Assembly: GCF_028368995.1 (NCBI RefSeq)
Contig: NZ_JAQNDL010000005.1
Coordinates: 160,001-224,000 of the forward strand
Source of the DNA: Nannocystis bainbridge
GTDB taxonomy: Bacteria > Myxococcota_A > Polyangia > Nannocystales > Nannocystaceae
DNA: 64,000 bases
Direction of reading: 5' to 3'
Shown: positions 1 through 64,000 of the stretch, piece after piece
Layout of the letters: every line of letters starts with the position of its first letter
Position numbering within the stretch: position 1 is the first letter of the stretch
Made by a program: the position numbers and the translations under genes
The notes under the pieces: generated by a model
What the model was told of the DNA's origin: nothing
Seen by the model: only the letters and a program-made list of their open reading frames with translations
The model's database searches: none

Positions 1-78
1 CGCCGAGCTGCTGGCCGAGCTGCTGGCCGAGGCCGCCCCGGGCGAGCCGCGACAAGTCATGGTAATGCCGGTCGGGCC

Positions 79-975
79 GTGATCCGACGCGACCTCCACC
101 AGCACAACCGCCTCGCCTGGGACGCCGCCACTCCCGCGCACAGCAGCCACAAGCACGACCAGGCCGGGTTCCTCCGCGGCGGCGGCACCACCCTGTTCGA
201 CGACGAGGTGCACCTGGTCCTCGGTACAGGTCCCGAAGGCCATGTCCTGGAGGACATCCGCAAGTCCGGCGCGCGCCCGCTGAGCGGCCTGCGCCTGCTG
301 CACGGCGCGTGCAATGCCGGCCAGGACACCCTGTCGCTGGCGCAGCTCGGCGCGGAGGTCACCGGCGTCGACATCAGCCCGACGGCGATCGCCGCCGCGC
401 AGACGCTGGCCGAGGAGACCGGCATCCCGGCCCGCTTCGCCGTCGCCGACCTCTACGACTGGCTGCCGGCGCAGGAACCGGAGTTCGACGTCGTCTTCAT
501 GACCTACGGCGCGCTGCTCTGGATGTCCGACCTCGACGCGCTGTTCGCCGCGCTCGCGGGGGTCCTGAAGCCCGGCGGTCGCGTCGTCGGCCTCGAGTTC
601 CACCCGCTGGCGATGATGTACGACCAGGGCCGCCTCACCTACCCGTACAGCGGCGGCGCGCACGTGGTCGGCGAGGCCGGCATCGGCGACTACGTCGCGG
701 CCTCCGGGACCGCGCTGGCGCCGTCCGGCTTCCTCGAGGGCGAGGTCGACTTCAAGAACCCGCACGCCACCCACGAGTTCTCCTGGGGCGTCGCCGACAT
801 CCTCGGCGCCCAGCTGCGGGCCGGCCTCGTGCTCGAGGTCGTGCGCGAGTACACCTACGCCAACGGCTGCAAGATCTGGCCCGACATGGTCGAACAGCCA
901 GGTCGCCGCTTCACCACCACCAGCCCGGCCGTCCCGCCGCTCATGCTCGGCTGGTCGTCGCGCCGGCCCGGCTGA
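79..975 (+). CDS. Class I SAM-dependent methyltransferase
   Basis: Motif I-like LLHGACNAGQD, GAEVTGVDIS, FDVVF, LKPGG; GC3-rich codons. Confidence 0.85.
   Translation: MIRRDLHQHNRLAWDAATPAHSSHKHDQAGFLRGGGTTLFDDEVHLVLGTGPEGHVLEDIRKSGARPLSGLRLLHGACNAGQDTLSLAQLGAEVTGVDISPTAIAAAQTLAEETGIPARFAVADLYDWLPAQEPEFDVVFMTYGALLWMSDLDALFAALAGVLKPGGRVVGLEFHPLAMMYDQGRLTYPYSGGAHVVGEAGIGDYVAASGTALAPSGFLEGEVDFKNPHATHEFSWGVADILGAQLRAGLVLEVVREYTYANGCKIWPDMVEQPGRRFTTTSPAVPPLMLGWSSRRPG
213..258. repeat. 14-bp-period CMTGTCC-N4-GGACAKG motif chain inside CDS
   Basis: Cores CCTG 213, CAGG 227, CATG 241, CATC 255. Confidence 0.6.
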
Positions 976-1104
976 CACGGTCATACGATGCATGGGACAG
1001 GTTCGGCGCTCGGATGAACCTGTCCCTTCGGACATCTTATCGCCCCGCCGAAACGGCGATGCGCACCTGGCCCATGAGCCAGGTGCGCATCGACACGCCT
1101 CACC

Positions 1105-3484
<2,380 letters not shown>

Positions 3485-3498
<14 letters not shown>

Positions 3499-3829
3499 CG
3501 GGGTCTTCCTCGGGCTCCATCGACGCCATCAAGGGGCACTCTTGTTGGCGCGCGAGCATGTGTACCTGGGCGACCTTCGTCTCGGCGATCTCGTGGGTGT
3601 AGACGCCGGCGACGCCGATGCCATGGTTGTGCACGTGCAACATGATCACCGTGGCTTCGGCTTCGGTCCTGTGAAACACGGTCTGAAGCAGGCGGACGAC
3701 GAACTCCATCGGCGTGTAGTCGTCGTTGTGGAGCAGGACGCGGTACATCCGTGGGCGCTGCGTCTTGCGCTCCGTGCGACTCTTCAGCGCAACACTGCCC
3801 TTGGGGCTGGATTTCTCACGGCTGGACAT
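3485..3829 (-). CDS. clpS: Clp protease adaptor ClpS
   Basis: YRVLLHNDDYTPMEFVV...MLHVHNHG...EIAETK signature; overlaps clpA start. Confidence 0.97.
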
Positions 3830-3891
3830 GCTGCTGGCAACCTAGTGTAGCCCTCGCGCCGGGGCTTTCCACCCCGCCCGCAGGCTGACCT

Positions 3892-5094
3892 GTGCTAGCG
3901 TACACGAGTCACGTGCCGGATCTGACGAGCCGCACCGTCACAAGCTTGGCGAGCGTCGACGCCGCGTCATGGGACGCGCTCGCTCACGAGGGCTGCCCCT
4001 TTCTAAAGCACGGGTTCCTGCGGGCGCTCGAGCTGTCGGGCTCCGTCGGCGACGAGCCGGGTTGGCGGCCGATCTACGTGCTCGTCGAGCAACACGGCGC
4101 CGCCGGCGCAGGGTCGGCGCCGCGCCTGGTCGGTGCGGCGCCCACGTACGTCAAGCGCCACAGCTACGGCGAGTTCATCTTCGACTGGGCGTGGGCGCGG
4201 GCGGCCGTGCAAGGCGGCCTGCGCTACTACCCCAAGCTGGTGATCGCCGCGCCGATGACCCCGGCCACCGGTCCCCGCATGCTGATCGCCCCCGACTGCG
4301 CGCGCGACGAGATCGTGCCTCGCCTGGTCGCCGGCGTGCGCGACGTCGCGGAGGCCGAGCGCTGTTGGTCGATCCACTGGCTGTTCACGACGGCGCGCGA
4401 GCACGACGAGCTGGCCGCGCTCGAGTTCATGCGCCGCGCCAGCTACCAGTACCACTGGCACAACGAGGGCTACGCCGACTTCGAGGCTTTCCTCGCCACC
4501 ATGACCTCGCGAAGGCGCAAGCAGCTCCGCAAGGAGCGCGCCCGGGCCCGCGAAGGCGTCGACGAGCTCGAGTGGGTCCGCGGCCCCGACCTCGGCCCCG
4601 AGGACCTGGTCGACATCGACCGCTACTACCGCAGCACCGTGCGCGCCTACGGCGGCCTCGACTACCTTCAGACAGGTTTCTTCGACCATGTCCACAAGGC
4701 CATGCCCGAGCAGATGCTGTGGGCCCGGGCCCGTCGCGGCGGCCGGACCATCGCCGGCACCCTCTACTTCGAGACCGACGCGGCGCTGTTCGGCCGCTAC
4801 TGGGGCTGCGACGAGAACGTCCCGTTCCTCCACTTCGAGGCCGCCTACTACGCGGCGATCGAGCGCTGCATCGCCCGCAAGACCCCGCGCTTCGAGGCCG
4901 GAGCGCAGGGCGAGCACAAGCTGCTGCGAGGCTTCGCGCCGGCGCGCACGTACAGCAGCCACTGGTTCCGCCACCCGGGCCTGGCCTCGGCCGTCGGCCG
5001 CTTCCTCGCCGAGGAGTCGGTCGCCGCGCACGAACAGATGCGCGAGCTGGAAGAGTACCTGCCCTTCCGCAGCGAAGAGCCCGAGCCCGAGTGA
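3892..5094 (+). CDS. GNAT/FemAB-like protein (DUF482 family); start may be GTG 3913
   Basis: HSYGEFIFDWAWA, YYPKL, GRYWG, LHFEAAYY, FEAGAQGEHKLLRGF motifs. Confidence 0.88.
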   Translation: MLAYTSHVPDLTSRTVTSLASVDAASWDALAHEGCPFLKHGFLRALELSGSVGDEPGWRPIYVLVEQHGAAGAGSAPRLVGAAPTYVKRHSYGEFIFDWAWARAAVQGGLRYYPKLVIAAPMTPATGPRMLIAPDCARDEIVPRLVAGVRDVAEAERCWSIHWLFTTAREHDELAALEFMRRASYQYHWHNEGYADFEAFLATMTSRRRKQLRKERARAREGVDELEWVRGPDLGPEDLVDIDRYYRSTVRAYGGLDYLQTGFFDHVHKAMPEQMLWARARRGGRTIAGTLYFETDAALFGRYWGCDENVPFLHFEAAYYAAIERCIARKTPRFEAGAQGEHKLLRGFAPARTYSSHWFRHPGLASAVGRFLAEESVAAHEQMRELEEYLPFRSEEPEPE

Positions 5095-5188
5095 CCCGCG
5101 AGCACGAGTGACCACCGAGCCCGAGCCCGAGTGACCCGCGGCGCGCGCCGAACAAGTCACTCGCCGGCGCGCGCCGAACGAGTCACTC
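5077..5188. repeat. Local direct repeats in convergent gap
   Basis: GAGCCCGAGCCCGAGTGACCCGCG at 5077-5100 and 5117-5140; GGCGCGCGCCGAAC(A/G)AGTCACTC twice after it. Confidence 0.6.
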
Positions 5189-5239
5189 ACTCCCGGCGAG
5201 CGACCCGGCGGCTCTTCAGCCCTCGCGTCCTCTCGCCGC

Positions 5240-5951
5240 TTACTCGTGCTCGCGCGACGCCGCGTTCGGATCGAGGTCCTCGAGAAAGCCCCGCGCGAAC
5301 CGGCGGTACGTCATTCGCGTGTCGCGCCGGTGGTCGACCACGACATCGCCCTGGACCTGGATCGTCCGGATCTTGTCGCCGCGCATGCCGCTGCCGGCCT
5401 GGGCCTTGCGTTCCGCGCAGCGACCCGCGCGCTCGGCCTCGCGGCGCTCCGCCGCCAGCCGCGCGCGCAACAGCTCGAGCGCCGTCTCGCGGTTGATGCT
5501 CTGGCTGCGACCGCCGTCGACGCGCACGTGGTGACCGCTCGGCTTGTGGCGCAGGTGCACCGCCGTCGAGGTCTTGTTGCGGTGCTGTCCGCCTTTGCCG
5601 CTGCCGCGGCAGAAATCCTCCTCGAGGTCCTCCGGACGGATCTCCACCGCCATCGCCGCCGCCGGCTCGAGCACCACCACCGTCACCGTGCTCGAGTGGA
5701 CGCGGCCGCGCTTCTCGGTCGGCGGCACCCGCTGCCAGCGATGACCGCCCGCCTCGTCCGCGAACCACCGCCGCGCCGCGCCGCCGGTCGCCTTGAAGCA
5801 CAGGAACCCCGGGCGCGCGTCGATCACCTCGAGGTCAAAGGCGCTCCCGCACGGCCAGCTTCTGGTACACCGCGAACTGCTCGTGCACGAGCAACTTGGC
5901 GTCGTCGCCGCCCTCGGCGGCCCGGATTTCGATGATGAGCGTGGTCTTCAT
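5240..5951 (-). CDS. RF1-like peptide chain release factor homologue lacking domain 1, expressed via +1 programmed frameshift (join 5951..5838, 5836..5240; about 236 aa)
   Basis: ORF1 MKTTLIIEIRAAEGGDDAKLL matches RF 'LEVRAGTGGDEA'; ORF2 has GGHRWQRVPPTEKRGRVHSSTVTV, GSGKGGQHRNKTSTAV, GSGMRGDKIRT; junction CTT TGA C. Confidence 0.88.
5834..5848 (-). promoter_or_regulatory. prfB-type +1 ribosomal frameshift cassette
   Basis: Minus strand GGGAG(5848-5844)-CGC-CTT-TGA-C: internal SD 3 nt before the shift codon, as in RF2 genes. Confidence 0.85.
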
Positions 5952-5956
5952 GGCTG

Positions 5957-6054
5957 CCTGTCCGGCCGCGCCGTCGCAAACGCGAAGCGCCACCCGGGCC
6001 GGCGCGGCCTCGATCCGCGAAGATCGGCTGCACCCGGATGGCGCGAAGGACAGG
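5957..6054 (-). promoter_or_regulatory. 5' leader hairpin sequestering the RBS of the release-factor homologue
   Basis: mRNA CCUGUCC (6054-6048) pairs with GGACAGG (5963-5957, RBS region); inner 12-bp stem GCGCCAUCCGGG/CCCGGGUGGCGC. Confidence 0.6.
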
Positions 6055-6058
6055 ACGC

Positions 6059-6133
6059 TCAACCGCGACCGACGAGCACGCCGCCGCGCACCTGGAGGGC
6101 GCGGACGGAGCGCAGGCGGATCGCGGCGCGCAT
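6059..6133 (-). CDS. Putative 24-aa leader peptide MRAAIRLRSVRALQVRGGVLVGRG
   Basis: ATG 6133 to TGA 6061-6059, ends 4 nt before the anti-RBS strand; GC3-rich codons. Confidence 0.45.
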   Translation of the reverse strand: MRAAIRLRSVRALQVRGGVLVGRG

Positions 6134-6177
6134 GACGGGGGGACAATACTCGCGGCCCGGCGGCCAGGCAAGCCGCC

Positions 6178-7746
6178 TCAGCCCGGATCGATCGGCGCGC
6201 ACTTGAACTCGACCTCGATCTCGGCCTCCTTGTCGTTCTGGACCGCGACGCAAGTCTCGGGGCACAGCACCACCTTGCCGTCGTCGAGGTAGAACGAGCC
6301 CGGTCCGCACCCGTCCGCGGCCGGCACCTGCTTGAACACCTCGGCCTCCATCGCTTCCATCGGCGTGAACTTGACCACCACCGAGTCCTCGTCGAGCTCC
6401 TTGCCCTCCGGCGGCGGCGGGATGGCGAAGTCGCACGCGATGGTCGCGTCGGCGATCACCCCGCCGGCCAGCGCCTGGAACAGCGCGTCGTAGGTGTTCG
6501 TGTCGCACAGCGGGAAGCGCAGCGCCCCCGTCGCCACCGACAGGCTCTGGTGACCGATCCCGCCGTTGACCCCGCTCGGGCATTTGGTCGTCACGATCGG
6601 GTCCTCCGCCGAATACGGGTCATCCGCCGGATCGTTGAACGACAGCCCGACGATGCTGTAATAGCTGTAGTTGCGGGTCTCGGGCGTCGGCCCGAAGTGC
6701 AGCGGCGACAGCTCGCGCAGCTTCGCGTCGAACTTCTCGGCCGCGTTGGCCCCGCCGGCGATCGTGTTGTTGTCGTTGTAGTGGTCGTTGCCGTGCGAGC
6801 AGACCACGCGGTCGTCCGACACCTCGACCATGATCTTGAACGCCTCCGGGCGCAGCCACGCCTGCCAGCCCTTCGGCGCGAACTTGAAGAGGTCCTGCTG
6901 GGCCCCGTTGAACGTGTCGAGCATGCGGCACCACGAGTCGGTGCTGTCGATCTCCACGCTGTAATGATAGAACTTGCCCGGGTTGTTGATCGGCTGGCTC
7001 GGCGGATTGGTGCAGCCGCCCTTGGGGATCCCCGACAGCGGCGCCTCGATGCACACCTGCGTCGACGAGTACTTGCCGTAGCGCGAGATGAGGATGACGC
7101 GGTAATCGAGCCCGCTCGCCGCCAAGATCTCGGCGAAGTTGTCGTTGATGTTGTCCTGCACCCCTTTGATCTCGGCCGCCATGCTGCCCGAGTTGTCGAT
7201 CACGACGATGATGTCGACCGGGCGCGGCACCAGCACCGGCACCGCCGACTGGGTCCCGCACGCCGACGGCATCACCTGACACTGCGCGGAGCAGCCGCTC
7301 TCCGGCCCGTTGAGCCAGCCGAAGTCGCACTCCTCGCCCGGGCCCGGCATGCCGTCGCCGCACACCTCGAGCACGCAGCCCACGCCGCAGCCGATGCCGA
7401 TGCCGTTGTGATCGCCCGCGTCGCACGCCTCGCCCGGGTCGACGTTGCCGTCGCCGCAGAACGGCGCCGCCGGCTCCCCCGAGCTCGTGCTGCCCGTCTC
7501 GCCCCCGCTCGTGCTCGCGTCGCCGGTGGACGCGCTGTCCGAGCCGCTGCCCGCGGACGTCGTCCCCGTCCCGGCCGACTGCGACGATTCCATGTCCGTC
7601 GTCGTCGGCAGCGGCGGCGGCGATTGAGTGGCCTCGGTCGTCACGCCGAAGCCGCTCTCGCTCGCCGAAACCTCGGCGCGGTCGCCGTTGCACCCGGCGA
7701 GCAGCGCGACCGTCGTCCCCACTTCGAACATTCTACGCATTCGCAT
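6178..7746 (-). CDS. Exported lipoprotein with Myxococcus Cys-rich repeats and vWA domain
   Basis: Lipobox LLAGC, Ser/Thr/Gly linker, CGDG..EECD repeats, MIDAS DIIVVIDNSGSM; start uncertain (7746 or 7731). Confidence 0.85.
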   Translation of the reverse strand: MRMRRMFEVGTTVALLAGCNGDRAEVSASESGFGVTTEATQSPPPLPTTTDMESSQSAGTGTTSAGSGSDSASTGDASTSGGETGSTSSGEPAAPFCGDGNVDPGEACDAGDHNGIGIGCGVGCVLEVCGDGMPGPGEECDFGWLNGPESGCSAQCQVMPSACGTQSAVPVLVPRPVDIIVVIDNSGSMAAEIKGVQDNINDNFAEILAASGLDYRVILISRYGKYSSTQVCIEAPLSGIPKGGCTNPPSQPINNPGKFYHYSVEIDSTDSWCRMLDTFNGAQQDLFKFAPKGWQAWLRPEAFKIMVEVSDDRVVCSHGNDHYNDNNTIAGGANAAEKFDAKLRELSPLHFGPTPETRNYSYYSIVGLSFNDPADDPYSAEDPIVTTKCPSGVNGGIGHQSLSVATGALRFPLCDTNTYDALFQALAGGVIADATIACDFAIPPPPEGKELDEDSVVVKFTPMEAMEAEVFKQVPAADGCGPGSFYLDDGKVVLCPETCVAVQNDKEAEIEVEFKCAPIDPG

Positions 7747-8209
7747 ACGAGCGCACTCTCCCGCTGTCGCCGCGAACATCCCGTTCGTCGGCGCGGCCAG
7801 TCGCGCGGACAATCCGCGATCAGAAGGTGGGTCGAGGTCAGCCCGTGCGCCATCAAGAACCCGTCAGCATCGACGCGCGTGACGCTCTCGACGGTCGTCG
7901 ACGAACCCTCGCCGTGACGCGGACGCACCGTGTTCCGCGGCCGAACGCGGCGCACGGTCGAGGCGCACGACCGACCCGCCGCTGTGACCGTGACCACCCG
8001 AGATCGAAGGCCCGGCCGGCATCAACGCGATCTTGACGACATGACCGATCGGACATGCCCGCGAAGACATTCTCGTTCACGGCGATGGCCGCGCCGAAGT
8101 CACTCGCGGCGGTCGGGCCGCCCGGGTGCGCACCGGTAACCTCGCGCCGCGCGGAGCTTCATGGCCACCCGCTGGTCCGACCTGCGGATCGCCGCATAAC
8201 CACCCGGCG

Positions 8210-8677
8210 ATGTTCGGGCCGACGATCTGGGACCTCCTCGAGCGCGACCACGAGGCCGTCAGCGCGCACCTCGCCGCGCTCCAGGCCGCCTCGGAAGACG
8301 CGGCGCGCGAGCTCTTGCCGGCCCTCGTCTGCGAGCTGACCGCCCACGCGCGGGCCAAGGAGGCCGTCCTTTACGGCCTCCTCTTGCACGACGAGCGGGC
8401 CCGGACGCGGGTCGTCGAGGGCCTCGGAGAGCTCGAGCGGATCCGTGCCGGCCTGAACGATCTCGAGCTGCTCCCGGTCGGCGACGACAAGTGGTCGTTC
8501 CGCCTCGCCGGCCTGGCCGACGTCGTCCGCGGCCACTTCCGGGTCGAGAAGGCCGAGCTGTTGACGCTCGCCCGCCAGGCTTTGAGCGAGGTCCAGGCCA
8601 CCGACCTGGCCACGCGCTACCTCGCCGAGCAGGCGCGGATAAGACGCGACCTGTCCTGTCTCGTCGCGCCGCGCTGA
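8210..8677 (+). CDS. Hemerythrin/HHE-like domain protein (degenerate ligands)
   Basis: IWDLLERDHEAV, ELTAHARAKEAVLY, VRGHFRVEKAEL pattern. Confidence 0.7.
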   Translation: MFGPTIWDLLERDHEAVSAHLAALQAASEDAARELLPALVCELTAHARAKEAVLYGLLLHDERARTRVVEGLGELERIRAGLNDLELLPVGDDKWSFRLAGLADVVRGHFRVEKAELLTLARQALSEVQATDLATRYLAEQARIRRDLSCLVAPR

Positions 8678-8692
8678 TGTTATCGTCCGCGC

Positions 8693-10822
<2,130 letters not shown>

Positions 10823-10897
10823 TCGCAGACGCGGGCAATCCCGCGCTCCCGCGGCCTCGCATGGACGAGCGCCGCGGCGCTGACCTATCCTGCGATC

Positions 10898-12226
10898 ATG
10901 GTGGATTGTCGGATCGCGGGCTCGCTCGTGCTCGTCGCCGGGGCGAGCGCATGCTCCGTCCCGAACCCGCTGTTCTTGCCCGGCCACGCTGAAGACGCGA
11001 CCTCGAGCGCCGATACGGGCCCGGCCACCACCGGCGACGAGGGCACCACCGGCGGCCCACCCGTCAGCACCGGCGGCGACGAAGCCACTTCGTCGCCCGG
11101 CACCACCGCCGTCGCGCCTGCGTGCGGCAACGGCATCCAGGAGCCCGGCGAGCAGTGCGACGACGGCAACCAGATCGCCGGTGACGACTGCGAGCCCAAC
11201 TGTCGCCCGCTGTTCGCCCCGTGGGATCAACCGATCGAGGGCAGCGAAGACGCCGCCGCGCTCGCTCTCGGCGACCTCGACGGCGACGGCGACGACGACC
11301 TCGTCCTCGGCTTCGCTACCTGCTCGATGGGACAGGCGTGCGCCCGCGTGTGGCACCAGGGCGACGCCGGCTTCGTCGAGGTCGCGCCCATTCCGCTCCC
11401 CGGAGCCCCTGCGCGCCTCTTCATCGCCGACTGGGACGAAGACCAGGTCCCCGACCTGCTCGCCGCCCACACCGCCGGCTTCGTCAGCCTCGCCCTCCTC
11501 GGCACCCTCGATCTGCCGCTCGAGATCCCCTACGCCGGCGACCTCGCGGCCGCCATCGTCGCGCCCATCGACGGCGATGCGCGGCCCGATCTCGTCATCC
11601 CCGACGAGGCCGGGCACAAGGTCTATTACATCCTCGCCAACGGCTTCGGCTTCACCCAGCCGAACACGGTCAACTGCGACCACCCGCCGCGTCACGTCGC
11701 AGTCGCCGACGTCGACGACGACGGCGAGGCCGACCTCGTCTACTCGATCGACCTCGGCCCCGATCCCGGCTTCTCGGTCAAGCCCGGCTTCGAGGGCGCC
11801 GACCTCGGCCCCTTCGTCAGCAACGCCGGCAACGCCAGCGCGCTCGCCATCGGCGAATTCGGCGGCCCGCCGTGGCCCAACGTCGTCTTCAGCGACCCCG
11901 TCGGCAACACCCTGCAGGTGTTCAACAATCAGGGCGGCGGCCAGTTCGAGAAAGCGAGCGACACCATCGACGCCGAGCCCGGCGTGCTGCGGCTCGTGGC
12001 CGCGCGAATCACCACCGACGAATTCGACAACATCCTCGCCCTCGCCCCCGCGGCCCTCCAGATCTTCACCTACGCCGAGGGCAAGATCGTCTCCGGCCCC
12101 TCGCGCAGCTTCGCCGGCACCGCCATCGACTTCCAGGTTGGGCGCCTCGGCGGCGACGATCGCCTCGACCTCGCCGTGCTCACCACCCACGGCGCCTACG
12201 TCCTCGTCAATCAGTCCGGCGAGTGA
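10898..12226 (+). CDS. Lipoprotein with Cys-rich repeat and FG-GAP/VCBS repeats
   Basis: ASAC lipobox, CGNGIQEPGEQCDDGN, GDLDGDGDDDL and ADVDDDGEADL repeats. Confidence 0.85.
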   Translation: MVDCRIAGSLVLVAGASACSVPNPLFLPGHAEDATSSADTGPATTGDEGTTGGPPVSTGGDEATSSPGTTAVAPACGNGIQEPGEQCDDGNQIAGDDCEPNCRPLFAPWDQPIEGSEDAAALALGDLDGDGDDDLVLGFATCSMGQACARVWHQGDAGFVEVAPIPLPGAPARLFIADWDEDQVPDLLAAHTAGFVSLALLGTLDLPLEIPYAGDLAAAIVAPIDGDARPDLVIPDEAGHKVYYILANGFGFTQPNTVNCDHPPRHVAVADVDDDGEADLVYSIDLGPDPGFSVKPGFEGADLGPFVSNAGNASALAIGEFGGPPWPNVVFSDPVGNTLQVFNNQGGGQFEKASDTIDAEPGVLRLVAARITTDEFDNILALAPAALQIFTYAEGKIVSGPSRSFAGTAIDFQVGRLGGDDRLDLAVLTTHGAYVLVNQSGE

Positions 12227-12536
12227 GCGAGCCGCGAACTCGCCCTCTCTCGGTCCGGCCCACTCGCCTCGCGTCCCTGCAGCCCTCCGGTCGAGCCCGC
12301 CGCGCGCCCCTCCTTCGTCCGAGCTTCGATGCGAGCGCGCTCGCGCCCGTCGCACACATGTCCCGAAGGACAGACGGTGCGCAACCGCCTGCACCGATCG
12401 ACCGCACCAGTCCGCGGTCGCGAGCGGCGGCGGGTCCGCGACGTGTGAGATTCGCCAGGGGTTCCGCCGACCCGCCCCGCTTGCGGCGGCGCGCCGCGAT
12501 TTGCCACCATGCGCGCGGAACTCGGCCAGTCCTCCC

Positions 12537-13526
12537 ATGACAGCATCCCACGGTCCCGTCGGCCCCCACACCCCCTCGGGCCGCAAGGTCCTCGTCACCG
12601 GCGCCGGCGGACAGGTCGGCCTCGACCTCCTGCAGGCGCTGCGCTCGCGCGGCGACCAGGTGTTCGCCAGCGACCTCGCGCTGCCGAGCGGCGACGCCGG
12701 TCTCGGCCTCCCGTGGTCGAGCCTCGACGTCACCCGCGCCGAGCAGGTCGACGCCCTCGTCGCCGAGCTGCGCCCCGACGTCATCTACCACCTCGCCGCG
12801 ATCCTCAGCGCCACCGGCGAGCGCGACCCGCTGCGCACCTACGCCGTCAACCAGGACGGCACGCTGCACGTCCTCGAGGCCGCGCGCAAGTTCGGCGTGC
12901 GCCAGGTGATCTTCACCAGCACCATCGCCGTGTTCGGCCCCGGCCTCCCGCCGCTCGTGGGCGACGACGTCTCGCTGCGCCCGACCACCATGTACGGCGT
13001 CACCAAGGTCGCCGGCGAGTTGCTCGGCGAGTACTACAGTCGCCGCCACGGCCTCGATTTCCGCGGCGTCCGCTTCCCCGGCCTGCTGTCGGCCGTGCTG
13101 CCGGGCGGCGGCACCAGCGACTACGCCCCCCTGATGTACTACGAGTCGCTGCGCACCGGCGGCTACGAGGCCTTCTGCCGCCCCGACAGCCAGATCCCGC
13201 TGATGTACATGCCGGACGCCCTGCGCGCCCTCGTCGAGCTGTCGCTCGCTCCGCGTGAGCGGCTCGGCCGCTGCATCTACAACATCGCCGCCTTCTCGCC
13301 GACCGCCCAGGACATCGCCGACGAGGTCGCCCGCGTCGTCCCCGGCGCGCGCATCACCTTCGCGCCGGACCCCGCGCGCCAGGCCATCCTCGACTCGTGG
13401 CCGCGCGCGCTCGACGACGCCTGCGCCCGCCGCGACTGGGACTGGCGCCCGGCCTGGGACCTGGCCAGGATGAGCGACGACCTCACCCCCAAGCTCGCCG
13501 CGCTGGCCGCCCGCGCCGGCAAGTGA
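12537..13526 (+). CDS. SDR/GalE-like L-threonine 3-dehydrogenase
   Basis: VLVTGAGGQVG, YHLAAILSATGE, PTTMYGVTK, PGGGTSDY; adjacent to kbl. Confidence 0.88.
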   Translation: MTASHGPVGPHTPSGRKVLVTGAGGQVGLDLLQALRSRGDQVFASDLALPSGDAGLGLPWSSLDVTRAEQVDALVAELRPDVIYHLAAILSATGERDPLRTYAVNQDGTLHVLEAARKFGVRQVIFTSTIAVFGPGLPPLVGDDVSLRPTTMYGVTKVAGELLGEYYSRRHGLDFRGVRFPGLLSAVLPGGGTSDYAPLMYYESLRTGGYEAFCRPDSQIPLMYMPDALRALVELSLAPRERLGRCIYNIAAFSPTAQDIADEVARVVPGARITFAPDPARQAILDSWPRALDDACARRDWDWRPAWDLARMSDDLTPKLAALAARAGK

Positions 13527-13560
13527 CCCGAAGTTCGCCTGACCCGAAGGACCTGTCCGC

Positions 13561-14738
<1,178 letters not shown>

Positions 14739-14751
<13 letters not shown>

Positions 14752-14784
14752 ACATGTCCTGAAGCACCTGTCCTCTCAAACATG
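14739..14784. repeat. 14-bp-period palindromic motif array (4 cores)
   Basis: Cores at 14739, 14753, 14767, 14781. Confidence 0.75.
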
Positions 14785-14876
14785 TGAGGACGGGCGCCCC
14801 CGCATCGGGGCGATCTCCCGCCGGTCGCTGCAATCGTCGCAGCCGCCCGGCGGTTTCGCGCTTCCTGCGCAGTCCG

Positions 14877-15287
14877 TCAGCGGCTCTTCACGTTGGCGAT
14901 CATCATCAGCACCAGGCAGGCGATGACGGGGATCGCATAGGGCACGACCTTGAGCCCGCCGAGCTCGAAGTTCTGCCAGCCGAGCAGGAACTCGGCGCCG
15001 GCGATCGACCCTGCCACCAGCAGCGCGCCCAGCCGCTCCGGCCAATCGGTCTCGATCTTCAGCCCGATATAGAAGGTGAGCAGCCCGACCGCGCCCGTGA
15101 TCGCCGGGAAGGCCCACGCCGGCAGCCCGGCGATGGCGTCGATGCCCTGCGTCGCCAGCTGCGGGTTGCTGAGCGCCAGGTTGGCCAGGACAGCCACCAG
15201 CACCAATCCCGTGGCGAAGATCAGGTAGGTCCAGACGCGCCCCTTGTGGGTCCGGTGGCTGTGATCGTGCGCGTGCCCTGCTGCCAT
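14877..15287 (-). CDS. Small 4-TM membrane protein with His-rich N-terminus
   Basis: Four hydrophobic segments; MAAGHAHDHSHRTH. Confidence 0.7.
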   Translation of the reverse strand: MAAGHAHDHSHRTHKGRVWTYLIFATGLVLVAVLANLALSNPQLATQGIDAIAGLPAWAFPAITGAVGLLTFYIGLKIETDWPERLGALLVAGSIAGAEFLLGWQNFELGGLKVVPYAIPVIACLVLMMIANVKSR

Positions 15288-15513
15288 GTGTTCCTCCGCC
15301 GGCACTGTACCGCGTCCAGTCCGTCACACCGGACCGGCGATGAGACGCGGAACACAGTCAACCTGACCGCGCGGTCTCGGCCACCGGCCAGCGGGCCATC
15401 CCTCGCAATTCCGACGTCCCCCCTTGCCGAGTCTGCCAGTGTCGGGCAGCATGAAATCGTTCGGCTCGGATCCTTCGACGCTCTTAACTGTTCTTTTTCG
15501 TCACGGTACTCCC

Positions 15514-16374
15514 ATGCAACGCAACGCTCTCCGCTGGCTTCATAACCTCCCGCTCCTCTCACTGCTGGCCGCGCCGCTCGTGATCCCCGGCTGTGGCCTG
15601 GCGAAGCTCGATATCGACGGCTACGAGGACGGCGACGAAAAGGGTGAAGGCGGCCAGGGCGAAGAAGAGGGCGGCCAGAACGAGGAAGAGGGCGGCCACG
15701 GTGAAGAGGGCGGCCACGTCCCCGGCGACCCCGGCACCGGCGGCTGGGAAGAAGGCGGCGAGGGCGGCGAGCAGGGCGAGACCGGCATCCCCGACCCTGG
15801 CGAAGAGGGCGGCGAGGAAGGCCAGGCCGAGTGGGGCGGCGAGGAAGAGGGCGGCGAAGGCCCCGGCCCCGGTGAAGAGGGCGGCCAGGAAGGCAACGCC
15901 GAGTGGGGCGGCGAGGAAGAGGGCGGCGAAGGCCCCGGCCCCGGCGAAGAGGGCGGCCAGGAGGGCAACGCCGAGTGGGGCGGCGAAGAGGGCGGCGAAG
16001 GCCCCGGCCCCGGTGAAGAAGGCGGCCAGGAAGGCAACGCCGAGTGGGGCGGCGAAGAAGGCGGCGGCGAAGGTCCCAACCCCGGCGAAGAAGGCGGCGA
16101 GTGGGGCGGCGAGGACGGCGGCCAGACCACCGGCAGCGGCGAGACCACCGGCAGCGGCGAGTGGGGCGGCGAGGAAGGCTTCCCCGGCGAAGAGGGCGGC
16201 GTGCCTGGCGAGGAAGGCGGCGAGTGGGGCGGCGAAGGCGGCAGCGAGGGCGACAACAAGCCGCTCAAGAAGCCCGTCGTCCTCATCGAGAAGCAGTTCA
16301 ACCAGTGCCTCGATTCGGGCAGCGGCTACGACCATTGCGTCGGCCAGCTCGACCTCGCATTGAAGAAGCTCTGA
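15514..16374 (+). CDS. Acidic Glu/Gly-rich tandem-repeat lipoprotein
   Basis: Lipobox IPGC, repeats EEGGEGPGPGEEGGQEGNAEWGG, C-terminal Cys pair, followed by terminator. Confidence 0.8.
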   Translation: MQRNALRWLHNLPLLSLLAAPLVIPGCGLAKLDIDGYEDGDEKGEGGQGEEEGGQNEEEGGHGEEGGHVPGDPGTGGWEEGGEGGEQGETGIPDPGEEGGEEGQAEWGGEEEGGEGPGPGEEGGQEGNAEWGGEEEGGEGPGPGEEGGQEGNAEWGGEEGGEGPGPGEEGGQEGNAEWGGEEGGGEGPNPGEEGGEWGGEDGGQTTGSGETTGSGEWGGEEGFPGEEGGVPGEEGGEWGGEGGSEGDNKPLKKPVVLIEKQFNQCLDSGSGYDHCVGQLDLALKKL

Positions 16375-16401
16375 GCTCCCGCGCATCCGCGTGAAACGAG
16401 G

Positions 16402-16431
16402 CGCCGAGGTCCGCACGACCTCGGCGTTTTT
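16402..16431 (+). terminator. Intrinsic terminator
   Basis: CGCCGAGGTC-cgcac-GACCTCGGCG-TTTTT. Confidence 0.8.
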
Positions 16432-16493
16432 GCGTGGTTCGATCGGCCGAACTTGCGCGGCCCGTCGATGCGCCCGACACTCCGCCTCGAACG

Positions 16494-17621
16494 ATGCAGA
16501 TCACCAGCAACTTCGACGGCGGCAACATCCTCGTCCGCGACATCGCCGATCCGGGCGACGCGCACCTCGAGATCCGGCGCGACAACAGCTCCGAATTCTA
16601 CCAGTGGTTCCACTTCCGCGCCTCGGGCGTGCGTGACACCCCGCTGGCCCTGCACATCGACAACGCCGGCATCAGCAGCTATCCGCCGGGCTGGAAGGAC
16701 TACCAGGCGGTCGCCTCTTACGACCGCGATCAGTGGTTCCGCGTGTCCACCGAGTACGACGGCAAGCGCCTCACGATCCGCCACACTCCCGAGCACGACA
16801 GCGTCTGGTACGCCTACTTCGCGCCCTACTCGCACGAGCGTCACCTGGACCTCGTCGCCGCCTGTCAGACCTCGCCGCAGTGCCGCCACGAGCTGCTCGG
16901 CGCCACCGTCGACGGCCGCGACCTCGACCTCCTCGTCATCGGCGAGCCCGCGGCCGGCAAGCGCGTGTGCTGGATCGTCGCCCGCCAGCACCCCGGCGAG
17001 ACCATGGCCGAGTGGCTGATGGAGGGTCTGCTCGAGCGCCTGCTCGACGACGAAGATCCGGTCGCCCGCCAATTGCTGGCCCGGGCCGTCTTCTACTGCG
17101 TCCCCAACATGAACCCCGACGGCTCGTTCCGCGGCAACCTGCGCACCAACGCCGCCGGCGCCAACCTCAACCGCGAGTGGCAGACCCCCACGCGCGAGCG
17201 CAGCCCCGAGGTCTTTTACGTGCGCCAGCGGATGGAACAGACCGGCGTCGATTTCTGCCTGGATGTCCACGGCGACGAGGCCCTGCCCTACAACTTCATC
17301 GCCGGCCCCGACGGCGTCGCCTCGGTCACGCCGCGGGTCCTCGACCTGCAGGCCGAGTACGAGCGCCTGCTGACGCGCGCGAGCCCCGACTTCCAGACCG
17401 AGCACGGCTACGACGCCGTGGCCCCGGGCGCCGCCAACCTGACGATGTGCACCACCTTCATCGCCGACCGCTTCGGCTGCCTGTCGATGACGCTCGAGCA
17501 GCCGTTCAAGGACACCGTCGACTCGCCCCACGCGCTGTTCGGCTGGTCGCCCGAGCGCTGCCGCAAGCTCGGCCGCGCCAACCTCGACGCGCTGTTCGGC
17601 ATCCTCGACCGCCTGCGCTGA
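16494..17621 (+). CDS. M14-type cytosolic zinc carboxypeptidase
   Basis: ITSNFDGGNI, QWFHF, AYFAPYS, RQHPGE, PNMNPDG, NLNREW, LDVHGDE, LEQPFKD. Confidence 0.93.
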   Translation: MQITSNFDGGNILVRDIADPGDAHLEIRRDNSSEFYQWFHFRASGVRDTPLALHIDNAGISSYPPGWKDYQAVASYDRDQWFRVSTEYDGKRLTIRHTPEHDSVWYAYFAPYSHERHLDLVAACQTSPQCRHELLGATVDGRDLDLLVIGEPAAGKRVCWIVARQHPGETMAEWLMEGLLERLLDDEDPVARQLLARAVFYCVPNMNPDGSFRGNLRTNAAGANLNREWQTPTRERSPEVFYVRQRMEQTGVDFCLDVHGDEALPYNFIAGPDGVASVTPRVLDLQAEYERLLTRASPDFQTEHGYDAVAPGAANLTMCTTFIADRFGCLSMTLEQPFKDTVDSPHALFGWSPERCRKLGRANLDALFGILDRLR

Positions 17622-17629
17622 GCTCGTGC

Positions 17630-17725
17630 GCGCCTGCCCCTGCGGACAGGCGCGACCGAATCGCAGCGCCTGCCCTTTCGGACAGGCGCGACCGAATCGC
17701 AGCGCCTGCCCGTTCGGACAGGCGC
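17630..17725. repeat. Three REP-like palindromic units with 36-bp period
   Basis: GCGCCTGCCC-N3-CGGACAGGCGC at 17630, 17666, 17702 with identical linker GACCGAATCGCA. Confidence 0.85.
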
Positions 17726-17732
17726 TCGTCGC

Positions 17733-19742
17733 TCAGCTCTTGCCTGCCCCTTCGGACATCCGCATCACGAACGCGAACTCGATCTTGCGGCGCTGCACGC
17801 TGCTGTCGATCACCTCGACGATCAGGCGGTCGCCGACCGTCAGCGTGAAGCCCGAGCGCTGGCCGACCAGCTTGACCCCGGACGGGTCGAGCTGGAACGG
17901 CTCGCCGCGGTCGCGCTCGAGGTTGCCCGTGCGCACCAGCCCGTCGACGAACGGCCGGTCGACCTGCACGAACGCCCCGGGCGAGCCGATGCCCGACACC
18001 GTCGCCTCGAACCGGTCGCCCACGCGGTCGCGCATGTAGAGCGCCGCGAACAGCGACTTGCTGTCGCGCTCGGCGTCCGCGACCGACCGCTCGCGCTGGC
18101 TGCTGCGGACCGACTGCTCGGCCGTCTGCTCGCGCTGCGGCATCGGCGGCACCGGCTCCGGCCCCGGCAGCCCGCCGATCTTCGCCAGGTGGGCCTTGAG
18201 CACGCGGTGCACGATCAGGTCCGGGTAGCGCCGGATCGGCGACGTGAAGTGCGCGTAGGCGTCGCTGGCCAGCGCGAAGTGGCCGACGTTTTCGACGCTG
18301 TACTGCGCCTGCGCCATCGCCCGCAGCATGAACATGTGCAGCGCGGCGCGGCGCGGGTGATTCTGCGTGCGGTTCAGGAACTTCTGCGCTCCGCGCGGCG
18401 TGGTCAGCTTCTCCGGGTCGGCCGTGGCGCCGAGCGCCTCTGCCACCGTCGCCAGCTGCTCGAGCCGCACCGGGTCGGGCGCCGCGTGGATCCGGTACAC
18501 CAGCGGCAGGTTGGCCCCGACCGCCACGCGTGCGACCGCCTCGTTGGCGGCCAGCATCAGCTCCTCGATCAGGTTATACGCCCGCGCCAGCTCGGCGCTG
18601 GCGCGCGTCGGCACGATGTCGCGGATGCGCTCCGGATCGTCCTGGTCGAGCAGCACCTTGATCTCGGGCACGTTGAGCTCGATCGCCCCGAGCCGCAGCC
18701 GGCGCGCGCGCAGCCGGTCGGCCGCCGCTCGCAGCGCCGCGATCCGCGAGCGGACCTCCGGCGGTTGGGTCGGCTGCGAACCTGTCTCTTCGGACAGCAC
18801 GGCCGCGGCCTCCTCGTAGGTCAGGCGCTTGCGGCTGTGGATGACCGCCGCGCGCAGCACCAGCTCGTCGATCTCGCCGTCGCCCGCCAGGCGGAAGCTC
18901 GCCACCATCGCCAGGCGGTCCTGCTCCGGCACCAGCGAGCACATGTGCGACGACAGGGCCCGCGGCAGCATCGGGATCGAGCGGTTGGGCAGGTAACACG
19001 AGAAGCAGCGCCAGGCCGCCTCGCGGTCGATCGCCGTGCCCTCGCGGACGTAGTGCGACACGTCGGCCACGGCCACGTGCACGCGCACGGCCCCGTGCGC
19101 CCCCTCGCCCGCGATCGCCTCGACGCACACCGCGTCGTCGAAGTCGCGCGCGTCGACCGGATCGATCGTCATGAACTCGAGCCCGCGCAGGTCGGCCCGG
19201 TTCGTCAGGTCCTCCGGCTGCACCGTCTCGGGCACCGCCTCGGCCTCGGCCAGCACGTCGGGCGCGAACTCGGGGTCGATGTTGTACTCGAGCAGGATCT
19301 TCGCCTGCTCGGTCGCCAGCGTGTTCGGCGGCCCCAGCAATCGCTCGATCCGGACCGCCCCGCCGTCGCGCGTATCGATCGGGTAGCGCGTGATCGTGGC
19401 GACCACCACGATGTCCTCCGGGACATGTGTGCCGTCCTCGACGTCCGGTCGCAGCAGCACGCGCGGGTCGTCGCACTCGAGCACGCGGACGCGGCCGATC
19501 CGCCGCACCTGGCCCGTCAGTCGCGTGCGACCGCGGCGCACGATCCGCACGATCTCGCCCTCGAAGCCCTTCTCCGACGGCCAGCTGTAGACCTCGACCT
19601 CATCGCCGTCCAGCGCGCCGCTGAGGCGTCCGCGCGGGATGAAAACAGTTCCTTCACCATCGAGGCGTTCGGCGAACCCGAACCCTCCTGGGTTGACCAC
19701 CAGCCTCGCGGCCGCGGCCCCCTTTTTCTCTTCCTTGCTCAC
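17733..19742 (-). CDS. rnr: Ribonuclease R / RNase II family
   Basis: GGFGF cold-shock domain, TIDPVDARDFDDAV, LIEELMLAANEAVA, HFTSPIRRYPDL, C-terminal S1; start approximate. Confidence 0.9.
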   Translation of the reverse strand: MSKEEKKGAAAARLVVNPGGFGFAERLDGEGTVFIPRGRLSGALDGDEVEVYSWPSEKGFEGEIVRIVRRGRTRLTGQVRRIGRVRVLECDDPRVLLRPDVEDGTHVPEDIVVVATITRYPIDTRDGGAVRIERLLGPPNTLATEQAKILLEYNIDPEFAPDVLAEAEAVPETVQPEDLTNRADLRGLEFMTIDPVDARDFDDAVCVEAIAGEGAHGAVRVHVAVADVSHYVREGTAIDREAAWRCFSCYLPNRSIPMLPRALSSHMCSLVPEQDRLAMVASFRLAGDGEIDELVLRAAVIHSRKRLTYEEAAAVLSEETGSQPTQPPEVRSRIAALRAAADRLRARRLRLGAIELNVPEIKVLLDQDDPERIRDIVPTRASAELARAYNLIEELMLAANEAVARVAVGANLPLVYRIHAAPDPVRLEQLATVAEALGATADPEKLTTPRGAQKFLNRTQNHPRRAALHMFMLRAMAQAQYSVENVGHFALASDAYAHFTSPIRRYPDLIVHRVLKAHLAKIGGLPGPEPVPPMPQREQTAEQSVRSSQRERSVADAERDSKSLFAALYMRDRVGDRFEATVSGIGSPGAFVQVDRPFVDGLVRTGNLERDRGEPFQLDPSGVKLVGQRSGFTLTVGDRLIVEVIDSSVQRRKIEFAFVMRMSEGAGKS

Positions 19743-19838
19743 GCGCGTGAAGATGCCGGCGCAATTCCCCCCGCGCAACCCGCGACGACGCGCGGCAAAC
19801 GCACGCGCGCACGATCACGCCGGAACATCGCTTCGGGG

Positions 19839-21173
19839 CTAGCGGAAGGCTCGCAGGTGCCCGTCGTCGCAGCCGACCACGAGCGTCCCGTCGTCCGCGA
19901 TCGCCACGGACGAGTCGATGTCGGCGCCGAGCTCGATCGTCCACAGCACCTTGCCGCGCGGCGAGACCGCGTAGAGCCGCTCGTCCTGGCTGCCGAAGAA
20001 CAGGTTGCCGTTGGCGTCGACGACCGGCGTCGCGTGGATCTTGCCGCCGGTCGGCAGCACCCACTTCACGTCGCCGCCCGCGGACAGCGCGTAGAGATTG
20101 CCGTCGAACGACGTCGCGTAGACCGCCCCGCCCGCGCCGAGCGCGATCGCCGAGCGGATGTCCTTCTGCGCCACGAAGCTCCAGCGCAGGCTGCCATCGG
20201 TGCGCAGCGCGTGGACCCGGCCGTCGTCGGCGCCGACGTAAATCGCCCCGCCGTCGCCGAGCGCCGGGCCGCCGTCGACATCGGCGCGGATCGAGTATGT
20301 CCACTGCATCGCGCCGTCGGCGCTGAGGGCCGTGAACAGCCCGTCCTGGCCGCCGACGTAGATCGTACCGTCGCCCGCCACGATCGGGGCCGCGAACACG
20401 TGCTTGGCCTGGATCGACGCGTCGGCCGGGTAGTGCCAGCGGATCTGTCCCTCGGGACTGATGCGATAGACCCCGTCGGCGCCGAGCACCAGGTCGCCGT
20501 CGGGCGCGATCGTCGGCCCGCCGTCGGCGTCGCAGCGCGCGCCTTCGGGGCCTGGCACCCGCGCGCCGTCGCAGTTGCCGAGCTTCAGCGTCCACGCGAT
20601 CGCCTGCTTCTCGAGGTCGATCGCGTAGAGCGTGTCGTCATCGGCGCCGACGTACGCCCGATTGCCAGCGACCGCGGCCGTGGCCCACACCATCCCGCCG
20701 AGCATCACGTCGAGCACGATCTCGCCGGCGCGCGAACCGCCGAGCGCCACGCCGACGAAGCGTCCGGCGTGCGTCCCGACCAGCGCAGCGGGCTCTCCGC
20801 CGACCTTGGCGAGCGCCGGCGAGGCGAACACCACCGCCCCGAGATCGCGGTCCCACAGCTCTTTGGGCTCGCTGGTCGGCCCTTTCGCCTTCGTCGGGCC
20901 CGCGTGGCCCGGCCCGCCGCGGGCCCAGGCGCCGCTCGCCAGCGCCGGCGCGCGCGACGTTGCAGATACAGCCGCCTCGACCGGTCTGGGGGCCACGCAG
21001 ACCCCTGCCTCGCAGATCCGGTCGCCTTTGCAGTCGGTGTCTTTGGCGCAACCCGGGTCCTGGGTCGTCGGCGCCTCGGTCGGCTCGGTCCACTGACAGC
21101 CGGCGGCGCCCAGCACTCCCGCAAGCGCCAGCGCAAGCCCCGGAACATCGTTACTTCGTCTTCTGCGCGACAC
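19839..21173 (-). CDS. PQQ-like beta-propeller repeat lipoprotein
   Basis: Lipobox AAGC, CAKDTDCKGDRICEAGVC, repeated YVGADDG...W motifs; start approximate. Confidence 0.85.
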   Translation of the reverse strand: MSRRRRSNDVPGLALALAGVLGAAGCQWTEPTEAPTTQDPGCAKDTDCKGDRICEAGVCVAPRPVEAAVSATSRAPALASGAWARGGPGHAGPTKAKGPTSEPKELWDRDLGAVVFASPALAKVGGEPAALVGTHAGRFVGVALGGSRAGEIVLDVMLGGMVWATAAVAGNRAYVGADDDTLYAIDLEKQAIAWTLKLGNCDGARVPGPEGARCDADGGPTIAPDGDLVLGADGVYRISPEGQIRWHYPADASIQAKHVFAAPIVAGDGTIYVGGQDGLFTALSADGAMQWTYSIRADVDGGPALGDGGAIYVGADDGRVHALRTDGSLRWSFVAQKDIRSAIALGAGGAVYATSFDGNLYALSAGGDVKWVLPTGGKIHATPVVDANGNLFFGSQDERLYAVSPRGKVLWTIELGADIDSSVAIADDGTLVVGCDDGHLRAFR

Positions 21174-21249
21174 TCCAGGAGTCCTTTGGCCGGCGCGACC
21201 AAGTGAGCGAAAACTCTTGCCTTTGCGGCAATCTACCTTCGGCTCGGCT

Positions 21250-21278
21250 TTGACATCAACATTTTGGGGTGGTACCTG
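21250..21278 (+). promoter_or_regulatory. Possible sigma70-type promoter
   Basis: TTGACA-17 nt-TACCTG in an AT-richer divergent gap; -10 imperfect. Confidence 0.35.
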
Positions 21279-21520
21279 TATCCCGATATTCGCGGGAAAA
21301 AACGCCCCCCAGCGCGAGTTCCCGCGCAGGCCCGGGCGTCGCCCGGCGCCCCCGGGCACCCCGCTCTCTTCGCGGGCGCGCCCTCGGCGCACCACCCCCT
21401 CCCCGCCCCGTGGTCCCATCGATTCACCCTCTGAGCAGCACCCGGACGACGTTCTGTCGCATCCTGGGTCTGGCTCGGATTTCTGGCCCTCCGGGCCGCC
21501 TTTGCGCCTGAGGAGCAAGC

Positions 21521-22429
21521 ATGTCCAGCCAGCCAGCCGCCCAGATCTCTTCCGGGACCGACGAGCCGGTCGAAGAGATCTACTACCGCAAGGGCGACAT
21601 CGACTTTTGTTTCCTGCTGAACCGCCGGCACCACAACCTCCGCGTGTTCGACTACCGCGTCGGCAACTACCAGCAGAAGCGCGACTTCTTCGACCGGATC
21701 GCGCGCGCCGAGGGTCTGCGCAAGGTCTTCACGGTGGTGGAGAAGCAAGACTCGAAGAGCTGGCGCAGCGTCGGCTTCTCGCGCGAGGGTGCGATCCCCG
21801 GTTATTTCCGCACCGCCGACGCCTACATCATGAGTCGCGTCTACACCGAGGACGGTGAGCCGATTCAGGGCGGAGCGCCGAAGATGGGCGCGCCGCTGGC
21901 ATTGCCGGGCAAAGAGGGCAAGGACAAGGACCTCAAGGGCGTGCCCAAGCCGCGCGGCCTGACGGTCGACTTCATCCGCGACCCCGTGCTGCTGCAAGAC
22001 ATCGTCCGCGGCGTCGGCCAGGACGCGCTGTACGCCCCGTTCCGCCGCGGCGTGTTCAACCCCGACCTGGCGATCCACGCCAAGACCGGCAAAAAAGAGT
22101 ACTGGGTCGGCGCCGAGACCGACAGCTCGTTCGGCCACGCCAAGGTCGACATGCTGACGCCGCCGGTGAAGGACATCGAGCTGCCGGTGCTCGAGTACTG
22201 CGTGAAGGCGCTGCTCGACGAGCTCCACAAGCAGGAGACCGCCAGCGTGTTCGCGCTGTGCGCCGCCGACTGGACCCTCAGCAATCAGGTCTACAGCGAG
22301 CTCGGCTTCAAGGTCACCGCGCGGCTCACCGATCACATCACGCGCGCCGACGAATTCGTGGGCGCGCAGCTGTGGCACCGCCGCCTGGCCAACGTCGCCG
22401 CGCCCAAGCTGAGCAGCCTGCTCGGCTGA
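21521..22429 (+). CDS. Tandem GNAT-like protein resembling putative beta-lysine N-acetyltransferases
   Basis: LRVFDYRVG...KVFTVVE...GFSREGAIPGYFRTADAYIMSRVY and NQVYSELGFKVTARL resemble AblB/YodP-like proteins (from memory). Confidence 0.55.
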   Translation: MSSQPAAQISSGTDEPVEEIYYRKGDIDFCFLLNRRHHNLRVFDYRVGNYQQKRDFFDRIARAEGLRKVFTVVEKQDSKSWRSVGFSREGAIPGYFRTADAYIMSRVYTEDGEPIQGGAPKMGAPLALPGKEGKDKDLKGVPKPRGLTVDFIRDPVLLQDIVRGVGQDALYAPFRRGVFNPDLAIHAKTGKKEYWVGAETDSSFGHAKVDMLTPPVKDIELPVLEYCVKALLDELHKQETASVFALCAADWTLSNQVYSELGFKVTARLTDHITRADEFVGAQLWHRRLANVAAPKLSSLLG

Positions 22430-22689
22430 TCGCCGCTCGTCCGTCTCGCGCGTGCGCAGCTGCTGCGCACGCGCGGTTCGCATTGGTTCGGCGCCCACGG
22501 GGCTGCCGCTGCGCGCGGCCCGAACACCCGCACAAGCCCGCCGCGAACCTCGCCGGCGCCACTTGACGCATCAGGCGGTGGGTTTACCTTCCCGCCCGAG
22601 CCGTCCCGGAGGCGCCTGCGCGGTCCAAAGCCCGCAGCCGCGCCGGGGTCCACGACAACCCTCCGAATCGTCTTGCCGAAGGTGCCAAC

Positions 22690-24582
<1,893 letters not shown>

Positions 24583-24600
24583 CGCGCGGCCTCCCGGCCT

Positions 24601-24634
24601 GAAGAGCTCCGCGACGACCGTCGCGGGGCTCTTC
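24601..24634. terminator. Hairpin after htpG (possible bidirectional terminator)
   Basis: GAAGAGCTCCGCGACG-ac-CGTCGCGGGGCTCTTC. Confidence 0.6.
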
Positions 24635-24645
24635 GCGCTTTCGGA

Positions 24646-24677
24646 CATGTCGCAAGGGACATGTCCGTAAGATCAGT
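24646..24677. repeat. 14-bp-period palindromic motif chain
   Basis: Cores at 24646, 24660, 24674. Confidence 0.65.
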
Positions 24678-26517
24678 TCGCCTGGCGTCGCCGTCGCAGC
24701 AGCAGCCCGAGCAGCCCGAGCAGGCTGGCAGAGCCTGCCCCTCCGGTCATGTCACTGTGGCAGCCGCAGCCCTCGCCCCCCGTCTGCCCGCCAGTCTCGC
24801 CCGCGCTGTCGCCGGTCTCGCCGCTGCTGCCGGCGCCGCCCGTCAGCGGGCCCGTGACCTCGCCGCCGCCGGTCGTCGGCGCCGTCGTCGTCACCCCGCC
24901 GCTGTCACTCGCGCTGGCGCCCGTGCCGGACGGCTCGGAGGTGCCCGTGCCGCCGTCGGTCGTCGGCTCGACCCCGTAGGCCGTCATCGTCGCGTTCGAG
25001 TCCACCACCAGCGCATTGACCCCGGCGCGGTACTGCAGACGCGCGCTGTTCTCGTACACGCCGGGCGCGCCGAGCTCCACGATCACGCTGACCGTCTTGC
25101 CCTCGCCCTCGCCGAGGTTGCCGAGCTGCCACGTCACCACCCCGTCGACGTGGCTGCCGTCGTCGGTCGCCGACACGAACGTCACTCCGGCCGGCAAGGT
25201 GTCGGTCAGCACCGCGTCGAGCGCGGGCATCACTCCCATGTTGACGAACGTGATGTCGAACGTGACCTCGGGGACATCCGAGGTCGCAGGCGCCGACTTG
25301 GTGACCGAGATCTGCGGCGACCCCTCCGCCGTCGCGCATGGCGCCTCGAACAGCGAGTTGAGGAACAGCCGCGTCCCCTGCGTGGTCGGGTTCTGCGAGA
25401 TCGGCAGGTCCACGTCGTACTCGTGCCCGCCGAGGTAGCTGACCTTGCCCGCCGTCAGGCACGCCGCCGACAGCCCCGGCCCGACCTCCAACCCGGGACA
25501 GATGCCGTCGACGAAGCCGGTCATCCATACGTCGTTGATCCCGATCGACGTCCCCGCCTCGGTGATCATGACGATGTCGCTGCCCTTGTAGCTGTCGCCC
25601 TCGGGCAGGCTGTACGCCGGCTCGCTGCCGCCGACCGACTGGAACGGCCCGTCGAGCTGACCGAACGGCGTGTCGGTCTCGTAGTACTCGTACATGTCCG
25701 GTTGCTGGCCGATGAGGAACCCGTTCGGCGTCAAGAAGTGCCCGTGCGCGGCCAGGTTCTCGAACGCGTTGACCGCCTGACACTCGGCGAACAGGTGCGT
25801 CGGATGGGTCAAGAACTCGCGCATCTCCGCCACGACCTGCTGGTTCTGCTGGGCGTCCTTCACCCCCCAGTGCATCGACATGAACTGGCAGTAGACCGGA
25901 TCGCCTTCAGCGTCGAACAACGCCCCGTCGCGCAGGTTGTCCTCGGTCGGCCCCGAGAGCTCGTCCGGATCCAGCATGTCGGGGCTGGTGTCAGGCCAGC
26001 CGTAGTCGCCGACAGAGTCGGGGATCCCCGCCGCCATCATGTACTTGCGCGCGATCTTCTGGTTGCCGTCGGCCATCATCGCGATCGTCGGCGCCACCAC
26101 CAGCGTCGCCGCGACGTCGCTGGCGAACCCCTCGCTCGCCTCGTGGACCGCCACGTCGGGGTTGTCCTGCTGCCACGCCTCGACGATCGGCAGCGCGTCC
26201 GCGGCGTCGGCCGCGTCGATCACCCACGGCCCGCCGCGGTAGCCGTGGCCGTCGATCGTCGCCCCGCTGGCCACGTCCGTCGCCGAGGTGGTGAAGTCGG
26301 CCTCGGCGTGGCCCTTCCCGGCCTTGATCGCCCAGTGGACCGGCACGCCCTGGCGCAGCAGCTCGTACACGAGCCCATAGGCGCGCAGCATGCCGAGGTC
26401 CTGGTAATCGGTGTCCATCGGGATCACCAGCGAGCCGGCGGCGAAGTCGGCCGCGCTGGCCGGCGCCGGCGCGAGCGCGAGCGCCACGGCGACAGCAGAA
26501 ACTCCTGTACGCATCAT
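24673..26517 (-). CDS. Surface protein with DUF11-like Ig domain and MYXO-CTERM sorting signal
   Basis: Signal peptide, ISVTKSA...LTDTLPAGVTFVSA, C-terminal GCGC...LLGLLGLLLRRRR. Confidence 0.85.
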   Translation of the reverse strand: MMRTGVSAVAVALALAPAPASAADFAAGSLVIPMDTDYQDLGMLRAYGLVYELLRQGVPVHWAIKAGKGHAEADFTTSATDVASGATIDGHGYRGGPWVIDAADAADALPIVEAWQQDNPDVAVHEASEGFASDVAATLVVAPTIAMMADGNQKIARKYMMAAGIPDSVGDYGWPDTSPDMLDPDELSGPTEDNLRDGALFDAEGDPVYCQFMSMHWGVKDAQQNQQVVAEMREFLTHPTHLFAECQAVNAFENLAAHGHFLTPNGFLIGQQPDMYEYYETDTPFGQLDGPFQSVGGSEPAYSLPEGDSYKGSDIVMITEAGTSIGINDVWMTGFVDGICPGLEVGPGLSAACLTAGKVSYLGGHEYDVDLPISQNPTTQGTRLFLNSLFEAPCATAEGSPQISVTKSAPATSDVPEVTFDITFVNMGVMPALDAVLTDTLPAGVTFVSATDDGSHVDGVVTWQLGNLGEGEGKTVSVIVELGAPGVYENSARLQYRAGVNALVVDSNATMTAYGVEPTTDGGTGTSEPSGTGASASDSGGVTTTAPTTGGGEVTGPLTGGAGSSGETGDSAGETGGQTGGEGCGCHSDMTGGAGSASLLGLLGLLLRRRRQAN

Positions 26518-26675
26518 GAGGGTTTGTCTCCGCCCGTTGGACAGAATCCCCGGAGGTCGCTCCAACCCAACTTCACGACCTGTCCCTCAGGACATCTTTG
26601 GCGCTCGGTGCTCCACTGTCCCACAGCGGCGCCGCGGCTGTCTCTTTGGACAGATACACTGCCCGGTCAGCGAGC

Positions 26676-27491
26676 TCAGCCGAACACGTCGGCGAACCCG
26701 ACGCCCGGCCCCACATCGCCGGCGGTCGCCACCCAGCGCAGCCCGCTCAGCATCAACTCTTCCTGCACCACCCCTTGCCCGCCGAGGATCGGGTTGGGCG
26801 AGAACAGCAGCACGCGGCCCTTGCCGAACTGCGACGCCGTGATCGCCGGCGTACCCAGCATCTCGCCCGGGCCTGTCCCCTTGGACGCGTTGTAAATCTC
26901 GCCCTCGAACTTCGCCAGCGACACGTACGGCGCGAGCCCCTCGACCTCGACCGGCGTGAAGATCGGCCCGTTGGCGAAGAACAGCTTGAACGGCGCGCGC
27001 CCGGGCGCCGACACGTCGAGGCCCGCGATCCCGCGCTGCCAGAAATCACCGGTCAGGTTGCGGCCGGCGACGATCCGCAGCTTGTGAAATTGATCCTCGC
27101 CCTGCAGCGCCATGTACGCCCCGGCGCACACGCCCACGTAGCCGCCGCCGCCGGCCACGAAGTCCTTCACCCGCTGCTTGCCGTCGTCGCCGAGGTTGCG
27201 CCCCTGGGCCGTGCCGCTGCCGCCCATGAAGACGACGACGTCCTCGTCGCCGAGCGACCCGCCGCGGATGTCCTGCGGGACAGTCACGCGCAGCCGAAAG
27301 CCCTCGTGTTTCTCGAGCAGCTGCTTGGCCGCCGCGAAGGCCACCGGATGGACCCCGCCGGCCTTGTAGAGCGCCACCCGCACCGGCTTCTTCCCGGCCC
27401 GCGCCCGCGCGGGCAACATCGCCCCGATCGCCGCGCCGATGGTCGCTCCGAGGATTTCGCGTCGCCGCAGCACACCCCGAGCCTGCCACAT
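26676..27491 (-). CDS. Tat-exported BPL_N / class I glutamine-amidotransferase-like protein
   Basis: LRRREIL Tat motif, FMGGSG, FVAGGGGYVGVCAGAY, GKGRVLLFSPNP. Confidence 0.8.
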   Translation of the reverse strand: MWQARGVLRRREILGATIGAAIGAMLPARARAGKKPVRVALYKAGGVHPVAFAAAKQLLEKHEGFRLRVTVPQDIRGGSLGDEDVVVFMGGSGTAQGRNLGDDGKQRVKDFVAGGGGYVGVCAGAYMALQGEDQFHKLRIVAGRNLTGDFWQRGIAGLDVSAPGRAPFKLFFANGPIFTPVEVEGLAPYVSLAKFEGEIYNASKGTGPGEMLGTPAITASQFGKGRVLLFSPNPILGGQGVVQEELMLSGLRWVATAGDVGPGVGFADVFG

Positions 27492-27547
27492 CTCCCCGCG
27501 TCGCGCCGCTTCCCGGCCTGCAGACACCCACGAGGTCGGGGGCGCGC

Positions 27548-27949
27548 CTAGTTGCAGATCTTCGTATCGACCAGCGCGGCCGACTCCTGCCAAACGGTGA
27601 CCGCCACGCCGAGGTTCGTCGCCGCGAGGTCGCGCGCGGCCAGCCCGGACTCGTCGGTCGGAGCGACCTGCGCCTTCTTGAGCGCCGCCTGCAACGCCTC
27701 GGTCTGCCGCTTCAGCACCGCGAGCTCGGGGCTCTTGCCGCCCGCCAGCGCCGCGTTCAGCTTCTCGGCCGCCTCGGCCGCCCCCGTCAGCTCCGGATTG
27801 GCGAGCGCCGCTCGCAGCTCGCCGATCAGCGGCTTGGCCTCCTTGCACTCGCCCGGGCCGCAGCCGCCGAGCAGCGTGCCGACGACGACGACGCCCGCCA
27901 GGGAATGAACGGCCCGATTTCTCCACCCTCGCATGATCGATCGCAACAT
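27548..27949 (-). CDS. Small helical lipoprotein, hypothetical
   Basis: Lipobox LLGGC, GC3-rich codons. Confidence 0.65.
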   Translation of the reverse strand: MLRSIMRGWRNRAVHSLAGVVVVGTLLGGCGPGECKEAKPLIGELRAALANPELTGAAEAAEKLNAALAGGKSPELAVLKRQTEALQAALKKAQVAPTDESGLAARDLAATNLGVAVTVWQESAALVDTKICN

Positions 27950-28247
27950 TCGAACTCCTGCTCCGCAGACCAGGTAGCCACGTTCGCATGCGCCGGACAA
28001 TCACCGTGGCTGGCGAGCCGGAACCGCGAGCAATGGGCCACGCAGGCGACCTGGACGGCGATTCACGGCTCCATCGAAGGCGCCTCCGCGCCCTCGCATT
28101 CCTGCAAATGTGCCTCGCACCCATGCGAGACCTTCGCCGGTCGTCGCCGGGACAGGGACGCCGCGTACCCCACGAGCGCGACGCACACGCAGAGCGACCC
28201 GTCGATCACGCCCGACGAGCGCGGCCGTCACCGCGGCGTGCCCCGCC

Positions 28248-31200
28248 TCAGCGCAGGAACTTGCCTTTGAGGATCTCGTCGATCTCTTGCAGCATCCCGA
28301 GCATCTGATCGACGCGGTCCTGCAGCCCGCGCACGTCTTGCAGATTGCCCGTGGCCGCGCGCACCAGCGGAATCAGCGTGCGCTCGACGATGGCGACCTG
28401 CTGGGCCAGCAGTTCCTGCACGCCCGCCGGCGGCTCGTTGTGCACATCGACCTTCAGCGTGGCCTGATTGAGGCCCTCGAGCGCGCTGGCGATCCGCCCC
28501 ACGATCGGCCGCGCCCAGTCGAGCCCGCCGGTCGTCGGCGGCGCCACGCTCGGCATCGGCAGCGTCGCCAGCTTCTTGTCCGGCTCCGGCGCCCTCGCCT
28601 GCGCCTGCGCCTGCGCCATCAGCTCGACCAGGCGCGCCTGCTGGGCCATCTGCGCCTGCTGCAGCTCCTTGCCGTTGGCCGCCTCGCGCTCGGACGCCAG
28701 CAGCAGCGAGTCCTTGACCTGTTCGACGCGCTCGGCGAGCACCGACAGCTGCCCGGCCACGCGCACGCCCGGGTCGTCGGCCGCGCCGCCGAGGCTGCGC
28801 ACCCGCTGGAACTCGCGCTTGATCATCGCCCAGCGCTCGGCCCGCTCGCCCTGCAGCCGACCGCGCATCTCGGCCAGCTTGAGCAAGTTCTGCTCGGCCG
28901 CCACCGTGAGCGTCTGCGCCTCGCCGGCGTAGTGGTCGTCGACCAGGCGATCGACCTCTTCGCCGGTCATCGCCGCCGCGACCTTCTCGGCCAGCTTGTT
29001 CATGTTGCGGTAGCTGCCCTGCAGCTTGAACGCCGGCTCGGTGCGGAACTTGTCGTCCATCGCCGCCGACGCGATGTACTCCTGGTTCACGCGCAGCAGC
29101 ACCTCTTGCACGCGGAACAGGTGCTTGACCACGCCGACGACCTCTTGCACCTCGGCGCCGGAGTAGCCGTACGAGAAGTCGGTCGTCGCGACCTCCTCGC
29201 CGCGCGCCATCTTGACGAACCGGTAGACATCGGCCTGCTCGCGGGTCGCCAGCGGCGCCAGCGTGCGGTTCGAGGTCAGCGTGTTCTCGATGTAGCTGAG
29301 CGAGAACGCCTCGCGGTTGCCGCCGAGGATGTCGCCGAGGTTGTAGGTGTCGGCGCGGTTGGCCAGCATGTCGGGGATCTTGAACGCCGCGCCCGACTCC
29401 GTGTACGGGTTGCCCGCCATCACCACGCAGAACTTCTTGCCGCGCAGGTCGTACGTGCGCGAGCGGCCGCGCCACACGCCCTCGATGCGGCGCTGGGCGT
29501 CGCACAGCGAGATGAACTTCTGCAGGAACTCGGGGTTGGTGTGCTGGATGTCGTCGAGGTAGAGCATCACGTTGTTGCCCATCTCGAGCGCCAGGTTGAC
29601 CTTCTCGACCTCCTGCGCCGACGTCGCGTTGGGCGCCTCGGCCGGGTCGATCGACACCACGTCGTGGCCGAGCGCCGGCCCGTTGATCTTCATGAAGACC
29701 AGGCCGAGGCGGTTGGCGACGTACTCCATCAGCGTCGTCTTGCCGTAGCCGGGCGGCGAGATCAGCAGCAGCATGCCCATGCGATCGGTGCGCTTCTGAT
29801 CGCCGGCCGCGCCGAGCTGCTTGGCCATGTTGGCGCCGACCAGCGGCAGGTACACCTCGCTGACCAACTTGTTGCGCACGAACGAGGTCAGCACCTTCGG
29901 CATGAACTCGTCGAGCCGCAGCCGCTTGCGCTCGCGGTCGATGAGCTGCTGACGCAGGCGACGGAACTCGCGGAAGCCCGGCACGCGCACGCGCGCGAAC
30001 TCGCCGAGGCGGCCGAGGAACTCGTCGAGCCGCAGCTCGAGCGTGCGCTCGCGGATCCGCGGGTGCTGGCCCAGGAGGCCGGTGACCTGCGTGCTCTCGA
30101 TCGCGCTCTGGACCTCGCGGTCGAGCTTGCGGTCGGTCAGCGCCAGCGCGGCCGCCTCGACCAGCGCCGACGCCCCCTTGGCCTGCTCCGGCAGCGCCGC
30201 CGCGAACGCCTCGAGCCACGCCTTGACCAGCTCGAAGCGCTCGCGCAGCCTGCCCTCGAGCGCGCGCAGGTCGTCGTCGAGCGCGCGCCGCTTGCCGCTG
30301 GCCTCGAGCGCGTTCAGCAGCTCCTGCCACAGCGTCTGCGCGGCCGCGCTGGTGACGAAGCGCGGCCGCTCGTCGACCAACTCCTCGACCAGATAGTTGC
30401 CCGCGGCGTGGATCTCACCTGACCCGAAGGACAGCCCGGTCTGCTGCGCCCATTCGCCGATCGCCCTGGCCAGCTCGCCGCCGAGCGCCTCGGCCGCGGC
30501 CCCGTGGCCGAACAGCGCGCGCAGCCGGCCGGCGCTCTGGGCCCGCCGATGCCACACCGCCTTGAGCTCGTTGCGGTCGAACCACGCCCAGAACAGGCAG
30601 GCCAGCGCCCGCGGCCCCGGCGACACGCGCAGCAGCCCCGCGGTCGCGTACATCGTCAGCAGCTTGTCGAGGATCAGCGCCGCGTCGCTGTCGTGCAGGC
30701 CGCGCTCATAGCCCTCGTCGTAGCGCTCGGCCGCGAACTTGCGGACCACGTCGACCAGCCCGCCCGCCTCGCGCCCGGCCGCGTGCAGCTTGTCGACCGT
30801 CAGGCCGTGCTCGCCGCGCTCGGCCGCGAACAGCACCGACGCCGCCAGGTACTCGCCGCGGTAGACCTGCTCGATCTCCGAGACCAGCTGCTGGTTCCAG
30901 AACTCCTTCGTCTTGGCGAACTCCGGGTCCTCGACCGTCTCGTAGAAGTCGGTGCCGCCGAGGTGGATCGCCATCGTCCCGTCGCGCGCCACCAGCGTCA
31001 GGTCGAGCACCTGCGTGTTGACGCTGAAGCGGAACGTGCCGAACTTGACGACCTGCGCGCCCTCCTCGAACAGCTCGAGGCGGTCTCGCAGGGCCCGCAG
31101 CGCGTCCTGGCGGGCCGCCGTGATCTTGGTCGAGATCTCGTCGGCCTTGACCGACGCGCCGAACCCCATCAATCGCTCGACCAGCTCCTTGGCCTTGAGC

Positions 31201-33638
31201 ACCATCGCGTCGGCCGCGAAGTAGGCGTTGAGCTCGTCGGCGGTCTTGAAGGTCTGCGCCCGCCGGCCGACGCCCTCGAGGATGCGGTCGGCGGCGGCGA
31301 TGAGGTTCTGCACCCGCGCCTGCCGCTCGTCGAGCAGCGTCTGCTTGCGGGCCTGGAACGCGTCGTGGACCTCCTCGCGCTTGCCCGCGATCTCGCCGAG
31401 GAACTCGTCGAACTCGGAGAATCGACCGGCCAGCTCCTCGAGCTGCACCAGCAGCTTGGCCAGCTGCTCGTCGCATTTCTCGGGCGTGTCGCACAGCGCC
31501 AGCCCCGACGACACCGTCTGGGCGAACAGCTTGAACTGGGCCGCGAACTCGGCCTTGCCCTCGGACGTGAGCAGCTGCTTGCGCACGCTCTGGAAGGTCG
31601 CGCGCACCCGGCCCAGGTGGGCGAACACCGTCGAGATGTCCTCGAGGATCTTCGTCCGCGCCACCGCGTCGCCGACTTGCAGCCCGCTGACCACCTCGGC
31701 CAGCACGTTGAGGCCGTCGCCGACGGCCGCGATGTCCTGCTCGATCGGCTGCAGCTGCGCGGCGTTGTCGACCTTCTCGAGCCTGGCCAGCACCTCGTCG
31801 AGCCGCTTGCCGACGGGGATCAGCGCCTCGCCCTTGACCAGGAACTCGACGCACGCCCGGCTGATGCGGTCGAACTCCTCGACCACCTGCTTCTCGAGCA
31901 CGTCGAGCGCCGCCAGATCGATCGACCGCACCTCGCGGAGGGTGATGACGGCGCCCCGCTGGTTGCGCAGGGCCGTCAGCGCCTGCATGTACTGCTCGAC
32001 GCTCTTCCAGTCGCCCGGCCGCAGCGTCTTGACCAGCGCGGCCTGCTTGGTCTGCGCGTCCTGCAGCGCCTCGCGGGCCCGCTTGCGGATCGCCACGACC
32101 TTCTCGAACTCGTCGATGATGAGCTCGCCGGTCTGGCGGATCGTCTTGACGTCGGCGGCGAGGTCACCGACATCGGCGTGGCCGAGCCAGTAGTAGTTGT
32201 CGACCAGCCGCTGCGCCTGCGCGATCAGGTCCTCGTAGGTCTCGCGCCGCGGATCGCTGTTGTCGATCAGGCGCGTGACGCTGAACGCCTCGCTGATCCC
32301 CCGCACCAGCTCGGCGTTGCCGACCTTGGCCAGGTACGAGCCGTCGGTCGGGGCCGCCGCCGCGAACTCCGCCGTCATGAACGGCGTCTGCCACACCTGC
32401 ATCGGGTGCAGCTGCGCCTGCTCCTCGCTCTGGGCGCGGAACACCACCAGCTTGCCGTCGCGGAACAGGCTGTAGCCGTTGCACTGGATCGGGTTGGCCA
32501 TCTCCTTGCGGATCAGGTTGTACGGGAACAGCACGTAGCGGCCCTGATCGCGGCGATAGAACACGTAGAGCACGTCTTCGCCGTTGGGCGCGTCGATCCG
32601 GCGCTCGAACTCGAAGGCCCCGGTCTCGCCGCCGAACTGCTTGGTGTCTCCCGTCGTCAGGTAATAGCCGCCGGGAAACACCACCCCGTGGCCCTCGGGC
32701 AGCTGCATGCAGCTCTGGCCGATCGCGTCGACCCGCGCGACCGACTTGAGCCGCGTGTTGTAGATGAAGAAGCGCGGCCTCTGCTCGCGGTACGGCAGGA
32801 TCTGCAGCAGCACCAGCGGGCCGACGAGCGCGTACGAGAACTTGGCGTCGTCGAGCGCCTGGTTGGCGTCCTCGACCGGCTCGCGGTAGATGCCGAGGCC
32901 GTCCTTGGTGTTGTTCTCGACCTTGATCGTCAGGTCGCCGCCGACGGTCTCGACGAACACCAGGTCTTTGATCGACACGTGCGGGTGCTGGCCCGAGACC
33001 TGGTCCTCGCGCGTCGTCGGCGTCCACTCGAAGTCGTGCGAGGCCGGCTTCGGCAGCTCGCGATCGCCGCGCGTGTCGACGTAGCGGACCCCGCCGCGCG
33101 GCAGCACGTTCCAGTGCAGCACCTTGACGTCGGTCGTCGCCGCGCCGATCTGGAAGATCGCGAACAGCTTGGTGTCCGTCGCCTTCAGCCGCTGCAGCCG
33201 GGTGTCCTTGTAGTACTTGTAGATGTCCGTGAAGTCCTTGACGAACTGCTCGCCGTCGAGGAGCCCGGGCACCTTGTCGAGCGTGGCCGGATGCATGGCC
33301 TGACCCTCGGGCGCGCTGCCGTCGAAGGTCTGGATCGAGAACACGTCCTCGATCGCCACGTCCTTCTTCATGCCGAAGAAGACGTTGTAGCCGAGCAGCA
33401 GGTGGCCGCCGGTCTGCACGATGTCGGCCGGCACGCACGCGTGCTCGGTGCGCACGCGCTCGTTGGCGACCACCTGCAGCTCGCTGCCGCCGAACGCCTG
33501 CTTGCGGCGCTCGTTGAGCGCCCCGGTCTTCTCGGCCAGCGCCTTGCCCTGCACGACCAGGCGGGCGCGAATGACCTCGTAGCCGCCGCTCTCGAGCGCC
33601 TCGCCGCCGTCCTGGGGCTTGTCCTTCGCCTCTGCCAT
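28248..33638 (-). CDS. Very large coiled-coil AAA+ ATPase (DUF3686 / 'DNA repair ATPase'-type) associated with YqiK flotillin
   Basis: 1796 aa; GGYEVIRARL N-terminus, Walker A SPPGYGKTT, Walker B LYLDD, AGNPYTESG; operonic with flotillin. Confidence 0.88.
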   Translation of the reverse strand: MAEAKDKPQDGGEALESGGYEVIRARLVVQGKALAEKTGALNERRKQAFGGSELQVVANERVRTEHACVPADIVQTGGHLLLGYNVFFGMKKDVAIEDVFSIQTFDGSAPEGQAMHPATLDKVPGLLDGEQFVKDFTDIYKYYKDTRLQRLKATDTKLFAIFQIGAATTDVKVLHWNVLPRGGVRYVDTRGDRELPKPASHDFEWTPTTREDQVSGQHPHVSIKDLVFVETVGGDLTIKVENNTKDGLGIYREPVEDANQALDDAKFSYALVGPLVLLQILPYREQRPRFFIYNTRLKSVARVDAIGQSCMQLPEGHGVVFPGGYYLTTGDTKQFGGETGAFEFERRIDAPNGEDVLYVFYRRDQGRYVLFPYNLIRKEMANPIQCNGYSLFRDGKLVVFRAQSEEQAQLHPMQVWQTPFMTAEFAAAAPTDGSYLAKVGNAELVRGISEAFSVTRLIDNSDPRRETYEDLIAQAQRLVDNYYWLGHADVGDLAADVKTIRQTGELIIDEFEKVVAIRKRAREALQDAQTKQAALVKTLRPGDWKSVEQYMQALTALRNQRGAVITLREVRSIDLAALDVLEKQVVEEFDRISRACVEFLVKGEALIPVGKRLDEVLARLEKVDNAAQLQPIEQDIAAVGDGLNVLAEVVSGLQVGDAVARTKILEDISTVFAHLGRVRATFQSVRKQLLTSEGKAEFAAQFKLFAQTVSSGLALCDTPEKCDEQLAKLLVQLEELAGRFSEFDEFLGEIAGKREEVHDAFQARKQTLLDERQARVQNLIAAADRILEGVGRRAQTFKTADELNAYFAADAMVLKAKELVERLMGFGASVKADEISTKITAARQDALRALRDRLELFEEGAQVVKFGTFRFSVNTQVLDLTLVARDGTMAIHLGGTDFYETVEDPEFAKTKEFWNQQLVSEIEQVYRGEYLAASVLFAAERGEHGLTVDKLHAAGREAGGLVDVVRKFAAERYDEGYERGLHDSDAALILDKLLTMYATAGLLRVSPGPRALACLFWAWFDRNELKAVWHRRAQSAGRLRALFGHGAAAEALGGELARAIGEWAQQTGLSFGSGEIHAAGNYLVEELVDERPRFVTSAAAQTLWQELLNALEASGKRRALDDDLRALEGRLRERFELVKAWLEAFAAALPEQAKGASALVEAAALALTDRKLDREVQSAIESTQVTGLLGQHPRIRERTLELRLDEFLGRLGEFARVRVPGFREFRRLRQQLIDRERKRLRLDEFMPKVLTSFVRNKLVSEVYLPLVGANMAKQLGAAGDQKRTDRMGMLLLISPPGYGKTTLMEYVANRLGLVFMKINGPALGHDVVSIDPAEAPNATSAQEVEKVNLALEMGNNVMLYLDDIQHTNPEFLQKFISLCDAQRRIEGVWRGRSRTYDLRGKKFCVVMAGNPYTESGAAFKIPDMLANRADTYNLGDILGGNREAFSLSYIENTLTSNRTLAPLATREQADVYRFVKMARGEEVATTDFSYGYSGAEVQEVVGVVKHLFRVQEVLLRVNQEYIASAAMDDKFRTEPAFKLQGSYRNMNKLAEKVAAAMTGEEVDRLVDDHYAGEAQTLTVAAEQNLLKLAEMRGRLQGERAERWAMIKREFQRVRSLGGAADDPGVRVAGQLSVLAERVEQVKDSLLLASEREAANGKELQQAQMAQQARLVELMAQAQAQARAPEPDKKLATLPMPSVAPPTTGGLDWARPIVGRIASALEGLNQATLKVDVHNEPPAGVQELLAQQVAIVERTLIPLVRAATGNLQDVRGLQDRVDQMLGMLQEIDEILKGKFLR

Positions 33639-33650
33639 GGCGGCCCCGGC

Positions 33651-35804
33651 TTACTGGATCCCGAGGTCCTTGGCCTTCTCCGCCAGCGCCTGGATCTTCT
33701 TCTTCGTCGCGCCGTCGGCGTTGCGCAGCAGGTCGGCGAGGAACGCCGACAGCGTCAACTTCTGCAGGTCGTCGGCCGACACGCCGGACAGCACCTGCTT
33801 GAGGTCGTCCGGCAGGCTCTTCTTGCCGTCGAGGTAGTCGCCGAGCAGCTTCTTGAGCGTGTCGCTGTGCTCGATGGTGCCGTCGATCGACTGCGCCGTG
33901 CCGACCGCGCGCACGAACTTGTCGAAGAACTGGCCGTCGCCGCCGACGATGTTGATCTTGGCGTGCTCGAGCGCGGTCGACAGCACGCGGGCCTGAGCCT
34001 CGGCGATGGTCTTCTGGGCCGCGATCTGGGCCAGCTGGACGTCGCGGTCGCGCTCGAGCTGGAGGCGGAACTCCTCGTGCGCGCGCGGCTCGCCGGCGAA
34101 GTTCTGCATCGCCTTGCCCTTCTCGGCCAGGCCGGTCGCCTCGGCCAGCAGCTTCTCGCGGATCGCCGTCGCCTGGGCCACGCCCTGGCGCTCCTGCGCG
34201 ACCGCCTGCGCCGCGCCCTGCTTCTCGACCGCCGCCGCGTCGGCCTCCTTGATCTTGACCTGGGCAAGGCCCTTCTGCTCCTCGCCGCTGGCCTCGACCG
34301 CGAAGCGCTCGCGCGCGACCGTGTTCTCGGCCATGCCGCGCTTCTCGATCGCGCCGGCCTCGGCCTCCTGCACGCGGACCTTGGCCATCCCGAGCTTCTC
34401 GGTGGCGACCGCGTCGGCCTCCTTCACGCGCACGTTGGCGAGGCCCTGCGCGGCCTCCTGGGCCTGGAGGCCCTCGGCCTCGCGGATCTTCGCCTTGGCC
34501 TGCTTGTCGGCCGACTCGAGCGCGGCCTCGGCCAGGATCAGCTGCTTCTTCGCCTCGTGCTTGGCCACTTCCTCGGAGGCCTGGGCGTTCTTCACGTCCT
34601 TGACGAGGCGCTCCTGGGCCTCGCCCTCGGCCTTGATGACGCGCGAATCCTTGACGCGGTTGGCGTCGGCCAGCGCGCGCACGTCCTTGGTCCGCTCCTC
34701 CTCCTCGGCCACGCCCTTCTCGACCGACACGCGCTCGCGGACCACGTCGGCGATCGCCTTGCGCTCGATCTCCAGCGCCTTCTCCTTCTCGATGCGGAGC
34801 AGCTCGACCGCCCGCTCGCGCGCGATCGCCTCGGTCGCGCGGGCCTTCTCGACCCGCTCCGTCTCGACCTGGACCTCGCGCTCCTTGGCCTTCTCGGCGA
34901 TCAGCACCGCGCGCAGCTTGTCCTGCTCGGCCTTGCCGATCTCGGCCTCGTTGGCCTGCTGGACGACCGTCGTCTTCTTGTGCTCCTCGCTGGCGACCCG
35001 CATGGCCTCGTTCTGCTCGCGGGCCTGCGACATCGCGATCTCCTTGTGCTTCTTCGCCTCGGCGTCGGCGCGCTGCTGCTCGTAGCGGAACACCGCCTCG
35101 TCGGAGGCGAGGTTCTGCGAGCCGACGTCCATGCGCTCCTTCTGCCGCAGCTCGTTGGTGCGCACGTTCTGGGCCGCCGTGATCTCGGTGATCTTGCGGA
35201 TACCCTGGGCGTCGAGGATGTTGTGCGGGTCGAGCGACGACATCGGCGTCTGCTCGAGGAAATCGATCGCGGCGTCGTCGAGGATGAAGCCGTTGAGGTC
35301 GCGGCCGATGACCTCGATCAGCTCGTCCTTGAACTGCTCGCGCTTGGTGTAGAGCTCCTCGAACATCAGCCGCTTGCCGACGGTCTTGAGCGCCTCGGAG
35401 AACTTGGCCGAGAACAGCTCGTCGAGGGTCGACTGGTCGGACGCGCGGACGCAGCCGATCGACTGCGCGACCTTCTGCACGTCCTCCGGGGTCTTGTTGA
35501 CGCGGACGAAGAACGTGACCTTGATGTCGGCGCGGATGTTGTCGGCGCAGATGAGGCCCTCCTTGCCGCGACGGTCGATGTCGATCGTCTTGACCGAGAT
35601 GTCCATCATCTCGGCGCGGTTGATGATCGGATAGACGACCACGCCGGAGAACGCGACCTGGGCGCCCTTGCCCCACGTATTGATGATGATCGCCTTGCCC
35701 TGGTCGACCTGGCGGAGGAATCGCGTGACCACGAACGCGATGATGAGACCCAAAAGGAGGATCGCGCCGGCGACGGCGGCGATCAGGATCAGAGTCGGAT
35801 TCAT
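33651..35804 (-). CDS. SPFH/flotillin family protein (YqiK-like)
   Basis: N-terminal TM, GLICADNIRADIKVTFFVRVN, NILDAQGIRKITE, long Ala/Glu coiled coil. Confidence 0.9.
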   Translation of the reverse strand: MNPTLILIAAVAGAILLLGLIIAFVVTRFLRQVDQGKAIIINTWGKGAQVAFSGVVVYPIINRAEMMDISVKTIDIDRRGKEGLICADNIRADIKVTFFVRVNKTPEDVQKVAQSIGCVRASDQSTLDELFSAKFSEALKTVGKRLMFEELYTKREQFKDELIEVIGRDLNGFILDDAAIDFLEQTPMSSLDPHNILDAQGIRKITEITAAQNVRTNELRQKERMDVGSQNLASDEAVFRYEQQRADAEAKKHKEIAMSQAREQNEAMRVASEEHKKTTVVQQANEAEIGKAEQDKLRAVLIAEKAKEREVQVETERVEKARATEAIARERAVELLRIEKEKALEIERKAIADVVRERVSVEKGVAEEEERTKDVRALADANRVKDSRVIKAEGEAQERLVKDVKNAQASEEVAKHEAKKQLILAEAALESADKQAKAKIREAEGLQAQEAAQGLANVRVKEADAVATEKLGMAKVRVQEAEAGAIEKRGMAENTVARERFAVEASGEEQKGLAQVKIKEADAAAVEKQGAAQAVAQERQGVAQATAIREKLLAEATGLAEKGKAMQNFAGEPRAHEEFRLQLERDRDVQLAQIAAQKTIAEAQARVLSTALEHAKINIVGGDGQFFDKFVRAVGTAQSIDGTIEHSDTLKKLLGDYLDGKKSLPDDLKQVLSGVSADDLQKLTLSAFLADLLRNADGATKKKIQALAEKAKDLGIQ

Positions 35805-35840
35805 GCGATTAGCGTCCCTCTCTCACGCGCGCCGCCGCGT

Positions 35841-36608
35841 TCACGGGCGGGCGAGGCTGTCCTTGGTCTCGAACGGCTCGACCATGTAATAGTGGGCAGC
35901 GGCGTCGTAGCTCACCAGCACCACGCGCGTGTGCCTGACCAGCGCGTTGGGGGTGGCGCAGCGGACGTCGATGATCAAGTTGGCGCCGTCCTCTTGCAGG
36001 TTGGCCTGGCCGAAGCGCTCGTCGACGCGGCCGGTGGTGACCGTCGCCAGCTTGCCGACGAGCTCCCCGCGACCGATCGGCCGGTGACGCTTGAACGCCT
36101 CGCCGAGCGCGCCGGCGATGAGGCCCGTGAGCATGCCGGCCAGCAGCACCGCGCCGAAGGCGATGCCGACGTGGACCGCGAGCGCCACGCCCCCGCCCGC
36201 CGAGGCGGCGACGCCGTGGCCCAGCATCAGCGTCGCGAATGTCGACAGCGCCCATGCGAACAGCACCAGCATGCTGATCACGACCGTCGCGGGCGCCTTG
36301 CCGAAGCCGATCGCCGCGAGCAGACTGAGCCCGCCCGCGGCGCCCTCGATCTTGCCGCCGACGGCCTCGAGCTTGCCGGTCGCGCCATCGACGGCGCCGT
36401 CGATCTTGCCGGCCATCGCGTCGAGGGCCCCGTCGACCTTGCCGCCCATCGCATCGAAGGCGCCGTCGATCTTGCCGGCCGCGCCGTCGAGCATGTCGCT
36501 GCCGATCCCGCCGAGCAGCGCGAGCAGCCAGTAACCGACCACCACCAACAGGGCGACCGTGAAGATCACGGTGGGGAAGCTGACGATCGCGGCGATGAAC
36601 TCGTCCAT
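35841..36608 (-). CDS. YqiJ/NfeD-like membrane protein with C-terminal OB fold
   Basis: TM helices, 11-residue DG..GK repeats, LVGKLATVTTGRVDERFGQA; first gene of the flotillin operon. Confidence 0.8.
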   Translation of the reverse strand: MDEFIAAIVSFPTVIFTVALLVVVGYWLLALLGGIGSDMLDGAAGKIDGAFDAMGGKVDGALDAMAGKIDGAVDGATGKLEAVGGKIEGAAGGLSLLAAIGFGKAPATVVISMLVLFAWALSTFATLMLGHGVAASAGGGVALAVHVGIAFGAVLLAGMLTGLIAGALGEAFKRHRPIGRGELVGKLATVTTGRVDERFGQANLQEDGANLIIDVRCATPNALVRHTRVVLVSYDAAAHYYMVEPFETKDSLARP

Positions 36609-36747
36609 GGGCCAGCAGCGCGGGGGTGGAAATGTTGCCACACCGCCCGCCCCTCTGCCAGGCCGCTCGACCGGTTCGGATTCGCCCGACGCGAGCGCCA
36701 GCTGTCCGTGAAGACAGGTGCTCGCGCGGATCGTCAGCGCCCGAGCT

Positions 36748-38370
36748 TCACGTCGTTTCGGTCGACTTCGGGCCGCGCGCGAGCGACAGCAACGAACGGG
36801 CGATCTGGAGCGCCCCACGCGCCTTCTTGCCGATCCCGGCGCCGTAGATCGCCCGCACCGCGCCCGTCACCAGCTCGAGCGTCGCCGGCCGTACGGGGTA
36901 GAGCGCCATGCCCTGCCGCACCGGGATGCGGTCAGTGACCATCGCCTTCTCGTTGCAGCAGGCGCGCAGGCCCTCGCGGCCGTTGATGCGCCCGAAGCCC
37001 GAGATCTTGAGGCCGCCGAACGGCAGCGACTGGATCATGTAGGCCAGGCCGAAATCGTTGACGGTGGTCATGCCGGCCGCGATCGCGCGGGCCAGTCGCT
37101 CGCCGCGGGCCGGATCGCGCGTGAACACCGACGAGCCGAGCCCGTACGGGCAATCGTTGGCCAGCCGGATCGCCTCGGCCTCGGAGTCGACCTTGACGAT
37201 CACCATGACCGGGCCGAACTGCTCCTCACGGGTGATCCGCATGCTGTGGTCGACGTCGACCAGCACCGTCGGCGGATAGTAGTTGCCCGGCAGGTCGGTC
37301 CGCGGCTGGCCGCCGCACAGCACCCGCGCCCCCTTGGCGACCGCGTCGTCGACCAGCTCCTGCACGATCTCGAGCTGGCGCGGCATCGTCATCGCGCCGA
37401 CGTCGACCTCGCCCTGCAGCGGCGGCCCCTGGCGCAGCGCCTGGGCCCGCGCCACCACCTCGCGCACGAACGCGTCGTAGATGCCGGCGAACACGTAGAG
37501 CCGCTCGGCGCCGACGCACATCTGCCCGCAGGCGTTGAACACCCCGAACGTGGCGGTGCTGACGGCCTGCTCGAGATCGGCGTCGTCGCAGATGATCATC
37601 GGGTCCTTGCCCCCGAGCTCGAGCACCACCGGCGTCAGCGTCTCCGCGGCCGCGGCCATCACCTTGCGGCCGTTCTGCGGCGAGCCGGTGAAGAAGATCT
37701 TTTCGACGCCCGAGGTCACCAGCGCGGAGCCGGTCTCGCCGTAGCCGGTGACGATCTGCACGAGGTCGGGGCTGTGGCCGCGGCGCCGCAGCACCTCGGC
37801 GAAGATCTCGACGTAGCGGAGCGACGACCAGGTCGCCAGCTCGCTGACCTTGACCACCACCGCGTTGCCGGCGAACAGGGCCGGGATCACGGGACAGAAG
37901 AAGTTGTGGAACGGGAAGTTCCACGGCGCGATCACGCCGATGACCCCGAGCGGCAGGTACTCGACGCGCGCGGCCTTGTGCGGCAGAAAGCCGGAGGTGC
38001 GTCGCTCGGCCCGGAGGTCGGCCTCGCCGTGCGCGATCGTGTAGCGGAGCTTCTCGCAGACGGGGAAGATCTCGCCCATCGCCGCATCGACCATCGTCTT
38101 CCCGGAATCGCGCACCGCCAGACGACAGATCTCCTCCTGGTGCTGAACGACGTACTTCAAGATGTCCGAAAGGACAGCCCGTCGCTCCGCCCACGACGTC
38201 GCGGCCCACGCCGCCTGGGCCGCGCGCGCCCGCTGGACCGTCGCCACCACCGCGGCCCTGTCCATCACCGCCGCCTCGCCGAAGCGCTCGCCGGTGGCCG
38301 GGTCGCTGCACGGCAGGACCGTGGGCGGCAGAGGGGGCTCGGGGGGGACAGTGCGCAGCGTGGTCGCCAT
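36748..38370 (-). CDS. Aldehyde dehydrogenase
   Basis: IAPWNFP, FTGS, LELGGKDP, GQMC, EEQFGPV, PFGGLKISGFGR. Confidence 0.95.
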   Translation of the reverse strand: MATTLRTVPPEPPLPPTVLPCSDPATGERFGEAAVMDRAAVVATVQRARAAQAAWAATSWAERRAVLSDILKYVVQHQEEICRLAVRDSGKTMVDAAMGEIFPVCEKLRYTIAHGEADLRAERRTSGFLPHKAARVEYLPLGVIGVIAPWNFPFHNFFCPVIPALFAGNAVVVKVSELATWSSLRYVEIFAEVLRRRGHSPDLVQIVTGYGETGSALVTSGVEKIFFTGSPQNGRKVMAAAAETLTPVVLELGGKDPMIICDDADLEQAVSTATFGVFNACGQMCVGAERLYVFAGIYDAFVREVVARAQALRQGPPLQGEVDVGAMTMPRQLEIVQELVDDAVAKGARVLCGGQPRTDLPGNYYPPTVLVDVDHSMRITREEQFGPVMVIVKVDSEAEAIRLANDCPYGLGSSVFTRDPARGERLARAIAAGMTTVNDFGLAYMIQSLPFGGLKISGFGRINGREGLRACCNEKAMVTDRIPVRQGMALYPVRPATLELVTGAVRAIYGAGIGKKARGALQIARSLLSLARGPKSTETT

Positions 38371-38732
38371 GGCGCGGCACCTTAGCGGCTTTGCCGGCGC
38401 GCCGACTTGAGCCGGATCACGTCGTCTGCAAACATCGACGCGTCGTCGGTCCTCGCATGCTCCTGACCTCTGCCGCGCCGCTGATGGTCGTCGAACCCGA
38501 ACTGCCCGCGCAGCGCAGGCCCGGGCCCGCCTCGACGCGTCCCGGCGCCTCACCGGGCCCGCGCCGGCTCACGCACCGCCGCGTCCCGTGGCTCGCGCGA
38601 GCGGCGATTCGGCCCACGCGCGGCCTCGGCTTCGCTCGCCGGGTGAAGCGCGCCGCGATGGATCGACGCTCGCCGCGAGTCTCCCATCACATGGTCTTCA
38701 GGACAGGTCAAACTTAACCTCAGGACATCGCC

Positions 38733-39608
38733 ATGCTGCACGCCGTCGCCACCGCTCTGTTGCTGCTGCAACCGCCCGCGCCCGCCCCTCCGTCGCCCGC
38801 CGCCGCGCCCGCCCCTGCGCCCGCGGTCCCGTCTCCACCGAGCGCGCCCGCCCAGGCGGCTCCTCCGGCGCCCGCCCAGCCCTACGCCGACCCGACGCTC
38901 CCCGCGCAGCCCTACCCACCCGCGCAGCCCTACGCCCAGCCCACCGCGCCCGCGCAGCCCTACGCTCAGCCCACCGCACCTGCGCAGCCCTATCCGCCTG
39001 CGCAGCCCTACGCTCAGCCCACCGCGCCTGCGCAGCCTTACGCCCAGCCCTACCCGCCCGCGCAGCCGCAAGGCTACCCGCCCGCCGGCGCTCAGGGTCC
39101 TGCGAACGCGCCCGAGTCGGTCACGCACCGCCGGCTCGTGTTCGCCAACCTCTACACCCTCAACTTCAACATCCTGTCGCCGATCCCCTCCGGGGACTTC
39201 ACCTTCTTCCTCGGCACCAACCTGCGCCCGCGCAAGAACCGGGCCCGCACCTTCGACTGGAACACCGCGCTCGGCTATCAGCTCACGCTCTCGGTCGGCT
39301 TCGCCGACACGCCCACCTTCGATCTGTCGCCGATCGGCTACTTCGCCTTCTTCGTCCACCGCCACCACTTCACGGCGATGGGCTACGGCGGCGAGAAGCA
39401 GCGGCTGTTCTACTCGATGGGCGGCGGCGTCATGTTCGCGCTGTCGGAGATCGGCGGCGTCGAGGGCGAGGGCCGCCTCGGCTACGTGTTCACCAGGCCG
39501 GAGCGGCGGGTCAAGGGCGTGGTCGGCGGCCAGGCGCGCCTGACCGCCGCGTTCGGGGGCATCCCGCTGCTGCAGCTGGGGCCGTTCATCGGCTTCATGG
39601 CCTTCTGA
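38733..39608 (+). CDS. Exported protein with Pro/Ala/Gln/Tyr repeats and C-terminal beta-rich (barrel-like) domain
   Basis: Signal-like N-terminus, PAQPYAQPTA repeats, alternating aromatic strands, terminal Phe. Confidence 0.7.
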   Translation: MLHAVATALLLLQPPAPAPPSPAAAPAPAPAVPSPPSAPAQAAPPAPAQPYADPTLPAQPYPPAQPYAQPTAPAQPYAQPTAPAQPYPPAQPYAQPTAPAQPYAQPYPPAQPQGYPPAGAQGPANAPESVTHRRLVFANLYTLNFNILSPIPSGDFTFFLGTNLRPRKNRARTFDWNTALGYQLTLSVGFADTPTFDLSPIGYFAFFVHRHHFTAMGYGGEKQRLFYSMGGGVMFALSEIGGVEGEGRLGYVFTRPERRVKGVVGGQARLTAAFGGIPLLQLGPFIGFMAF

Positions 39609-39617
39609 CTCTTCGGA

Positions 39618-39663
39618 CATGCCCCCGAGGACATGCGCTCAGGGGCATGTCGCAACGAACATG
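39618..39663. repeat. 14-bp-period palindromic motif array (4 cores)
   Basis: CATG at 39618, 39632, 39646, 39660. Confidence 0.8.
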
Positions 39664-39747
39664 TCGTTCGAGACTCCTCGTGAAGCGACGCACGAGGCAC
39701 GACGAACGCGAACGCCTCGGCCCGGTGAGCCGCCCGCCCCGCCGCCC

Positions 39748-40995
39748 TCAGCGGTGGAAGCGGACGTGAAAGTGGTCGCGGTGGCCCTTCCAGTGGCGGA
39801 TGATGCCGTAGCCGCGGCCCTTGCCGCGCGGGTACTGGAACAGCTCGTCGAGCTTGGACTCCGGCACGCCCTTCTTCTTGGCGTGCTCGTAGAGGACCTT
39901 CTGCAGCCCGTAGTCGAGGAAGATCGCGCGGACTTCCTTGGTGTCGACGAACGACTTGATGAGCGCCCACGTGCGCGCGACGTCGAGGTTGTCGGCGTTG
40001 CCCGAGAGGAACCGGACCTCGCCGGCGTCGGCGCCCTTGAGCACGAGGCCGACGTCGACGTCGACGCCCTTCTGGTGCGACTTGTGGCCCTTGAGCGGAC
40101 CGCCGCCGCGCGCGCTGATGTCGCCGACGTGGATCTGCGGCCCGCCCTTGATGCCCTTGAGCATGGCGTACTTCGAGATCGCGGCCTTGATCGCCTTGAT
40201 CGTGGAGTTTGTCCCGAAGGCCAGGTTCGGACGCTTGATGTAATAGTGCTTGCCCGTATCGAGGGGGATGCCGATGCGCAGCACGCCGCGATCCTCGTCC
40301 TTGGTCGGCGCGAACGCGGCGATGATGCCGCGGTCGATCATGATCGTGAGCTCGTCACCCGGCCGCAGGCTCTTCGGGTCGTTGTCGAGCCGCTTGCGCA
40401 GCGAGCCCTTCTGCAGCGCGATCAGCTCGGCCACCTTCATGTGCTGCTTCTCGGCGATCCCGCTCAGCGAGTCACCGGACTTCACCGTGTAGCTGCCCTC
40501 CTCTTCGAGGTGCGGCGGCACCTCGGGGTCCGGGCAGACCAGCACGATCTGATTGACCGAGAGCTTGTCCGGGTTCTTCTGCAGCTTCGGGTTGAGCTTC
40601 TTGATGTCGCTCATCCGCACGCCGTACTGACCGGCGATGCGCCCGAGGTTGTCGCCGGCCTTGACCCTGTGCTCCCAGATCGGCGTCTTGCCGCCGCAGC
40701 GCGGGTCGCCCTTGGGCTTCTTGACCGAAGCAGACTTCGCCGGCTTCTTGCTCGACTTGGCCGAAGTCGACTTGCTCGTGGTCGGCGGCACCGGCACCGG
40801 CACCGGCACCGGCTCGGGCGCGATGACCGCTGGCGCATCCTCTTCTTCCTCCTCCTCGGGCGTGCCCGCCTCGGGCGGGTCGAGCAGGACCGGGGAGGCC
40901 GCCGCGGTGGGGACTGTCACGAGCCCGATCCACAGGGCCAGAGCGGTCAGCGCCCGCGGAAGGCGCCCGTGAGGAAGAAGTTGGCTGGTTCGCAT
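39748..40995 (-). CDS. LysM x2 plus penicillin-insensitive murein endopeptidase (MepA-like)
   Basis: HRVKAGDNLGRIA, YTVKSGDSLSGIA, VGDISARGGG, HKSHQKGVDVD, HRDHFHVRF. Confidence 0.9.
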   Translation of the reverse strand: MRTSQLLPHGRLPRALTALALWIGLVTVPTAAASPVLLDPPEAGTPEEEEEEDAPAVIAPEPVPVPVPVPPTTSKSTSAKSSKKPAKSASVKKPKGDPRCGGKTPIWEHRVKAGDNLGRIAGQYGVRMSDIKKLNPKLQKNPDKLSVNQIVLVCPDPEVPPHLEEEGSYTVKSGDSLSGIAEKQHMKVAELIALQKGSLRKRLDNDPKSLRPGDELTIMIDRGIIAAFAPTKDEDRGVLRIGIPLDTGKHYYIKRPNLAFGTNSTIKAIKAAISKYAMLKGIKGGPQIHVGDISARGGGPLKGHKSHQKGVDVDVGLVLKGADAGEVRFLSGNADNLDVARTWALIKSFVDTKEVRAIFLDYGLQKVLYEHAKKKGVPESKLDELFQYPRGKGRGYGIIRHWKGHRDHFHVRFHR

Positions 40996-41177
40996 TCAGC
41001 GCTCCTGTGCTCGAACAGGCCCGGGGGCCTGCGGCGCGGCCTTAGACCGCGGCGAGGGCGCCAGATTCATCATCCAGCGCCCTTCAGGGACAAAAGTCTC
41101 ACGCGCGGCCCCCGGGCGCCACAAACTCGCGAGGTCCTCGCGGGGGCGCCCCGACGCCTGATATACCGGCACGCACG

Positions 41178-42026
41178 ATGGAGAGCGTCGTCATCCAGGG
41201 CGTCGAATTGCGCCTCACTCCGCCCGACGAGATGCGCTGGCAGTGGGTCGGCCGGCAAGAGTTGAAGCGCCAGCTGTTGGCCGCGTGGGCCGTGTTGGAC
41301 GAACAAGATCACGCGCTGTCGCCACGTTTAGTCGGCAAGCCCGGCGTTGGCAAGACGACTCTTGCGTCGGCCGCCGCGCGCGCCCTCGACGTCCCGCTCT
41401 ATGTGTTCCAGGCGACCATGGACACACGGCCCGAGGATCTGCTCGTCACGCCGGTCATCACCGACGGTCAGAAGCTGCGCTACACCGCCAGCCCGCTCGT
41501 CAGCGCGATGATCAAGGGCGGCGTGTGTGTCCTCGACGAGGGCAACCGCATGAGCGAACGCAGCTGGGCCTCGCTGGCGCCGCTGCTCGATCGCCGGCGC
41601 TACGTCGAGTCGGTGGTCGCCGGCGTCAAGATCCACGCGCACCGCGACTTCCGCTTCTGCGCGACGATGAACGACGACGCCAGCACGTTCGACATCCCCG
41701 AGTACATCCAGAGCCGACTGCAGCCGCAGATCGTGATCGATTTCCCCGAGCGCGACGAGGAGCAGGCGATCCTGCAGGCCAACTTGCCGTTCGCCAGCCC
41801 GCGGATCCTCCAGTACCTCGCGGTGTTCCTCCAGCGCGCGCACGAGGACGACCAGCCGTTCACGGTGCGCGACGGCATCAACATCGCCCGCTACGCGCTC
41901 AAGCTCGGCGCCAGCGATCGCGGCGGCCTCGACGTGAAGAAGCACGTGCGCCAGGCCACCGCGATGACCCTCGGCGACGACGCGCTCGACTACCTCCCCG
42001 GCGAGGTCCCGCTCGAGCAGCCTTGA
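41178..42026 (+). CDS. MoxR/AAA_5-type ATPase
   Basis: GKPGVGKT, VLDEGNR, FRFCATMN. Confidence 0.88.
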   Translation: MESVVIQGVELRLTPPDEMRWQWVGRQELKRQLLAAWAVLDEQDHALSPRLVGKPGVGKTTLASAAARALDVPLYVFQATMDTRPEDLLVTPVITDGQKLRYTASPLVSAMIKGGVCVLDEGNRMSERSWASLAPLLDRRRYVESVVAGVKIHAHRDFRFCATMNDDASTFDIPEYIQSRLQPQIVIDFPERDEEQAILQANLPFASPRILQYLAVFLQRAHEDDQPFTVRDGINIARYALKLGASDRGGLDVKKHVRQATAMTLGDDALDYLPGEVPLEQP

Positions 42027-42041
42027 CCTGAACTTTCGGCC

Positions 42042-44099
42042 ATGTTCGACGACGCCGCCGCGACCTACCGCCCGGCCTGGCCGGACCCGCTCAGCCTCTC
42101 GCGCGACGAGCTGGCCGAGCTCGACATGATCTTGCCCGGCGTCATCGTCCTGCCGGTGCTGCACGGGCGGCTCGAGTGCGCGCAGATGGTCCGCCGCGCG
42201 ATCGAGAAGTTCAGCCCGGCGGCGCTCGCCGTCGAGCTGCCGGCGGGCATCGACGCGCTGCTCGCCCGCGCGATCGCCCGTCTCCCGCTGCTCAGCGCGC
42301 TCGAGATCCCAGACGAGGCCCAGCACGGCAAGCCGCAGTACCTCGTGGTCGAGCCGGCCGACCCGCTGATCGAGGCCGTGCGCCGCGGCAGCGAGCTCGG
42401 GATCCCGGTCCATCTCGTCGACCGCGAGATCACCGACTACCCGGCCGCGCGCGACCGCCTGCCAGACGTCGCCGCGGCCGAATCGGTCGGCGCCGCCAAC
42501 TGGCTGCGCGCCGCGCTGGCCGCCGCCTCGATCAGCCCGCGCGCCGCCGCCGACGAGCTGCGCGAGGACTTCATGGCCGGCTCGATCGCCGCGCTCGCGC
42601 TGCGCCAGGACCTGCCCGACGCCCCCGTGCTGGTCGTCTGCGGCCTGCACCACGCGCGCGGCCTGGTCGCGCGCCTCGGCCCGCTGCTGGCCGAGCGCGC
42701 CGCACCGCCGGCCCCGCTGCGCCGGCTCACCAGGCGCGAAGGACATGTCCTTTGGCACCTGTCCGAACAGTCCAGCGGCGAGGTGCTGAGCGAGCCGGCC
42801 TTCATCCACGCCGCCTACGAGCGCAGCCGCGGCAGCGCCCCGCCCGCCGCGCTGAGCCCCGCGAGCGCCGGCGCGGTGCTCGACCTGTTCACCAAGGCGC
42901 GCCAGGCTCCGATCCAGGACCCGTTCCGCACGCCCTCGCCGCCCGATCCGCAGGACGACCGGCCGCGCCTCACCGGGCGCACCGGCCTCTTGCTGGCGAT
43001 CTGCCAGCAGGCGCGGGCGCGCTACCGCGAGCGCACCGGCGGCGATCTCCGGCCCGGCGCGATCCTCCGGCTGCTGCGCTACGCCCACGCCTACGCGCTG
43101 GAAGAGGGGGCGATCGCGCCCGACCTTTATCAGCTCGTGGTCGCCGCGCGCGGCTTCGTCGACGACACCTACGCCCAGGAGGTCTGGGAGGTCGCCACTA
43201 CGTATCCGTGGCAGGCCGTGCGGCCCGACGTGCCGCCGCTCGACCTCTCGCTGCGCGACCTCCACGACCGCGTGCGCACGCTCCACTTCCACCCGAAGCT
43301 CATGCAGCGGCGGCGTCGGTTGATGAAGATCGTGCGGCCGCGAGAGAAGGAGCGGCGCAAGGGCGAGTGGGCCGAACGTTTCAAGGGCGACAGCATCTGC
43401 TCGCACCAGCCCGAGGACCTCGCGCTCGAGCACTACGGCGCGTTCCTGCGCAAGCGCACCGAGCGCGTGCTGTCCGACGCGCACACCCAGGTCGCGCCGT
43501 TCTCGACCAGCCTTTACGACGGCGTCGACGTCCGCGAGACCGTGCGGAACTGGCACCAGGGCAAGATTTACGTCCGCATCGAGCAGCTCGTGCGCGGCAA
43601 GCCCGGCGCGGTCGTGGTGATCTTCGACGACGAGCCGCTGGTGCCCGAGGACGACGAGGTCGAGCCGAAGTTCGGCTGGCACATGACCTGGCAGGGCGAG
43701 CACGAGGACGAGGGCGACATGGCGCTGTACGCCAGCGACCCGTTCGCGCAGCTCGTCGGCCCTGGCATCGGCCGCGCGCTCTACGGCGGGTTCCTCCTCA
43801 ATCGTCCCCCCGGGCAGATGTTCGGGGTGTGGGAAGACCCGCACTTCGGCGACGCGCGCACCAAGTCCGAGGTGCTCTTGCGGGCCGCGCTCGACTACTC
43901 GGCCGAGCGCCTGGTCGTCTACGTCGCGGCCGCGCCGCCGCGCCCGGCCCTGCGCCAGCTCGCGCAGCGCATGGACAAGAAGATCGTCTACGTCCCGCTG
44001 GGGCAGCTGTCCCCGGTGGCGCTCAAGCGCCTGCGGGTGTTTCACGTCTTGAGCGATCGTAACGTGCGGGCGGTCGCGCACCGCTACATCCGCGACTAG
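42042..44099 (+). CDS. Conserved hypothetical protein, TraB/DUF5682-like N-terminus
   Basis: LPVLHG...AVELP, REDFMA, VVCGLHH, C-terminal FHVL; 15 bp after the AAA gene. Confidence 0.7.
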   Translation: MFDDAAATYRPAWPDPLSLSRDELAELDMILPGVIVLPVLHGRLECAQMVRRAIEKFSPAALAVELPAGIDALLARAIARLPLLSALEIPDEAQHGKPQYLVVEPADPLIEAVRRGSELGIPVHLVDREITDYPAARDRLPDVAAAESVGAANWLRAALAAASISPRAAADELREDFMAGSIAALALRQDLPDAPVLVVCGLHHARGLVARLGPLLAERAAPPAPLRRLTRREGHVLWHLSEQSSGEVLSEPAFIHAAYERSRGSAPPAALSPASAGAVLDLFTKARQAPIQDPFRTPSPPDPQDDRPRLTGRTGLLLAICQQARARYRERTGGDLRPGAILRLLRYAHAYALEEGAIAPDLYQLVVAARGFVDDTYAQEVWEVATTYPWQAVRPDVPPLDLSLRDLHDRVRTLHFHPKLMQRRRRLMKIVRPREKERRKGEWAERFKGDSICSHQPEDLALEHYGAFLRKRTERVLSDAHTQVAPFSTSLYDGVDVRETVRNWHQGKIYVRIEQLVRGKPGAVVVIFDDEPLVPEDDEVEPKFGWHMTWQGEHEDEGDMALYASDPFAQLVGPGIGRALYGGFLLNRPPGQMFGVWEDPHFGDARTKSEVLLRAALDYSAERLVVYVAAAPPRPALRQLAQRMDKKIVYVPLGQLSPVALKRLRVFHVLSDRNVRAVAHRYIRD

Positions 44100-44260
44100 G
44101 CGCACGCGAGGCGGCCGTGCCCCGCGAGCCGCGAGCGCGGACCGATTTGTTGTCACCCGGGCGTGGGTCGGTACCATGCCGCGGGTGGGGCGAGCCGGCG
44201 TGAACACAGGTCGGTCGGCCGGCGTCCCTGCGGCACGCCCCGTACCCTGAGAACCTTCCC

Positions 44261-45073
44261 ATGCGCACTCGTTTCCTCGTCAGCACCCTCGCCCTCACCG
44301 CTCTCGTCGCAGCTCCCGCCTGTGGCGGCGACGACCCGCCCGGCTCCCTCATCGTCCCGTTCAAGATCGGCGCGAACGTCAAGTGCGACGTCCTCGGCGT
44401 CACCGACGTGACCGTCGCCCTCTACAAGTACAACGCCGCCGGCGCCGCGGGCGACCTGATCGACACCGAGGTCGTCGACTGCGAGGACGGCCAGGCCGAG
44501 TTCATGGGCCTCATCGCCGGCCGCTACAACGTCCAGGTCAGCGGCGTCGACGCCGAGGATGTCATCGTCACCGACAACTTCGACAACGACCCGGGTGACA
44601 TCGCCGAGGTCACCTCCGGCGCCGAGAACACCGCCGACGTCGTGACGATGTCGCCGACCCCCGCGAAGATCCTGGTGCGCTGGCTGCTCAACGGCGGCTT
44701 CGGCATGTGCAGCGACGTGCCCATCACCAACTTCAGCGTCGCCACCTACGAGAAGAAGGGCCTGAGCGAGCTGCTCACCTACGACTTCGAGTGCGATCCC
44801 GACGAGCCGTCGATCATGGGCTACAACGCCATCATCGATCCGGGCCGCGAGATCGCCGGCGACGACCTCGACCGCGTCTACATCGACGCGCTCGACGGCA
44901 AGGGCACCAGCCTCGTCACCGCGCCGCTCGAGTTCGTCATGGAGCCGCCGGGCCACGGCCGTACCGTCAAGCTGACCGCCGTCGTCGACTGCACCGTCGA
45001 CCCGTGCACCATCGACTGCGCCGCCGGCAAGGGCGCCGATCCGATGGACCCCACGCTCTGCCTGGCCGACTGA
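44261..45073 (+). CDS. Acidic lipoprotein, hypothetical
   Basis: Lipobox APAC, strong GC3 bias. Confidence 0.8.
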   Translation: MRTRFLVSTLALTALVAAPACGGDDPPGSLIVPFKIGANVKCDVLGVTDVTVALYKYNAAGAAGDLIDTEVVDCEDGQAEFMGLIAGRYNVQVSGVDAEDVIVTDNFDNDPGDIAEVTSGAENTADVVTMSPTPAKILVRWLLNGGFGMCSDVPITNFSVATYEKKGLSELLTYDFECDPDEPSIMGYNAIIDPGREIAGDDLDRVYIDALDGKGTSLVTAPLEFVMEPPGHGRTVKLTAVVDCTVDPCTIDCAAGKGADPMDPTLCLAD

Positions 45074-45154
45074 CGGCCGCGCACGGCTGCCTCGGCGGCC
45101 CCCGCCTCGGGGGTCCGCCCGCGCTCGCCCCGCTCCTGCGGCGGGCCTTGAGGA

Positions 45155-45228
45155 CATAGCTTCGAGGACATGCTCGAACGCGCATGTCCTTTCGAACATG
45201 CGCGTCCAGACATGCTCGAATGCGCATG
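45155..45228. repeat. 14-bp-period palindromic motif array (6 cores)
   Basis: Cores at 45155, 45169, 45183, 45197, 45211, 45225. Confidence 0.85.
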
Positions 45229-45292
45229 TCCTGAAGCACGAGCGCGCGAAGCTGCGGATCCGCGAAGCGGGGCGCCCGGCAGGCGTCCTGCG

Positions 45293-46165
45293 CTACAGCC
45301 CGCGGGCCCACTCGGGCCGCAGCGTCACCTCGCCCGCGATCGCGCTGTCGATCGTCGCCAGGATCGCCACGCGGTCGCGCGGCAGGCGGCCGCCGATCGC
45401 CAGGTAGTTCGACGCGTGGTTGGTGCGGAACAGCGCGTCGGTCGGTCGGGCCTCGTCGACGATGGTCCGCAGCTCGCGGAGCATCTCGACCACCGACGGC
45501 AGCGCGAAGCGCCCGCGGGTCTGCAGCGTGTGCAGCGGCGTCTTCGGCACCACCGTCGTCGTCAGCGCCGACGCGAACGCCGGGTCCATCGCCGAGATCA
45601 GGCGCGCGGTCGCGGACGCGTGCTCGGCGGCGCGTTCGGTCCCCGCGATCCCGAGCAGTACGATCACGCTGAGCTCGATCCCCGCCGCGCGGGCCCGCTC
45701 CGCCGCCGCCACGTGCTCGGCGAACGTCGAGCCCTTGGCGATCCGCTTCAGCGTCGCGTCGTCGCCCGACTCGGGGCCGATGTAGAGCCGCTTCAGCCCC
45801 GCCTCGCGCAGCGCAGCCAGCTCGTCGGGCGTCTTCTTGAGGATGTTGATCGCGGTCGCGTAGCACGACACCCGCCGCAGCAGCGGGAACCCGCCGTCGG
45901 CCGCCTTGAGGATCGCCAGCCAGCGGTCCATCGGCATCCCGAGCGCGTCGCCGTCGCCGACGAACAGCTTGTCGACGCGGTTGCGAGCGATCGCGGCCGC
46001 GGTGCGCAGATCTTCGAGGCAGGCCTCGACTTCGCGCTCGCGGTAGACCTTGTCGCTGTACATGTCGCAGTAGGTGCAGCGGTTCCACGAGCACCCGACG
46101 GTCGCCTGCAGGATGTACGCATCGGCCTCCGACGGCGGGCGGTAGATCTTGCCTTCGTAGCGCAT
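45293..46165 (-). CDS. Radical SAM protein
   Basis: MRYEGKIYRPPSEA, CSWNRCTYC, YIGPESG, FRTNHASNYL. Confidence 0.92.
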   Translation of the reverse strand: MRYEGKIYRPPSEADAYILQATVGCSWNRCTYCDMYSDKVYREREVEACLEDLRTAAAIARNRVDKLFVGDGDALGMPMDRWLAILKAADGGFPLLRRVSCYATAINILKKTPDELAALREAGLKRLYIGPESGDDATLKRIAKGSTFAEHVAAAERARAAGIELSVIVLLGIAGTERAAEHASATARLISAMDPAFASALTTTVVPKTPLHTLQTRGRFALPSVVEMLRELRTIVDEARPTDALFRTNHASNYLAIGGRLPRDRVAILATIDSAIAGEVTLRPEWARGL

Positions 46166-46348
46166 GCGGCGGTTCGTCTCTGGGGCGCACGATAGCCACA
46201 CCCGTGGCGCCGGGATCCGCGCCGCCGGCACGAGCGTCCTCACGCGCACCTGTCCGCGGCCCGCGGGCGGCGCGGGCGCTTTTGCGCGCCGGACTTCGAC
46301 GCCTCGGGCTCCCTGGCCGGCGGCCGTGTATGCTCTCCCGGCCCTCGC

Positions 46349-47359
<1,011 letters not shown>

Positions 47360-47363
47360 TCGC

Positions 47364-48311
47364 TTGGCCTTTTGGAAGCGCAGCGAGAGCCCGACGCCCG
47401 AGCGGCCCGCGCCCGCCGCAGCCGCCGATGATTTATTCGGCGAGGCCTTCCTCGCCAAGCTCGAGCTGTTGCAGGTGATCGCGCGCCGGCTGTTCCGCGG
47501 CAAGCAGCGCGCCGAACGCAAGACCCGCAAGGTCGGCAGCGGCCTCGAGTTCGCCGACCACCGCGAGTACAGCCCCGGCGACGACATCCGCAACCTCGAC
47601 TGGGGCGTGCTCATGCGCCTCGAGCAGACCCTGGTCCGGCTTTATGAAGAGGACGAGGACCTGCCGATCCGGATCGCCGTCGACATCAGCGACTCGATGT
47701 CGACCTCGGGCGGCAGCAAGCTGCGCTACGCCCAGCAGGTCGCCGCCGCGCTGGCCTACGTCGGCCTCGCCAACCTCGACCGCGTCGGCCTGACGTGCAT
47801 GAGCCGCAAGCTGCACACCACCTTGCCGGCGGTGCGCGGCAAGGGCCGGATCTTCCGCGTGTTCGATTTCCTGCGCACGGCCCCGCGCGGCGGCCCGACC
47901 GACATGCGAGCGGCGTGCGGGCGGCTCGCCGCCGAGAGCGCCCAGCCTGGCCTCACCGTCGTCCTCAGCGACTTCTACGACCTCCAGGGCGCGTTCGACG
48001 GCCTCAACCTGCTGCGCTTTCGCAAGCACGAGCCGGTGGCGATCCAGGTCATAGACCCGCGCGAGGCTCACCCCGAGCTCAGCGGCCTGCGCGGCGACGT
48101 CACCCTCGTCGACGTCGAGGGCGGCGACGCCCGCGAGGTCACGCTCAGCCCCGCGGCCCTGCGCGCCTACGGCGACGCCCACGAAAAATTCTGCCAGGCC
48201 CTCGCCGCCAGCTGCCGTAGCCGCGGGATCCCCTACTTCCGCGCCGACACCGACGTCCCGTTCGACGAGCTCGTCCTGCGCATGTTCCGGGTCGGAGGCC
48301 TGCTCCGATGA
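47364..48311 (+). CDS. DUF58 protein
   Basis: GSGLEFADHREYSPGDDIRNLDW, DISDSM, SDF. Confidence 0.92.
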   Translation: MAFWKRSESPTPERPAPAAAADDLFGEAFLAKLELLQVIARRLFRGKQRAERKTRKVGSGLEFADHREYSPGDDIRNLDWGVLMRLEQTLVRLYEEDEDLPIRIAVDISDSMSTSGGSKLRYAQQVAAALAYVGLANLDRVGLTCMSRKLHTTLPAVRGKGRIFRVFDFLRTAPRGGPTDMRAACGRLAAESAQPGLTVVLSDFYDLQGAFDGLNLLRFRKHEPVAIQVIDPREAHPELSGLRGDVTLVDVEGGDAREVTLSPAALRAYGDAHEKFCQALAASCRSRGIPYFRADTDVPFDELVLRMFRVGGLLR

Positions 48312-50323
48312 CCCTGGCCGGCTGGACATGGCCCGAGATCCTCCCGGTGTTCGCCGCCGGGGCCGCCGCGATCACGGCGCTCTACCTCCTGCGCATGCGT
48401 CGGCGCCAGGTCGTGGTCCCGTTCGCCGCGCTGTGGCAGCAGGTCACCCGCGAGAGCGACACCCGCCGCCTGTGGAAGAAGCTGCGGCGGCTGCTCAGCT
48501 GGCTCTTGCAGCTCGTCCTGCTGGCGCTGCTGTGCGCCGCGCTCGGCGACCCGCGGCCCGAGAGCTGGCTGCGCGACCCGCAGACCGTGGCGATCGTCAT
48601 CGACCGCTCGGCCAGCGTCGCTGGTCCGGCCGCCAGCGAGCCCGGGCTCACGCGCCTCGAAGTCCTGCTCCGCCGCGCCCGCGCCGAGATCGCCGGCCTC
48701 GGGCCCACCGATCGCGCGCTCGTCATCACTGCCGGCGCCGAGGTCGAGGTCCCGGGTCCGCTCGGCCGCGACGCCGCCCCGCTCCTGCGCGCCCTCGACG
48801 ACGTCGTCCCCGGCCCCGGCGAGGCCGACCTCGGTCGCGCCCTCGCGCTCGCCCGCGCCGCCCTCACCGGTCAGGCCGGCGGGCGGATCCTCGTCCTCAC
48901 CGACGGCGCCCTCGACGACGCCGCCGCCGACGCCCTCGCCGCCTGCATCTCGGGACATGTCTCTTCCGACAGCCCAGACGCCGCCGCGATCCCGTGCCAG
49001 GTCGCCCGCGCCGGCGGTCCGGCCGACAACCTCGCCCTGGTCGCCTTCGCCGCCCGCCGCTACCCCGGCGACCGCGAGCGCATCGAGGTCCTCGCCGAGG
49101 TCCACAACCTCGGCGACGCTCCGGCCAGCGCCGTGCTCGAGGTCCAGGCTGACGGCCTCGTCGTCGGTCGTCAGGCCGTGCAGCTCGGGCCCGGCGAGCG
49201 ACGGCGCGAGATCTTGCGCGAGCTCGACGCCGCCCGCACCCGGCTCGTCGCCAACCTGTCCCTCGAGCCAGGTGCAGATCCACAGCTGCTCGGCCCGCCC
49301 GACGACGATCGCGCCTACGCCGTGGTCCCGCCGCTGCCGCCGTTCAAGGTCGTGCTCGTCACCGACGGCACCGACCTGTTCCTCGAGGCCGCCCTGCTCA
49401 CCTTGCAGGAGCACATCCAGCTCACCGGCATCGGCCCCGCCGACGCCGCCTCGCACCCTTCGCTGGCCGAGGCCGACCTCGTCATCTTCGATCTCGGCGA
49501 GCGTCCGCTACCCGACCCGCTGCCCGCCGCCGACCTCGTCATCTTCGACCCCGCGCGGATCTCTCCTGACGCTGCCCCGATCCGCGGCGCCGGCGAGCTC
49601 GTGCGGCCCTTCCTCACCGAGCAGCACCGCGAGCACCCGCTGCTCGACGGCGTCGTCCTCAAGGACGTGAACCTCCGCCGCGGCACTCGCCTCGCCACCG
49701 AGCCGGGCGACACCGTGCTGGTGCGCAGCCTCGGCGATCCGCTGGTCGTCCTGCGTCACGAGCTCGGCGGCGACGGTCGGCGCCCGCGGGCCGTGCTCGC
49801 GCTCGGCTTCGACCCGCGTCAGACCGACCTGCCCCTTCGGACAGCCTTCCCGATCCTCGTCGCCAACATCATCGCCTACTTCGAGCAGGCCCGGCCCGGC
49901 TTCGTCGCCAGCGTGCCGGTCGGTCCCAGCCGTCCCGTCGCCGCCGCCGAGATCGGCCTCGGCGCCCAGGGCCTCGGCCAGGTCGAGGTCCGTGGCCCCG
50001 AACCGGCCGAGGTCGCCACGACCGTGCCCGTCGACGCCACCGGCGTGTTTCGCCTGCGCGCCATGCAACCCGGCATCTACCGCGTGCGCGCCGTCGACGG
50101 CGACGCCGCCGGTGCCGAGGTGCTCGTCGCCGTCAACCAGGCCAGCGTCGCCGCCTCCGACCTTCACGATCGACTCGGCGAGCTGTCGCCCGACGTCGTC
50201 GCCGGCGAGGCGAGCGCCCCGGTGCCCGTGCGCGACGAACCGCTGTGGGCCCTGCTGCTGCTCGCGGCGGCCCTGCTCATCGCGCTCGAGTGGGCGGCCT
50301 ACCACCGCCGCGTCACCGTCTAG
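48308..50323 (+). CDS. BatA-like vWA domain membrane protein
   Basis: LYLLRMRR N-terminus, DRSAS MIDAS, TDG, C-terminal TM ...LEW. Confidence 0.85.
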   Translation: MTLAGWTWPEILPVFAAGAAAITALYLLRMRRRQVVVPFAALWQQVTRESDTRRLWKKLRRLLSWLLQLVLLALLCAALGDPRPESWLRDPQTVAIVIDRSASVAGPAASEPGLTRLEVLLRRARAEIAGLGPTDRALVITAGAEVEVPGPLGRDAAPLLRALDDVVPGPGEADLGRALALARAALTGQAGGRILVLTDGALDDAAADALAACISGHVSSDSPDAAAIPCQVARAGGPADNLALVAFAARRYPGDRERIEVLAEVHNLGDAPASAVLEVQADGLVVGRQAVQLGPGERRREILRELDAARTRLVANLSLEPGADPQLLGPPDDDRAYAVVPPLPPFKVVLVTDGTDLFLEAALLTLQEHIQLTGIGPADAASHPSLAEADLVIFDLGERPLPDPLPAADLVIFDPARISPDAAPIRGAGELVRPFLTEQHREHPLLDGVVLKDVNLRRGTRLATEPGDTVLVRSLGDPLVVLRHELGGDGRRPRAVLALGFDPRQTDLPLRTAFPILVANIIAYFEQARPGFVASVPVGPSRPVAAAEIGLGAQGLGQVEVRGPEPAEVATTVPVDATGVFRLRAMQPGIYRVRAVDGDAAGAEVLVAVNQASVAASDLHDRLGELSPDVVAGEASAPVPVRDEPLWALLLLAAALLIALEWAAYHRRVTV

Positions 50324-50367
50324 CGCCCGCTCTTCGCTGCCGCGGCGAGCCTGCGCGGCCGGCCTGG

Positions 50368-51486
50368 TCACGCCTCCGCGTCCGACAGCTTCTTGCCGAA
50401 ATCGGTGTCGCGGGCGAAGCGGAGCTGATTGAGGAAGAACTGCTCGACCGCCGGCGCGGCGAGGTCGGTCCCTGCCAGGGCGGCCCGGGCGCCCGCCGTG
50501 TCGAACCATAGTTGCAGCGAGAGGTACGGCGTGTAGACCCGCCCGGTCGTCAGGATCCGCTTCAGGCGCCCGAACGCGAACCTGTCGATCCACGGCCGCG
50601 CGCGCACGAACAGGTCGGGCCGCACGAACACCGCCGGCTTGCAGCCGAAGAACCGGCTCGCCGCCGTGGTCAACTGCTCGAGCGTGGCCGCGCGCTCGGG
50701 GCCCGCGCACAGGTGATACGCCTGTCCCGAAGGACCTGTCCGTTTGCGCAGGTGGCAGATCGCCTGGACCACGAAGTCGGACGGCACCACGTCCATCACC
50801 GCGTCGGGCCGCCCGGGCGCCCAGCGGAACCCGCGGGCGAACACCTTGAGCGGCCAGTACAGCACCTTGAAGCTCGACGTCCGGCCGGTGCGCGAGTCGC
50901 CGACGATGATGCTCGGGCGATAGATCGTCACCCGCTGCTCTCCGGCGCGCGCGCGCACCAGCTGCTCCGACTCGAGCTTGGTCTGCTCGTAGCTGTTGTG
51001 GAACGGCTGGCCGACGTCGAGCTCGGTCTCGAGCGCGGTGCCGCGGCGATCGCCGGCCACGTACGCGGTGCCGACGTAGTCGAACGGGCACTCGGCCGCG
51101 TTGGCGAGGTCGAGCATGCGGCGCGTGCCCTCGACGTTGATCGCGCGCGCCTCCGCGAGCGGGAGCGAGAAGCTGACCGAGGCCGCCCCGTGGATCACTC
51201 CCGTCGCGCGGCCGGCCAGCCTGGCCCAGCTCGCGGCGTCGAGCCCGAGGTCGTCGCGCTCGAGGTCGGCGCGCACGATCTCGACCCGTCGCGCCGCGGC
51301 GGCCAGCGCCTCCCCGGTCAGCCGGTCGCGCAGCACCGCGGCGCCGCGGGCCCGCGCCTGCGCCTCGTCGCGCCCGCGCACCAGCAGCGCGAGGCGGGTC
51401 GTCGGCTCCGTGGCGAGCAGGTGATGGACGAGCTCGCGGCCGAGGAAACCAGTGGCGCCGGTGATGACGAGGACGGGATCCGACAT
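50368..51486 (-). CDS. Extended SDR (male-sterility / thioester-reductase-like)
   Basis: ITGATGFLG, HGAASVSF, NVEGT, NSYEQTK, RPSIIVGDSRTG. Confidence 0.9.
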   Translation of the reverse strand: MSDPVLVITGATGFLGRELVHHLLATEPTTRLALLVRGRDEAQARARGAAVLRDRLTGEALAAAARRVEIVRADLERDDLGLDAASWARLAGRATGVIHGAASVSFSLPLAEARAINVEGTRRMLDLANAAECPFDYVGTAYVAGDRRGTALETELDVGQPFHNSYEQTKLESEQLVRARAGEQRVTIYRPSIIVGDSRTGRTSSFKVLYWPLKVFARGFRWAPGRPDAVMDVVPSDFVVQAICHLRKRTGPSGQAYHLCAGPERAATLEQLTTAASRFFGCKPAVFVRPDLFVRARPWIDRFAFGRLKRILTTGRVYTPYLSLQLWFDTAGARAALAGTDLAAPAVEQFFLNQLRFARDTDFGKKLSDAEA

Positions 51487-51719
51487 CGCGCGCACGATCG
51501 CCCTCGACGCCGCGAAGGGTCAAGCGGCGCCCGCGCGCGTGGCCGCTCTGCACGCCTGCGTGGCCCCTGGGGGTGCGACGAGGCAGATCCGGCGATCCCG
51601 GCGTCGCCGCCGCCGCGCGCTCGCAGGTCCACCTCCGCCGGCCTCGAACAGCGGCCCACAGGCCCTGAAAGACCGCCCTGTTCGGGCCGGTTCGGGCATA
51701 CTCGGACCGCAGGAGATCC

Positions 51720-53201
51720 GTGAACGACGCCGACGATCCCCTCGCGCTGAACGACGAGATCGCCGCCCTCCGCTACTACGTCGGGGAGTTCACCGAGCGC
51801 GAGGAGACCCCCGCCGCGCTCGCGGCCCTCGAGCGGGTCGAGGCGCGGCTGCACGCCGCCCTGCGCGCCCGCACCGCCATCCTCTCCGACCTCGGGCACG
51901 AGCTGCGCACCCCGCTGAACGCCATCCTCGGCTTTTCGCACCTGTTGCGCGAGGACGTGCTGCTCAGCGCCGAGCAGCGGGCCCACATCGAGGTCATCCA
52001 CCGCAGCGGCGAGCAGCTGCTCACGCTGATCGACGAGCTCACCGGCGGCCACGAGGAGGGCGCCGGCCAGGCCGGCTTCGACCTGCACTATCTGCTGGAT
52101 GACCTCGCGGACATGTTGTGTCTGCGGGCCGCCGGCGCCGAGGTCGCCCTGCGCATCGATCGCGCCACCGACCTGCCGCGCCGCGTCCGCACCGACCAGG
52201 TCCGCCTGCGTCATCTCTTGCTCCTGCTGCTCGGCAACGTGCTCGAGGTCCCGCGCCGCGACCTCATCGTCGTCCGCGTGCGCATCGAGCCGGGCCCCGC
52301 GCCCGCCACCGGTTTGCTCCGCTTCGACATCCGCGCCCCCGGCATCGACCTCGCCGACCTGCGGCTGCGCTCGTTCGTCCGCACCGACGCCGGTTTGCAG
52401 ACCGACGAACCCGGCCGCGGCCCCGAGCTCGCGGTCGCCATCGCCAACCAGCTCGGCGGCGAGTACCACGTCGCGCCCGATCAACTCACCCTCACCTTGC
52501 CGGTCGGGCTCGGGCGCGGCGCCGACGACCCGCGGCGGCCCACGCGCAAGATCCTCGGGATCGCCGGCGGCCAGGAGGCGCCGCGGATCCTCATCGCCGA
52601 GGATCGGTGGCAGAGCCGCCAATTGCTGGTGCAGGCGCTCTCGCGGGTCGGCTTTGAAGTCCGCGAGGCCGCCGACGGGCGCGAGGCCGTGCACTTGTGC
52701 GAGACTTGGCGTCCCCACCTCGTGTGGATGGACATGCGCATGCCCGGAGTCAGCGGCATCGAGGCCACGCAGCAGATCAAGCAGAGCCCGGAGGGCGCCG
52801 ACATCGTGGTCATCGCGTTGACGGCCAGCGCCTTCGAGGCCGACGAGGCGACCGCGCGCGCGGCCGGCTGCGACGACTTCCTGCGCAAGCCGCTGCAGCT
52901 GCATCAGGTGTTCGACAAGCTGAGCGAGCGGCTCGGCGTCACCTATGTCTACGACGACGCCCCGCCGCTGGCGCGCGTCGACGCCACCTCGCTGCACGGA
53001 TTGCCGGCGCCGTGGTTGTCGGCGCTCGAGCAGGCCTGCCTGCAAGCCGACGTGTTCACCATCGCGCGCATGATCGACTTCGTGCGCGGGCAAGCGCCGC
53101 AGGCCGCGACTGTCCTTTCGGACATGCTCGAGCAGTACAACTACGCCGCGATTATCGACCTGACCCGGCACGCGTTACAAGCCGCCGGAGGTGGCCCATG
53201 A
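51720..53201 (+). CDS. Sensor-less hybrid histidine-kinase-like protein (HisKA, degenerate HATPase, REC)
   Basis: HELRTPLNAILGFS, LLGNV N-box, ILIAED...WMDMRMP...FLRKP. Confidence 0.85.
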   Translation: MNDADDPLALNDEIAALRYYVGEFTEREETPAALAALERVEARLHAALRARTAILSDLGHELRTPLNAILGFSHLLREDVLLSAEQRAHIEVIHRSGEQLLTLIDELTGGHEEGAGQAGFDLHYLLDDLADMLCLRAAGAEVALRIDRATDLPRRVRTDQVRLRHLLLLLLGNVLEVPRRDLIVVRVRIEPGPAPATGLLRFDIRAPGIDLADLRLRSFVRTDAGLQTDEPGRGPELAVAIANQLGGEYHVAPDQLTLTLPVGLGRGADDPRRPTRKILGIAGGQEAPRILIAEDRWQSRQLLVQALSRVGFEVREAADGREAVHLCETWRPHLVWMDMRMPGVSGIEATQQIKQSPEGADIVVIALTASAFEADEATARAAGCDDFLRKPLQLHQVFDKLSERLGVTYVYDDAPPLARVDATSLHGLPAPWLSALEQACLQADVFTIARMIDFVRGQAPQAATVLSDMLEQYNYAAIIDLTRHALQAAGGGP

Positions 53202-54289
53202 GCGAGAAGTCCTATCAGCCTGTGCGCGGCGACATCCTCGTCGTCGACGACACCCTCGTCAACCTGCGGATCTTGACCGAGATGCTAGCCGCGCAGGGCT
53301 ACAAGGTGCGGCCGGTGACCTCGGGTCCGCAGGCGCTGCAGGCCGCAGCCGCGGCCGCGCCGGACCTCGTACTCCTCGACATCAACATGCCGGGCATGAC
53401 CGGCTACGAGGTGTGCCAGCAGCTCAAGGCCCAGACCGACACGCGCGACGTGCCGGTCATCTTCATGAGCGCCCGCGACGAGGTGCTCGACAAGATCCGC
53501 GCCTTCGAGGTCGGCGGCGTCGACTACGTCACCAAGCCGTTCCACCTCGAGGAGCTGCTCGCTCGCGTCGCCACCCACGTGTCGCTGCGGGCCCTCCAGC
53601 GCCAGCTGGAGGACGCGCGGCTGCTGGCCGAGAGCGCCGCCGCGGCGCTCGCCGACGAGAAGCGGCGCAGCGACGACCTGCTCTACAGCATGCTACCGCA
53701 GAGCGTCGCCAACACCCTCCGCGAGGGCCGCAGCGTCGTCGGTGACCACTACCCGCAGGTCACCGTGCTGTTCTGCGACATCGTCGACTACACGCGGGCC
53801 GCCAGCGATCACTCGCCGCTCGAGGTGTTCGAGCTGCTCGGCCGGATCTACACCCGCTTCGACGCGCTGATCGAGCGCCACCCGGTCTACAAGATCGAGA
53901 CCGTCGGCGACTGCTACGTCATCGCCGGCGGCGTGCCCGACCCCAACCCGCGCCACGCCGACGCGATCTGCGACGTCGCCCTCGACATGGTCGAGGCCAT
54001 CGACGGCATGGCCCTGCCGACCGGCGCGCCGCTGCAGATCCGGATCGGCATCAACTCGGGCCCGGTGGTCGCCGGCGTGGTCGGGACCAAGATGCCGCGG
54101 TTCTGTCTGTACGGCGACACGGTCAACATCGCCAGCCGGATGGAGACCACCAGCCAGCCGATGCACATCCAGATCAGCCAGTCGACGCACGCGCTGATCG
54201 ACCCGAGCCGCTACAACGTCGAGGAGCGCGGCGAGATCGCGCTCAAGGGCCGCGGCAACATGCGGACCTACTTCGTGCGCCGTCGCTGA
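53198..54289 (+). CDS. Response regulator fused to class III nucleotide cyclase (guanylate-cyclase-type residues)
   Basis: REC ILVVDD/LLDINMP/KPF; cyclase LFCDIVD, YKIETVGDCY, MPRFCLYGDTVNIASRME; ATGA overlap with kinase. Confidence 0.92.
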   Translation: MSEKSYQPVRGDILVVDDTLVNLRILTEMLAAQGYKVRPVTSGPQALQAAAAAAPDLVLLDINMPGMTGYEVCQQLKAQTDTRDVPVIFMSARDEVLDKIRAFEVGGVDYVTKPFHLEELLARVATHVSLRALQRQLEDARLLAESAAAALADEKRRSDDLLYSMLPQSVANTLREGRSVVGDHYPQVTVLFCDIVDYTRAASDHSPLEVFELLGRIYTRFDALIERHPVYKIETVGDCYVIAGGVPDPNPRHADAICDVALDMVEAIDGMALPTGAPLQIRIGINSGPVVAGVVGTKMPRFCLYGDTVNIASRMETTSQPMHIQISQSTHALIDPSRYNVEERGEIALKGRGNMRTYFVRRR

Positions 54290-54346
54290 GGTCGTTCGCG
54301 CGCGCGAGCGCGGCCGTGCGCCTCCACGCCGGCGAACCCCGCGTGG

Positions 54347-54352
54347 TAGGCT
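54347..54352 (+). promoter_or_regulatory. Putative -10 element
   Basis: TAGGCT ending 7 nt before the start of the structured element. Confidence 0.4.
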
Positions 54353-54358
54353 CGTCGG

Positions 54359-54441
54359 GCCGCCCGCGGGACTTCCGTTCGACTTCCGAATTCGGCCTTT
54401 GTAGCTGCACCAAGCAGTCGAGCACTCCTTCCCCGGGCGGC
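54359..54441 (+). ncRNA. Candidate structured RNA (Y-RNA-like or 5' leader)
   Basis: GCCGCCCG-C-GGGA pairs with TCCCCGGGCGGC leaving one bulged C; inner TCGACT/AGTCGA stem; directly upstream of TROVE-like gene. Confidence 0.5.
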
Positions 54442-54454
54442 GCTACCTGTCCCG

Positions 54455-55921
54455 ATGATCATGTCCGTGCAGACCCGCCACGCCGCCGCCGCGCGGGTCA
54501 CCTGCGAGGACCTGGTGCTGTTCCTCAACGCCTGCTTCTGCTGCACCGGCCAGCGCGAGTTCTACAGCGACGGCCACGCGCAGACCGTCTCGATCGAGTT
54601 CCTCCACGACTACATCCGCGGCAACTACCGCCGCCTCTACGCCCGCACCCTCGCCGCCGGCGTCAACCACTTCAACCGCGCCCGCATCGTCACCGAGCTG
54701 CTCGCCAGCTCCCGCGACCTCGAGCCTGACGAGCGGCGCGACGAGGGCCGGCTGGTGGTCGCCGCCCTGCGCTCGCTGCCGGCCCCGCGGGCCTACCGGG
54801 CGCTCCTGGGCGTGCGCGCCCGCGGCGTCAACAATCGCCGCCTGCGCGCGATCGTCCGCGAGTTTTTGACAGCGCGGCCGGACCTGCAATTCGACGCCAT
54901 CAAGTACCGCGGCAAGCTGCGCGACCTGATCCTCCACACCCACCTGCGGCTGCCGGGCGAGCTCGGCGGGTTCCTTTTCAAGGGCTGGAAGCAGCGCCGC
55001 TATCAGACCCCGCTGCTCGAGACCTTCCGCAAGGCCCACTTCAGCGACGAGGCGCTCTATGAGCTGCCGTTCACCGTCGCCGAGGGCATGGCCGCCCGCC
55101 GCAAGATCGATCGCGCCGTGTTCCTGCGGAAGATCGCCCCGCGCCTGACCGCCCTCGAGCGGCTGCGCCTGCAGGCCACCGCCGCGCGTGAAGGCGTGAC
55201 CGGGCTGGCGATCGACCTCGCGCGCGCCGGCCTCACCCGGCTCGCGATCTACGTGCTCTCGCTCGCGCCCGCCGACCGCGAGGCCAGGCGGGTCGAGCTG
55301 CAGGCCGCCTTCGACGGCGCCGCCCGTCGTTGCCTGCGCGACGCCCCGCTCGCGCTCGGCCGCGTCGTCGCCGTCCTCGATCGCTCCTACTCGACCACCG
55401 GCTCGCCCGACAAGCCGCGGCGCTCGCTGGCGATCGCGCTCGGCGTCGACGCCCTGCTGCGCGCCGCGAGCACCGACTACCTGGCCTTTTGGACACCTGC
55501 GACGGTCGACCCGCTGCTGGCCGTCCCGCGCGGTCAGACCGACCTCACCGGCCCTCTGCTCGACGCCCTCGAGACCCGGCCCGACCTCGTCGTCGTCGTC
55601 AGCGACGGCTTCGACAACGACCCCACCGGCGGCGCGGGCGAGGTCTGCCGCGTGTTCAAGGCCCGCCTCGATCCCGCGGGCCGCACCACCATCGTCCACA
55701 TCAACCCGGTGTTCGACGCCCCCGAGCTCGGTCCGCGGCGCCTCGGCGCCTCCGTCCCGACCCTCGGCTTGCGCGACGCCGAGGACCTGCCGACCGCGCT
55801 GGCCTTCGCCCGCTTCGCCGCCGGCGACCTCTCGCTCGCCGAGCTCGAGGACTACCTGGCCCGCCGCGTCGAAGTGTTCCTCGGCCGCGCCGCAGCCCCG
55901 GCCCCGGAGGCGGGCGTTTGA
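54455..55921 (+). CDS. TROVE/Ro60-like helical plus vWA protein
   Basis: Basic helical N-part; C-terminal vWA VLDRSYS, GQTDL, VVSDGFDN, HINPVF. Confidence 0.65.
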   Translation: MIMSVQTRHAAAARVTCEDLVLFLNACFCCTGQREFYSDGHAQTVSIEFLHDYIRGNYRRLYARTLAAGVNHFNRARIVTELLASSRDLEPDERRDEGRLVVAALRSLPAPRAYRALLGVRARGVNNRRLRAIVREFLTARPDLQFDAIKYRGKLRDLILHTHLRLPGELGGFLFKGWKQRRYQTPLLETFRKAHFSDEALYELPFTVAEGMAARRKIDRAVFLRKIAPRLTALERLRLQATAAREGVTGLAIDLARAGLTRLAIYVLSLAPADREARRVELQAAFDGAARRCLRDAPLALGRVVAVLDRSYSTTGSPDKPRRSLAIALGVDALLRAASTDYLAFWTPATVDPLLAVPRGQTDLTGPLLDALETRPDLVVVVSDGFDNDPTGGAGEVCRVFKARLDPAGRTTIVHINPVFDAPELGPRRLGASVPTLGLRDAEDLPTALAFARFAAGDLSLAELEDYLARRVEVFLGRAAAPAPEAGV

Positions 55922-57087
55922 AGTTCGACGAGACCACCCAGGGCCTCGGCCTGCGCGGCCTGCAGGTCGCCCCCGCCCAGGCGTTCGGCGCGGTGCGGCT
56001 CGTCCCCTTGCTCAAAGAACATGTCCGAGAGGACCTGCGCCTCGGGACACATTCGTTCCGCGACCGCCGCCCCCACGCCGTCGGCCTGCGCGGTCAGGCC
56101 GACGCCCCCGATGTCGCCTACTGCTCGTACATCCCGCACGCCTACGTGCTCGACTGGACCGACGACGGCGCCGCCGTGGCCGCTCGCGGCGCCGCCCTGA
56201 CCGACAAGCGGCTCGGCTTGCGCGACGTCGGCGGCGTGCGGGTGCTGCACCGCATGGTCCGCCGCGAGGAGCCGGGCGCCCTGCGGTTCCTCCCGCTGCA
56301 CCTGGCGATGGAGGGCTTCCTGTCGCTGCACTTCGGCGGCCCCGACGTCGCCTGGAGCGAGTACAGCCGCCAGGCGCTGAGCCACGGCCTGTCGCCGCGG
56401 CGCGAGGGCTCGGTCCTCGGCGTCTACGTCCAGGGCCTCGAGGACGCGGTCCGCATGTTCGAGGTCCACGAGCGCCAGGTCGGCTGCCTCGTGTTCGTCG
56501 CCGACGCCCTGGCGGCGATGGTCGTGTTCCCCCACCCCGACGACTACCGCGCCCTGCACCGCAGCCTCGTCCGCGATTTCTTCGGCGAGCTCGTCTATCA
56601 ATACGCGATCCTCTACGACGACGTGCCAGCCCACCGCGTCGCCGTGCGCGAGGCCGAGATCGCCGACCTCGCCGACCTGCGCGCCGCCATCACCCGCGCC
56701 CGCGCCGACTGGACCGCCTTCACCGCCGAGATGGCCGCCGGGGTCCTGCGCGAGAGCTTGCGCTGGCAGACGATCCACCGCGCCGGCCCGTTCCGCCTGC
56801 GCCGCTTCATGTCCGCGCTGCGCCCCGACGAGGACAACCACATCGGCGAGGCGATCGTGCGCGACAGCGGCGAGCTCGAGTACTGCAAGACCTTCCGCCT
56901 GTCGGCGGCCCAGGTCCGGCGCGCCTACTTGCTCGAAAAGCTGGCCCAGAACCTGTGGGATCTCGCGCGCACCGCCGAGGCGCTCGGCGTCACCGTCCCG
57001 GCCCTGCTGGTCCGCCTGCGCAACGCCGGGTTCGCCTACTTGTTCAAGGAACATGTCCTGAAGAACCTGCCCCCCGGGACGGTTTAG
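55918..57087 (+). CDS. ARPP-2-like protein with C-terminal Fis-type HTH
   Basis: TTG start overlapping the upstream TGA; VRLVPLL..EDLRL, SYIPHA, RFLPLHLAMEGFLSLHFGGP; LAQNLWDLARTAEALG HTH. Confidence 0.65.
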   Translation: MKFDETTQGLGLRGLQVAPAQAFGAVRLVPLLKEHVREDLRLGTHSFRDRRPHAVGLRGQADAPDVAYCSYIPHAYVLDWTDDGAAVAARGAALTDKRLGLRDVGGVRVLHRMVRREEPGALRFLPLHLAMEGFLSLHFGGPDVAWSEYSRQALSHGLSPRREGSVLGVYVQGLEDAVRMFEVHERQVGCLVFVADALAAMVVFPHPDDYRALHRSLVRDFFGELVYQYAILYDDVPAHRVAVREAEIADLADLRAAITRARADWTAFTAEMAAGVLRESLRWQTIHRAGPFRLRRFMSALRPDEDNHIGEAIVRDSGELEYCKTFRLSAAQVRRAYLLEKLAQNLWDLARTAEALGVTVPALLVRLRNAGFAYLFKEHVLKNLPPGTV

Positions 57088-57377
57088 CCCTCCAGCGCCG
57101 CCTTGAGCTCGCGCGCCGGCTTGAACCGGACCGTCTCGGCGCGGGGGATCTCGATCGCCTCGCCTGTCTTCGGGTTGCGCCCGGGCCGCGCTTGCGTCAC
57201 GTGCACCGCGAACGAACCGAAATTCGGGTGAACATAGCGCCCCTCCCGCCGCAGGCTCTCGACGACCCCGGCGAACACCGCGTCGACCACCTTGCCCGTC
57301 GCCCCCACGGACAGCTCCGGCCCGCCGCTCTCCTCGAGCTGGCGGCGGATCGTCTCGATCAATTCCTTGCGCGTCAT
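57084..57377 (-). CDS. HU/IHF family DNA-binding protein
   Basis: MTRKELIE, NFGSF, ARPGRNPKTGEAIEI, VRFKPARELK. Confidence 0.93.
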   Translation of the reverse strand: MTRKELIETIRRQLEESGGPELSVGATGKVVDAVFAGVVESLRREGRYVHPNFGSFAVHVTQARPGRNPKTGEAIEIPRAETVRFKPARELKAALEG

Positions 57378-57999
57378 GGCCTGAGGCTAGCAGGCCCGAC
57401 CTGCGTGAAGGGCGCACCTCCGGCAGTGTGGCCGGTCGGCCACGCAGGGCCCGCCGCGCGATCTCTCGCGGCGCCGGCGGTGGAATTCGTCGTCGTTGCA
57501 GATGCATTCACCGCTGCACGCGCTGCCTCGGCGTCACCGCGAACAATGTCTGTCTGCGCATACACAACCGGTGCTCCGGTCCGGGCGGCACCCGGCGCCG
57601 GCGCATGAGGCCGCCCAATCAATGAGGCTCTAAGGTATTGTCGGCTGGATCGGAGCCTTGACGCAAAGTGGCGAAGCTTGCCTTGATTGTATCGAGCCTC
57701 ACAAATGTTTCTTCGGACGGGCCCTGGTCGCCCGCCGAGGGCCCGCGGGTCCCGATCCATGCTTGTACAATCAATCTTGACCCGCCACTATACATCTGAG
57801 CATGATTGCAACCTGCTACCTCGAGCGTTAGCGTCGAAGTTGCTCTAGGGTCATTGAAGCGTGGACTTCTCAACTCCGGTGCATCCAGACCGGTCGCGTC
57901 ATGGCCCTTCGGGCCGATACCCTTCATGCCCTGCGAAGCGGTCACACCCTGGGCCACCGCACCAGGCACTCCACGGACCAGCTACCCCGTCGGCCACCC

Positions 58000-58281
58000 A
58001 TGACCAGCACTGCCAAATTCGCCCTGGGTTTCTCCCTCAGCCTGGCTCTCGGTACTGGCGTGTTGTCGCAGCCCGTCGAGCCCTCGGCCGGCTGGTTCGG
58101 CAACTGCCTCATCTGTAAGTGGGATCCCTGGGGCGGCCCGGCGTTCTGCGCCACCACCTCCGGCAAGGGTTGGTGGGGCTGCTACGCCACCGGTTACAAG
58201 TGTCTCAATGGCGGCCAGCCGTGCGGCAAGAAGGCTCCCACGCCCGCCGCCACCGGCGAAGCCGGCCCACAAACCCCCTGA
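58000..58281 (+). CDS. Small secreted six-Cys, Trp/Gly-rich peptide (93 aa)
   Basis: Signal peptide, then GWFGNCLICKWDPWGGPAFCATTSGKGWWGCYATGYKCLNGGQPC. Confidence 0.7.
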   Translation: MTSTAKFALGFSLSLALGTGVLSQPVEPSAGWFGNCLICKWDPWGGPAFCATTSGKGWWGCYATGYKCLNGGQPCGKKAPTPAATGEAGPQTP

Positions 58282-58317
58282 GCCCCGAACGAAGCACACG
58301 GAAGCGGCTGGTTCGGA

Positions 58318-59121
58318 ATGTCGACAAGGAAGTTGATCTGCACCCTCGCGGGTCTCGCCGCCGTCTGCGCGCTGCTGTCGTACGCGGCGAGCGAGCGCCT
58401 CGGCGGCCTCCGCGGCGGCTCCACGGCCTCGGCCGCGGCCCATCACGCCGGCCCTGGGTACGGCTCCTATCTGCAGATCGCCGGCGTCCCGGCGCGAGAC
58501 TACGACGCCGCCAACGCCGGGGCTCACCGCGACGGTGACGCCTGGGTCCTCGGCGACGTCGACCTCGAGGCCGTGCGCGCCGCCGCGGCCGCGCCGCAGG
58601 ACCTCGATCGCTTGGCCGAGGCCGACCCCAAGTGGATCCCGACCCAGACGTGGAAGATGCGCCACGGCGGCGCCAGCCCGTTCGCCCTCGCCAAGGAGCA
58701 CTGCAGCGCCCGTCACCTCGCGCGCATGGAGGCCATGTGCAAGGCCGACATCAGCGTCGTCGTCGAGCGCCAGGGCGCCGGCGAGGGCCACGTCGTCTAC
58801 GCCCGCCCTGCGCTCGGTGACGGCGCCACCGACGACTGCCGCGCCTACGCCGACTGCATCGCCCGCGACGCCTGGCTCGACCGCGCCACCCCGCTGCCGG
58901 ACGGCCCGGACCCGCTCCACGCGTTCCAGGCCGGCGACATCCGCCTGCCGATGCACGGCACGCGCGACGAGTGGCAGGTCAGCCTGCACTCGGAGATCGA
59001 GCTCGTGACGGACAACCTCGCCGCGATCCGCCAGCTCGACCTGGCCGATCCGCAGATCCGTCAGAGCCTCGACCTGCAGCAGGATCTGCTCGAGCAGCTC
59101 GAGTGGATGGCCGCCCTGTGA
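58318..59121 (+). CDS. Exported hypothetical protein with two Cys pairs
   Basis: N-terminal hydrophobic segment; GTGA overlap with next gene. Confidence 0.75.
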   Translation: MSTRKLICTLAGLAAVCALLSYAASERLGGLRGGSTASAAAHHAGPGYGSYLQIAGVPARDYDAANAGAHRDGDAWVLGDVDLEAVRAAAAAPQDLDRLAEADPKWIPTQTWKMRHGGASPFALAKEHCSARHLARMEAMCKADISVVVERQGAGEGHVVYARPALGDGATDDCRAYADCIARDAWLDRATPLPDGPDPLHAFQAGDIRLPMHGTRDEWQVSLHSEIELVTDNLAAIRQLDLADPQIRQSLDLQQDLLEQLEWMAAL

Positions 59122-59714
59122 CCAGCCCGCTCCGCCGCCATCGCCCCCTCGTCGCCGGTCTGATCGCCGGGCTCCTCGTCGCCGTCGCTACCGCGTGGCT
59201 GCTCGACCCGGCCCGCTGGCTGCGCCCCGGCGTCGGTCGCGTCTACGTCATCGGCACCTGCTCGTACAGCAAGGCCGCCCTCGACATCCTGCGCGCCGAC
59301 CCCGACGCCCCGTTCGTGCCGCTGGTCCTGCCCGCCGAAGTCCCCGAGTTCGAGGCCGACGCCTGCGACGAGGCCCGCGCCCGCCTGCAACGCGGCGGCG
59401 CCTTCTGGCTGGCCGTGCTCCCGCGCAGCTACGTGTGCCGGCGCCTCTCCGACCTCGCGGCCGCCCGCTTCACCGCCGAGACCACCGGCGAGGGCTACCC
59501 CGCGTGGGTCAGCGCCCAGGGCGAGTTCGTCGGCCTCGGCGTCGACCCGCGCCAGATCGCCGCGCTCGGTTTGACCCCGCCGCCGGCCGTGGTCCGCTTC
59601 TGGATCGAGGGCGGATACGAGCGCGCCCTCGTCGAGTCGCTCGGCTTCGTCGTCCCGGACGGCACCGTCCAGGGCCCCCGCCAGCCAGCGCCGATGGCCT
59701 CCCCCATCGAGTGA
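59118..59714 (+). CDS. Membrane-anchored thioredoxin/glutaredoxin-like protein (CxxS)
   Basis: TM, then VYVIGTCSYSKAAL and GYPAWV cis-Pro-like loop. Confidence 0.55.
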   Translation: MTSPLRRHRPLVAGLIAGLLVAVATAWLLDPARWLRPGVGRVYVIGTCSYSKAALDILRADPDAPFVPLVLPAEVPEFEADACDEARARLQRGGAFWLAVLPRSYVCRRLSDLAAARFTAETTGEGYPAWVSAQGEFVGLGVDPRQIAALGLTPPPAVVRFWIEGGYERALVESLGFVVPDGTVQGPRQPAPMASPIE

Positions 59715-59728
59715 GCCGTCCGAGGGGA

Positions 59729-59843
59729 CATGTTCTCCAGAACATGTCCCCGCGGTCATGTCCACCCGACCTGCGCCATCGAGCATGCCCTCTCGGTCAT
59801 GTCCTCATCGACATGTCCTCTCGAACATGCCCTCTCAGACATC
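59729..59843. repeat. 14-bp-period palindromic motif array (9 cores)
   Basis: Cores at 59729, 59743, 59757, 59770, 59784, 59798, 59812, 59826, 59840. Confidence 0.9.
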
Positions 59844-59970
59844 TGGCCCGAGCAACCTTCATCCTCCCGCCGCGCTAGCTGAACTGTGGCGGCCGACAGT
59901 CAGAGCGCCACGCGCCCGCATCGCGACCGCGCACCGCCGTGCGCCCGAGCCCGCAGCGCGACCAGCCGCC

Positions 59971-60387
59971 TCACCCGCGCTCGAGCGCGTCGGCGGCTTG
60001 CAGCGCCACGAAGCTCCACGCGAACAGACCCAGCCCGACCAGCACGGCGACGCGCAGCCCGGTGGCGAGCGCGTAGCAGACATGGAGCCCGGCGCAGGCG
60101 GCGAACAGGCGCCAGCGCGCGCGTGAGGGTCGTCGCGTCAGCACGCCGGCGGCCAGCGCCGCGACCGCCGAGAAGTACCCCAGCCACAGCCAGCCCGCGG
60201 CCGGGACCGCCGGCAGGGCGCCAGCCTGGAGCCCGGCGGCGATCTGCTCGATCACGCTGTGCTGTTCGCAGAGGTCGATCACCGGCAGGGCCGCGCAGGC
60301 GAGCCCGAACGGCGCCGCCGCGCGACGCACGGCCTCGCGCTGCCAGCGTTCGGTGATGTCCTCCCGCCCCTCGGGCACGACCCTCAC
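59971..60387 (-). CDS. Small membrane protein, hypothetical
   Basis: Three to four hydrophobic segments; start uncertain. Confidence 0.5.
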   Translation of the reverse strand: MRVVPEGREDITERWQREAVRRAAAPFGLACAALPVIDLCEQHSVIEQIAAGLQAGALPAVPAAGWLWLGYFSAVAALAAGVLTRRPSRARWRLFAACAGLHVCYALATGLRVAVLVGLGLFAWSFVALQAADALERG

Positions 60388-60470
60388 CCTACTGCGCCGC
60401 GCCGGCGAACGCACGCGCGCGCGCAAAAACGCCCGCACCGCCGTCGATCGCCCCGGCTATGATGGTCGGG

Positions 60471-61472
60471 ATGGCCGAGGCGCACGGACGAGACGACGAC
60501 GACAAGCCGAGCCGCGCGACACGCATCCTGTCCGCGCCGGCCGAGCCGAGGGCCTCCTTCGCCGCGACCTTCAAGGCGATGTTCCGCGAGCTCCACCCGA
60601 TCTACGCCGCCTTCGACAAGGACGGCCTGCTGTGCGTCGCGGCCCGCGAGGACGGCAAGATCGCCTCCTACGTCCACCTGCCGATCCTCAGCGAGCAGGG
60701 CGCCTTCGGCGTCATCGGCCGCCACGAGTGCTGCGCGCTCACCCTCCACGACGAGGAGGTCTCGCTGCGCCACGCCCTCGTGCGCGTCAGCCAGCAGGGC
60801 CTCGGCGAGGCCCGCGTGCGCCTCATCGACCTCGACTCCTCGAACACCTTCCGCACCGAGGACGGCCAGATGTGCAAGTCGGTCCTCGCCGAGGGCCCGC
60901 TGTTCGTGCACCTGCTCGACTACCAGCTGTTCCTGTTCCCGACCGGCACGCTGGCGCCGAGTCGCTGGGAGAGCAGCGCCGACGCGACCTGGCAGTCCTT
61001 CCCCGAGCGCGTCTACCTCGACCACCGGATCCCCGAGCGCGTCAATCGTGAGCAGCGGCGGCCGCAGCCCGCCGGTCGGGCCCGCCGGCACACGTACATG
61101 ACGCTGCTCCCGGCCGCCCAGCACTTGCGCGCCAAGCCGGGCGCCGGCGGTCGGGTCGTCGGCACCATCCTGCTCGCCGCCGAGAACACCCAGATCGCCC
61201 ATCGCGTCTCGGCCGAGGATCTCGAGCGCGGCATGCTGATCGGCCGCTACGAGCGCTGTCAGCTGGCCGGCGCCAGCCACAGCCTGTCGCGCGTCCACCT
61301 GGTCCTGCTGCTCGACGAGAACGACATCTGGGCCGTCGACACCGCCAGCCTCAACGGCACCATCGTCGACGGTCAGAAGATCAGCGCGATCGTGCTCGAC
61401 CGCGAGATCGAGCTCAAGCTGCCCGCCGGCATGGGCATGCGCTGGGTCCCCGAGCACATCCCGCCGGCCTAG
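60471..61472 (+). CDS. Double FHA-domain protein
   Basis: IGRHECC...VSLRHA...DLDSSN and IGRYERC...LSRVHL...DTASLNGT. Confidence 0.82.
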
Positions 61473-61617
61473 GCGCGAGCTCCCCGCGACGCGCGATCGA
61501 CGGGAGGCCCCTCGTCAGCCGCGTGATCGCCACGACATGCGCGGCGGTCCCCGCTCCCCGGCTCGCGCCTGCATGGTCGGCGCGGCCTGGTAAGCTTGCC
61601 GCGTCCGAGGGACCCGC

Positions 61618-63087
61618 GTGACCGCCGAGCTCAACCTGTCCTCTTCGCCATCTGGTTTCGTCTCCGCCCGGTCGGGCGGCCTCGAATTCGACGTCGTCGT
61701 GCTCGGCTCCGGCCCCGGCGGCGAGGGGGCCGCCATGCTGGCGGCCAAGGCCGGCCGGCGCGTCGCCCTCGTCGAGCGGTACCGGGCGGTCGGCGGCGCC
61801 TGCACCCACCTCGGCACGATCCCCAGCAAGGCCCTGCGCGAGGCCGTGCGCACGCTGAAGAGCGTGCGCCAGAACCCCATGTTCGCCGACCTCGTCGCCG
61901 GCCACGTCGTCACCTTCCCCCAGCTCCTCACCGGCGCCCGGCGGATCATCGACAGCCAGGTCGAGCTGCGGCGCAGCTTCTATCACCGCAACCACGTCGA
62001 GGTCTTCACCGGCCACGCCCGCTTCGTCGACCCGCACACCGTCGAGATCGAGGAGCCCGGCGGCGCCCGCCCGCGCCTGCGCGCCGGCGGCTTCGTCATC
62101 GCCACCGGCTCGCGCCCGTATCGACCGCCGGACGTCGACTTCACGCACCCGCGGATCTTCGACAGCGACACCATCCTCGGCCTCGGCGTCCACGGCCGCG
62201 AGCGCGTCCCGCAGTCGATCACCATCTACGGCGCCGGCGTCGTCGGCTGCGAGTACGCCTCGATCTTCCGCGGCCTCGAGATGAAGGTCAATCTCGTCAA
62301 CAACCGCGACAAGCTGCTCGCCTTCCTCGACGACGAGATCATCGACGCGCTCTCGTACCACCTGCGCGACCAGGGCGTGCTGATCCGCCACAACGAGACC
62401 TACGAGCGCATCGAGCCCCAGCCTGACGGCGTCGTCGTCCACCTCAAGTCGGGCAAGCGGCTGCGCTCCGACATCCTGCTGTGGGCCAACGGTCGCACCG
62501 GCAACACCCAGGACATGGGCCTCGAGGCGATCGGCATCCAGCCCAACGGCCGCGGCCAGATCGACGTCGACGACGTCTACCGCACCCGCATCCACCCGCA
62601 CGTCTACGCCGTCGGCGACGTCGTCGGCCCCCCGAGCCTCGCCTCCGCCGCTTACGATCAGGGCCGCTTCGCCATGACCCACCTGATCCACGGCGAGTGC
62701 GACGCCCGGCTCGTCAAGGACATCCCGACCGGCATCTACACCGATCCCGAGATCAGCTCGGTCGGCCGCACCGAGCGCGAGCTGACCCAGGACGGCGTGC
62801 CCTACGAGGTCGGCCACGCCCTGTTCCGCAACCTCGCCCGCGCCCAGATCACCGGCATGCGCGTCGGCGTGCTCAAGCTGCTGTTCCACCGCGAGACCCT
62901 GCAGATCCTCGGCGTCCACTGCTTCGGCGATCAGGCCGCCGAGATCATCCACATCGGCCAGGCGATCATGGCCCAGAGCGGCGAGGCCAACAACCTGCGC
63001 TACTTCATCAACACCACCTTCAACTATCCGACGATGGCCGAGGCCTACCGGGTCGCCGCCCTCAACGGCTACAACCGCGTGTTCTAG
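61618..63087 (+). CDS. sthA: Soluble pyridine nucleotide transhydrogenase
   Basis: [63 protein letters not shown]. Confidence 0.95.
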
Positions 63088-63117
63088 GCCCGGCGCTTCG
63101 TCGGCAGAGGTCGCGCC

Positions 63118-64000
63118 CTACTTGCCGAGCTTGTACGCCTTCGACTTCGACTTCTTGCCGTAGATCTTCGCCTGCTCCGCGCTCTGACGGGCCGCGTCGA
63201 GGCCGGACTCGGCCTCCTTGAGCTCCTCGATCTGCTTGACCAGCTTCGGGCTCGGCGTCGCCTTGTGCTGCTTCTCGAGCGCGACCACGCCGTCCTGCAG
63301 CACCTTGCGCGCCCGGTCGTAGTCGCCGCCGTCGACCGCCACCGCCGCCGCTTGCATCTGCGCCGCGCTCTCGACCTCGGCCACGCGGACCGTCACCTCC
63401 GTGCGCTCCGAGCGGGCGATCTGCTCCGGATCGGTGCTGGTCGGGGCCGACAGCGCCAGCTTGCCCTCGACCGGCTTCCCCTGCTGGGTCTGGTCCTTGG
63501 CCCGCAGGTCGACCGTGCCCAGCGCCAGCTGTCCGCTCGCACCTGTCCCGAAGTTCACCTGCAACCGGACCACGATGTCGCGCACCTGCTGGGCCGCCAG
63601 CGAGCCGACCAGGATCGACGCGCCCTGCGGCGTCTCCTGCCAGGCGTAGCCATACACCTGGCGCACCTGGACCCCCGGCGCCATCTGCATCGTCACCTCG
63701 ATCCCCGACGCCACCGTCGCCACCAGCCCGGCGAACTCGTCCGACAGCACCCGCGGGATCGCGTCGGTGCCGGGGATGAAGTGATAGCGCCCGCCGCCCT
63801 GGTCGGCGAGCCGCGTCATCAGCTCCTCGTTGTAGTCGAGCCCGACCCCCAGCGTCGACACGCTGACCCCGTGGCCGAAGCCCTCGCGCGCCCGCTGCCC
63901 GAGCACCTGCGGGTTCTGCTCGCCGACGTTGGCCTGGCCGTCGGACAGCAGCAGCATGTGGCGCAACACATCCTCTTTGCGGGTCTTCGGGTCGAAGATC
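63118..64000 (-). CDS. vWA domain protein (5' part outside window)
   Basis: [34 protein letters not shown]. Confidence 0.88.

Follow-up and report, generated by a model that had tools for sequence, protein, structure and literature searches.

The minus strand of the window, a 64,000-nt stretch of the genome of the soil myxobacterium Nannocystis bainbridge, carries a gene (5240..5951) whose two reading frames have to be joined by a +1 shift to yield a 236-aa protein, an RF1-like class I release factor that lacks domain 1. Comparison with its relatives identifies the feature as a programmed +1 frameshift and not an error, and the gene is not a one-off; it is a member of a large and widespread family of short, stand-alone RF1-like genes, among which recoding is frequent. 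The initial annotation had described a 38-codon ORF ending in GGGAG-CGC-CTT-TGA-C, from which the +1 frame runs on unbroken. We reread both elements from the DNA and recovered them as described, on the minus strand, which that annotation did not give.

Textbooks cite the frameshift in prfB as the example of how a translation factor can gauge its own activity, and the literature that we found, in the parts covered, treats it as special to RF2. Here, a prfB-type cassette appears to gate an RF1-type paralogue in many lineages, with TAG besides TGA as the stop at the shift site, and some relatives carry an in-frame TGA. A literature search of main texts, with subscription journals outside its reach, found no description of a domain-1-less RF1-like gene with a frameshift. 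The sources in which no such gene appears, in the portions covered, include PMC6514570, PMC12421855, PMC3711429, PMC12829566, PMC5009743, PMC1586002, and bioRxiv 2025.10.02.679949 and 2021.08.26.457843.

Organization of the gene and fold of its product

The first frame, ORF1 (5838..5951, minus strand, as are all features below), opens with an ATG (5949..5951). A start codon lies 1–10 codons before the E of the family motif EIRAAEGG in 68 of 69 frameshifted relatives, and the sequence 5′ of the start codon is unconserved in the alignment of relatives. ORF1 consists of 38 sense codons in frame 0, from ATG 5951-5949 to TGA 5837-5835, and translates as MKTTLIIEIRAAEGGDDAKLLVHEQFAVYQKLAVRERL. According to the translation, the profile, the alignment and the structural model, it encodes the first strand and the first helix of release factor domain 2, including the invariant residues E8, E13, G14 and G15, and its least conserved nucleotides are the third positions of frame 0.

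The shift cassette occupies the 3′ end of ORF1. Specifically, the DNA reads cGGGAG, CGC, CTT, TGA, C, in which the internal Shine-Dalgarno-like GGGAG (5844..5848) is separated by a 3-nt spacer (CGC, 5841..5843, encoding Arg37) from CTT (5838..5840, encoding Leu38), the putative slippery P-site codon. The in-frame TGA stop of ORF1 (5835..5837), which would be the A-site codon at the shift, follows directly, and the next base is C (5834). The spacing equals that in prfB of the same genome. The +1 frame is open from GAC 5836-5834 for 198 codons, up to TAA 5242-5240, and this ORF2 (5243..5836) encodes residues 39-236, comprising the remainder of domain 2, domain 3 with the GGQ motif, and domain 4; downstream of the shift site, the least conserved nucleotides are the third positions of the +1 frame. 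On the RF1 profile NF001859, the two ORFs are collinear, with ORF1 matching positions 105-137 and ORF2 matching positions 172-321, and the joined translation (P0003) covers positions 105-319 of 347.

The +1-frame translation places the stop codon of the whole gene, TAA, at 5240..5242. TAA is also the terminal stop in 38 of the 64 frameshifted relatives whose gene end lies on the contig; it makes up 4.5% of the stops in the N. bainbridge genome, and UGA makes up 83%. A consensus scan of positions 5000-6300 returned 0 promoters and 0 terminators. X20, the sole unambiguous RNA run, yielded a single matching piece of 33 nt, and X3 does not reach the shift site.

Profile, PDB sequence, fold and tree all place the joined protein among RF1-like class I factors without domain 1, in agreement with the initial annotation. 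It scores 193 bits with the RF1 profile NF001859, 112 with the prfB profile, 70 with the prfH profile and 43 with the arfB profile. Among PDB sequences, the best matches are RF1 of Thermotoga (4e-39) and RF1 of Thermus (3e-36), while RF2 chains follow from 2e-20. Canonical RF1 membership was rejected, as the score is 193 against a cut-off of 400 for NF001859 and 175.5 against 423.25 for TIGR00019. PrfH membership was likewise rejected (70.2 bits against a cut-off of 166.65 for TIGR03072), which bears out the earlier statement that the gene is not PrfH. ArfB membership was rejected as well, in that only residues 101-136 match, with 42.6 bits against a cut-off of 100, and domains 2 and 4 are present.

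An AlphaFold2 model built from 33 family members has a mean pLDDT of 93.3, and residues 1-40, encoded by ORF1 and the beginning of ORF2, reach 96-98. The model is most similar to ribosome-bound RF1 (TMq 0.86-0.91), and matches free, closed RF1 crystals at about 0.54 and PrfH on a damaged ribosome (9mor_A) at 0.61. The shift site is located between a helix (residues 16-35) and a strand (residues 39-46) of the model, and Leu38 is aligned with the Trp of the RF1 segment ...GW|N....

The stop-reading and catalytic elements of RF1 can be located in the protein. The tripeptide PPT (5717..5725), inside GGHRWQRVPPTEKRGRVHSST, occupies the PxT position of RF1 and is aligned with RVQRVPVTESGGRIHTST of Thermotoga maritima RF1. 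In the alignment and the PDB match, residues G14, Q73, P76-P77-T78 and H85 align with the stop-reading residues of RF1, whose roles are known from RF1-ribosome structures. The RF1-like reading loop, QRVPPT...H[TS]ST, is found throughout the family. The GGQ motif of peptidyl-tRNA hydrolysis (5585..5593) corresponds to G120, G121 and Q122, which are invariant in alignment A1. Taken from sequence and model, the gene product is predicted to consist of release factor domains 2-4 of RF1 type, with the RF1 reading loop and GGQ and without domain 1. The protein has in common with RF1 (prfA) the loop at the PxT position, the GGQ and the switch-loop region, gives its best profile, PDB and fold matches to RF1, and adjoins RF1 in the trees, whereas RF1 itself has four domains including domain 1, and the short family lacks domain 1, forms a separate clade and scores below the curated cut-off.

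Conservation of the shift site and selection on both frames

We compared 112 loci, namely the window gene, L006-L036 and L043-L122; 33 loci were fetched with the joined protein, and 80 metagenome loci came from a scan with the family alignment. Since similarity to the query decided which loci were included, the following proportions are not unbiased estimates for the family. A +1 shift is needed in 69 loci, an in-frame stop is present in 19, 12 are continuous, one (L006) needs a -1/+2 shift, and 11 are left unclassified by the motif rules. By eye, two loci that fall outside the motif rules, L030 and L110, show an in-frame TGA. The earlier note had named continuous homologues devoid of the CTT-TGA site as an outcome contrary to its reading; 12 of the 112 loci are continuous.

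The shift site is conserved in sequence and in position. The P-site codon is CTT in 68 of the 69 shifted loci and CCT in one (L083), and the site lies 31 codons past the E of EIRAAEGG in 66 of 69; the three exceptions, L033, L036 and L121, have a +1 shift at other codons. The cassette is conserved at this codon in relatives, a point that the earlier note had proposed to check. The shift-site stop is TGA in 44 loci, TAG in 23 and TAA in 2, and the base that follows it is C in 61 of 69. An SD-like motif is found in 54 of 69, with none recognizable in the other 15. Among the relatives are 16 genome loci (L007-L017, L019-L022 and L024), with 54-92% protein identity, in which the +1 frame takes over from frame 0 at this same codon; the site is CTT TGA in 12 of them and CTT TAG in 4, and a GGAG-type motif lies ahead of it. 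Their hosts are Nannocystis species, MAGs of Nannocystaceae and Myxococcales, and two MAGs that carry the labels Gemmatimonadota and Alphaproteobacteria.

Which stop occupies the shift site is independent of the reading tripeptide. The third position of the tripeptide is T, N or S among shifted loci, and over the 69 sites we found no covariation between tripeptide and shift-site stop, with PPT accompanied by TGA in 28 loci, TAG in 15 and TAA in 2, and PPN accompanied by TGA in 8 and TAG in 5. Nor does the stop covary with the G+C content of the locus (median 0.61 for TGA versus 0.605 for TAG).

The gene is found in 26 of 73 Nannocystaceae genomes, where the matches begin at query residue 30-40 (at residue 71 in one case, at a contig end) and 0 are continuous. 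Of 189 short family proteins in the database, 91 are full length and 98 begin near or past the junction. Furthermore, 35 of the 37 database proteins that reach at least 4 residues upstream have F[DESR] at the junction, which is what +1-frame reading of CTT-TGA or CTT-TAG gives.

To quantify selection, information per codon position was calculated over 64 non-redundant shift sites. The values for the first, second and third positions are 0.87/1.12/0.49 upstream in frame 0 and 0.83/1.19/0.28 downstream in the +1 frame, indicating that purifying selection switches from frame 0 to +1 at the shift site. C-T-T-T is invariant in the 64 sites, the synonymous third base of the Leu codon included. In addition, the consensus is CGGAGG at -12..-7, and the third codon positions within it are conserved above average.

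The cassette is rare in the genome. Only 1.3% of the Leu codons are CTT when about 4,000 long ORFs of N. bainbridge are counted, and the two strands of the 11-Mb genome together contain the pattern SD-N3-CTTT(GA|AG)C 3 times, namely in prfB, in the window gene and where a 515-codon ORF naturally ends. The last of these (G000:C4:711626) was rejected as a recoding site; it is a natural ORF end, and the +1 frame beyond it is not coding-like (GC3 0.53). Two soil-metagenome contigs (X1 record 2 and X2 record 12), which come from one study that may itself be the source of the window, span the site without a gap. The cassette at the window gene is beyond chance, because CTT is rare, the pattern is rare, the same codon is conserved and the contigs cross it gap-free. 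These two contigs and the occurrence of the cassette in independent assemblies speak against an indel error, another outcome that had been named against the frameshift.

One close relative departs from this picture. In L006 (N. pusilla Na p29), two 1-nt homopolymer deletions (AA to A and TTT to TT) are present and the frame is not restored; these deletions look like assembly errors or decay.

The short RF1-like family and its genomic setting

The family, annotated as 'peptide chain release factor-like protein', has about 220-236 aa and a characteristic order of motifs, starting with EIRAAEGGxDAK and continuing with GGHRWQRVPPTEKRGRVHTST, GxGGQHRNK and GSGMRGDKxRT, into which the window gene fits. 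Public annotation calls the downstream ORF only, of 183-196 aa, as in the 196-aa RefSeq protein P0004. In a FastTree phylogeny of 237 rows, the short proteins form a starred clade (96), apart from 26 full-length RF1 proteins. In an IQ-TREE phylogeny of 50 rows, a branch divides the 38 short rows (SH-aLRT 92) from 10 RF1 rows (88), with the RF2 and the PrfH-like protein of the genome outside both groups (94). The trees, of the kind that had been called for, separate the short proteins from RF1, RF2 and the PrfH-like protein and set them beside canonical RF1.

Recoded and continuous forms are both represented in the trees. Of the 76 rows in the clade of the window gene, 59 are C-terminal-only proteins and 16 are frameshifted genes verified in the DNA; the remaining row is a continuous protein, P0024. 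It lies within the frameshifted clade and has L-S at the junction, as expected of the product of a TAG-type shift. In the rest of the tree, continuous members are interspersed among recoded ones, which may reflect one origin with many losses, or repeated gains. Other members have an in-frame TGA in place of the shift, for instance those of Jiella, Kiloniella, a Rhodospirillales MAG and a gammaproteobacterial MAG. This TGA is at the position aligned with the RF1 Trp in L025-L027, and 30-41 codons past the motif in 16 metagenome loci. In a survey of 251 genomes of the phylum with profile A1, canonical RF1 proteins score as high as family members, and among the matches listed, further partial ones, from residue 26-39 onward, are found in G183, G291 and G311.

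Huge phages carry related genes. LR745208 has a short RF1-like gene with a +1 shift at the same codon (RRGL* / GGVFD), and LR745206, LR756504 and LR756502 have short RF1-like genes with in-frame stops. Recoding is common to the huge-phage genes and the window gene, which differs from them in being chromosomal, in a housekeeping neighbourhood and in a host with the standard code. Release factors of giant viruses are of the eukaryotic or archaeal type. Recoded release-factor genes of Mimivirus and Megavirus are described in the accessible part of PMC3521657.

The gene is chromosomal, located between a FemAB-like gene and a gene for a secreted protein and near clpS-clpA, with a prolyl oligopeptidase gene also nearby. 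This synteny (ClpA, ClpS, FemAB-like protein, 544-aa secreted protein, hemerythrin and prolyl oligopeptidase) is confined to L006-L010, which are five Nannocystis genomes. A Pfam search of 47 flanking ORFs at 16 other loci found neither a shared partner nor RtcB. RtcB also has no match among the window neighbours or anywhere on the contig (C5), as the initial annotation had stated for the neighbourhood; its statement does not extend to the genome, where an rtcB-prfH-like pair is present elsewhere (C1:2904668-2906346).

Besides the window gene, the same genome has prfA, prfB with its own frameshift, prfC, arfB and a PrfH-like gene adjoining rtcB, so that the window gene replaces no missing one. 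It is the fifth GGQ-family protein of the genome. PrfH (RFH), the partner of RtcB in ribosome rescue or repair, is likewise a class I release factor homologue without domain 1, but it is rtcB-adjacent, whereas the window gene lies away from rtcB, keeps the RF1 reading loop and matches the PrfH fold only at the TMq given above. ArfB consists of a GGQ domain and a C-terminal tail without codon-reading domains, unlike the window protein with its domains 2 and 4.

The closest parallel is prfB, likewise a class I release factor gene, whose cassette is built from the same elements (an SD-like sequence inside the gene, a spacer of 3 nt, CUU, a stop codon and C). For prfB, as is seen in the short RF1-like family, a mixture of frameshifted and continuous forms across the tree has been reported. 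However, prfB encodes RF2 and has its site in domain 1 (near codon 26), while the window site follows codon 38 in domain 2. Within N. bainbridge, the prfB cassette reads GGAGG-CAT-CTT-TGA-C and follows codon 32, in domain 1; the claim that an RF2-style +1 frameshift is required, with the cassette placed within domain 2, is supported. Moreover, the prfB stop, UGA, is the stop of its own factor, whereas the window gene would have an RF1-type product gated by UGA. In the accessible text of PMC12421855, TGA accounts for 98.6% of 8,164 prfB motifs and TAG for none of them, and prfA is reported to be free of programmed shifts. One reviewer, in a remark in PMC1586002, as far as that source was available, describes the RF1 family as being without a frameshift mechanism. 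Given the RF1-type host gene and the use of TGA, TAG and TAA as stops, the autoregulatory logic of prfB is not directly transferable.

Possible roles of the frameshift

The window gene probably encodes an accessory or back-up terminator of RF1 type, gated by the +1 shift, whose level is tied to termination capacity. By analogy with prfB, we infer an efficient ribosomal shift that responds to RF2, and a product that releases peptides at UAA and UAG. In prfB, the tRNA re-pairs from CUU to UUU, the Shine-Dalgarno sequence pairs, and the shift competes with the release factor at the stop. In the window gene, ribosomes would correspondingly read the mRNA in frame 0 for 38 codons and reach a state in which CUU occupies the P site and UGA-C the A site. 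The internal GGGAG would pair with the 16S anti-Shine-Dalgarno sequence 3 nt upstream and promote the slip, so that in some ribosomes peptidyl-tRNA-Leu would re-pair on UUU, enter the +1 frame and give the 236-aa factor, while the others would end translation there and set free a peptide of 38 aa. As the shift would compete with termination at the same stop, output of the factor should rise with slow termination. UGA at the shift site of the window gene would make RF2 the competitor, and on this inferred scheme the factor would be made only when UGA termination is weak, as the initial annotation had put it.

Several observations sit uneasily with the back-up terminator. An RF1-type back-up would be of no obvious help when UGA termination fails, given that UGA makes up most stops in this genome. 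In addition, 15 of the 69 sites are without an SD-like motif, L006 is without the T, and no conserved functional neighbour accompanies the gene.

The stops of the relatives bear on how general this scheme can be, and they are awkward for both regulatory schemes of the initial annotation, the cross-regulated back-up and the factor that autoregulates. With TAG at 23 and TAA at 2 of the 69 sites, and with no covariation of stop and tripeptide, cross-regulation specific to RF2 alone cannot be what governs the family in general. Instead, the mixture of TGA, TAG and TAA suggests that the selected feature may be a weak stop read by a single factor and not one particular sensor. A wider reading, which we offer tentatively, is that the short RF1-like family is a second, independently evolved circuit of termination homeostasis in bacteria and huge phages. 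Its members would be general back-up terminators, possibly with broadened stop specificity, and the gate would be failed termination at an internal stop; its form would be interchangeable (a +1 shift at CUU-UGA, CUU-UAG or CUU-UAA, or UGA read-through) and would have originated or changed place repeatedly within about the same region of the gene.

The presence of all three stops at one site within one family also bears on true autoregulation, in which the short factor would be omnipotent or of broadened specificity, read the stop at its own shift site and hold down its own synthesis as RF2 does. A single factor that reads all stops is the simplest account of TGA, TAG and TAA sharing one site, and close lineages do swap TGA and TAG (L015 versus L014, L019, L020 and L022); the variable third tripeptide position and the precedent of prfB point in the same direction. 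We nevertheless regard autoregulation as unlikely. The reading loop is RF1-like throughout the family, and RF1 is not known to read UGA. Moreover, tripeptide and shift-site stop do not co-vary, and TAA is rare (2 of 69), although an omnipotent factor would read it equally well.

Less likely still is a frameshift of fixed ratio without sensing, which would provide a low, constant output of the factor, possibly together with a functional 38-aa peptide. Such an arrangement would tolerate any of the three stops as well as sites without an SD-like motif, and the existence of continuous relatives (the 12 of 112 loci and the 91 of 189 short database proteins) means that the gate is dispensable. Against it, several stop-dependent recoding solutions recur near the same part of the gene, namely the displaced shifts of L033, L036 and L121 and the in-frame TGA (19 loci); a weak promoter or ribosome-binding site would be a cheaper route to a low level; and the C after the stop in 61 of 69 sites and the near absence of TAA are consistent with selection in favour of a stop at which termination is poor.

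It is very improbable that ORF2 alone is the product, translated from an internal GTG or ATG start, with ORF1 an unrelated upstream ORF or leader. Although this would match the public annotations of 183-196 aa, ORF1 encodes a conserved strand and helix of domain 2, with E8, E13, G14 and G15 invariant in 33 members and a pLDDT of 96-98; it is under frame-0 purifying selection, ends 31 codons past the motif in 66 of 69 loci, and the same segment is fused in continuous relatives. A pseudogene, a sequencing or assembly indel, or transcriptional slippage, for which the homopolymer deletions at and near the site in the close relative L006 might speak, is hardly credible, given that 68 further loci, from independent assemblies, and two short-read metagenome contigs have the same extra T, that both frames are under purifying selection, and that the known tracts of transcriptional slippage are much longer than three T.

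The cassette has practical consequences. In public annotation, these proteins lack their first 38 residues or are split. The shift site gives a family of unassigned role a built-in hint as to when its product would be needed, namely when termination is slow. Finally, the TGA, TAG and TAA variants at one site constitute a natural set for studying how stop identity and release factor levels set frameshift efficiency.

Variation at the recoding site among relatives

Several relatives of the short RF1-like release factor gene (5240–5951, minus strand) carry variants of the shift site. In the frameshifted metagenome loci L053, L054, L075, L095, L096, L104, L111 and L114, there is no Shine-Dalgarno (SD)-like motif upstream of the slippery codon, as exemplified by ctccaccgtCTTTGA; in this group the shift site is at its usual codon and reads CTT-TGA or CTT-TAG. 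In addition, L083 reads CCT TGA in place of CTT TGA. The orthologue from Nannocystis pusilla Na p29 (L006) has two single-base homopolymer deletions at positions 3090–3120 of its locus, AA to A and, at the shift site, TTT to TT, so that its gene needs a different shift; the deletions reflect either an assembly error or decay.

Other relatives are broken by an in-frame TGA and have no frameshift. These comprise L025, L026, L027, L030 and 16 metagenome loci, among them L109, L112 and L118–L120. Specifically, the in-frame TGA of L025–L027 is aligned with a tryptophan of RF1. Two in-frame stops are present in some relatives, namely L072, L084 and L101.

A relative in a phage record

Locus L129, positions 62874–64716 of LR745208.1, a 485-kb uncultured phage, holds a short RF1-like gene. 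This gene requires a +1 shift at the codon equivalent to that of the Nannocystis bainbridge gene, passing from …RRGL* to GGVFDLAII…. Alterations are present in the reading loop, which is …HRVQRTSNGRIHSST…, and around GGQ, where the context is GCGGQGVN.

Flanks and terminal stop of the gene

The release factor gene (end 5240) and a convergent FemAB-like gene (end 5094) are separated by a repeat-rich gap of 146 nt. In the repeat region, at 5077–5254, a 24-nt unit that takes in the ...GAGCCCGAGTGA end of the FemAB gene itself is present three times and CGGCGCGCGCCGAAC[A/G]AGTCACTC twice. The region also has five inverted pairs, of which one matches 5097–5119 with 5232–5254, the last codons of the release factor gene. 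A single soil-metagenome contig aligned to the window skips 35 nt at 5218–5254.

The terminal stop, at 5240–5242, is TAA. This stop ends 38 of 64 recoded genes, far above the expectation for their G+C, and accounts for 4.5% of stops in the window's genome.

Upstream, on the same strand, lies the gene of a 544-aa protein (6178–7812), whose N-terminal segment is rich in Ser, Thr and Gly, whose Cys residues are numerous, and for which no Pfam match was found at E 0.001. The gene is conserved next to the release factor gene in five Nannocystis genomes.

Cassette-like and PrfH-like sequences elsewhere in the genome

The genome's third occurrence of SD-N3-CTT-TGA-C, GGGAG-GTC-CTT-TGA-C, is outside the window (G000:C4:711626). 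It falls where a 515-codon ORF ends naturally, and the +1 frame past this stop does not look coding (GC3 of 0.53).

Also outside the window, G000:C1:2904668–2906346 holds an RtcB gene followed immediately by a PrfH-like gene, whose score of 160.4 bits falls short of the 166.65 cut-off. RtcB matches occur in four places in total in the genome.
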